Assembly: GCF_033153115.1 (NCBI RefSeq)
Contig: NW_026889782.1
Span: forward strand, 26,908,001 to 26,972,000
Reading direction: 5' to 3'
Source of the DNA: Saccostrea echinata
Lineage: Eukaryota
Length of the DNA stretch: 64,000 bases
Part shown: positions 1-64,000 of the stretch, piece by piece
How positions within the stretch are numbered: the first letter of the stretch is position 1
How the letters are laid out: every line of letters starts with the position of its first letter
Position numbers and translations under genes: made by a program
Notes under the pieces: generated by a model
The model's database searches: none
What the model was told of the DNA's origin: nothing
What the model saw: only the letters and a program-made list of their open reading frames with translations

Positions 1-39900: not shown

Positions 39901-42900
39901 AATGTTTAATTTGGCCAATTTTTATTTTTAAAAAAAGTCATGATTGTATTTAATAATTGACCTTTTAAATTGCGTCTGATCTGATTTTTATATGATTTTC
40001 GACTTCAAATATTTATTTATATTTCTTAAAGAAATGTTCGGGGGTTTTACATCTTTGGAAAAAAAATAACCTTTCAAAAGAATCAATTATAAAAAGTCTA
40101 ACGAGTAATTTGTTTTTAATCCAAATATGCAATCAGAAGCCTAACGTACGGGCTTTAAACCATTTTTCTTATACTTAACGTCAATTCCTGATTATAGTGG
40201 ACAAGCCTTTTGTAATGGGAACTATGTCACTGGGTGCAATTGACTTTTTATCTTCATTCATTTTGAACTATTAACGTTATATTTCATTTTTTTACTTGAA
40301 ATTCAGTATTTTTTAATTATATTGGTTTAAATGTTGAATTTTTTAAACATTTCTCATGTTTTATAACTAATCCCACATTTCATTGCCAAGTAATACTTGT
40401 CGGACAAGAAAGGGGACTGAGTGCTAAGGTGGCTACCAGCTATTCCAATCTTTTAAAAATTACAATTTCAACTTGAAAATAACAACAATAGATGTATTGA
40501 TAGTTCATTTGTTTTTATAAAATTATATTGTATGATCGATTGTCCGTTGTTTTACGTCCCGTTCGAGAAGTTTTCAATCATAAAGAGATCTATAGCAATT
40601 AAAGTTTACTTACATTCCACCTGTATTTTGTACTCTTACAAAAAAAAAGGATTAAGCAGATTTTTTTTTTCAAAAAAAAGAAAAAGAAAAAAAAAAGAAA
40701 AATGTGATTTTATTTACTTAAGTTTGTATGCTTTAATACTCTTTAAGACAGATTAAATGGAAGAAAAAAAAAATATTATTTTATTTGAATTTTTTCTGAA
40801 TATGTAAAATTTAAGACAGAAAATAAATTTAACAGATTTGAAAATTTGTAAAAAGAATAGTTAAAAAATATATTTCCAAAGCAAAATATAACCAATTTAC
40901 CTGTCCTTCCCCTCCCTCCAACCAGAAGTAATTAAATACCGTTTACGGTAATTAGTAATTAAATGTTTTAACAGCTAATTATTACACAACTAATCTGTCT
41001 AATCCAAGAAGATATCTTTTCTCCTGATTTTCTTAGTGGGAATAGGCGAGCGTTAATGCATTTTCTAATCATTAAAAACATACAATTATTAAATTTTCGA
41101 TAATCTTATGTCAATGCCATCAACACATTTTTTTTTTATATTGTATCACTTTTACTTATTGTCAACACCTGTCATTTTAACTCATTCTTCAATCCTCTTA
41201 AATACCCTTGTCACGTTTTTATTGTGCAGTTCGGAGTCCGGGTGTACTATAGACACTTGACAATGTCCGTCTTGTTGCCCTTCATGCTCTATCAATTTTA
41301 ACGGCACAGTTTGGAGGCAATGGCCATATTCAACTGGTTAATGTTCATTACTCTTCTATGATAAGAACCCTTTCTACACTGCACACTTCAGAGTTTTGAT
41401 TTTGTGATATTTTTCTGCAGTTAGAGTGATCTGCACTTAGATCTGAATTCAAATAAATTGAAGTCTTCAGTATATTACTCGATTCGTGATCAATTCAAGC
41501 ATTCTGAACTTTTTAAAAGGCCAAGATAAATTAACTGAACACTTCATTTGCATATATTTTTTTCCTCTGAAGTAAACAACAGTGATTTCTGTTCATTGAT
41601 TCTTTACTGTCTTTGAACATTTTTCCTCGGGGTAAATGCCACGTACTATATATTGAAAATTCAATAGATAAGTTTAATATATACACATTTATACAGAATA
41701 ATTTTCTAAATGTCAAAAAAAAAATAACTAAAAAAACATTTTGGACTGGTGTATAGAGGGTCCTTAATTAATCTTCCATTGTTGGGACTTAGAAAAATGT
41801 AGTTTAATCGGAATGAGACCGTGTATAAATTAAACTGATATCGTTCAGAATCTTGGCAACTTGAAATGAATTCATACTAAGCATTTAAAAAAAAACAGGA
41901 AAATTTATAGATTCCTTTTTAAACTGGAATTACACAGCAGTTTTCCGATATGCTATAAAGAGGACGCGGTCTAAATTATACGGGAAATATTAACCCTTAC
42001 ATCATAAAAAAATTTAACAATTCTTATACTACCACAAAAATAAGTGATATCCGACTCTTAATTGTAGGACAGCTTTAATATTTAACAAATATCTTTAAGA
42101 ATAATGGCGACCTGAATTGAATTCATACAGGAGTTGAAAACAGGAAAAAAATTATAGTTTCTTTTATATACTTGCAATTAAGTGGCACAGTAAATAACAG
42201 AAAGAGGAGGTGGAGTCTACATTAAACGGGAAAATATGTATGAGAAAGCTTAAAATGTACATTGTAAGAATGAGTCTAAAAATAGACTAATGAATAAAAT
42301 GACATGTTTCAGAAGATGCGTGATCCCTCTTACCCATCTCCTTCTTTATTCTATATAAATATGACACGTAAGTTTCAGAACAACACTTAGTAAAGTATAA
42401 AGAAGATTTACATCGATGCCCGACAAAACAACGTGTCCTAATACAATGTCCTAATTAGGACATTGCATACTCTTCGGACCAGACCATAAAAACTGAGGTC
42501 TCTTGTTTCGTAGATGCTGGCATAAAATATCTCTCACTGCTCAAGGGCCCTGAGTGCCGAATATAGGTCTAAATTGCAGCCTTCACCGACAATTGGTGGC
42601 GTCTCCATATAGTTAAATATTCTCGAAAGGGACATTGAACAACTTTTTAATTACACTTTTTTATTTAATTTAATGATGTAAAGGTGAAGATTGGACGTTG
42701 GCCAGTCCTTTAATTAAAAGAAAAAATGCTTGTTTTGAAAATTTTATTTTGTCGCAAAAGTTTATCTGATTTTCCACAAAAACATCAATTTTCTTTAAGA
42801 AAAAGCGGTACCGCAGTTATCTTGAAACTGTACATTGAATTTTGTAAGTGACCTAAAGACTGCAAGTGGTTGTGCTAAAATCAACAGACTATCAAAGTTT

Positions 42901-44342
42901 CAACTTTTCTAAATAGAAAATCTAATCTTCCTTAGTATGTACTTAACGGCCAGAGTTACATTTTGTGCGATAATATTAGAGTTCTTCAAAGAATTACTGG
43001 TTATCCTGACTATGAATGTATATTTATCACAAAAATTGCCGATATTTACATTTTTTATATTAACTTTATCTCCGTGACTCTAAAATGAACATTAACCTAG
43101 ACACGGACAAATAGGACATTACTCTTTTCTTTTAAGTTCTGTCAATGAAATTACGATTTGGTGTTTTATCTATTTTTGTAGTTTGCAAGAATATGTGTAT
43201 ATGCCCTTATTTGCACGTTGTAGATCCTAGGAAATTATTAAAATTTAACAAGAAAGAGTTGTAGAATATCCTTATATTCATGAATAATATCAGTGGAACA
43301 GTTTCACGTCCTTTAATTGTTGTTTTACAGGGATTTGTACCTGAGTTCAAGGTTCAGTCATAAGAGAGAAAGCTCTATTTGTAACGGTCAAGATAAAGAG
43401 TTAAGGAGTCAAAATTTGCCTAGCAGGGTATGCTCAAATTGTCATTTTAATTTTCAATTAGATAAGATATAACAGTATAGTATTTAAAAAGCTAACGTTT
43501 ATATAATAGAACAAAGATTGAGAGTGACACAGGGAAAAATATATTGATCTCATCTTCCTCGTTTTGAGATTTAAAAAAGAAAAAAAAGGTTCAGTGCTAT
43601 CACTGCGTGATAAAACATCGTAATTGATAGAAATAAAAGAACTTTCTACGTTTGTACATAAAAAATGTAATTGATATTTCCGTTACTAACTAAACACGTG
43701 ACTATGTTTATGATGCCATACATACATTCTTCCCTTTCAGTAACTCTATATTCTTAATTAATGTTTACGCAAATGCACAGCGCATTTATATCTGTCTTGG
43801 TTTTATACATGGGGTACATTGAGGGATTTTTACTATTCGTCGGTATGGTAAACGAGTTGCGTACAAATGTACATGTACTGATCATACGAATTGGAATACA
43901 AAGACTTCAAATGGCGAAAACGAAGTTGTGTCAACCTTAGTTCAGCCCATAAGTATGTTCAAATGTTGCAGTCATTAATTCACATTACACCGATTACCAT
44001 TATGAACCAAGATTGAAGTGTTTCAAACTGTTACTGAACATTTATCCATCCAAACGATATTCTTGGGCATTGCCTAAATCTTACAAGTTGTTATAATTGC
44101 TGTTTACAGTCAACAACAGAAGATGCTAGCTGCTCACTGAAGAGTTCAATTGAACCACAAGTTACAAGCTTTATGTCTACCGTCATTGTTGTAATCAAAC
44201 AACCGTCAAGCAGTAATCATTTATTGATTTCAACCGGGTATAATTTTAAACGAGACCCATATCTTTTTACGTCTCAAAGCGCAGAAAACGACGTCAAACT
44301 CGCGGTTTTGTAAATATGGAAGTAATTTTTGCCAACTGCGTA

Positions 44343-44686
44343 AGTAGTATAAAGGGGTTTTTTTCGTACCTAGTTTATACGCCCTGTTTTGGCGATACGC
44401 CCTGTTTTCGCTATACGCCTGGTTCTATAAAAGGATATGAGGAATATTGGTTTTCCGATAAACGAAACAGCGGGCAGTCTTTTGTGACCCTGGTTTTGCA
44501 ATAAAAGGATATGAGGAATATTGGTTTTCCAATAAACAAAACAACAGGCAGTCTTTTATGACCCTGATTTCGCTATACGCCCTGTTTTCACGATACGCCT
44601 TTTTTTAACAAGGGTGTATAGGAAAACTTAGTCTTATACGATATGGGTTTTTTTTTCTCCCCTATACTAGAGAGAAACTTAACACC
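44343..44686 (+). repeat. Left TIR of the Polinton
   Basis: Inverse match to 60551-61019; internal ATACGCCCTGTTTT motifs. Confidence 0.92.
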
Positions 44687-45374
44687 CGATTTTATTCGCT
44701 AAGAATTCTCACACCTCTTACCTTATGTGTTCTATATCTTTATTTTGTTAGAGATAGGGGAAAATGTTTAAAATTATTAGTTCGCCAGGCATAAGGCGAG
44801 AAAAACGATAAACTAATGTAAAAATAATATATATATATGGTTATTATTTCTATTAAAATTATTCAATACTAATGTAATTTGGTAAAGATTTTTTTTTTCT
44901 GTTAGTCGAATTTATCGGACCTGTAAGGAACTCTTTAATATGAGAAGGTAAAATTTTGGAATCGTCTGCTGTGTATGTACGGTATTTTGTAAGGTTATTG
45001 TTCCCCCTGCATGGAAAGTAAGCGACAAACACTCAACTCTTAGGGTGTCTTAAAAGGTGTGAAGATTTATGCTATAATCTACACGATTTTTTTTCTGTTA
45101 TTACCAACTCGATTTCACGTCCTGTTATGAGGACAAAAGAGGGTATATTATGTATAGATAACCTACTGACTCGATATTGACAAGGTGGTCTCGATCACTT
45201 TTTGTTACTTTACAATCAACATTAATTCCGAGATGCCCTGCTGAGCTAACGAAACTAATTACTTATCACTTTGCATTATAAACGCTCCTACAATGATTTT
45301 CATCAAAGAGATTCTCAAGGTCTCAGCAAATATTAAAGAGGTTTCGTTTAGACTTGGTTCATTTCATCATCAAA

Positions 45375-46049
45375 ATGGACTGGACAGAGAACATTGATAT
45401 AGATCCTCCAAGGGATGTACTAGAAAAAATTGATAGACTGGAAAGAGCCTACATAGCCAAAGAGGTAAATATTTTTCTTTGTATTATTAAATGTGTCTTG
45501 ATACGAATAATAGATTTACATCAAGAAGATTTTCTTACATATAATCAAAAAAGAAAACGCTAAAATAAAAAAAAAAAAAATCACGCAGTTATTTAGTTTG
45601 ACGATTTTTATCTTAACAAAAATTAAAAGGAAACTGATAGGAAACGGTCAAAAAAAATATCGACTGTTGAGTTTTGGTTCGATAAAACGACATCGATATT
45701 TATTATCGTTTATATTTAAGAGTTGTTTTTACGTGTGATTAATACATTATGGTACTTTTTTTTAAAAAATAACTATGATATTCCTTTATGAAATTTAATC
45801 GGTTTTACATCTAATCATTTTCATAACCGAGTTTAAAAAAATCGTTTAATAATGAGAAAAAAATTTAAGCATCGAAATTTCTTTCTTAGAAATTCAAACA
45901 AAATAGACGAAATGGGGAAGAAAAGAAAGAAGCATCTGAAGTATATATTTTGTTTATATATTTGTTATAGGTATACAAATAAATTAAACAAAAGTTTTGA
46001 ATCGATATTACATGTATAAATATATATATATTTTTTCAATGTTTATATT

Positions 46050-46080
<31 letters not shown>

Positions 46081-46791
46081 AATGACCGAGTTAAAAAGCA
46101 TCGTCTAAAATGGAGAGAAAAAATAAAATTGAAATTCCTTTCTTAGAAATTCAAAGAAAATACTGGAAATGGAGGGGAAAAGAAAGAAGATTCTGAGGTA
46201 TATTTTGTCCGATGTGTAGAAATAATTAAACAAAATGACAAAGAAAAAAAATCTGATAAAACGATTAATTTTTATCATTGTTAATATTTAACAGTTAATT
46301 TTATTGTGTAATTCATACTTTATAGTACATTTTTTTAAAGACCTATGATATACCTTTATGAAATTTAGTCAATTTTCATCTATGTATTTTAATGATCGAG
46401 TTATTAAAGAATTTATAAAATCGAGAGAAAAAAAAATTTAGCATTGAAATTTGTTTCCTAGAATATCGAAGAAAAAAGACCAATACAGAATAAGGACGAA
46501 TCTGAGGTACATTTTGTCTGAATACATTTAATATATGCAACTGTTCACCCAATTTAATCGTGCAATTATTTTATCCTTATACTTACTGTAGAACGAAGAA
46601 AGACGGGTGGGCTTTTTCATGGTTTCATCTAAAAAGAAAAGTCCTGTACGTACCTTTGTCTGGTTGATTACAAGAATTTGTGTATCTATTTTAATCGAGC
46701 AACAAAATCATGCATTTTTTTTTTATTTATTTAGGGAAAAGGAAAGAAATTAACAAAGAAAGACGAGTAGGGCAAAGCGAAGCAAAGTAAG
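45375..46791 (+). CDS. Putative spliced micro-exon gene or pPolB 5' exons (45375-45464, 45890-45940, 46147-46197, 46462-46506, 46592-46645, 46735-); highly charged product
   Basis: Purine-rich blocks bounded by YAG/GT; first four are phase 0 and stop-free; the 3' join is unresolved. Confidence 0.55.
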
Positions 46792-46992
46792 GTATACATG
46801 TATATATATTTACACGTCATCTGAAACATTCCGTTATAGATGAAATTCTTAATCCCTTGTTATAATTTTTTTTTTTTTTTTACGCAGACTCGGAAACCTT
46901 CTCACAAGGTCAAACCTCTGAATTATATAATAATCGATTAAGTTTAGGGTAGTGGGCAGAGTTCTAGAGACAGACCATCGACCTCCTATGAC

Positions 46993-49900
46993 ATGACCTC
47001 AGACGAAACATCACAGAGTTCATTAGACAGACCCTCAACCTCCTATGACACGACCTCTGACCAGGATGAAACATCATCCGACAATGACAGTCAAACGGAC
47101 GATGACCCTGCGTTACAATTCCTACTGAAAAAGTACGAGAGACTCATAAACAGACCCCACCAAGAAGGTGTAATTCAAAAAGAATACAATTTTGCTGCGC
47201 ACAATTTTAATCTTTCTTATGACGATCTCGAAAAACAATTGAACGACATATACCAAACTGAAAAGCATGCCTTTAAAATCAACTTTTCTCTCGGAATTGT
47301 GTTGAGAAACACGGAAGGCGAACTGCGATATTTTTATGCTTCTGGAAATGACTCCTTGTTAAACGAACCTTATCAGATATCAAATAAGAAAGACTTAGAT
47401 AATTTAATCTTGATTTTAAGGAACAAAGATCTTTTGCAGATAGCGTTACAGTCGCGCCCGAACTCAAAATGGAGCGTTTATGTCGTCACAAACATTAGAT
47501 CGGTGGTCGTCAGAACGAATTATATTTTAGGGGCGGGTCGTAAGCTACCGGACTATGTCAAAAATAAAAAGTGCATTATCGCACTGAACACCAACAGCGT
47601 CGATGGTAGTTTAATTGAAGACAATTTATGTGCTTTCCGATGCTTGGCTTACCACCGAACACAAAATAGGAAAGGTCTAGAAAGACTTACTTTGAAATAT
47701 TACAGAGAATTTTTTGGCCATAGGGTAACCAAACGTACCAAATTTAATGGGCTCACCCTTGAGGACATTCCTCATTTCGAAAACAATTTTGATATCAATG
47801 TCAATATATTTCAATTGTTCGAGGACCAAACCTGCGTCCACATTTATCGTTCACGTGGAGTGTTTCAAGACACGATGAACTTAAACCTATTCGAAGACCA
47901 TCTCAGCTACATAAAAAATCTAGATGTGTATTGTAAGAAGTACGAGTGTCGAAATTGTAAAACTCTTTTCCCCACACAAGGTAAAGTCACCCGCCATGAA
48001 AAACGCTGCAAAGAGGCTACTAGGTTCATATATCCAGGGGGTTACTATGCCCGACCGCGACATATTTTTGAAGAACTCGAATATTTAGACAGTAAAGTAG
48101 ACAATGACTTGCGGTTTTATCCTTTTTTCATTACATATGATTTTGAAGCGATTCTTCAAACAGATGATCTACCCCCCGCGACACAAAAATCTACTTGGGC
48201 TCAAGAGCATCGACCCGTATCATTTTCGATATGCTCCAATGTTCCGGGACATGTAGATCCCGTTTGTCAAATGGATTCGGACGTCAATAGCTTAATTCAA
48301 AAGTTTGTACTTGCCGCAAGTAAAATACAGTCTACAGCTCAGAAGTACATGCGAGCCCGTTTTGCAAATGTTTTGAAAAAGCTTTCCCTCGAATCTAAAA
48401 AATTACAAGAACTTTCTGAAGAAATCTTACATAGAGACGATGACAGTGATGACGAGGATGACGATGACGACGAGAGACAAGCCATAAACACGCCCCTTTT
48501 ATGTCACATTAAACGAATACAGGCCAAACTCGACACTTACATCAATGAGATACCGGTCTTAGGGTACAATAGTTCCAAGTACGATTTGAATTTAATAAAA
48601 ACCAAATTTGCGGAATGTTTGAAACTACCTCAAAGTAAGAAAAATTTTGTTGTTAAAAAGTGCAATCAGTACATGTGTATTAGTAATGGCCAATTCAAAT
48701 TTCTAGATATCAGTAATTTTGTAGCACCAGGGTTTTCCTACGACATGTTCATCAAATCCTACGAAATAGAGTTGCATAAATCGTTTTTTCCTTACGAGTT
48801 TCTCACGTCGTTTGATAACCTGGAGCATACGCAGCTTCCACCCTACGAAGCTTTTTACTCTTCCCTTAAAAACTGTAATGTGCTAAACGAAGAACACGCG
48901 CGATTTCGTCGCTTAGTCGTCGACGAACAACACCCCGTTGCCGTCGCATTGAAAAAAATGAATCTAAAGAAACCGCCTCCTACCGGACCGGAGAATTACG
49001 AAAAACTTCGCGCTTTATGGGAGGAACGCGGCATGCGCACTCTCAAAGATTATCTCGAATATTACAATAATCTGGACGTACTTCCCTTCTGTCAGGCGGT
49101 GTCAAAGATGCTCCGTTTTTACACATCGCGGAATATTGATCTATTTAAGACATGCCTCAGCGCGCCCGGGGTAGCAAGGGAAATCATTTTTCAATCTGCC
49201 GCCGGAAAAGGACATTTCGCGTGCTTTGATGCCCAAAATAAAGACTTGTATAGTATCTTTGGGAAGGGAATGTGTGGTGGTCCCGCCATCATTTTTCATC
49301 GCTACCACGAGAGGTATAAAACATTCATTCGGAAAAATGTCAACCAAATTTGTAAGAAAATCGTAGGGTACGATGCTAATGCCTTGTATTTATGGGCACT
49401 CAGTCAAGACATGCCCACCGGTCCTTTTACTATTAGAAAAGAAGAAAACAATTTTCAGCTAGTCAAACGAGATCGCTATTTAAAAGCTTTGTATTTCTTA
49501 GAATGGTTAAGACACAGTCGAGGTGTCAATATTGATCATTACTTTAACGCGGGCAAAGAGTTCCGTATTGGTCCGTATCGAGTAGACGGTTATTCTAGAG
49601 CAGAGAAAAAAGTATACGAATTTAACGGTTGCTACTTTCATCGACACAAATGCGCTCTGACTGCTCACATTCAGGACCCTAAATGGTTAAAGGATCAAAA
49701 AAAAGTTCAGAAACGCGAGCAAGAGCGAACAGAATACATTAAAAACCAAGGCTATGACATAGAAATCACCTGGGAATGCCAATACGAGAATTGGTTAAAA
49801 ACGTCCCCCGAATTTAAAAGATTTATTGAAGAGCAACGCCGAAAGCGCCCTCTAGAACACCGAACGACATTAACCAAGTCTGAAATCTTAACCGCCATTC

Positions 49901-51075
49901 GCGAGAAAAAAATATTCGGCGCCGCAGAAGTCGATATACACGTCCCCGATCATCTTTTAGACAAATTTCAAGAAATGTCCCCCATTTTTTGCAATGCCGA
50001 AATTCCATTTGAAGCTCTCGGACCATATTCTCAGGAAACGGCACAAAAATTAAATTTGGGAGAAAAACCGCGACGGTTATTAGTCGGAGGTATGCGCGCG
50101 CGTAAAATTCTACTGGCTACCCCTCTCTTAAAGTGGTATTTAGAACACGGTCTTATCGTTTCGCGCATATATCAAGTTATAGAATTCACCCCTAGCCCCT
50201 GTTTTTCCGATTTTACGAGCGAAGTTAGCAATGCTCGTCGTCGCGGTGATAGTGATCCGCGTTTTGAAATATTCGCGGATACCATGAAACTCATTGGAAA
50301 CAGCGCGTACGGATCAATGATCATGAATAAAGAAAAACACACGGAAATTACTTATTGTGCGACGAAAGAAAAAGCAGGATGTTTTGCCTCTAAAAAACGG
50401 TTCCGAACATTGACCGAACTCAATAATAATCATTTCGAAATCGAGCTTGCTAAATCGCGCATAAACTTGGATTTACCAATACAAATAGGATATTTCGTGC
50501 TTCAATATGCCAAGCTGCGTATGCTCGAGTTCTATTATGACTGCGTCGATAAATTTTGTAGCCGTCAAGATTTCGAATTGATGTCCATGGACACAGACTC
50601 TCTATATATGGCCATATCAGCTGAAAAGTTTGAGGACATAATTAAACCCGACATGAAACCCCTTTTCAAACGGGAAAAAAATCAATGGTTTCCTCGCACA
50701 GAACCTGTTGAGGCGGCATCCTTTGATCGTCGCGAACCTGGTTTGTTTAAGGAAGAGTTTGTAGGGACGGGCATGGTAGCCCTTTGCAGCAAAACCTATT
50801 GCGTGGAAAATAATCTAGAACTTAAAAAGAGTAAATTCAGTTGTAAAGGTTTAAATAAAAACAATTTCAGCCACCCTCTGTCTTTATATAAACGTGTATT
50901 GTTCGATAATACCACGGCCGGTGAGACGAATCGCGGTTTCCGCGCCCGAAATAACACGATCTTTACTTACACTCAACGACGACAGGGACTGACTTCTTTT
51001 TATCCTAAGCGCAAGGTCTTGTCTGACGGAGTGTCGACAACCTATCTTGAAATGGAACTGTGCCCATGGGACTAG
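46993..51075 (+). CDS. pPolB: Protein-primed family B DNA polymerase with N-terminal TP/vOTU-like region, Zn finger and internal VSR-like nuclease
   Basis: Exo motifs YDFE, YNSSKYD, YNNLDV; pol motifs YDANALY, KLIGNSAYG, MDTDS; DNLC..H; CRNC..H...C; YRVDGY..YEFNGCYFH. Confidence 0.97.
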   Translation: MTSDETSQSSLDRPSTSYDTTSDQDETSSDNDSQTDDDPALQFLLKKYERLINRPHQEGVIQKEYNFAAHNFNLSYDDLEKQLNDIYQTEKHAFKINFSLGIVLRNTEGELRYFYASGNDSLLNEPYQISNKKDLDNLILILRNKDLLQIALQSRPNSKWSVYVVTNIRSVVVRTNYILGAGRKLPDYVKNKKCIIALNTNSVDGSLIEDNLCAFRCLAYHRTQNRKGLERLTLKYYREFFGHRVTKRTKFNGLTLEDIPHFENNFDINVNIFQLFEDQTCVHIYRSRGVFQDTMNLNLFEDHLSYIKNLDVYCKKYECRNCKTLFPTQGKVTRHEKRCKEATRFIYPGGYYARPRHIFEELEYLDSKVDNDLRFYPFFITYDFEAILQTDDLPPATQKSTWAQEHRPVSFSICSNVPGHVDPVCQMDSDVNSLIQKFVLAASKIQSTAQKYMRARFANVLKKLSLESKKLQELSEEILHRDDDSDDEDDDDDERQAINTPLLCHIKRIQAKLDTYINEIPVLGYNSSKYDLNLIKTKFAECLKLPQSKKNFVVKKCNQYMCISNGQFKFLDISNFVAPGFSYDMFIKSYEIELHKSFFPYEFLTSFDNLEHTQLPPYEAFYSSLKNCNVLNEEHARFRRLVVDEQHPVAVALKKMNLKKPPPTGPENYEKLRALWEERGMRTLKDYLEYYNNLDVLPFCQAVSKMLRFYTSRNIDLFKTCLSAPGVAREIIFQSAAGKGHFACFDAQNKDLYSIFGKGMCGGPAIIFHRYHERYKTFIRKNVNQICKKIVGYDANALYLWALSQDMPTGPFTIRKEENNFQLVKRDRYLKALYFLEWLRHSRGVNIDHYFNAGKEFRIGPYRVDGYSRAEKKVYEFNGCYFHRHKCALTAHIQDPKWLKDQKKVQKREQERTEYIKNQGYDIEITWECQYENWLKTSPEFKRFIEEQRRKRPLEHRTTLTKSEILTAIREKKIFGAAEVDIHVPDHLLDKFQEMSPIFCNAEIPFEALGPYSQETAQKLNLGEKPRRLLVGGMRARKILLATPLLKWYLEHGLIVSRIYQVIEFTPSPCFSDFTSEVSNARRRGDSDPRFEIFADTMKLIGNSAYGSMIMNKEKHTEITYCATKEKAGCFASKKRFRTLTELNNNHFEIELAKSRINLDLPIQIGYFVLQYAKLRMLEFYYDCVDKFCSRQDFELMSMDTDSLYMAISAEKFEDIIKPDMKPLFKREKNQWFPRTEPVEAASFDRREPGLFKEEFVGTGMVALCSKTYCVENNLELKKSKFSCKGLNKNNFSHPLSLYKRVLFDNTTAGETNRGFRARNNTIFTYTQRRQGLTSFYPKRKVLSDGVSTTYLEMELCPWD

Positions 51076-51384
51076 TCCATTGTTTGTGTATATACCCCCT
51101 TTGTTTTAGTCCATAGAATAGCCCTCCGGATGAGTCCATTTTTAGGGGAAGGGGAACTAACTTTTATGTTAATTTGTTATGTCCCTATATTTTGACTAAA
51201 ATTTTATAAATTTGTAAATTAAAGACAATGATAACAAAGATAGTATTCATTGTAAATAAATAAAAACTGAATATATTTTTTTCCGTTTATATATAAAAGA
51301 AAGGTTATAACCCTGCCTCCTCCTCACCCCTTCTTTTTCCCATCACCCTTAGTTTTTTAGGTTTCTTGTGTTTTATTGAGGAGG

Positions 51385-52297
51385 ATGGCGACGTTAATGA
51401 TTCTGCTTAGTTTAGTGTTTGTGGTACAGGGAGATTTTTCGAAATCTTGCCTATCTAAGGGAAAAGTTCTCCTCTGTGAGAAGGTTGAGGGTAATCTAAC
51501 ATGTCAGAATGCCGGAGTCAAACTGCTGAATGCTGAGAGACTTGTAATGACAAATCCCAAGATTGAGAAAGTGGACATCACCAGCCAGTGCCTCCCCAAG
51601 CTGCGGACAGTTGAAATCGTGAGATCGGGGATGATGAATTGTTCTGACTTTGCAACGTTCTCACTGGTCATCATCAACAGGAGAGTTTGTGTATACACAG
51701 TAAGTTCATTTTTTTTTTCGATGTAATTATTGTATATTTCTGTATTTATTTTTATTATTATATTTTGTAAAACTCATATTAATAAGACATAATATTTCAT
51801 GTAGACATCCAGCACACCACGGATCGTCTCAGGAAAACCTCCAGCAGACTCGAAGAGCTCGTCGTCAACAACTGCAGTGACTCCGTACAATGTGACGGTC
51901 ACCATGGTGACAGAGACCACTACTGTGGAGAACGCGACCCTGCAGTCAACACTGCATTTCTTCCCAAGAGACAGCGACAAAACAAAAGAAGGTACTTACT
52001 TAAAATTCTATTTATGATGGCATGCATAATTACATGCATATGATTATTACGTTTTTTTAAAAAAAAATAATAATAATAATATTTTTACATGTAGATGTGG
52101 CGTTACGGGCAGTCGTCATTACTCTCAGTATTTTATCCGTATTACTGATCATCCTGGTGTTTGTCCTGTTGAAGTGGAAACGTTGTAGACGTAGTCGAGG
52201 AAGAAAACTGCCGATGGCTGAGGATCTGGGGAGTTCTGAAGTGGTGTTCCTGCGTTCAGCAAGCAGGAATCCGTACTCCGAAACAAAGTTTGAGTGA
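51385..52297 (+). CDS. Three-exon type I membrane glycoprotein, 234 aa (exons 51385-51699, 51805-51991, 52095-52297)
   Basis: GT-AG introns, phases 0 and 1, splice in frame; signal peptide, 6-Cys domain, S/T stalk, TM helix, basic tail; TATATAAAA at ~51290. Confidence 0.85.
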
Positions 52298-52750
52298 CTT
52301 GACATTTTGACTCTCTCTCATTCTGTACAGTGATTTTATTTTTTTTTTTTCCTAATTGTATGCTATTTTTGATGATAAAGCGTTATGTGCTATATGTAAA
52401 ACAAGATAGTTATTTTTCTTTTTTTTTTTTTGTAGCGTATTTTAATATTGAAGTGATTTTTCTGTTTGGTATTTTTTTTTCTTTAAAACATTTGCTTTTT
52501 AACTTATATGGAGAATCTTAGCGATTACCTTTTATATATTTTTTTTCAAAACAATATTTGCTGTTTTATTTAAAAAAAAAAATGTTATTAACATTTAATC
52601 GATAACAACAAATTATCAGAGTTATTTTGCGCAATCCAATAATTGTGTACATAAAAATAAACCTGCTTTTTAGTGTGGCATATTTTCCATTTGAATAATT
52701 AAAACACACAAGTTTTCTGACTTTCTTTTATTACTGTTGTTATATTACAA

Positions 52751-52933
52751 TCACAAGGACATCCATTTGCTGGGAATTTTCACGCCTGGTGGGGCATCCT
52801 TTCTTCCAGCGACACCTAGTCTTTTTGTCAGTGGTTTTTCCGGAGATTTCTGTGTCGTTTTTGTACTCACAGCGGGTACTGCTTTCAGTCGCTGGTACTC
52901 ATCTTTAGGTATTAACACGAACTCAGTGGACAT
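52751..52933 (-). CDS. Small Polinton protein
   Basis: MSTEFVLIPKDEYQRL start, overlaps the stop of the upstream gene in the minus-strand block. Confidence 0.55.
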   Translation of the reverse strand: MSTEFVLIPKDEYQRLKAVPAVSTKTTQKSPEKPLTKRLGVAGRKDAPPGVKIPSKWMSL

Positions 52934-53243
52934 ATTTTGCAAGGTCTGGAAGCAAAGGTTTTAGTAAGACAGGAAGAAATCCGTGGCGTCGGAGTAACAG
53001 ATTCTTTTTGTTTCTGCCCTTCTTCTTAGCTAATCGACGCAGAATATGTCGATACTTGTAGAGATTTTTGATGAAGGATTCGGAGGGTAAAATCTCACGA
53101 TTATGAATAACGTTATAAATCACTTCTAAGAGAGTCTTTAACTGCTTGACACTGATCGTCTTTAATAACACTCGGCGTTGTCTGACGCTTGTAGTGGCTA
53201 GCTAGTTTAAAAAGGCCCAGTTCTGACGAAGGCGGTCGCTCAT
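52923..53243 (-). pseudogene. Basic Polinton protein with in-frame TAG at 53204-53202
   Basis: ATG overlaps the ATPase stop (ATGA); MSDRLRQNWAFLN*LATTS..QLKTLLEVIYNV. Confidence 0.7.
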
Positions 53244-53908
53244 GTTTTTCTCATGTAAACGATCAATAGGTCACCTGGAAATATCCCTGTGCGCAGCGCA
53301 TAATCTCTGCGTCCGCTCACGGATAGGTCCACCAATAAATAAGAATAAGGTTTTTGCGTCGCCTTTTCATATGCGTCGAGAAAATACGACTTGTTTTGCG
53401 GATAGAGTTGGGTAGCTAAGAATTGAACTTGAAAATTATCTCGGGGGTTTTTGAAAAGAACGAGGTATTGACAATTTAATGAAATGACTCGACTGTACTT
53501 GCCTTGAGGAAACAAATTTTGAGAAATAAATATGACAGATATATTCATATGATGCACGTGAATAGTAAATAACTCCATATAATCAAAGGACTGAATGACT
53601 CGGTATACTAGATCATCCAAAACGAGTAAGAATTCCCCGCTCTGCGCAAATTCCTCCAGGTCTTGTTTTGAGGGTAAACCCTCGTAAAATATAACAGATG
53701 AATTGTGGTCCCGTATTTCTTGAAAAGCCGGTTGCCATTTTGAATACGCATACACAATCTTTTTAAGCGGTTTTGATAGAATCCCTTTGTCAAGATTATC
53801 TAAGATTCGTTGCGTAAATCGAGTTTTGCCACTCTGACTGGGACCACTCACAAACAAAGAGAAAGGCACCTTCAAAGCAAAATCACTGGGGTTCATGGTT
53901 TCATTCAT
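53240..53908 (-). CDS. A32/FtsK-like genome packaging ATPase
   Basis: Walker A GPSQSGKT, Walker B LLVLDD, FISQNLF, SLNCQYLVLFKNPRD. Confidence 0.95.
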   Translation of the reverse strand: MNETMNPSDFALKVPFSLFVSGPSQSGKTRFTQRILDNLDKGILSKPLKKIVYAYSKWQPAFQEIRDHNSSVIFYEGLPSKQDLEEFAQSGEFLLVLDDLVYRVIQSFDYMELFTIHVHHMNISVIFISQNLFPQGKYSRVISLNCQYLVLFKNPRDNFQVQFLATQLYPQNKSYFLDAYEKATQKPYSYLLVDLSVSGRRDYALRTGIFPGDLLIVYMRKT

Positions 53909-53955
53909 TTATTTCTTTTTTAATCTCAACATTTGACTTATATACAGACACAAAG

Positions 53956-54198
53956 ATGAATCACGACTCAATGTGGGGTATAAGAGAAAATGTGGATGTC
54001 AACTGGAAAGGAAAACGAAAAATCAGATGTCATATTGACACGTCTCATTTTGTAACTGTGTCTAGGAGAAAAAATCGGTATTACGTTAAAATCAGGAAAG
54101 GGAAGCGAGATCTTTCCTTATCGCCTGAGATGTGGGCTGTGATATGCGATCTAAAAGAAACGGTGTTACTGTGTTGTAATTTTTTGGAAACTAGTTAA
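53956..54198 (+). CDS. Small PC4-like protein
   Basis: FVTV....YVKIR....LSLSPEMW resembles PC4 YVSV....IDIR...ISLNPEQW. Confidence 0.6.
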   Translation: MNHDSMWGIRENVDVNWKGKRKIRCHIDTSHFVTVSRRKNRYYVKIRKGKRDLSLSPEMWAVICDLKETVLLCCNFLETS

Positions 54199-54200
54199 AA

Positions 54201-55331
54201 ATGGTTTTATCCGCGGAACTACGAGACTATTTAACTTCATTGTATTTCAACCCCGAAAAACCGGGAGCATTCAGAAGTCCGCTTCAGTTATGGCGACAAG
54301 AAAATCAGTATAAGATCGGGCTACCCAGAATTAAGCAATGGTTACAAAATCAAGATGTCTATTCAATGAACAGAACCGTACGTCGTCGTTTTAAGAGACC
54401 ACGGGTTTTCACGGGTGGAATAAAAGATCAGTATGACGCCGACTTAATGGATGTCGGATTTCACTCCAAAGAAAACGATGGAATCAAGTATTTATTGGTT
54501 GTGATCGACGTGTTTACTCGTTATGTGTGGGTATGCGCACTGAAAAATAAAACGAGCTCCAATGTATTAAAAGGTCTCAAAAATTGTTTTCAAAACTTGG
54601 GTTTTCCTCGCAAAATAAGAACAGATGCCGGAAAGGAATTCACGGCACATCTCGTTCAAAATTATTTAAAATCAGTCGAGGTTACACACTTTACTACTCA
54701 AGGAGAATCGAAGAGCAACTTTGTGGAACGCGTAATCAGAACACTGCGCAGTTTAATGCACAGATATATGAAAAAGACGCGTTCGTTTAGATATATTGAT
54801 AAACTACAGACATTGGTAACGAATTACAACCACACCCCTCATAGATCGTTGGGTTATAAAGCACCGAGTGAAATTAATGAGACTAATGAAGTCGATCAAA
54901 TTATTTTGCAATATTTTAAACCTCCTGTCAAGCGGAAAATAAAGAAAGTATCAAAACTGGCCAAGAAATTGCGATCGTCTTTTCGATTTAAGGTGGGTGA
55001 TACTGTGCGCATATCGCATTTGAAACATGTGTTTGAAGGCGAATTCATGGAGAAATTTACTGGCGAAGTGTTTAAGATAAAATCCCGATTTTTGAAACAA
55101 AATATCCCAATGTACAAGCTACAGGATTTAAGAAACGAAGATCTGACGGGTAGTTTTTATGAACAAGAACTACAGAAAATAGAAAAACCGGAAGACACAT
55201 TGTGGGAAGTGGAAAAAATATTGCGTAAAAGACGTCGAAATAATCAGACTTATGTTCTTATTAAGTGGTTGAATTTCCCTCGAAGTTTTAATAGTTGGGT
55301 GCCAGAGAGAGAAGTACAAGAGCTGGTTTAA
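54201..55331 (+). CDS. INT: Retroviral-like (rve) integrase with C-terminal chromodomain
   Basis: ADLMD, IDVFTR, TDAGKEF, VERVIRTL; WEVEKIL...VLIKW......NSWVP. Confidence 0.97.
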   Translation: MVLSAELRDYLTSLYFNPEKPGAFRSPLQLWRQENQYKIGLPRIKQWLQNQDVYSMNRTVRRRFKRPRVFTGGIKDQYDADLMDVGFHSKENDGIKYLLVVIDVFTRYVWVCALKNKTSSNVLKGLKNCFQNLGFPRKIRTDAGKEFTAHLVQNYLKSVEVTHFTTQGESKSNFVERVIRTLRSLMHRYMKKTRSFRYIDKLQTLVTNYNHTPHRSLGYKAPSEINETNEVDQIILQYFKPPVKRKIKKVSKLAKKLRSSFRFKVGDTVRISHLKHVFEGEFMEKFTGEVFKIKSRFLKQNIPMYKLQDLRNEDLTGSFYEQELQKIEKPEDTLWEVEKILRKRRRNNQTYVLIKWLNFPRSFNSWVPEREVQELV

Positions 55332-55335
55332 AGAA

Positions 55336-55728
55336 ATGGATTATTACATGGTCATTTCAGAGACAGACTTTTTAAATTATTATCCAAATAATACGCCTAA
55401 TGATTTCCGCGTTCACACGCCGAACACTAGGTTAAGGGGTCGGTGGTACGTGGGGCTCTGCGAAATGAGTATTGAAGTAGAACGGGAATGTGAAATATTA
55501 ATACTGTCGGATATCTGTTCAGATACACTGGTAGGGGGTGAGAAGAAACCTTTATTAAAGAGAATGAGGTTACAGAGTGGACAAAATGACGTCGCGTTCC
55601 AGCGCATCATGTATATTCCTATCGTCGTGACCGATTTTCATTCCATCAGAGTATATCTGGAGAGCCCAGTACTAACAAAACCAAAGGTGACTTTTGTGCT
55701 TCATTTTAAAAAATATCCTTTCATTTAA
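55336..55728 (+). CDS. PX: Minor capsid protein (penton, single jelly-roll), minimal form
   Basis: YPNNTPNDF ... WYVGLCE ... SDI....VG....PLL ... YIP ... VLHF. Confidence 0.85.
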   Translation: MDYYMVISETDFLNYYPNNTPNDFRVHTPNTRLRGRWYVGLCEMSIEVERECEILILSDICSDTLVGGEKKPLLKRMRLQSGQNDVAFQRIMYIPIVVTDFHSIRVYLESPVLTKPKVTFVLHFKKYPFI

Positions 55729-55730
55729 GC

Positions 55731-56057
55731 ATGCGCTCTTCGAAAGTGTATGTGGCAGACACGAAGAAATGGACAGATTTTTTTGTTAGTACGGCCGCTA
55801 CGCCCATTTCACATAATTCGTTACGACAGAGTGGGGGGAACTTGGGAAACGGCAGCATTAATACCACTGCCATAGTACCCATTGATTCCGGTCGCAACTT
55901 GCGAGGTGGGGGGGAAAGTCCCTCACCGGAAATCACCCTCGTCTCGCCCACACAACGAGATTTACAACAAGCCAAGTCAGAATTGCGTCGCGTAAAGCCT
56001 AAAAAGAGGAAAAGGACGTGTAAAAAAGCTAAACATTCCGATAATTTTGATTATTAA
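55731..56057 (+). CDS. Small basic protein, candidate core protein or protease substrate
   Basis: QSGG and LRGG motifs, LVSP, K/R-rich C-terminus; tightly packed in the structural block. Confidence 0.6.
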   Translation: MRSSKVYVADTKKWTDFFVSTAATPISHNSLRQSGGNLGNGSINTTAIVPIDSGRNLRGGGESPSPEITLVSPTQRDLQQAKSELRRVKPKKRKRTCKKAKHSDNFDY

Positions 56058-56058
56058 G

Positions 56059-56502
56059 ATGGAACCCGAAAGAGATGTCGCGTCGGATCTCATGATTAGA
56101 AAGAAACAATACGCAAGAGCCGTCAAAGTCACCGGAGTGTTGTTACTGCTGATACCGTTTTTCATTGTATTTGGAATGACGATAGACATTTGGAATAACA
56201 CACAGGCCTCTCCCCTGACCGTTAACGATACCAGAGCTTTTAACGCGACTCTCTGCGATTTTTTAAAATCGTTTCCTTTGACTGAGGCGGTGCATGTTAG
56301 CGTCTGCGTTTATCAGGGCTCCGTTCTAATTGATTTGAGACGTTTTTTGAATAATAAACCAACGATTAAAGGAATACAATTAAACCCCATTCAATGGCAG
56401 TACCTGAAAAGAATTTGGCCTTACATCGATCAGAGCTTAGTGCTGGCATCGAGACGCGATTTCTCTGCGCATAAAAGGGCAGAGAAGACTTCTCACAGTT
56501 AA
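56059..56502 (+). CDS. Membrane-anchored PC4-domain protein (147 aa)
   Basis: Basic N-terminus, TM VTGVLLLLIPFFIVFGMTI, sequons NNT/NDT/NAT, then VSV..YQGSVLIDLRRF...PTIKGIQLNPIQW..LK.....ID. Confidence 0.85.
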   Translation: MEPERDVASDLMIRKKQYARAVKVTGVLLLLIPFFIVFGMTIDIWNNTQASPLTVNDTRAFNATLCDFLKSFPLTEAVHVSVCVYQGSVLIDLRRFLNNKPTIKGIQLNPIQWQYLKRIWPYIDQSLVLASRRDFSAHKRAEKTSHS

Positions 56503-56510
56503 GATCCAAA

Positions 56511-57821
56511 ATGACGAGTCACGCATACGAAGACATTCAGGAAGGATTGCCCAGGGAACTACTGTTGTTTAATTTACCAGTGACGCAGACAGCTGTGACT
56601 CGTAACTATTACGTAGATTATAGACCCGTTTCTCAGATAAGCGAAAACGGACCCGTAGAATTCAGCGTACCCGGGACAGGAGATTATCTGGACTTTAAAA
56701 AAAGTTTGTTATATGTTAAAGCGCGAATCCTCAAAGCGAATGGTTCAGCTCTTGAGGCGGACGAGAAAGTCGGTCCTGTGAATAATTCTTTGCACAGTTT
56801 CTTTAATCAGGTGGACATTTCGTTAAACGGGAAACAGTTCCCGAGTAGTGGCGGGGCGGCCTATGCTTATAAAGCTTACCTACAGAATTTGTTAAATTAC
56901 GGAGAAGAGGCAAAACAATCCCAGCTTCAATGTAGCTTGTTTTTCAAGGATGATGCTGGTTATATGGATGTCGCGGACCCTAACGGTGCTAATTCCGGGT
57001 TGTACTCGCGCACCGTTTTCTGTTAAGAAAGTTCGTCTTTTGATTTAGAAGGGCCCATTTTAGAAGATGTGTGTCGACTCGATCGTTTTGTGTTAAACGG
57101 AGTAGACGTTAACATCAAATTGTATAGACAAAACTCGTCGTTCTGTCTCATGTCCGCCGAGGCGGATCCGCAGTACAAAATTGTCTTTGATGACGTCATA
57201 TTCCGGGTTTGCAGAGTACAGGTGTCGCCAGGTATCATAGTGGGGCACACAAAGGCTTTAGAAACGACTACAGCTAAATATCCCTTGATTAACACAGACG
57301 TAAAAGTGGCCTCTATTGCTGCAGGGCAAACCCGATTCATCTGGGATAACATTTATTTGACCCGCTGTCCCAGTAAAATCGTTCTCGGACTGGTCTCTAC
57401 GGAGGCCCAGACAGGGAGTTATGTGAAAAACCCTTTTAATTTTCAAACCTTTGGCGCTCGTCATGTCGGCGTATTTGTCAATAATGTGAGTGTTCCCGGG
57501 CAGCCTTATAAAATAGAAGAAAACTGTTACATCTCAGCTTACCACAGTTTATTTGATATTGTCGACAAATCCCAAATCGATTCCGGAAACAATATTGATC
57601 GAGACGATTGGAAGTATGGCTACTGCCTTTACGGCTCTTCGTTACAACCCCAGTTTGGAAACACAGATACCCTTTCTTTAATGAATCAAGCAAGCGTTCG
57701 ACTAGAACTAGCCTTCGAGCAGGCACTGACAGAAACCGTTTCCTGCATCCTGTATGCTGAATTCCCCTCTTTTTTTGAGATAGACAATACTAGAAATGTA
57801 ATTCTTAACTCTATATCATGA
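56511..57821 (+). pseudogene. PY: Major capsid protein (double jelly-roll, 436 codons) with a single in-frame TAA at 57024-57026
   Basis: LLLF..P.TQ, GPVEF, PVNN.LHS.F.QVD, YAYKAYLQNLLNY, NGVDV.IKL, GSY.KNPFNF; ORFs 56511 and 57069 share a frame. Confidence 0.93.
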
Positions 57822-58279
57822 ACGGATACCTCATTTCTGACCTATGTCGTTTAGATTTAGTTTTAGCTTCCCAGTTTGAGGGTGTATTTTCTCCGGATAA
57901 TTTACCTTTGAATGTTGACCACTATCCCCGTGCTTATATCGTTAACACTACATTTTCTACTACAGCCGGAGAACACTGGATAGCACTCTATTTTAGTTCT
58001 TCTCAACACTGTTACGTATTTGATAGTTATGGTAGGGACCTGAGTAGTTTGCCGTCTCAGATACACTCCTTTGCTGCTCGCAATTCATTTTCATGTACAT
58101 ATAATACGCTTATAATGCAAGACGTAGCTAGTCAAACGTGTGGACTGTATTGTATATTATTCATGCTAGTAATGAGTAGAATCTGTAATCTATCTGTATT
58201 TCAACGACTCTTTTGTGATGACTTGATCCAAAACGATGTTTTTGTGTACCGCATTCTTTATACATTATACAATCTTTGA
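57818..58279 (+). CDS. PRO: Adenain-like cysteine maturation protease
   Basis: GEHW, FDSYG, Q.....TCGLYC catalytic motifs; ATGA overlap with MCP stop. Confidence 0.95.
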   Translation: MNGYLISDLCRLDLVLASQFEGVFSPDNLPLNVDHYPRAYIVNTTFSTTAGEHWIALYFSSSQHCYVFDSYGRDLSSLPSQIHSFAARNSFSCTYNTLIMQDVASQTCGLYCILFMLVMSRICNLSVFQRLFCDDLIQNDVFVYRILYTLYNL

Positions 58280-58490
58280 GCTTTATCTCTCCTTCTATAT
58301 AGTACAATAAACTGATAACACCTTTGTGACAGATTTTATTTAATGATAAGAAAAAAAAATATATTGAGTGACAGATTTTATTTAATGATGAGGAAAAAAT
58401 ATACATAGTACAATAATTCTCAGAGTCTCTTTACATAAAACGCCACTGTTATATACACAGTAAAAAGTATAGTCCAACAGAAAAAAAAAA

Positions 58491-59192
58491 TCACTCAGAT
58501 AATTTAGACAGTTCAGATTGAAAGGCCTGGTCCTCCCTAGCATCGCGCAGGTATTTCTCCCCGTCCGATTCATCCCCATTGATTTCCTCGAACTCCCTCA
58601 CAATGACATCTTCCGGAATATTGTTCATACAATCTTGAAGGTACATGTCCCTCTTTTCCTCCCACGAAGATAGGCAGCCCATTTCCATGTGCTGTTTCTG
58701 GCTGGGATGATCCGTCAGGCATCCGTGGCAACGTTCCTTAGATTTACACGAAACCATCTTCCTCAGGATTTTCGTGATGATGGATTTCATGCACTGATCC
58801 ATCTGCTCGACTTCTTGATATGTCTCTTGGAATTTTCCCCATTCATTTTCGTTGAGTGCGATGCCAAATTTAGTAGGAAGGGCTGGATCTACGTGGAAAT
58901 TAAACACTCTAAAGTCCACGATGATAACGTTGCTGTCGGGGAATCTCTTCGCCGTTACCCGCTTGTTTCCCTCCTCGTTTCTCTGTAAGTCCCAAGTCTT
59001 AGACGGCGTTGAAGAGTTTTCTCTCAGTTTCTTTACATGCGCGTGAATTTCACTGATAATGTTTATCAGCAGCAACCACTCGGAGGCGGAGAAGGATATT
59101 TTCTTTTCCGGTTGGTCCACATTGTTCAGTCTTATTCTCTTCTCTTTCTGGTAGATGCCAGTCGTGAAAGTGATTCGCTCACTCAGGAACAT
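58491..59192 (-). CDS. Tandem PC4-like domain protein with C-terminal Cys/His motif
   Basis: KISFSASEW and IVDFRVF.....PTKFGIALNENEW PC4-like repeats; CHGC..DHPSQKQH...GC; first ATG at 59192. Confidence 0.8.
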   Translation of the reverse strand: MFLSERITFTTGIYQKEKRIRLNNVDQPEKKISFSASEWLLLINIISEIHAHVKKLRENSSTPSKTWDLQRNEEGNKRVTAKRFPDSNVIIVDFRVFNFHVDPALPTKFGIALNENEWGKFQETYQEVEQMDQCMKSIITKILRKMVSCKSKERCHGCLTDHPSQKQHMEMGCLSSWEEKRDMYLQDCMNNIPEDVIVREFEEINGDESDGEKYLRDAREDQAFQSELSKLSE

Positions 59193-59204
59193 GATTAATG
59201 TCGT

Positions 59205-59236
59205 ACTGAAAATGACTAGTGTGAAGGTTTTAAATA
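59205..59236 (-). promoter_or_regulatory. Putative TATA + Inr core promoter
   Basis: TATTTAAAA (59236) lies 29 nt upstream of the A in TCAGT (59207), just before ATG 59192. Confidence 0.45.
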
Positions 59237-59285
59237 ATATCCAGGCTGTGATGTCATCGGTCAAAAGGTGTTAAACTATATGATG

Positions 59286-59723
59286 TCATCTATATCCAAT
59301 CACAGTCCAGCTTAATTCCTGGCGGTGACGTCGGCGCATTTTTCTAACAGCTATGTCCATTCTTTTAAAGAAATGTTCCGGAGTGAAAAATCGTTCCTCG
59401 TCGAAATATTCTGAGAATATTTCTCGAAAGCATTCAATGATATTACATCCCATATGGCATGTAGAGGTCTCGTGCCAGGGCAAATCCAGGTCCTCGACTG
59501 TTTGTCCTCGGTCTATCCAGACTCTGCAATTGATGGCCTCTTGTGTAATCATTAAATTACGCGCGATTCTCGATAGCAATTGTGGTCTTTCAAATTGTCT
59601 AGATTTTTTGATGTAATAATATACATCTTCGTAAATCTGCTTCTCTCTGTCAAACAAACTTAACTCCAGTGAGAAACTAGCTAGATCTCGCAAAGGAAGA
59701 ACTTCGGTAAACATACGATACAT
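59286..59723 (-). CDS. Polinton hypothetical protein (145 aa)
   Basis: ATG-initiated ORF with the composition of the neighbouring viral genes; no recognised motif. Confidence 0.6.
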   Translation of the reverse strand: MYRMFTEVLPLRDLASFSLELSLFDREKQIYEDVYYYIKKSRQFERPQLLSRIARNLMITQEAINCRVWIDRGQTVEDLDLPWHETSTCHMGCNIIECFREIFSEYFDEERFFTPEHFFKRMDIAVRKMRRRHRQELSWTVIGYR

Positions 59724-60550
59724 GATCAGTAATATTTGTGTTGGTTTGCATCTGTTTCTTTTATTCAGATTCGCCCTTATTGATTAGTTTTCCGATTTCC
59801 CACAATATTCTAAAAGAAGAAATTCCATAATAATAGAAAAAGTCTTTTATGTCTTACAAGTCGTTAATATAACGCATACTTGGGACCGTTGCTCGTAACA
59901 ATAATTTTTTTCTCACCTTCCGTTGATGACCACATTTAATTACCTGTTTTAACCCATAGGGGGTCAAGTACATTTTCTTATCTTTTGATATAAAATACTT
60001 TTGTTATATAACGGTATTCACGATTATTGATTCATTCCACGATTTCTCAAAGGGAAAGAGATTCCATAATAAAAGAGTTGTTAATGTAATGTCTAGTTGA
60101 AAAGTTATTCGGAACAATAACTTTTTCTCACCTTCTTATGGTCGTTGCTTGTCTACTCAGATTTAATTAACTGACTTTACCTAGTATGAGATGTCAAATC
60201 TTCTTCTCTTCATTGCATTGTACTTTCCTACAATTTCTTACGAGTTCTGATCAAAATCGGTGACAGTTACTTTCTCTTTGGAGGGTTAACTGCATTTCAC
60301 CTAACGGTTTGAAATTTTCTGTAGCAATGGGTAATAATTGATTGTGAACATCATTTTTATTACGAAGTATGTAGATACTTTTAATAATCACATTCTGCTG
60401 TTTTCCTTTATGAAATCATTCTAAAATCAAATGTATATCTTTGAACGTTTAGAAATTTTTACTGAAATTAAGTGCTTCGTTTAATCCTGGTTCAACTGTG
60501 TATTTCATTCTATTCAGTTTAATTATACTACAAGTTTCTATTGTAAACAA

Positions 60551-61019
60551 GGTGTTAAGAATTGCTCGACTAGTATAGTGAGGAAAAAAATGTATAAGAT
60601 TCCGAAAACACCATCTCATAGTGAAAACAGGGCGTATAGCAAAACCAGGGTCCCGAAAGACTGCATGCTGTTTTCTTTATTAGAAAACTAATATTCAACA
60701 TTAAGTTTCCTTATACATCCTTGTTAAAAATAAGGCGTATCGTGAAAACAGGGCGTATAGCAAAACCAGGGTCCCGAAAGACTGCATGATGTTTTCTTTA
60801 TTAGAAAACTAATATTCAACATTAAGTTTCCTTATACATCCTTGTTAAAAATAAGGCGTATCGTGAAAACAGGGCGTATAGCAAAACCAGGGTCATAAAA
60901 GACTGCCCGCTGTTTCGTTTATCGGAAAACCAATATTCCTCATATCCTTTTATAGAACCAGGCGTATAGCGAAAACAGGGCGTATAAACCAGGTACGAAA
61001 AAAACCCCTTTATACTACT
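60551..61019 (-). repeat. Right TIR of the Polinton, including 121-bp tandem repeats
   Basis: Inverse match to the left end; units start at 60621, 60742, 60863. Confidence 0.92.
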
Positions 61020-61065
61020 TGCGTATCCTAAACAAGAAATAAAATTATTGGATTTCCACGGGTAA

Positions 61066-61097
<32 letters not shown>

Positions 61098-62726
61098 AAA
61101 ACAAAACAAAACAAAACAAACAAACAAACAGATTTGACTCATATTTAACGGTTTAATTATTAAAAGGTATATTACATACACGGATATATTTTTATCAGAG
61201 ATAAGAAGAGAGAAAGAGAGAGATCACTGCACATATACATGTACAACGAGTTCTTTATAAGTACTTCCTTACTATGAAAAATGCCATCATGAGAAATGTA
61301 TTTAGGAATTTTAATTTTATTCCATAGTTAATCATACTGATATGCACAGTTAGACCTGCTGATGGTGAAGATTACATTCAGTTCCATATGTGTGTGTTTG
61401 GGGGGGGGGGGGGGGGGAGTAAAATGACAAGCAAAACCAAATCTCAGAATAAAAAGGCAATTTGACCGGTAAACATTCTTTGTTTCGATATAGATACTGG
61501 TAAATATAGATACTGGTTACAGGGGGGATTCAAACAAAACTACTACTAAAAAAGGTAAATGACAAAGGACCCCAATATTAATAGTTCTGTATCAAATTAA
61601 CAGCAAGATAATATGCTAAGGGAAAAAACGGAAATAGGAGATGCCACAAAAATTTCGCGAAGAATAATTAAAAAAAACAATTCTGAAATGATCAAATAAA
61701 TACATTAAAAAGGTATCTCTGATAAAAATTACTATTGTATCAATTTTCTTAAATTGTTCCGATTTACGCTGCCTTGAATTTGAATTTAAATTGCAACATG
61801 TTTAGGAATTAAATGCAGCTAATGAGGGTTTTTTTTCCCCAAGAGCATTATATTCAATGTTGAAGAAAATGACAATCGTATTGACAGTGATATTAGGATT
61901 AAAAATATTTATAAAACAGATTAAACAATAGATTAGGCGAAGACAAGTATGAACTTCTGATAAATATCAGATATGGCGACATCTTTCGAGAATAAACCAC
62001 TGATAGAAGAAAAAGTACTAGTAACAAGTGGTTGTGGATGTCATATTCAAATGATACAAAAATGTTCAAAATCATCAACCACATTAACATCTATCGTAAA
62101 ACAACAAAGACAATCAAGAAATCTTTACATTTTTAGAAAGATGAAAAATAAAAGCACAGGAAAAAAGGTGGTTCAGGCAAAACTTTGATGAAGAAAAAAT
62201 ATGTAAGGAAGCATTTCTTTTACTGACTATTGAATTCATGTATGAAATAAATTAGTCACGTTTCGCGTTGAAATCTTGGAAGTCGAGTCTCAACTCTGAT
62301 ACATATATCTCAATACCCCGGATATCGTGACATTTTCTGTTGATGTCGGGATCCTGAAGGAAAAGTATTAAACAAACACATCTTTCTGCTTTTAAAGAAA
62401 AAAATTCTATTTCAGTCGTGTGGTAGCAGGCAAAAATACGAGTAATGTTCCTTATTCTCGAGATTCAAAGAAATTGGAATTTTTCTTTTAATAATAAGTA
62501 GGAAAAAATAGTTTGCCCATTTTATCTTTTGCTTTCAAGACGCAAAACGACAATTAACTAATTGAATAGATTCTCTGTTCATATGAACGGAGAAATAAAA
62601 TTAACTGTTGTCTGAAACTTCTTGAGATGTTTATCACTGAAATCAAATTTTACCTGAAATAAAATAATATTTAGCAATCATGCATTCTTTTTGTGTGTAA
62701 AAATTATCCTTTTTTGTTTTGAATTC

Positions 62727-62877
62727 AGGTGTGACCGGTTGGCAGGGGATGCTCACTCCTCCATGGCACCTGTTCCCACCTCTGATGTTTTAGGAGGTCC
62801 GTGTTTCCTCTGCTCCCGATTTGTATTCTCTAAATGGACCCTGAGCTTGAATACTGTTCGTTATCTCTATATTTCAT
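62727..62877 (+). mobile_element. Short 3'-end copy of the retroelement at 18078-18236
   Basis: GGTGTGACCGGT.GGCAGGGGATGCTCACTCCTCCATGGCACCTG shared. Confidence 0.6.
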
Positions 62878-64000
62878 TAAAGGGAAGCAATATTCAATAG
62901 CAATTTTCATTTTCATGGTCTGTTGCTTATAAATAATCTGATTTAATACATTATAGGGCCTAATCACTTCTTTCTCATCCCCCTTTTAAATGCAGTACAT
63001 TTTGCAGAAATGCTCGAATTTAAAAACAAAATTACAAATTATTTCATGTCGGTCATTTTTGAGGTGAAGTATTTTAATATTGTGGGAGTTACAATGTTAA
63101 ATTAAAATCACGCATGTTACGTTTCCTTTCAAATTAAACAAGTTGTTCTTGTGAAATTTAAAACGTAAAAAATCTGCAATATTCTTCAAACCACACTAAA
63201 ATTTGAAAATGAAAATCAGGAACATAAATTGCCAAGGGGTTAGAGCTTCAAACAGACCTTTCCCTGTAACCTTATTGCTCAACTAGTTTTCAAACAGTTC
63301 TTTCTGCTTGAGCTAACCATAAAAAGTACAATTTAAAAATTACTTCTGTGGGGTAACTTTTTGACGCCTAGTATTACTTACAGAGGCCTAAAAAAACAAG
63401 CATTTTGAGAGTATTGCATAAACAATACATGTCCCCTACTGGTACCCCCTTTCTTTTAGGATGCCATTTTATAATACACTGTACAAGATAACTCCCCCAC
63501 CACGCCTAAATGTAGATATTTCAGATTACTTGTTTATAAATGAAATGTCTTGGAGTGAAGTCTGCCTTACAGACTCGGGTTTGACTAAAATCACATAATG
63601 TATGAATAACAGTACGACTGCTTACGCATGGAAAATGTTATTCGTTGCTCTTAGCACATACCAAAACAAAACCCAATTCAAATCGGGAAAAGTATTCAGC
63701 CTTTATCGCATCTGGTGTTTTTTCGCCAAGCATATTAAATATTCGCTGGTAGAAACTGCTGAAAATAATGCACAATATTACTTAACCGTCTTCTCCCACA
63801 ATCTTTATTAACCTGACATCCTCGCTTTTGGAACATTAATTTAATTTAGTGGAGCGCGAACCCGACCGTGAACCCAATTATAAAAGAAGAGGAATGTTTA
63901 AAACTGATTGACTCTAGCACCTGTTGGTCAAACGTGACAAAATTCAAACTTGATCTATAGTTTTTCACTATAAAGCTACCCAGCGACTTTAAAATCGATA

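Follow-up and report, generated by a model that had tools for sequence, protein, structure and literature searches.

A micro-exon leader with twin splice donors precedes the polymerase gene of a Saccostrea echinata Polinton and may serve two proteins

Polyomaviruses make small t and large T with a common N-terminus by using alternative 5' donors, which results in either a small protein or a large replication protein. In adenoviruses, the E1A forms differ by donor choice, 22K and 33K have a common N-terminus, and a small exon further upstream encodes the first residues of both pTP and the polymerase. Adenoviruses are also the closest relatives of Polintons, and the available text of PMC7851563 describes early units in which one unit gives rise to several proteins (E1A 13S/12S/9S, L4-22K/33K, spliced E2B). 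Choice between splice sites is widespread in adenoviruses, so that the lineage already offers a precedent for the principle. For the core genes of Polintons, the usual view is that introns are lacking: in the accessible parts of the respective papers, intact vertebrate Mavericks are without introns (PMC8097293, which also relays the "intronless" statement of the 2006 Polinton paper), and Maverick cargo genes (wasp, krma) contain introns while core genes are called intronless (10.1101/2022.07.12.499685). Introners are described for dinoflagellate Maverick-like elements in the portion of 10.1101/2025.03.18.643946 that is available. Neither splicing nor exons are mentioned in the available text of PMC8502044, nothing relevant to either is found in 10.1101/2023.08.22.554363, and our literature searches returned no paper on a spliced Polinton polymerase; Repbase, supplements and subscription papers may annotate such exons.

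The locus presented here lies in a window of 64,000 nucleotides from Saccostrea echinata (the whole stretch of DNA analysed) and is part of a complete Polinton/Maverick of 16,677 bp (44343..61019, without assigned strand). The element has AGTAGT...ACTACT ends, corresponding to the (AGT)2...(ACT)2 terminus motif as defined in the available text of PMC8097293, as well as terminal inverted repeats and a 6-bp target-site duplication, an identical hexamer flanking it left and right; 3 other copies each carry their own, different hexamer at both ends. Pfam searches recovered an rve integrase with a chromodomain (PF00665, 6.8e-15), an A32-type packaging ATPase (PF04665, 4.4e-6) and an adenovirus-type cysteine protease (PF00770, 3.5e-8). 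Two ORFs, 55273-55728 and 56475-57821, have a size and place that would suit capsid proteins (major and minor) and are candidates for these; neither gave a Pfam match or a meaningful PHROG match. The larger one (+ strand) is interrupted by a stop at 57024-57026 in the window copy. Termini, inverted repeats, 6-bp duplication, size, chromodomain integrase, ATPase, protease and a terminal protein (TP) plus vOTU before the polymerase all liken the element to Polintons and adintoviruses, as these are described in the accessible parts of PMC11071308, PMC8097293 and PMC8502044. Unlike in Polintons as described so far, the polymerase unit contains about 2-5 internal micro-exons, depending on the lineage, and a dual-frame last exon. 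In place of the intronless core of vertebrate and nematode Polintons, we find an exon chain upstream of pPolB that is in frame in related copies. The intron-bearing core is a variant of the Polinton type and does not set the element outside this group.

The pPolB open frame (46948..51075, + strand, 1375 aa, in-frame ATG at 46993) encodes, in this order, an S/T/D-rich linker, a terminal-protein-like domain (about 47167-47520), vOTU (about 47542-47937), an exonuclease, a VSR-like insert and the polymerase motifs; the exonuclease and polymerase motifs were located with motif strings. A structure model of the N-terminal 284 residues (pLDDT 86.7) matches OTU over residues 150-281 (Z 8.3, rmsd 3.6, 112 aligned) and a Y-family little-finger fold over residues 25-142 (Z 5.9, rmsd 3.5, 93 aligned), and both the little-finger-like fold of TP and the TP-vOTU layout are described in the available text of PMC11071308. 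On the basis of this model, pPolB is a protein-primed PolB with TP and vOTU, both of which are without a Pfam match and without a Foldseek match at E 0.001. The VSR endonuclease-like insert (residues 889-952; window about 49612-49803) gave weak PDB and PHROG matches, and such an insert has been reported for mollusc pPolB2 (10.1101/2023.08.22.554363).

The exon leader begins about 1 kb inside the left end of the element and consists of seven blocks on the + strand. Exon 1 (45375..45464, 90 nt) contains the start codon and encodes a conserved acidic, probably helical motif, of which lineages B, C and C2, as well as other data sets, contain homologues. Three duplicated phase-0 units follow, exon 2 (45890..45940, 51 nt), exon 3 (46147..46197, 51 nt) and exon 4 (46462..46506, 45 nt), and then exon 5 (46592..46645, 54 nt, phase 0), of which 15 of 16 residues are common with lineage B. 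Exon 6 (46735..46791) is G/K-rich and carries twin donors, GT 46787 and GT 46792. The last exon, exon 7, starts with a dual-frame segment (46888..46941): phase 0 ends with a conserved PLNYxxID-stop, and in related copies phase 1 continues without a stop into pPolB. All seven blocks were verified with their AG/GT borders and with lengths of 90, 51, 51, 45, 54 and 57 nt for the six that precede the last exon, including those at 46592, 46735 and 46888 (54 nt, 57 nt and the last exon), which the original prediction had listed as candidates only, and the translations are as described there. Both near-identical sister copies of the window element (L002 and L003; 96-97% identity over the leader and 99% over pPolB) keep all seven blocks with their lengths and splice dinucleotides, and L003 has a stop of its own in exon 1. 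Exon number, for which variation among copies had been suggested as a check, is constant among these three copies but variable between lineages. Exons 2-4 are also open in phase 2, with ATGs; we rejected this reading, as a stop closes it where exon 6 ends and the phase is set to 0 by exon 1.

Three stops in the phase-0 path, at 46768, 46939 and 46945, had been taken to indicate either a separate small charged protein or a decayed 5' extension of pPolB. Their positions are correct, but they are of different kinds. The stop at 46768, within exon 6, occurs in the window copy only (1 of the 3 near-identical copies), and 46945 adjoins a one-base frameshift near 46947 that is likewise private to the window copy and splits the pPolB frame from the phase-1 path. 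In contrast, 46939 is common to all 3 of these copies and is the conserved end of a predicted protein of about 130 aa. The two alternatives are not exclusive and probably both apply, with "decayed" fitting the window copy alone. Owing to its own stop at 46768 and the frameshift, the window copy would be able to make neither product by the routes discussed below.

Duplication of introns together with exons, which had been proposed from the similarity of the flanking introns, is supported for exons 2-4. With splice signals stripped, the interiors of introns 1 and 3 are alike at z 19.2 (145 of 181 positions aligned), those of introns 2 and 3 at z 5.5 and those of introns 1 and 2 at z 2.4; among the exons, 2 and 3 resemble each other at z 9.6, and exon 4 resembles exons 2 and 3 at only z 1.8 and 2.3, respectively. 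Membership of introns 4-6 in this family is not demonstrated by the comparison with introns 1-3 (z at most 3.1). Lineage B has exon 5 and two unrelated blocks in place of exons 2-4, and the triplication is therefore specific to lineage A, to which the window copy belongs. The process recurred independently elsewhere in the genome: L064 carries four such units in tandem, with intron z values reaching 22.7, and L061 carries a pair (z 11.6). Introners would appear as intron copies at unrelated sites without exons; here, the likeness covers intron and exon together, in tandem. Exons 5 and 6 (46592-46645 and 46735-46791) have a 19-of-21-nt stretch in common (z 5.3), which is read in different frames and possibly represents an older duplication. 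Host repeats or large insertions are present inside leader introns or exons of several copies (L067 about 2410-3630; L062; L074/L075).

Genome searches gave 11 matches to exon 1 and 91 to the N-terminus of pPolB; the lineage comparison covers 30 of these 91 and, for exon 1, all matches but L022 and L023. By DNA search, the leader is found in element copies only, apart from short matches, a result that is a lower bound. Lineages B (74% identity), C (68%) and C2 (50-60%) have exon 1, the G/K-rich penultimate exon and the last exon with PLNYxxID-stop in common with lineage A. More distant lineages (37-46% identity over 70 residues) start with a C2H2 zinc-finger first exon, continue with two to four phase-0 micro-exons and enter a further zinc finger and pPolB through a last acceptor that is phase 0 with pPolB (4 of 6 by script, 2 by eye). 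ORF-called relatives in other data sets contain such zinc fingers and linkers within a single frame. Protein searches returned P0010 alone as a spliced model, the other matches being ORF-called pPolBs, several of them with N-terminal zinc fingers in one ORF. On L061, a broken copy, the predicted RefSeq model XP_061190448.1, a Saccostrea echinata protein that fits this locus letter for letter, has five exons, all at sites of our own calling. Its last exon is read in the pPolB frame, which it reaches by a 58-nt form of an earlier exon with the penultimate one skipped. It supports a spliced start of pPolB and leaves the route open. L068, from a distant lineage, also has a spliced-looking membrane-protein gene of other sequence (about 1500-2050) upstream of the zinc-finger exon.

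A frame-blind splice-site caller, based on generic matrices and not trained on Saccostrea echinata, called 29 exons in 15.3 kb from nine representative elements. Of these, 22 have lengths that are multiples of three (binomial p 3e-6, to be read with the caveats that tandem copies are not independent and that this was the second threshold set, loosened once from a stricter first set that gave 13 exons with 8 multiples of three). Among the controls, the reverse strands yielded a single call and 44 kb of host DNA yielded 6, of which 1 was a multiple of three. Three of the seven exons in the elements that are not multiples of three are the penultimate exon cut at the upstream donor, which is the donor favoured by the caller in lineages A, C and C2; in lineage B, it favours a third donor 23 nt further downstream that would include a stop, and the donor of the second exon is ambiguous. 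Overall, we are highly confident that the leader exons are real. One could suppose instead that AG/GT pairs occur by chance in AT-rich repeats, or that a captured host gene is decaying within the element, and the low GC content of the region (27-29%), its homopolymers and the breaks in the window copy and others would fit such a view. It is contradicted by the contig junctions described below, the 22 of 29 multiples of three, the conservation across lineages, the independent RefSeq model and the lack of a match of exon 1 to any host gene family; it is largely refuted already, and we give it next to no weight.

The two donors of exon 6 lead into different frames: GT 46787 would produce a 52-nt form in the pPolB frame, and GT 46792 a 57-nt form in the short frame. 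Of 15 loci, 14 possess such a pair, two donors on one exon leading to different frames as in small t/large T, with a spacing of 5 nt in 12 of them and 8 nt in the other 2; the remaining locus, which is decayed, lacks it. Offsets of 5 and 8 nt bring about an identical phase shift. Accordingly, the penultimate exon of lineages A, B, C and C2 would measure 52, 52, 70 and 58 nt in its phase-1 form (pPolB) and 57, 57, 75 and 66 nt in its phase-0 form (short protein), and the 42 nt before the twin donors have only 11-19 letters in common between lineages. Part of the conservation of the upstream GTAAG may be due to its coding for Ser-Lys.

Across four lineages, the variable columns in the last 10 codons of the short frame fall 2/2/8 on codon positions 1/2/3, and the stop swaps between TAA and TAG. 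Pairwise codon differences over these codons are 23 silent and 11 replacing in the short frame and 3 silent and 31 replacing in the pPolB frame, the pairs not being independent. Silent changes and the TAA/TAG swap in the phase-0 frame, and not in the pPolB frame, argue for selection on the peptide, and the short protein is, judging from these alignments, very likely under purifying selection in its own frame. The PLNYxxID motif pattern occurs at 15 places in the genome, and the reversed control gave 0. Reading in phase 1 meets no stop between the acceptor and the conserved part of pPolB in 2 of the 3 A copies, all 4 B copies, C (L059) and C2 (L060); were the short protein alone maintained, the chance of this frame being open would be 0.12-0.47 per lineage. 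Following the acceptor in the pPolB frame, the first ATG lies 87 residues past the conserved anchor in all 4 B copies and 46 and 106 residues past it in C and C2, corresponding to model residues 107, 66 and 126, respectively, inside the terminal-protein-like domain (25-142). Since B, C and C2 offer no ATG between the acceptor and this domain, a start further upstream, leading into the last exon in phase 1, is required for pPolB, and we regard it as likely that the leader exons supply this start. Retention of intron 6 was rejected as a route to pPolB, as a stop lies before the open stretch, and so was an acceptor downstream of the short stop, for which no lineage has a pyrimidine tract.

For RNA, six runs were compared as contigs only, their RNA nature being a guess; in three of them, contigs read across spliced-out GT-AG introns of a nearby gene, and these runs do contain spliced RNA. 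One of the six, X1, holds a spliced contig over the leader (604 nt, depth about 4). It consists of 23 letters like the end of exon 3, the whole of exon 4, exon 6 and the last exon on to 47368, uses the donor at 46792 and skips exon 5; the overlap that would join exons 3 and 4 is shorter than our 31-letter bridging rule. The contig differs from the window in 4 of 48 and 5 of 46 letters in the micro-exons (about 10%) and in 2 of 482 in the last exon, and its exon 6 is 56 nt by the record coordinates, a length that, given phase 0 upstream, suits the frame of neither product. Its junctions hence document splicing at the predicted sites in some copy, without an in-frame message. Exons 1, 2 and 5 have no junction cover among the 6 runs, no read or contig in these runs, with their one spliced contig, uses the upstream exon 6 donor, and X3 has an unspliced contig across 46507-46740. 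Within pPolB, X1 and X2 contigs skip 131-133 nt (50378-50512) and X1 skips 179 nt (49703-49883), in each case without GT-AG ends; these are probably divergent or deleted copies.

We therefore turn to the question of what the leader produces. Our preferred reading, which we hold to be the probable explanation as a whole, is that one leader serves two products by way of the twin donor of exon 6. The leader blocks would be host-type spliceosomal exons fronting the Polinton polymerase transcription unit, and alternative splicing would generate two proteins with a common N-terminus, a small K/E-rich protein (about 115-135 aa) and the full terminal-protein/vOTU/polymerase polyprotein. Use of the downstream exon 6 donor would keep phase 0 and end at PLNYxxID-stop, use of the upstream one, 5 or 8 nt earlier, would shift to phase 1 and reach pPolB, and the ratio between the two could set the amount of polymerase. 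The middle exons form a low-complexity linker, and phase-0 exon-plus-intron blocks can consequently be gained or lost without harm, which accounts for the variation in exon number. That the pPolB start is provided by this particular donor is, going by the sequence, a reasonable expectation, held with less assurance than the contribution of the leader exons as such.

Several other readings share part of this evidence. The polymerase frame might be reached by another route with the same two products, either from an earlier exon whose donor shifts the phase, exon 6 being left out, as in the RefSeq model on L061 with its 58-nt exon, or by ribosomal frameshifting in the overlap. In lineages A and B, exon 5 is followed by another GT at a distance of four bases that could serve in this way, although a GT at +5 belongs to the ordinary donor consensus, and the upstream exon 6 donor is without a read; however, such a route leaves unexplained why twin donors exist in 14 of 15 loci and why their distance changed from 5 to 8 nt with the phase preserved, and we consider it unlikely. 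About as improbable, in our estimate slightly more so, are two genes, with the micro-exons making only the small protein and pPolB starting on its own from ATG 46993, from an ATG in intron 6 with an internal promoter, by re-initiation or at a non-AUG codon. In lineage A, ATG 46993 is in frame 52 nt after the short stop, and both sister copies of lineage A, as well as L059 and L060, have an in-frame ATG within intron 6, which keeps this reading alive for these copies; the sole spliced contig, moreover, takes the short-frame donor. Against it stand all 4 B copies, which lack the intronic ATG and have none until the middle of the terminal-protein domain, the similar exon chain in frame with pPolB in distant lineages, and a phase-1 frame that is open more often than the short protein alone predicts.

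Conversely, the exons might serve pPolB only, the phase-0 form being an unproductive splice (an off state or noise) that encodes a functionless protein. While the higher score of the upstream donor in A, C and C2 would agree with this, and a stop so distant from the 3' end could, we infer, destabilise the message, the silent changes and the TAA/TAG swap carried by the phase-0 frame speak for a peptide that matters, and we find this reading decidedly improbable.

Under the two-product reading, the short product would have about 133 codons with exon 5, including 35 K/R and 28 D/E, and be laid out as an acidic first exon, a variable charged linker, a basic exon 6 and the conserved C-terminal motif. 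The adintovirus Oncoid, encoded upstream of PolB, has an Rb-binding LxCxE-type motif beside paired CXXC (PMC8502044, available text); as the seven exon translations are without cysteine, the short protein is not this Oncoid. Exon 1 had no PHROG match and matched no host gene family, and protein searches with the whole short protein revealed no homologue outside the Saccostrea echinata genome. Five short ORF-called proteins elsewhere begin with the exon 1 motif and continue into intron-like tails, and the first exon and its donor thus exist beyond this genome. Among eight matches of the exon-1 profile, P0015 and P0017 were dismissed as unrelated repeats; the cluster member P0027 is an unrelated transporter. 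Our guess is that the short protein acts in the nucleus as a basic factor that binds DNA or a partner and helps or regulates replication, with its acidic N-terminal motif in common with pPolB.

The proposed arrangement resembles polyomavirus small t/large T in its shared N-terminus, its alternative donors and its choice between a small and a large replication protein. The proteins are unrelated, however, and small t runs into the intron, whereas the short form here ends in the second frame of a shared last exon. With respect to adenoviruses, no sequence homology is shown; their leaders are few and fixed, whereas coding micro-exons multiply by tandem duplication in Saccostrea echinata, and the proposed switch would decide between a small protein and the polymerase itself. 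The introns of wasp and krma and the dinoflagellate introners likewise lie inside Mavericks, yet these represent host-derived cargo or mobile introns, in contrast to introns that belong to the replication unit and multiply with their exons. The element is also a case of a compact mobile genome that has gained introns repeatedly and recently, through tandem duplication of exons together with their introns.

If the polymerase gene does have a two-donor switch, this would bear on how integrated virus-like elements get switched on. It is conceivable, although we regard this as speculative and would not expect it on present evidence, that Polintons of animals control their own replication by a conserved splice switch composed of a twin donor and a dual-coding exon, with an N-terminal linker evolving by gain and loss of exon-plus-intron blocks, and that this is an ancestral trait of the Polinton-adenovirus lineage. 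If true, the host's tissue splicing pattern could decide where the element replicates, and ORF-based annotation would have missed spliced, alternatively read polymerase genes: as Polinton core genes are treated as intronless and annotated by ORF calling, pPolB N-termini and a small partner protein would have escaped notice.

Other features of the element were observed alongside the leader. An unannotated three-exon gene (51385-52297, + strand) encodes a type I membrane protein with a signal peptide, a Cys-containing ectodomain, an S/T-rich stalk, a transmembrane helix and a short tail. Its intron 51700-51804 (GT-AG) is joined in X1, X2 and X4 contigs and its intron 51992-52094 in an X4 contig; both A sisters have the gene, as do 3 B copies with about 60% identity, and it may have been captured from the host or be an accessory on the envelope side. 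PC4-like domains (PF02229) are found in the ORFs 55996-56502 (+ strand, 8e-8) and 58491-59270 (- strand, 1.7e-4). The internal arrays of the terminal repeats differ, with a 74-bp unit present twice on the left (44427-44577) and a 121-bp unit present 2.6 times on the right (60621-60938).

Follow-up and report, generated by a model that had tools for sequence, protein, structure and literature searches.

A spliced type I membrane glycoprotein gene of oyster Polintons with a predicted LRR-like ectodomain and a recurrent C-terminal K-x-[D/E] motif

The Polinton element and its glycoprotein gene

The window analysed here is a stretch of 64,000 nucleotides from the oyster Saccostrea echinata, and it contains a Polinton/Maverick element with the following features.

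44343..61019, Polinton/Maverick element of 16,677 bp; ends AGTAGT...ACTACT, TIRs of ~260 nt, TSD TGCGTA at 44337-44342 and 61020-61025
46948..51075, + strand, open frame of the protein-primed family B DNA polymerase (pPolB), 1375 aa; no Pfam match
53240..53908, - strand, packaging ATPase; Pox_A32, E 4.4e-06
54195..55331, + strand, rve integrase with chromodomain; Pfam rve
55996-56502, + strand, PC4-like (PF02229) gene 1; a hydrophobic N-terminal segment precedes the PC4 domain
56475..57821, + strand, major capsid protein gene, a name assigned from its position without a Pfam match; in-frame stop at 57024-57026
57809..58279, + strand, adenain-type protease; Peptidase_C5, E 3.5e-08
58491-59270, - strand, PC4-like (PF02229) gene 2; Pfam

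The original prediction, made from the letters of the DNA, had placed a membrane glycoprotein gene inside a Polinton, and this residence is supported, as the enclosing element has TIRs, (AGT)2//(ACT)2 ends and a 6-bp TSD, and its integrase, packaging ATPase and adenain protease are recognised by Pfam. The open frame at 46948..51075 was named from PolB motifs and we take it to be pPolB; homologues of the pPolB and capsid genes, neither of which has a Pfam match in the window, sit together in other elements. The end motif and TSD of the element at 44343-61019 match the rule reported for Mavericks (PMC8097293). Upstream of the pPolB open frame, the start of this gene (45367-46947) apparently comprises several small exons with AT-rich introns between them, and one run gave a joint 46507->46744 with 7 extra letters in this region. 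At the right end of the element (60618-60900) there are about three tandem copies of a TIR-related unit of ~121 nt, more than at the left end, and outside the Polinton tandem arrays of 166-168-nt and 128-nt repeats lie at 12671-16198, 24003-26043 and 29348-36791.

The glycoprotein gene starts 310 nt downstream of the pPolB stop, and its parts are as follows.

51385..51699, + strand, exon 1, 315 nt; predicted signal peptide (51385-51432) and 89-aa six-Cys ectodomain with a predicted LRR-cap-like fold; phase 0 donor
51700..51804, + strand, intron 1, 105 nt; GT..AG (GTAAGT..ATGTAG), skipped in 5/5 runs
51805..51991, + strand, exon 2, 187 nt; Ser/Thr-rich stalk with two sequons, ends in phase 1
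51992..52094, + strand, intron 2, 103 nt; GT..AG (GTACTT..ATGTAG), phase 1, bridged by single contigs
52095..52297, + strand, exon 3, 203 nt; TM helix (~52103-52171), basic Cys-containing juxtamembrane patch, 41-aa cytoplasmic tail and stop
52211..52252, + strand, tail motif P-x-A-E-[D/G]-L-G-S-S-[E/D]-x-x-F; conserved, acidic, Ser-rich
52286..52294, + strand, C-terminal K-F-E; matches the KXD/E COPI-binding Golgi-retention motif (PMC4642860)
52298..52719, + strand, 3' UTR; AATAAA at 52656, X1 and X3 contigs end at 52717-52719

From the ATG at 51385, three exons joined at GT-AG borders give a product of 234 aa, and the splice sites proposed earlier (51699/51805 and 51991/52095, in frame) were borne out by the exon model and by spliced contigs. 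The exon-per-module layout proposed with them also held, with exon 1 starting hydrophobic and containing six Cys, exon 2 having a Ser+Thr content of 39%, and exon 3 showing a hydropathy peak of 3.28 (19-residue window) followed by a basic patch. The GC content is 0.44, 0.52 and 0.47 in exons 1, 2 and 3, and 0.16 and 0.18 in introns 1 and 2. A motif scan recovered all four sequons that had been listed (NLT, NCS, NVT and NAT). The proposed type I topology is supported in the same way, since hydropathy and motif scans find an N-terminal signal peptide, one TM, a basic stop-transfer patch and luminal sequons, all conserved in alignments; the signal peptide and the TM of the 234-aa product are predictions from these scans and from the family alignment. 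Pfam gave no match for exons 1-2 and only generic TM matches for exon 3.

The joint 51699->51805 (GT..AG) was seen in contigs of 5/5 public runs from two studies (four runs and X3), the RNA status of these runs being judged from the splicing as none is on record as RNA. Intron 2 fell outside the joints table owing to a repeat filter and was read instead from single contigs, which break off at 51990 and continue from 52094 in X1, X2, X3 and X4 (the last with only 22 nt on one side), and which break at 51987/52098 in X5. The break lies one base off the predicted cut because the same G stands on both sides. No intronless copy appeared in the genome search. The exon 2 of sister copies carries an in-frame 9-nt indel, and every contig over position 51878 has the 9-nt insertion that is present in the sister copies L002 and L003 and absent from the window copy; therefore, transcription is established for the family and not for the window copy. 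Their contigs give little or no cover over the ATPase, integrase, capsid and protease genes, which carries no weight here because these runs were chosen with the glycoprotein gene. One spliced contig of X3 spans 50815-52719, from the 3' end of pPolB through the glycoprotein gene, which fits overlapping transcripts and read-through alike.

The TATA box noted upstream fared less well, since the TATA-like run at 51288-51297 is indeed present but adjoins the pPolB AATAAA and is absent in 6/6 copies of other subfamilies, so a role as conserved promoter was dismissed. For the window copy, an alternative last exon starting behind the AG at ~52330 was dismissed as well, because it opens an AT-rich poly-T frame which the contigs cross as UTR.

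Distribution and divergence of the family

An exon-1 homologue lies downstream of pPolB at 12/12 loci of the clade, taken as the 12 loci with the best pPolB-end matches (E 2.2e-29 or better). These loci fall into four subfamilies with three or four exons and an exon 1 (ectodomain) identity of 37-100%; six appear intact, and the genes at the other six are disrupted by stops, frameshifts or the loss of an acceptor. In nine gene models, 20 of 21 introns have GT-AG borders, intron 1 is in phase 0 in all nine and the last intron is in phase 1 in eight. A lack of spliced reads together with unconserved splice sites had been named beforehand as grounds for abandoning the gene, and the opposite was found on both counts. 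The same can be said of an independent insertion with its own TSD that is missing from related elements: between the flanks of the gene there is no direct repeat of at least 10 nt and no inverted repeat of at least 12 nt, and all 12 clade loci carry the gene.

Several database proteins belong to this family. The RefSeq oyster protein P0045 is exactly the exon translation of the sister locus L016 (108+65+1+67 = 241 aa), the M. gigas proteins P0037, P0051 and P0065 have the same architecture as the window glycoprotein, and the uncharacterised oyster proteins XP_061192281.1, XP_065934690.1, XP_065928196.1 and K1PN46 are members with the same architecture and tail end. A mucin-like stalk and N-glycosylation sites are present in every full-length relative checked. 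Further exon-1 matches (L025, L027, L029 and L030) and several exon-3 matches are fragments; some have Polinton remnants nearby, and L006, L007, L008, L025 and L027 have no Polinton core genes within ~10 kb. Genome searches with single-protein queries found no intact copy outside a Polinton. No longer relatives were found via a single exon or via a profile, a type of search that gives weak evidence here, and none was found among the viral contigs scanned. A plant LRR protein (P0006) and a bacterial repeat protein (P0011) were rejected as relatives because their E-values come from 12 summed repeats. Contigs C5 and C36 of G000 have many gene fragments in common, in nearly identical sets, which suggests segmental duplication of decayed Polinton pieces. 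Taken together, the glycoprotein gene is a real, element-borne and long-standing accessory gene of oyster Polintons, and not a one-off insertion.

The comparison of substitution rates that had been proposed across Polinton copies gave pS 0.78 and pN 0.20 for exon 1 between subfamilies A and B, and pS 0.65 and pN 0.07 for pPolB. The ectodomain dN is 3-4 times the pPolB dN (0.24 vs 0.08; 0.50 vs 0.12), with a Fisher p of 6e-17 on rounded counts. These values indicate that exon 1 is under purifying selection and changes faster than pPolB, and because synonymous sites are saturated between subfamilies, in exon 1 as in pPolB, they preclude a test of positive selection.

More distant relatives occur as well. 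A remote version with four Cys and the same exon plan was found in 8/20 regions of 20 kb around distant pPolB genes; the other 12 regions gave no ectodomain match, and some elements extend beyond 20 kb. The remote members begin with a signal-type segment and have a GT donor placed one codon past the final Cys, then a Ser/Thr exon whose end is in phase 1, and a TM exon. Four of them had scored weakly at first and were then used to seed the profile, which makes their later E-values circular; L142, L134 and L154 were unseeded at first scoring and gave E 2e-4 to 4e-3. A profile-profile match between the remote and near groups reached Prob 86.6 and E 4.5e-06 over 72 columns. The remote genes of L160 and L156 lie inside TSD-flanked elements, and for one remote member the genome gave 36 matches. 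The distant paralogue L043 lies beside the protease gene in a Polinton with a capsid and an ATPase that share only 33-36% identity with those of the window element. Ectodomains of near and remote lineages are only 15-25% alike, and the ectodomain and pPolB trees split the near and remote groups alike, with long and poorly placed branches. Cys40 and Cys69 are jointly absent from L043 and from the remote group, and this joint loss suggests that the pair forms a disulfide.

Two further observations concern these distant lineages. At G000:C33 ~24,003,000-24,012,600 (L043, L053), a distant Polinton carries a tandem duplicated glycoprotein gene and a PC4-like gene, and in this lineage neither the K-x-[D/E] end nor the middle Cys pair is present. 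In several remote members (L160:3400-3570 on the + strand, L142, L144, L151, L134, L139, L154 and L156), a second phase-1 acceptor follows right after the stop of the TM exon, and the frame past it encodes a short hydrophobic run and a basic Pro-rich tail, mostly with (L/I)RRSTR. This has the appearance of an alternative last exon that would produce a second membrane isoform.

Predicted ectodomain fold and the C-terminal tail

The structure prediction and fold search that had been suggested for the ectodomain gave an AlphaFold2 model of the 89-aa window ectodomain with a pLDDT of 89.4; a remote member with its own alignment reached 92.9, and the two models have a similar order of strands and helices. 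With Foldseek, the window ectodomain matched FSHR, GPIb-beta, VLR and LGI1 with a best E of 0.07, which is below significance, and the ectodomain models overall gave sub-threshold E-values in the range 0.07-0.3. VIA-align found GPIb, TrkA/TrkC, LRIM1, TLR3/5 and Slit (rmsd 2.7-3.8, 75-82 aligned, all Z under 8), the best scores being those of GPIb 3rfe with Z 5.3, rmsd 3.4 and 82 aligned, and TrkA 7n3t with Z 6.4, rmsd 2.7 and 75 aligned. The top structural matches are mostly animal extracellular LRR N-termini (cap and first turns), and a language-model (Atlas) search gave LRR clusters at 0.90-0.91 beneath an unnamed top row, with a recognition score of 1913 against a threshold of 2300. The fold matches listed for the ectodomain are LRR-type, and E3-19K and fusogen structures do not occur among them. 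At the sequence level, Pfam LRR families match 0/18 family members, the alignments have no conserved Asn at the position expected from the canonical LxxLxLxxNxL, and a PDB sequence search gave at best E 2.3-2.4, to TLR2-VLR hybrids. A viral fold library gave nothing at E 0.001 or better.

The models predict a disulfide-capped LRR-like mini-solenoid on a stalk. GPIb-beta, VLR, LRIM1 and the N-termini of TrkA, TLR and Slit share with the oyster model a disulfide hairpin cap and, after it, a short parallel beta solenoid, and GPIb-beta also carries a minimal LRR ectodomain on one TM. The differences from these animal LRR proteins are a Z of 5-6.4, a Foldseek E of 0.07 or worse, an identity of 10-20%, and the lack of a Pfam LRR match and of an Asn ladder. 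The LRR-like character that had been read from the sequence therefore keeps the weak but consistent structural matches on its side and loses the family match; with all fold scores sub-threshold, LRR-like describes a consistent lead and not LRR membership.

The second conserved feature is the C-terminus. The window copy ends in KFE followed by the stop, with K at -3 and the acid at -1 of the predicted cytosolic C-terminus, and K-x-[D/E] before the stop ends 16/24 distinct tails, these being distinct sequences picked by tail motifs and related to each other, so the counts overstate independence. The endings are TKFE, MKQE/SKQE, FKND, FKSD and VKLD, with LKTE in the M. gigas proteins; across these about six distinct endings, residues -4 and -2 vary, and the K and the acid persist. 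As controls, 1/59 other Polinton gene ends and 4/418 open stretches have a K-x-[D/E] end. The eight tails with other ends comprise six of the near group, a remote tail with a frameshift and a tail that was probably picked in error, and among the six, five are in fragments or broken copies and one is in the otherwise intact L015, which ends in QFE. The motif is likewise missing from the L043/L053 lineage, which stands outside the 24-tail count. Among the tails listed, those with K-x-[D/E] have one Lys (-3) and none at -4/-5, and are not dilysine signals of the KKxx/KxKxx type.

A KXD/E motif at the cytosolic C-terminus has been reported to bind COPI and to keep proteins in the Golgi of plant, yeast and human cells; it restored the Golgi location of a truncated Rer1p, and tags added at the C-terminus mask it (PMC4642860). 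The tests described there used multi-pass and not single-pass proteins, in organisms other than molluscs (PMC4642860). EMP/TM9SF proteins likewise carry a C-terminal K-x-[D/E] in the cytosolic tail (PMC4642860); they are multi-pass host proteins, whereas the oyster protein is single-pass and encoded by a mobile element, and the role of its motif is predicted. Since the terminal K-x-[D/E] is conserved, Golgi retention is favoured over surface display, and from the KXD/E literature we consider COPI-dependent Golgi residence of the oyster Polinton glycoprotein somewhat probable.

Possible functions and relation to known systems

We propose, with a probability of roughly 0.45, that the protein is a Golgi-held type I glycoprotein whose LRR-like luminal domain binds and holds back a host protein in transit, by analogy with adenovirus E3-19K and with no kinship to it. 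The glycoprotein would enter the ER via its predicted signal peptide and be glycosylated, the terminal K-x-[D/E] would bind COPI so that the protein is held in the Golgi, and the small LRR-like luminal domain would bind a host secretory client and retain it in transit. On this scheme the client would be an innate-immune receptor or a virus-entry receptor, and a defence or entry receptor is the most plausible choice, which is speculative. To our knowledge, oysters lack MHC-I. E3-19K retains MHC-I in the ER by luminal binding and a Lys-based tail, and like the predicted oyster protein it is a small type I glycoprotein with a luminal binding domain, a TM and a Lys-based C-terminal retrieval signal, in a virus of the same broad lineage (PMC12714902). 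In contrast to E3-19K, which has a dilysine ER signal and binds MHC-I, the oyster protein combines an LRR-like domain and a mucin stalk with a tail that has just one Lys, at -3, and ends in an acidic residue, and no sequence or fold link between the two was seen among the fold matches listed. The original prediction had offered four functions, an E3-like immunomodulator, a superinfection-exclusion factor, a fusogen or a captured host receptor, and the E3-like reading gains most among them because the conserved K-x-[D/E] points to Golgi retention; the fusogen loses ground with an ectodomain of 89 aa, and a recently captured host receptor does so as every intact copy found lies in a Polinton. 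Against Golgi-held client retention stand the 8/24 tails and the L043/L053 lineage without the motif, the sub-threshold fold scores, and the facts that the contigs match sister copies and that the capsid gene of the window element is broken. A mucin-like stalk is also more typical of surface proteins.

This last point leads to an element-borne glycoprotein of the cell surface or recycling pathway, such as a decoy receptor, an adhesion factor or a superinfection-exclusion factor, in which K-x-[D/E] only tunes recycling or is another trafficking signal. The stalk and N-glycosylation sites of all full-length relatives checked, a fold closest to surface LRR receptors, the motif-free L043/L053 lineage, and an ectodomain evolving at 3-4 times the rate of pPolB, which would be expected of lineage-specific exclusion factors, are in keeping with such a role, but K-x-[D/E] is kept across lineages whose ectodomains are only 15-25% alike and positive selection is not demonstrated where dS is saturated, and we regard a surface role as possible though rather unlikely. 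A Golgi-resident factor of virion assembly or exit, which would recruit capsids to secretory membranes or join a transient envelope for non-lytic spread, is improbable. It would suit the Golgi-type tail, the retention of the gene by several Polinton lineages at different map positions, the possible second basic Pro-rich tail of remote members, and the type I glycoprotein of nematode Mavericks, which have been proposed to be enveloped (bioRxiv 2022.07.12.499685); however, 12/20 distant-clade regions (some elements exceeding 20 kb) have no ectodomain match, fusion machinery is lacking, and vertebrate Mavericks are described with intronless core genes and such a gene is not reported for them (PMC8097293).

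Spliceosomal introns and a layout of one exon per module are reminiscent of host genes, nematode Mavericks are known to carry cargo with introns (bioRxiv 2022.07.12.499685), and five fragments lack Polinton core genes nearby (L006, L007, L008, L025 and L027), all of which might point to a host receptor gene recently captured as passive cargo, or to an independent insertion. These fragments are broken or partial, though, and every intact copy found sits in a Polinton; the gene segment has no TSD or TIR of its own, synonymous sites are as saturated between subfamilies as in pPolB, and the near/remote split is identical in the ectodomain and pPolB trees. Recent capture is thus already largely refuted and very improbable, and an ancient capture from a host LRR gene, which is distinct from passive cargo, is possible. 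A fusogen is the least credible of all. Small FAST-type fusogens with polybasic tails exist, which counts for this role. The signal peptide and single TM are as in MFUS-1 of nematode Mavericks, but an 89-aa LRR-like ectodomain in a protein of 234 aa is far from the large gB-like ectodomain of the 866-aa class III MFUS-1 (bioRxiv 2022.07.12.499685), and the cleavable-type signal peptide, long glycosylated stalk and retention-type tail speak against fusion as well.

Compared with known Polinton cargo, the oyster gene has both parallels and distinct features. Nematode Mavericks encode the gB-like type I glycoprotein MFUS-1 and carry intron-bearing cargo, so a signal peptide with a single-TM protein and intron-containing genes inside the element are common to both systems (bioRxiv 2022.07.12.499685). 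Both a membrane glycoprotein and introns in a Maverick therefore have a precedent in nematodes; those of vertebrates have been reported as intronless (PMC8097293). MFUS-1 is described as a herpes gB-like fusogen whose transcription was not detected, and the nematode cargo as host proteases and kinases (bioRxiv 2022.07.12.499685), whereas the oyster gene encodes 234 aa, is spliced, belongs to a transcribed family and was found intact only in Polintons. Adintoviruses also carry membrane-related accessory genes of animal Polintons, with the membrane-active classes PLA2X, GasderminX and Cupiennin, and none of the classes in section 3.2 of that paper is described as a spliced type I glycoprotein (PMC8502044). 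The words 'glycoprotein', 'splic-' and 'oyster' are absent from its main text, and the unnamed 'Adintoc' genes of its supplements might include the oyster gene (PMC8502044). Our literature searches, judged from their listings, returned no description of the oyster family. The family is apparently undescribed, and its kind, a viral accessory type I glycoprotein with a COPI-type tail, is already known.

In conclusion, a spliced accessory gene family is kept across deeply split Polinton lineages in oysters, the family is transcribed, and its products carry a terminal K-x-[D/E] that can be tested cheaply. Polinton accessory genes have mostly been read as intronless ORFs, which hides spliced ones, and several 'uncharacterised' oyster proteins can now be reassigned to a mobile-element family. 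In its boldest and quite doubtful form, our reading would make this an ancient, spliced and expressed gene which oyster Polintons share and use to evade immunity. Its product would be a small LRR-like bait with a tail for COPI retention, by which a Toll-like receptor, another LRR receptor or a receptor for viruses is caught in the Golgi. Such a protein would do the job of E3-19K in hosts that have no MHC, and alternative last exons may let some lineages alternate between two cytoplasmic tails. Animal Polintons may live as viruses that manage host defences. If the glycoprotein is retained in the Golgi together with a host client, it would mean that a Polinton controls the secretory pathway in the manner of E3, and the protein could then serve to isolate an invertebrate protein involved in defence or entry.

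Follow-up and report, generated by a model that had tools for sequence, protein, structure and literature searches.

PC4-fold proteins of a mollusc-type Polinton: a candidate single-strand-binding protein and a predicted membrane glycoprotein

We consider it fairly probable that a Polinton of Saccostrea echinata uses the PC4 fold twice: in a soluble two-repeat protein that would bind single-stranded DNA (ssDNA) during replication, and in a luminal or extracellular, glycosylated and disulfide-locked dimer that would likely bind a host surface ligand and not viral DNA. PC4-like domains have been reviewed as intracellular or capsid nucleic-acid binders. If our reading is true, the membrane-anchored family (at least 100 clusters at 50% identity) is a clear case of a fold changing both compartment and job, a disulfide and glycans occupying the old DNA face in the secretory lumen. 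For Polintons, known almost only from sequence, this would supply a candidate for a conserved surface protein and one for the replication single-strand-binding protein (SSB); each is a small single protein open to testing without a virus.

The element and its genes

The window (the whole stretch of 64,000 nucleotides analysed) contains an element with the terminal inverted repeats, target duplication and size of a Polinton, which Jeong et al. (10.1101/2023.08.22.554363) give as terminal inverted repeats, a 5-8 bp target duplication and 13-25 kb. Its features are as follows.

44343..61019, + strand: Polinton (Maverick) element, 16,677 bp, ends AGTAGT...ACTACT, perfect 6-bp target duplication TGCGTA on both sides
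46993..51075, + strand: polymerase, 1360 aa, VSR-like nuclease insertion at residues 870-938
51385..52297, + strand: predicted type I membrane glycoprotein in three exons, namely 51385-51699 (signal peptide and Cys-rich domain), 51805-51991 (Ser/Thr stalk) and 52095-52297 (helix and conserved tail)
53240..53908, - strand: A32-like packaging ATPase (Pfam Pox_A32, 26.8 bits, above cut-off)
53956..54198, + strand: basic protein of 80 aa, pI 9.6, probably a shortened single PC4 repeat; dN/dS 0.06
54201..55331, + strand: rve integrase with chromodomain (Pfam rve 55.6 bits, Chromo 33.4 bits)
55336..56057, + strand: conserved genes of 130 aa and 108 aa in the integrase-capsid interval, whose relatives keep this order in other families
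56059..56502, + strand: TM-PC4, 147 aa, predicted type II membrane glycoprotein and homodimer; dN/dS 0.15
56511..57821, + strand: putative major capsid gene, interrupted by one in-frame stop in this copy
57818..58279, + strand: adenovirus-like cysteine protease (Pfam Peptidase_C5, 33.9 bits)
58491..59192, - strand: soluble tandem PC4 protein, 233 aa, repeats at about 1-58 and 63-132; dN/dS 0.09
59286..59723, - strand: conserved gene of 145 aa, directly upstream of the tandem PC4 gene in related elements; dN/dS 0.19

The positions given in the initial annotation for the ORFs of 80, 147, 233 and 145 aa, and for the frame running from 51385 onward, were all recovered, and the dN/dS values identify them as genuine genes subject to purifying selection. 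Two sister copies of the element have identical ends and different target duplications. The Polinton core set of rve integrase, packaging ATPase and cysteine protease is present, with all Pfam matches above cut-off. We take the polymerase to be a protein-primed PolB from B-family motifs seen by eye; it has no Pfam polymerase match, and PHROGs and PDB sequence searches name no family for it. Its VSR-like insertion is of a kind known from the pPolB2 of molluscs and of one marine nematode (Jeong et al., 10.1101/2023.08.22.554363), which agrees with the mollusc polintovirus lineage proposed earlier.

The capsid gene has 150 scored matches in the genome and receives no family name from Pfam, PHROG or PDB searches; we assume from position and size that it encodes the major capsid protein, and the 130-aa gene, from its position, is presumably a minor capsid gene. 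For the 145-aa protein, no family was found and inspection by eye revealed no hydrophobic helix.

The exons of the type I glycoprotein are conserved in related elements (17 matches in the genome, found only in the lineage of the window's element). Its first intron is joined GT..AG in three of four sequencing runs and its second is bridged in two of the four, all from one study and of a type, RNA, that is our guess. The 113-aa ORF at 51385-51726, considered as a whole secreted protein, was rejected, as it is exon 1 running into the intron. The two membrane proteins of the initial annotation are this glycoprotein and TM-PC4, so that its title, which listed two in addition to the PC4 genes, counted the 147-aa protein twice. 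One contig of run X1 spans the 145-aa gene and most of the 233-aa gene; the TM-PC4 and capsid block is without cover in the same four runs, which is evidence neither way.

A predicted membrane-anchored PC4 protein

At the level of sequence, the presence of a PC4 domain in TM-PC4 is proven: the protein matches Pfam PC4 (PF02229) with 32.4 bits against a gathering cut-off of 25, and a profile built from 17 relatives matches human PC4 chains with an E-value of 1e-9. From its N-terminus, the protein consists of a basic tail, a single hydrophobic helix (residues 24-42, from hydropathy), a stalk with sequons at N46, N56 and N62, and a PC4 domain at about 70-130, with cysteines at positions 66 and 83. 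A membrane PC4 protein encoded just upstream of the capsid gene, as first annotated, is thus borne out.

For topology, we took the best 150 of 1110 library matches, 105 of which have a helix (19-residue hydropathy of at least 1.8) before the PC4 domain, in a set picked by a profile that itself rewards helix and cysteines. Lysine plus arginine is higher on the N side of the helix in 84 of the 95 scorable relatives (5 equal, 6 reversed). N-glycosylation sequons on the PC4 side number 208 (147 NxT and 61 NxS) versus 89 +/- 8 expected (500 shuffles, maximum 113) and 74 in a reverse-order control. They occur in 102 of the 105 relatives, while sequons on the N side total 21; 67 lie 21 residues before Cys83 and 29 adjoin the position of PC4 W89. 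Soluble multi-repeat PC4 matches carry 23 sequons versus 30 +/- 5 expected. Cys83, at the position of PC4 R75, is found in all 105 relatives and is preceded by another cysteine in 103 (exactly 17 residues before in 97), versus a cysteine in that column in just one of 71 soluble PC4 repeats. The 17 TM-PC4 proteins of this genome that were obtained by single-sequence search and hand-picked as full-length and distinct all have a basic N side, a C-side sequon and both cysteines, and their sequons number 29 versus 11.5 expected (0 of 2000 shuffles). Two copies outside these 17 (L030 and L044) have serine at the Cys83 position.

The sequence features of type II membrane proteins (one uncleaved anchor, a positive N side, C-side sequons and cysteines) are therefore all found. 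A cleaved signal peptide was rejected, as the helix starts 0-65 residues into the protein, and more than 20 in most of the 105. Because of the charge bias, the sequon excess and the cysteine pair, the PC4 domain is predicted to be luminal or extracellular, and thus separated from DNA as well as from both soluble PC4 proteins. With its PC4 domain outside the cytoplasm, TM-PC4 would likely have lost viral DNA handling.

TM-PC4 occurs in many Polinton families of the genome, and Polinton core genes lie within 5 kb at 31 of the 39 places examined, all in S. echinata. In the window's element the gene lies between the 108-aa and capsid genes; other families carry it after the protease. In a quick, unrooted tree on a short alignment (102 rows, 65 columns), the 25 TM-PC4 rows form one group (SH-aLRT 86). 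No relatives were found in viral or metagenome contigs outside this genome. Cluster look-ups of 20 TM-PC4 proteins yield no useful protein name, and the ESM Atlas gives no usable match for the window's protein and only leads at 0.83-0.85 for one relative (P0092). Nor did we find an account of a membrane PC4 family in the literature, in a search that could miss gene labels in supplements or Repbase.

The former DNA-binding face and the predicted dimer

The ssDNA-contact residues of PC4, taken from PMC4350104, were mapped onto TM-PC4 via the profile match to human PC4. At the positions of R70, F77, R86, W89, R100 and K101, the window's protein has V, Y, R, L, I and K, respectively. It thus keeps R86, a Tyr at F77 and a Lys at K101, but lacks the full contact set, with R70, R100 and the W89 aromatic lost; loss of this aromatic abolishes ssDNA binding in PC4 (PMC4350104). 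The relatives show the same pattern: the W89 position is I, V or L in 80 of 105, versus Y in 62 of 71 soluble repeats, and the R70 and R100 positions are mostly hydrophobic (Ile at R100 in 73 of 105).

Some binding of nucleic acids or polyanions may remain, judging from the residues kept. It is even conceivable, if distinctly unlikely in our view, that a luminal TM-PC4 still binds nucleic acid and captures extracellular or endosomal DNA or RNA, hiding it from sensors or aiding genome uptake. R86 is kept in 97 of 105 relatives, D84 in 93 and G102 in 96, K101 is K or R in 51 and F77 is Tyr in 41, and a dimer is predicted. However, an aromatic (Y or F) stands at the essential W89 position in only 6 of 105 relatives, R70 and R100 have given way to mostly hydrophobic residues, and several TM-PC4 families of this genome carry a sequon at the F77 turn.

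The model of a homodimer of single repeats, the arrangement of type II PC4-like folds, scores 0.73, versus 0.01 for the best of three controls, and its runs agree on at least 93% of contacts with pLDDT of at least 83. Of 30 solved pairs 21 reached the mark used, as did 0 of 23 single chains; among eukaryotes, 17 of 29 did, but of those lacking a solved relative only 1 of 7, so that the pass may stem from the model's memory of PC4.

We propose that the helix of TM-PC4 is a signal anchor, which would leave the N-tail in the cytosol and the C-terminus in the lumen. Cys66 would bond Cys83 on the former DNA face, which would thus be covered by the N-terminal segment and nearby glycans, and the dimer would persist by way of the helix swap required by the fold. 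Its most likely role would then be at the surface or in the secretory pathway of infected cells, where TM-PC4 would bind a host protein or a polyanion such as a glycan and, together with the spliced type I glycoprotein, serve entry, release or evasion of immunity. We put the chance of this role at about even, the ligand being a guess. Unlikely, but worth stating, is a broader scenario for an invertebrate Polinton clade, in which an ssDNA-binding nuclear fold became a dimeric surface glycoprotein for attachment or membrane coating while a tandem copy was kept as SSB. If the attachment or coat reading is true, these viruses, which have never been isolated, rely on host membranes for exit from cells or entry into them.

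The soluble PC4 proteins

Both repeats of the 233-aa protein are PC4-like, as sequence and model support. Pfam matches repeat 2 only, below cut-off (21.9 bits versus 25). In the AlphaFold model (mean pLDDT 85.4), two repeats of the order strand-strand-strand(-strand)-helix are seen, with Whirly, PURA and MoSub1 as best PDB fold matches, none at E <= 0.001. Repeat 1 aligns to its first-repeat counterpart in other Polinton tandem-PC4 proteins with an HHalign probability of 89.9. The C-terminal part is a helical CxxC-HPSQ-H-C domain, encoded by a separate gene in other families; the tandem architecture and its motif are therefore as initially described. A Pfam Tctex-1 match on this tail was rejected (20.2 bits, below cut-off).

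The protein looks like a divergent form of the common Polinton tandem-PC4 gene (150 scored matches in the genome): its repeat 2 groups with the canonical repeat 2 (SH-aLRT 85, in the same quick unrooted tree). It is likely a fast-evolving ortholog, folding as a one-chain pseudo-dimer, in which the HPSQ domain would replace the usual C-terminal Cys/His motif. In 15 canonical tandem proteins, hand counts find R86 in all 30 repeats and a pair of basic residues at 100-101 in 28 of them. DNA binding is less sure for the 233-aa protein than for the canonical tandems, because it is acidic (pI 5.7), its eroded repeat 1 lacks R86, and its repeat 2 has Phe at K101; repeat 2 keeps the R70, F77, R86 and R100 positions. 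We regard it as the likely SSB, a candidate in keeping with the replication role suggested earlier for one of the paralogues.

It is possible, if doubtful, that the tandem protein is mainly a transcription coactivator or repair factor like cellular PC4/Sub1. Its domains are sequence relatives of PC4/Sub1, its fusion to a CARD domain in several families suggests a regulatory role, and a large distant family (L075, L076) has no tandem in the 20 kb checked. Its wide retention near the integrase and the DNA-binding residues kept nevertheless fit replication, as does a PC4 homolog of phage T5 whose PDB title refers to recombination-dependent replication.

The stand-alone mini-PC4 reported just before the integrase lies where it was placed, and its fold is probable only. 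The Pfam PC4 E-value is 0.21, a local profile built without its own family gives 0.048, and the HHalign probability is 58.9. All three PDB sequence matches at E <= 10 are PC4 (E 0.66-1.1) and the top five Foldseek rows are MoSub1 (E 0.47-0.84, model pLDDT 66); no PC4 is among the 50 VIA-align matches listed, the best being a polo box (Z 5.1). The protein is unplaced in the quick tree of 102 rows, and its 14 matches in the genome, all at least 65% identical, occur only in this lineage, where it was likely added as a shortened basic PC4 repeat. Thus, of the three PC4 genes with four domains initially counted, TM-PC4 and both repeats of the tandem stand, and the 80-aa protein is a probable third.

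Linkage among the genes

The three PC4 genes lie together in eight elements of the genome, in line with the co-occurrence initially expected. Near 149 capsid places (within 12 kb; all counts are lower bounds), both the tandem and the 147-aa type are found at 45, the tandem only at 49, the 147-aa type only at 11 and neither at 44. The tandem and TM-PC4 genes are thus not obligately linked.

These counts bear on two further readings. In the first, the three PC4 proteins and the glycoprotein would work as a single module in which TM-PC4 ties viral ssDNA to a membrane from the cytosolic or nuclear side, its N-tail lying in the lumen. The four genes are found together in this lineage, other families often have TM-PC4 immediately upstream of the tandem gene, and R86 is widely kept, the window's copy also having the Tyr and Lys noted above. 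However, the N side is basic in 84 of 95 relatives, the sequon excess and cysteine pair are solely on the PC4 side, the genes occur apart and in changing positions, and the 80-aa and glycoprotein genes are restricted to this lineage while TM-PC4 is in many families. We therefore regard this reading as very unlikely, and the membrane-associated DNA-handling module of the initial annotation is not supported, given the predicted luminal position of the tethered PC4 domain. In the second reading, to which we give little weight, TM-PC4 would be a spike or attachment protein of a membrane-containing or wrapped virion. Its position beside the capsid gene here or after the protease elsewhere, its retention in families whose capsid proteins share 30-45% identity with that of the window's element, and the second, spliced glycoprotein would fit a virion role, but 93 capsid places have either the tandem only or neither gene, so that not every capsid would need TM-PC4, and in several families TM-PC4 is away from the capsid block.

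Comparison with known systems

TM-PC4 resembles PC4/Sub1 (PF02229; human PC4 1PCF, MoSub1 4BHM) in its sequence-detectable domain and strand-helix fold, in D84, R86, G102 and the helix Trp, and in a predicted helix-swapped homodimer. It differs by the signal anchor, the stalk sequons and the invariant cysteine pair, and mostly lacks W89, R70, R75 and R100. Neither 'membrane' nor 'disulfide' occurs in the review of PC4-like proteins (PMC7549692).

The best viral fold match to the 233-aa model is MOSUB of a Branchiostoma lancelet adintovirus (A0A5H3CIS2, 203 aa; E 3.7e-4, 158 columns, rmsd 3.0, 14% identity), which is, as in the window, a PC4-like gene in a Polinton-type virus. This genome's canonical tandems end in C..H(Q/M/L)NQ..CxxC, whereas the 233-aa protein ends in the HPSQ domain. 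In the parts of Starrett et al. 2021 (PMC8502044) available to us, the MOSUB label occurs once in the supplement (Supplementary Fig S2), and the main text does not mention Sub1 or coactivator. The VSR-bearing pPolB2 Polintons of Jeong et al. (10.1101/2023.08.22.554363) share with the window's element its size, terminal repeats, 6-bp duplication, core genes and VSR-like insertion; PC4 is absent from the available text of that work, which describes no membrane PC4 gene. In the sole paper found to contain both terms, Polinton as well as PC4 (PMC11662393), the latter is the label of a cluster, and no paper that we found names tandem PC4 as a Polinton SSB.

Whirly and Pur-alpha (type I PC4-like, PMC7549692) have two repeats per chain, as does the 233-aa protein, and are its top PDB fold matches, yet at 8-16% identity. 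In sequence, the 233-aa repeats lie nearer to PC4/Sub1, which makes a duplicated PC4 gene a likelier origin than Whirly or Pur.

For TM-PC4, the dimeric type II glycoproteins of the poxvirus A33 type and the adenovirus E3 glycoproteins, which present a borrowed cellular fold on a membrane, offer an analogy only. Unlike in those cases, the fold borrowed by TM-PC4 is an intracellular, nucleic-acid-binding one.

The Polinton and its three candidate PC4 genes

The window carries a Polinton with ends AGTAGT...ACTACT and a perfect TGCGTA duplication. It encodes, in order, a polymerase, a glycoprotein, an ATPase (minus strand), an 80-aa protein, an integrase, 130-aa and 108-aa proteins, a 147-aa protein in which a membrane helix precedes a PC4 domain (TM-PC4), a capsid protein (one in-frame stop in this copy), a protease and, on the minus strand, 233-aa and 145-aa proteins. 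Pfam names the integrase, ATPase and protease, and the polymerase and capsid labels are presumed from motifs, size and gene order.

44343-61019, Polinton
51700-51804, glycoprotein intron
53956-54198, plus strand, 80-aa gene
56059-56502, plus strand, TM-PC4 gene
58491-59192, minus strand, gene of the 233-aa soluble tandem PC4 protein

The last three genes are real. Their dN/dS values, computed against the related family L027, are 0.06 (80-aa gene), 0.15 (TM-PC4) and 0.09 (233-aa gene), next to 0.07 for the integrase and 0.23 for the protease, and 8 elements of this genome carry all three. What that annotation observed was largely right; its interpretation was partly wrong. Its PC4 folds hold for TM-PC4 (Pfam; profile match to human PC4, E 1e-9) and for both repeats of the 233-aa protein (HHalign), while the 80-aa protein yields five weak pointers to PC4, with one search (VIA-align) listing no PC4; this small protein probably has the fold.

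A VSR-like nuclease insertion occupies residues 870-938 of the polymerase (gene at window 47000-51075). It matches the VSR-bearing pPolB2 of a mollusc and marine-nematode group described by Jeong et al. (10.1101/2023.08.22.554363), which fits the mollusc lineage initially suggested without proving it.

Other structural features were observed. Both terminal repeats contain a ~121-bp unit, of which the right one (60618-61019) has more copies than the left one (44343-44635). In related copies the ATPase is followed by two small genes (106 aa and ~60 aa; window region 52751-53243, minus strand), and the window copy has a disrupted 106-aa frame. Elsewhere in the genome, L065 and L066 (G000:C14:18698001-18718000), and also L067 and L068, show a mirror-image arrangement in which tandem PC4, integrase, part of the capsid gene, protease and ATPase are repeated inverted about a centre; comparable inverted pairs of tandem-PC4 matches lie on contigs C30, C32, C34 and C63. 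Matches from the TM-PC4-type, tandem and capsid searches are mostly crowded on a few contigs (C5, C6, C33, C36), some of which measure just 11-19 Mb.

A PC4 domain predicted to lie on the far side of a membrane

A profile of 17 TM-PC4 members from this genome, found without a profile and hand-picked as full-length, retrieves human PC4 at E 1e-9 (TM-PC4 itself exceeds the Pfam PC4 cut-off) and 1110 library proteins at E <= 0.001. Among the best 150 of these 1110, 105 have a helix ahead of the PC4 domain (median core identity 35%). Soluble multi-repeat proteins account for 18 (71 repeats in all), and the remaining 27 consist of one domain without a helix above threshold, the cysteines being present in 26 of them.

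In 84 of 95 scorable relatives, the N side of the helix holds more Lys and Arg than the C side. On the C side, the 105 relatives carry 208 sequons against 89 +/- 8 expected (stalk, 130 against 40; within the domain, 75 against 50). Cys83 (TM-PC4 numbering) is invariant among them, and in 103 of the 105 a partner cysteine precedes it by 15-18 residues; the same charge, sequon and cysteine picture is seen in 17/17 own-genome members. Because positive charges mark the inner side of membrane proteins (the positive-inside rule), and N-glycosylation and disulfide formation occur on the luminal side, the domain is predicted, with a high degree of probability, to be luminal or extracellular. The same three features render unlikely the single membrane-associated DNA-handling module into which the initial annotation had combined the PC4 and membrane proteins.

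The DNA face itself is altered. In the alignment to human PC4 (whose numbering is used for R75 to K101), Cys83 takes the place of R75, 80 of 105 relatives have I, V or L where W89 would stand, and 73 have Ile at the R100 position; the soluble repeats have Tyr at W89 in 62/71 and keep K101 in 67/71. R86 is retained in 97/105, and the window copy has Tyr in the F77 position and Lys in the K101 position; these residues speak against a total loss of binding and bear on a rival reading, that TM-PC4 is a luminal nucleic-acid trap. Residues 78, 80, 82 and 84 point toward the partner in the modelled dimer; as 83 and 66 are absent from the listed interface, the model fits, but does not show, an intrachain Cys66-Cys83 bond on the open face. 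Five relatives (P0050, P0072, P0124, P0136 and P0143) have two Cys-bearing PC4 repeats beyond the helix, and would amount to the dimer in a single tethered chain.

Most likely, TM-PC4 would be a separate type II glycoprotein of the cell surface or secretory pathway, presenting a PC4 dimer as a ligand-binding ectodomain; there is about an even chance that the ligand is a host protein or glycan. It may act together with the type I glycoprotein, whose gene is spliced: in four runs from a single study, only guessed to be RNA, 3/4 have contigs that join the sequence across intron 51700-51804 (GT..AG), and 2/4 bridge a second intron. Its exons encode a signal peptide and Cys-rich domain, then a Ser/Thr stalk, and finally a helix and conserved tail, and a genome search found it in the lineage of the window Polinton only. 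Alternatively, TM-PC4 could be a virion membrane protein. Separately, a single contig of run X2 (50815-52719) takes in the end of the polymerase gene and the whole spliced gene, which is no proof of one shared transcript.

The soluble tandem PC4 protein

In the model of the 233-aa protein (pLDDT 85.4), two repeats are seen, with helices after them. Among solved folds, Whirly, PURA and MoSub1 come closest to it, each with E > 0.001, and its closest viral model is MOSUB of a Branchiostoma lancelet adintovirus. Against the canonical tandem, the commoner two-repeat protein of other Polintons in this genome, HHalign gives 89.9 for the pair of first repeats and 94.7 for the pair of second repeats. 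A quick, unrooted tree places the second repeat with its canonical counterpart (85) and the first, weakly, beside part of the canonical first repeats (73). The 233-aa protein looks like a divergent version of the canonical tandem.

Canonical tandems usually lie near the integrase and end in a C..H(Q/M/L)NQ..CxxC motif, of which the CxxC-HPSQ-H-C motif of the 233-aa protein looks like a reordered form. The latter domain is elsewhere a stand-alone gene of 116-119 aa, placed between TM-PC4 and integrase, that has 17 genome matches and belongs to no Pfam family, and some canonical families add an N-terminal CARD (over the Pfam cut-off):

L043:5256-5606, L050:5313-5672, L053:4478-4837, L045:4335-4691, stand-alone CxxC-HPSQ-H-C gene
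L057:5909-6826, L060:5740-6723, L071:4798-5784, fusion of CARD, tandem PC4 and Cys/His motif

The fusion possibly links a viral ssDNA binder to cell-death or immune signalling.

The tandem gene is common and no speciality of the window lineage: the canonical query brought up 218 candidates, 150 of them as scored matches. We compared 149 capsid places (150 scored rows, two merged; the best 150 of 384 candidates) with 162 tandem places (split matches merged) and 86 TM-PC4-type rows, the helix being verified for part of these. Among the matches listed, 45 capsid places have both genes within 12 kb, 49 have just the tandem and 11 just the 147-aa type. Of the 44 places with neither, 32 are the lowest-scoring rows, apparently one distant family. 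Two loci stand apart: L064 (3677-4456 and 5265-5531) joins a zf-PARP-like domain to PC4, has another stretch of PC4 sequence 0.8 kb further and no Polinton gene in its 10 kb, and is probably a host gene, and L063 holds a SUB1-like gene split by an intron.

In 15 canonical tandems, R86 is kept in 30/30 repeats, two basic residues stand at 100-101 in 28/30, and the aromatics are mostly kept at F77 in repeat 1 (F or W, 11/15) and at W89 in repeat 2 (13/15). Protein-primed, strand-displacing replicons need an SSB (phi29, tectiviruses, adenovirus). On balance, we infer that the 233-aa protein is the SSB of the element, most likely coating the displaced single strands; a coactivator role is the rival reading of the same PC4 repeats.

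Comparison with known elements

In the literature searched, no paper came up that deals with PC4 domains in Polintons or with membrane-anchored PC4; the comparison covered PMC7549692, PMC4350104, PMC11071308, PMC11662393, 10.1101/2023.10.06.561300 and 10.1101/2024.03.25.586562, and a term count in 10.64898/2026.06.19.733378 gave no hits. In the material available, the soluble tandem gene is annotated once, without discussion: the adintovirus gene label MOSUB has a single occurrence, on a map, in the accessible part of the supplement of PMC8502044. The membrane form appears undescribed, and its predicted compartment switch is the part of the finding most worth following.

Follow-up and report, generated by a model that had tools for sequence, protein, structure and literature searches.

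A widespread, apparently undescribed family of membrane-anchored PC4 proteins in Polintons, with a domain predicted to face the lumen or the cell exterior

Our analysis indicates that Polintons carry a membrane-anchored form of the PC4 domain that is real, widespread and, apparently, undescribed. The example studied here comes from the window, the 64,000-nucleotide stretch of Saccostrea echinata DNA that was analysed, and joins a basic tail, a single hydrophobic helix and a sequon-rich stalk to a PC4 fold (table 1). The original prediction had read a basic N-terminus (RKKQYARAVK), a 19-residue hydrophobic helix, three stalk sequons and a PC4 signature from the letters, and all of these stand: the basic run forms residues 14-23 of the 147-aa ORF, the best 19-residue Kyte-Doolittle window falls on residues 24-42 (mean 2.52), the sequons N46, N56 and N62 are all N-x-T, and residues 73-118 score 32.4 bits with PF02229 (cut-off 25; E 6.5e-8). 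N62-x-T64 is the sequon conserved in the family, with Asn at position 62 in 75 of 103 rows, and N46, some four residues past the end of the helix, is probably too near to it for glycosylation under the minimal distance rule. The cysteine pair C66/C83 is a feature that the earlier reading had not included. Human PC4 chains align with residues 72-125 (E 5e-5), and PF02229 is matched at E<=0.01 by 63 of the 104 members of the family alignment. An AlphaFold2 model from these 104 rows (mean pLDDT 88) displays a four-strand sheet plus a helix superposable on PC4; human PC4 (6ycs_A) is the top result of VIA-align against 48,161 chains (Z 8.1, rmsd 1.1 A, 61 residues), and the ten best Foldseek rows are all PC4/MoSub1 (best E 1.1e-3). 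The models also predict a homodimer: two copies of residues 56-135 reach 0.71 against 0.00 for the best control, with contact agreement of at least 91% and pLDDT of at least 79, although this may reflect memory of solved PC4 dimers. The mark applied was reached by 21/30 solved pairs and 0/23 single chains (17/29 and 0/30 in eukaryotes).

The gene resides in a complete Polinton, in which terminal inverted repeats, AGT...ACT ends, a 6-bp duplication, an integrase, an A32 ATPase and an adenain protease are all present. Family and PDB searches gave no match naming the polymerase B and jelly-roll capsid genes; we take 46993-51075 to be the polymerase from its polymerase motifs and 56511-57821 to be the major capsid gene from its position and size, and 55336-55728 is presumably the minor capsid gene. 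The weak Vsr-like insert of the polymerase fits the pPolB2 subgroup, reported from marine molluscs and a nematode (10.1101/2023.08.22.554363). Placement of the anchored PC4 gene directly upstream of the major capsid gene holds in this copy, its stop lying 8 nt before the capsid ATG at 56511, but is limited to the window's lineage; elsewhere the gene follows the protease, precedes the integrase or lies beside the ATPase. A TAAG before three consecutive starts was considered as a late promoter and rejected: it amounts to a stop codon followed by G, and 17 relatives do not conserve it. The element also contains, at 51385-52297 (+), a likely three-exon gene for a type I membrane glycoprotein, its second predicted membrane glycoprotein, with a signal-peptide-like start, a Ser/Thr-rich part, a hydrophobic helix, a basic tail and GT/AG flanks (boundaries approximate); this gene is conserved within the window's lineage, and its exon 1 has no Pfam match. 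Short ORFs and probable introns occupy the ends of the element (44600-46990 and 59700-60600). The host flank includes transposase-like ORFs at 5533-7217 (-), weakly similar to Mutator (E 0.013), and a repeat that contains open frames, at 12662-13565 and 36463-36861, and the window has one N run (31994-32138).

Table 1. Features of the Polinton and of its membrane-anchored PC4 gene (positions in the window)
Feature	Position	Strand	Basis
Complete Polinton/Maverick, 16,677 bp	44343..61019		AGT...ACT ends, terminal inverted repeats, 6-bp target-site duplication TGCGTA
Putative protein-primed polymerase B, Vsr-like insert at residues ~870-938 (pPolB2-like)	46993..51075	+	Insert matches at E 0.067 and E 1.5e-4
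A32-like packaging ATPase	53240..53908	-	Pox_A32, E 4.4e-6
Retroviral-type integrase with chromodomain	54201..55331	+	rve, E 6.8e-15
Putative minor capsid gene	55336..55728	+	Position, conservation; no family match
Basic 108-aa gene	55731..56057	+	Position, conservation; no family match
Membrane-anchored PC4 gene, 147 aa	56059..56502	+	ORF, Pfam, human PC4 match, model; start context AAG ATG G
N-terminal tail, residues 1-23, basic at 14-23 (predicted cytosolic)	56059..56127	+	Sequence and family flank charge
Hydrophobic helix, residues 24-42 (predicted signal-anchor)	56128..56184	+	KD mean 2.52; within model helix 7-49
Stalk, residues 43-65, sequons N46 (56194), N56 (56224), N62 (56242)	56185..56253	+	Sequence
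Cys66, presumed disulfide partner of Cys83	56254..56256	+	Cys in 127/128 aligned domains
Cys83, aligned to DNA-contacting R75 of human PC4	56305..56307	+	Cys in 137/138 aligned domains
PC4 fold, residues 68-132 (predicted homodimer)	56260..56454	+	Pfam, Foldseek, models
Putative major capsid gene, in-frame stop in this copy	56511..57821	+	Position; no database match
Adenain-like protease	57818..58279	+	Peptidase_C5, E 3.3e-8
Second, soluble PC4-like gene, without anchor	58491..59192	-	PC4, E 1.2e-4, below cut-off

A search of the source genome with this single protein gave 86 matches (a lower bound), and all 56 of the 86 that were inspected belong to the cysteine-bearing family, many as broken copies. 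More than 100 divergent clusters occur elsewhere, annotated where looked up as "hypothetical protein" and Polinton-borne wherever the context is visible, and a profile of 21 rows retrieves 813 representatives at E<=0.001. The best 150 of these 813 comprise 134 short proteins of the anchored type and 16 long multi-PC4 proteins. The anchor is kept in homologues, as had been expected: among the 134 short proteins, 111 have a hydrophobic segment (KD19>=1.6) before the domain, 102 of these anchor-bearing proteins also having a tail of at least 10 residues, and most of the remaining 23 start too near the domain to hold an anchor. The profile search favours query-like proteins, cysteines included, a bias of which the shuffle and tail controls given below are independent. 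Relatives with 20-45% identity again show the anchor, the cysteine pair and the excess of sequons, which is more than chance would produce. A distant subfamily is represented by 12 metagenome loci, not independent since several are near-duplicates; Polinton core genes adjoin in eight, and the other four are contigs of 1.2-2.2 kb. Relatives were found neither in viral_contigs (three queries) nor in GenBank phages, two family members gave no usable match in the ESM Atlas, and BFVD returned nothing at E<=0.001, its PC4-like rows including an adintovirus MOSUB at E 0.1.

The gene can be missing from close relatives. An anchored-PC4 match lies within 15 kb of 53 of 141 ATPase loci (a lower bound; the 141 are the 150 scored of 457 candidates, minus split and duplicate rows), and in five of six CARD-PC4-bearing sister elements, picked by their ATPase, there is no such match in the ~3 kb upstream. 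Where an anchored PC4 is present beside CARD-PC4 genes, the distance is at most about 1 kb. Given its absence from close relatives and its variable position among lineages, the gene can be considered dispensable; on sequence evidence, it is old, widespread and dispensable. Some variants depart from the usual architecture: P0074, P0123 and P0177 have the anchor plus two tandem Cys-bearing PC4 domains, P0004-P0006 keep anchor, stalk and Cys pair and miss most of the PC4 core, and in the metagenome contig L106 (2924 bp) an anchored PC4, a soluble double PC4, a TBP gene (E 2e-27) and an integrase stand in a row. Many of the 457 ATPase candidates of genome G000 lie on contigs C5, C6, C33 and C36, and some of its ATPase ORFs, 560-580 aa long, form pairs in inverted orientation ~1.5 kb apart.

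The type II topology proposed earlier, with a luminal or extracellular PC4 domain, is upheld by charge bias, by a sequon excess on the domain side and by the Cys pair. Hydropathy and charge counts identify a single internal anchor with a positive-inside N-flank, and of the 102 tailed proteins, 85 carry more positive charge in the N-flank than in the C-flank, 11 carry as much and 6 carry less. Sequons, too, are kept in homologues, with 220 on the domain side against 103+-9 in shuffles; after thinning to 83 of the 104 rows and masking of the conserved site, 124 are found against about 68, a number reached by 0 of 2000 shuffles. The N-x-T form is preferred on that side (127 vs 42.5 shuffled). No excess exists in the N-tails (21 sequons vs 24+-4 shuffled) or in 12 soluble Polinton PC4 ORFs (16 vs 15+-4), and the Cys pair is absent from soluble Polinton PC4 domains; sequon excess and paired Cys are confined to the C-terminal side. 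From these signals, the helix very probably inserts N-in/C-out, with the PC4 domain facing the lumen or the outside. A cleavable signal peptide is less likely, the N-tails being 8-62 aa long (median 30), and would leave the luminal reading unchanged.

Pooled dN/dS over eight pairs is 0.25 for the tail, 0.22 for the helix, 0.27 for the stalk and 0.18 for the domain, with dS near saturation and three sequences used twice, so that the pairs are not fully independent. These coding comparisons indicate that the anchored PC4 is under purifying selection, anchor included. Domain trees, with 62 columns and mostly open forks, were computed from a random sample of 45 of 141 anchored rows and 20 of 51 long multi-PC4 rows, the latter presumed cellular. 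In them, one group (0.86) contains 43 of the 45 sampled anchored domains, its sister (0.55) consists of 15 soluble Polinton domains, and a single anchored clade is not rejected (p-AU 0.62). The anchored form may have arisen once, perhaps by duplication of a soluble Polinton PC4.

What the domain still binds can be approached through its former DNA-binding face, of which K78 and K80 are contact positions in PC4. In human PC4, F77 and W89 are reported to stack on bases, the loss of either abolishing ssDNA binding, and R70, R75, D84, R86, P98 and K101 also contact DNA (PMC4350104). Across the anchored family, all 104 rows have Cys at the R75 position. The W89 position is aromatic in 7% of these rows, and both stacking positions in only one, whereas 52 of 58 domains from long multi-PC4 proteins have an aromatic residue at W89. 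Basic contacts are kept in 16% (K78), 11% (K80) and 45% (K101) of the 104 rows, D84 in 89% and R86 in 91%; within the source genome, K/R at K101 is found in 13 of 43 anchored domains versus 58 of 63 soluble ones. Of 102 members, 12 have a sequon in one binding hairpin and 33 in the other; none of 60 domains from long multi-PC4 proteins has a sequon there. The protein of the window has Y85 at F77 and L97 at W89, and thus an incomplete stacking pair; it keeps the D84, R86, P98 and K101 positions (its own residues including P101 and K104), has lost R70, R75, K78 and K80, and retains 5/10 scored DNA contacts. Soluble Polinton PC4s are themselves divergent at R70 (V in 15, R in 9 of 40 aligned) and are aromatic at W89 in about 22 of 56, where the alignment is uncertain; part of the contact loss is thus not specific to the anchored form. 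Also, since the F77 (as Y85), P98 and K101 positions are kept in the window's protein, some nucleic-acid or polyanion binding may remain. Overall, classical base-stacking ssDNA binding is probably lost or much reduced. The nucleic-acid receptor or decoy suggested at the outset is weakened in its canonical form, with R75 replaced by Cys throughout and both stackers in a single row, yet D84 and R86 remain.

These observations can be accommodated by the following mechanism. The helix would act as a signal-anchor, and the ectodomain would become glycosylated and disulfide-locked in the ER, the dimer then being displayed in the secretory pathway or at the cell surface. A C66-C83 disulfide would fasten the stalk, with its glycans, to one end of what was the DNA groove, and the retained D92/R94/T102 patch may bind a new, perhaps anionic, ligand. 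To the complete proposal drawn from sequences and models, that of an N-glycosylated type II protein which forms a disulfide-stabilised homodimer towards the lumen or surface and has an accessory host-interaction role instead of canonical ssDNA binding, we assign even chances. For a membrane glycoprotein that is dispensable and whose gene varies in position, the best fit is an accessory modulator of the host cell. By analogy with adenovirus E3, the protein could be a non-structural modulator of the host surface or secretory pathway, serving immune evasion or the exclusion of related elements, an assignment that we favour tentatively and at slightly less than even odds. Against an accessory role, many lineages have retained the gene, for the most part within the core block or next to it, which could mean a role in the virion. 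A bolder and more doubtful version is that a Polinton clade turned an ssDNA-binding fold into an extracellular receptor, with a disulfide-locked, glycan-fenced groove for a host ligand or extracellular nucleic acid, acting as attachment protein or immune decoy. If so, the PC4 superfamily would have its first member in the secretory pathway, and the protein would offer a handle on the movement of Polintons between cells and hosts.

The outward topology is also shared by an alternative in which the domain still binds single-stranded nucleic acid or a polyanion such as heparan sulfate, in endosomes or at the surface, as a decoy for host sensors or as an uptake receptor. D84 and R86, kept in about 90% of members, K/R at K101 in 45%, the five of ten contacts remaining in the window's copy and the predicted dimer are consistent with it, and the CARD fused to PC4 in sister elements hints at an immune use of the fold; nonetheless, the aromatic residue at W89 is nearly always gone, R75 is always Cys and many members have sequons in the binding hairpins, and we consider it unlikely. 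Similarly, the protein could be an envelope or egress glycoprotein in a membrane around Polinton particles, for attachment or release. In the window's lineage its gene has virion genes as neighbours, and other lineages have it within the core block or next to it; its architecture is one of stalk and head, a third ectodomain Cys, present in 32 of 83 rows, might bridge the two subunits, and nematode Polintons encode a proposed fusogen (10.1101/2023.08.22.554363). Yet no fusogen-sized ORF occurs among the element's ORFs of at least 90 aa (a check of unspliced genes), the sister elements mostly lack a match, the capsid-block position is not conserved, and no upstream motif is common to anchored PC4 and capsid genes across lineages, which makes an envelope role improbable as well.

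The membrane tether for the viral genome named in the original prediction would call for an inverted topology, with PC4 in the cytosol or nucleoplasm. PC4 folds are normally intracellular ssDNA binders (PMC7549692), and membrane-associated replication would help the element; however, such a placement is contrary to the charge bias, to the two-fold sequon excess with its N-x-T preference on the domain side only and to the near-invariant Cys pair, and the stacking residues are lost, so that we regard it as very improbable. Finally, that the hydrophobic stretch is incidental or bypassed by a downstream start yielding soluble PC4 is hardly tenable: a Met does lie between helix and C66 in 31 of 98 rows and three representatives have long non-hydrophobic N-termini, but helix and tail are under purifying selection, of the upstream starts in 17 relatives, 16 show a purine at -3 and 14 show G at +4, and the window's protein has no Met after residue 40.

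The expectation that such a protein was new agrees with the open literature and preprints searched, in which no earlier membrane-anchored PC4 was found in any element. Term searches of the main texts of PMC7549692, PMC8502044, 10.1101/2023.08.22.554363, PMC8097293 and PMC9223095 returned none, nor did the main text of 10.1101/2024.03.25.586562, whose supplementary maps could annotate one. The main text of the PC4-family review makes no mention of membrane or extracellular members (PMC7549692). A supplementary map labels a MOSUB gene in one adintovirus, from Branchiostoma (PMC8502044), and PC4-like genes in such elements had thus already been noted. The soluble PC4 genes of the source genome include double-PC4 and CARD-PC4 forms. 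The latter, at L036:3158-4168 (-), L113:2875-3909 (+), L123:2971-4017 (+) and in other G000 Polintons, combine a CARD (E 4e-14 to 5e-12), two PC4 domains and a Cys-rich end, and lie just downstream of the anchored PC4 in 10 of 15 elements; from their domains, they are possibly viral death-fold decoys or nucleic-acid-coupled adaptors. In scallop, two of five "PC4" genes are reported as single-exon, of 212 aa, and bivalves have up to 18 PC4 genes (PMC9223095). Such genes may be Polinton double-PC4 genes, and where invertebrate annotations show intronless "PC4 gene expansions", these may be of viral origin. With a large, selected family apparently moved into the secretory pathway, a nucleic-acid-binding domain would, unusually, have changed its compartment and probably its ligand. 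Polinton particles and their host interactions are largely unobserved, and a 147-aa surface protein that can be expressed alone would provide a route to a host ligand.

Among known systems, the fusogen of nematode Mavericks is likewise a membrane glycoprotein carried by Polintons (Widen et al., as discussed in 10.1101/2023.08.22.554363); its fold is unrelated, and the anchored PC4, at 147 aa, has no fusogen match. The C-terminal domain of human PC4/SUB1 and MoSub1 (PF02229; PDB 1pcf, 6ycs, 4usg, 4bhm) share with the anchored protein the fold, 39% identity, the D84/R86/G102/Q109/W110 positions and, going by the model, perhaps the homodimeric state. The anchored protein differs by an added N-terminal anchor, a sequon-rich stalk and a Cys pair (one at R75), by an aliphatic residue at the W89 position and the loss of basic hairpin residues, and by a predicted luminal instead of nuclear location. 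The soluble PC4 genes of Polintons and adintoviruses have the same fold, occur in the same elements, often as neighbours, and share a Thr at the G99/R100 position, but lack anchor, Cys pair and sequon excess and retain K101. In overall plan, the protein resembles the membrane glycoproteins of adenovirus E3 and the type II C-type lectins that serve viruses as decoys, which belong to related or analogous viruses, are small and dispensable and consist of a short tail, anchor, stalk and a disulfide-bonded dimeric head. This likeness is one of architecture only, no homology having been found and the head being PC4, not Ig or lectin. Expressed alone, the anchored PC4 would let one ask whether Polintons modulate immunity as adenoviruses do.
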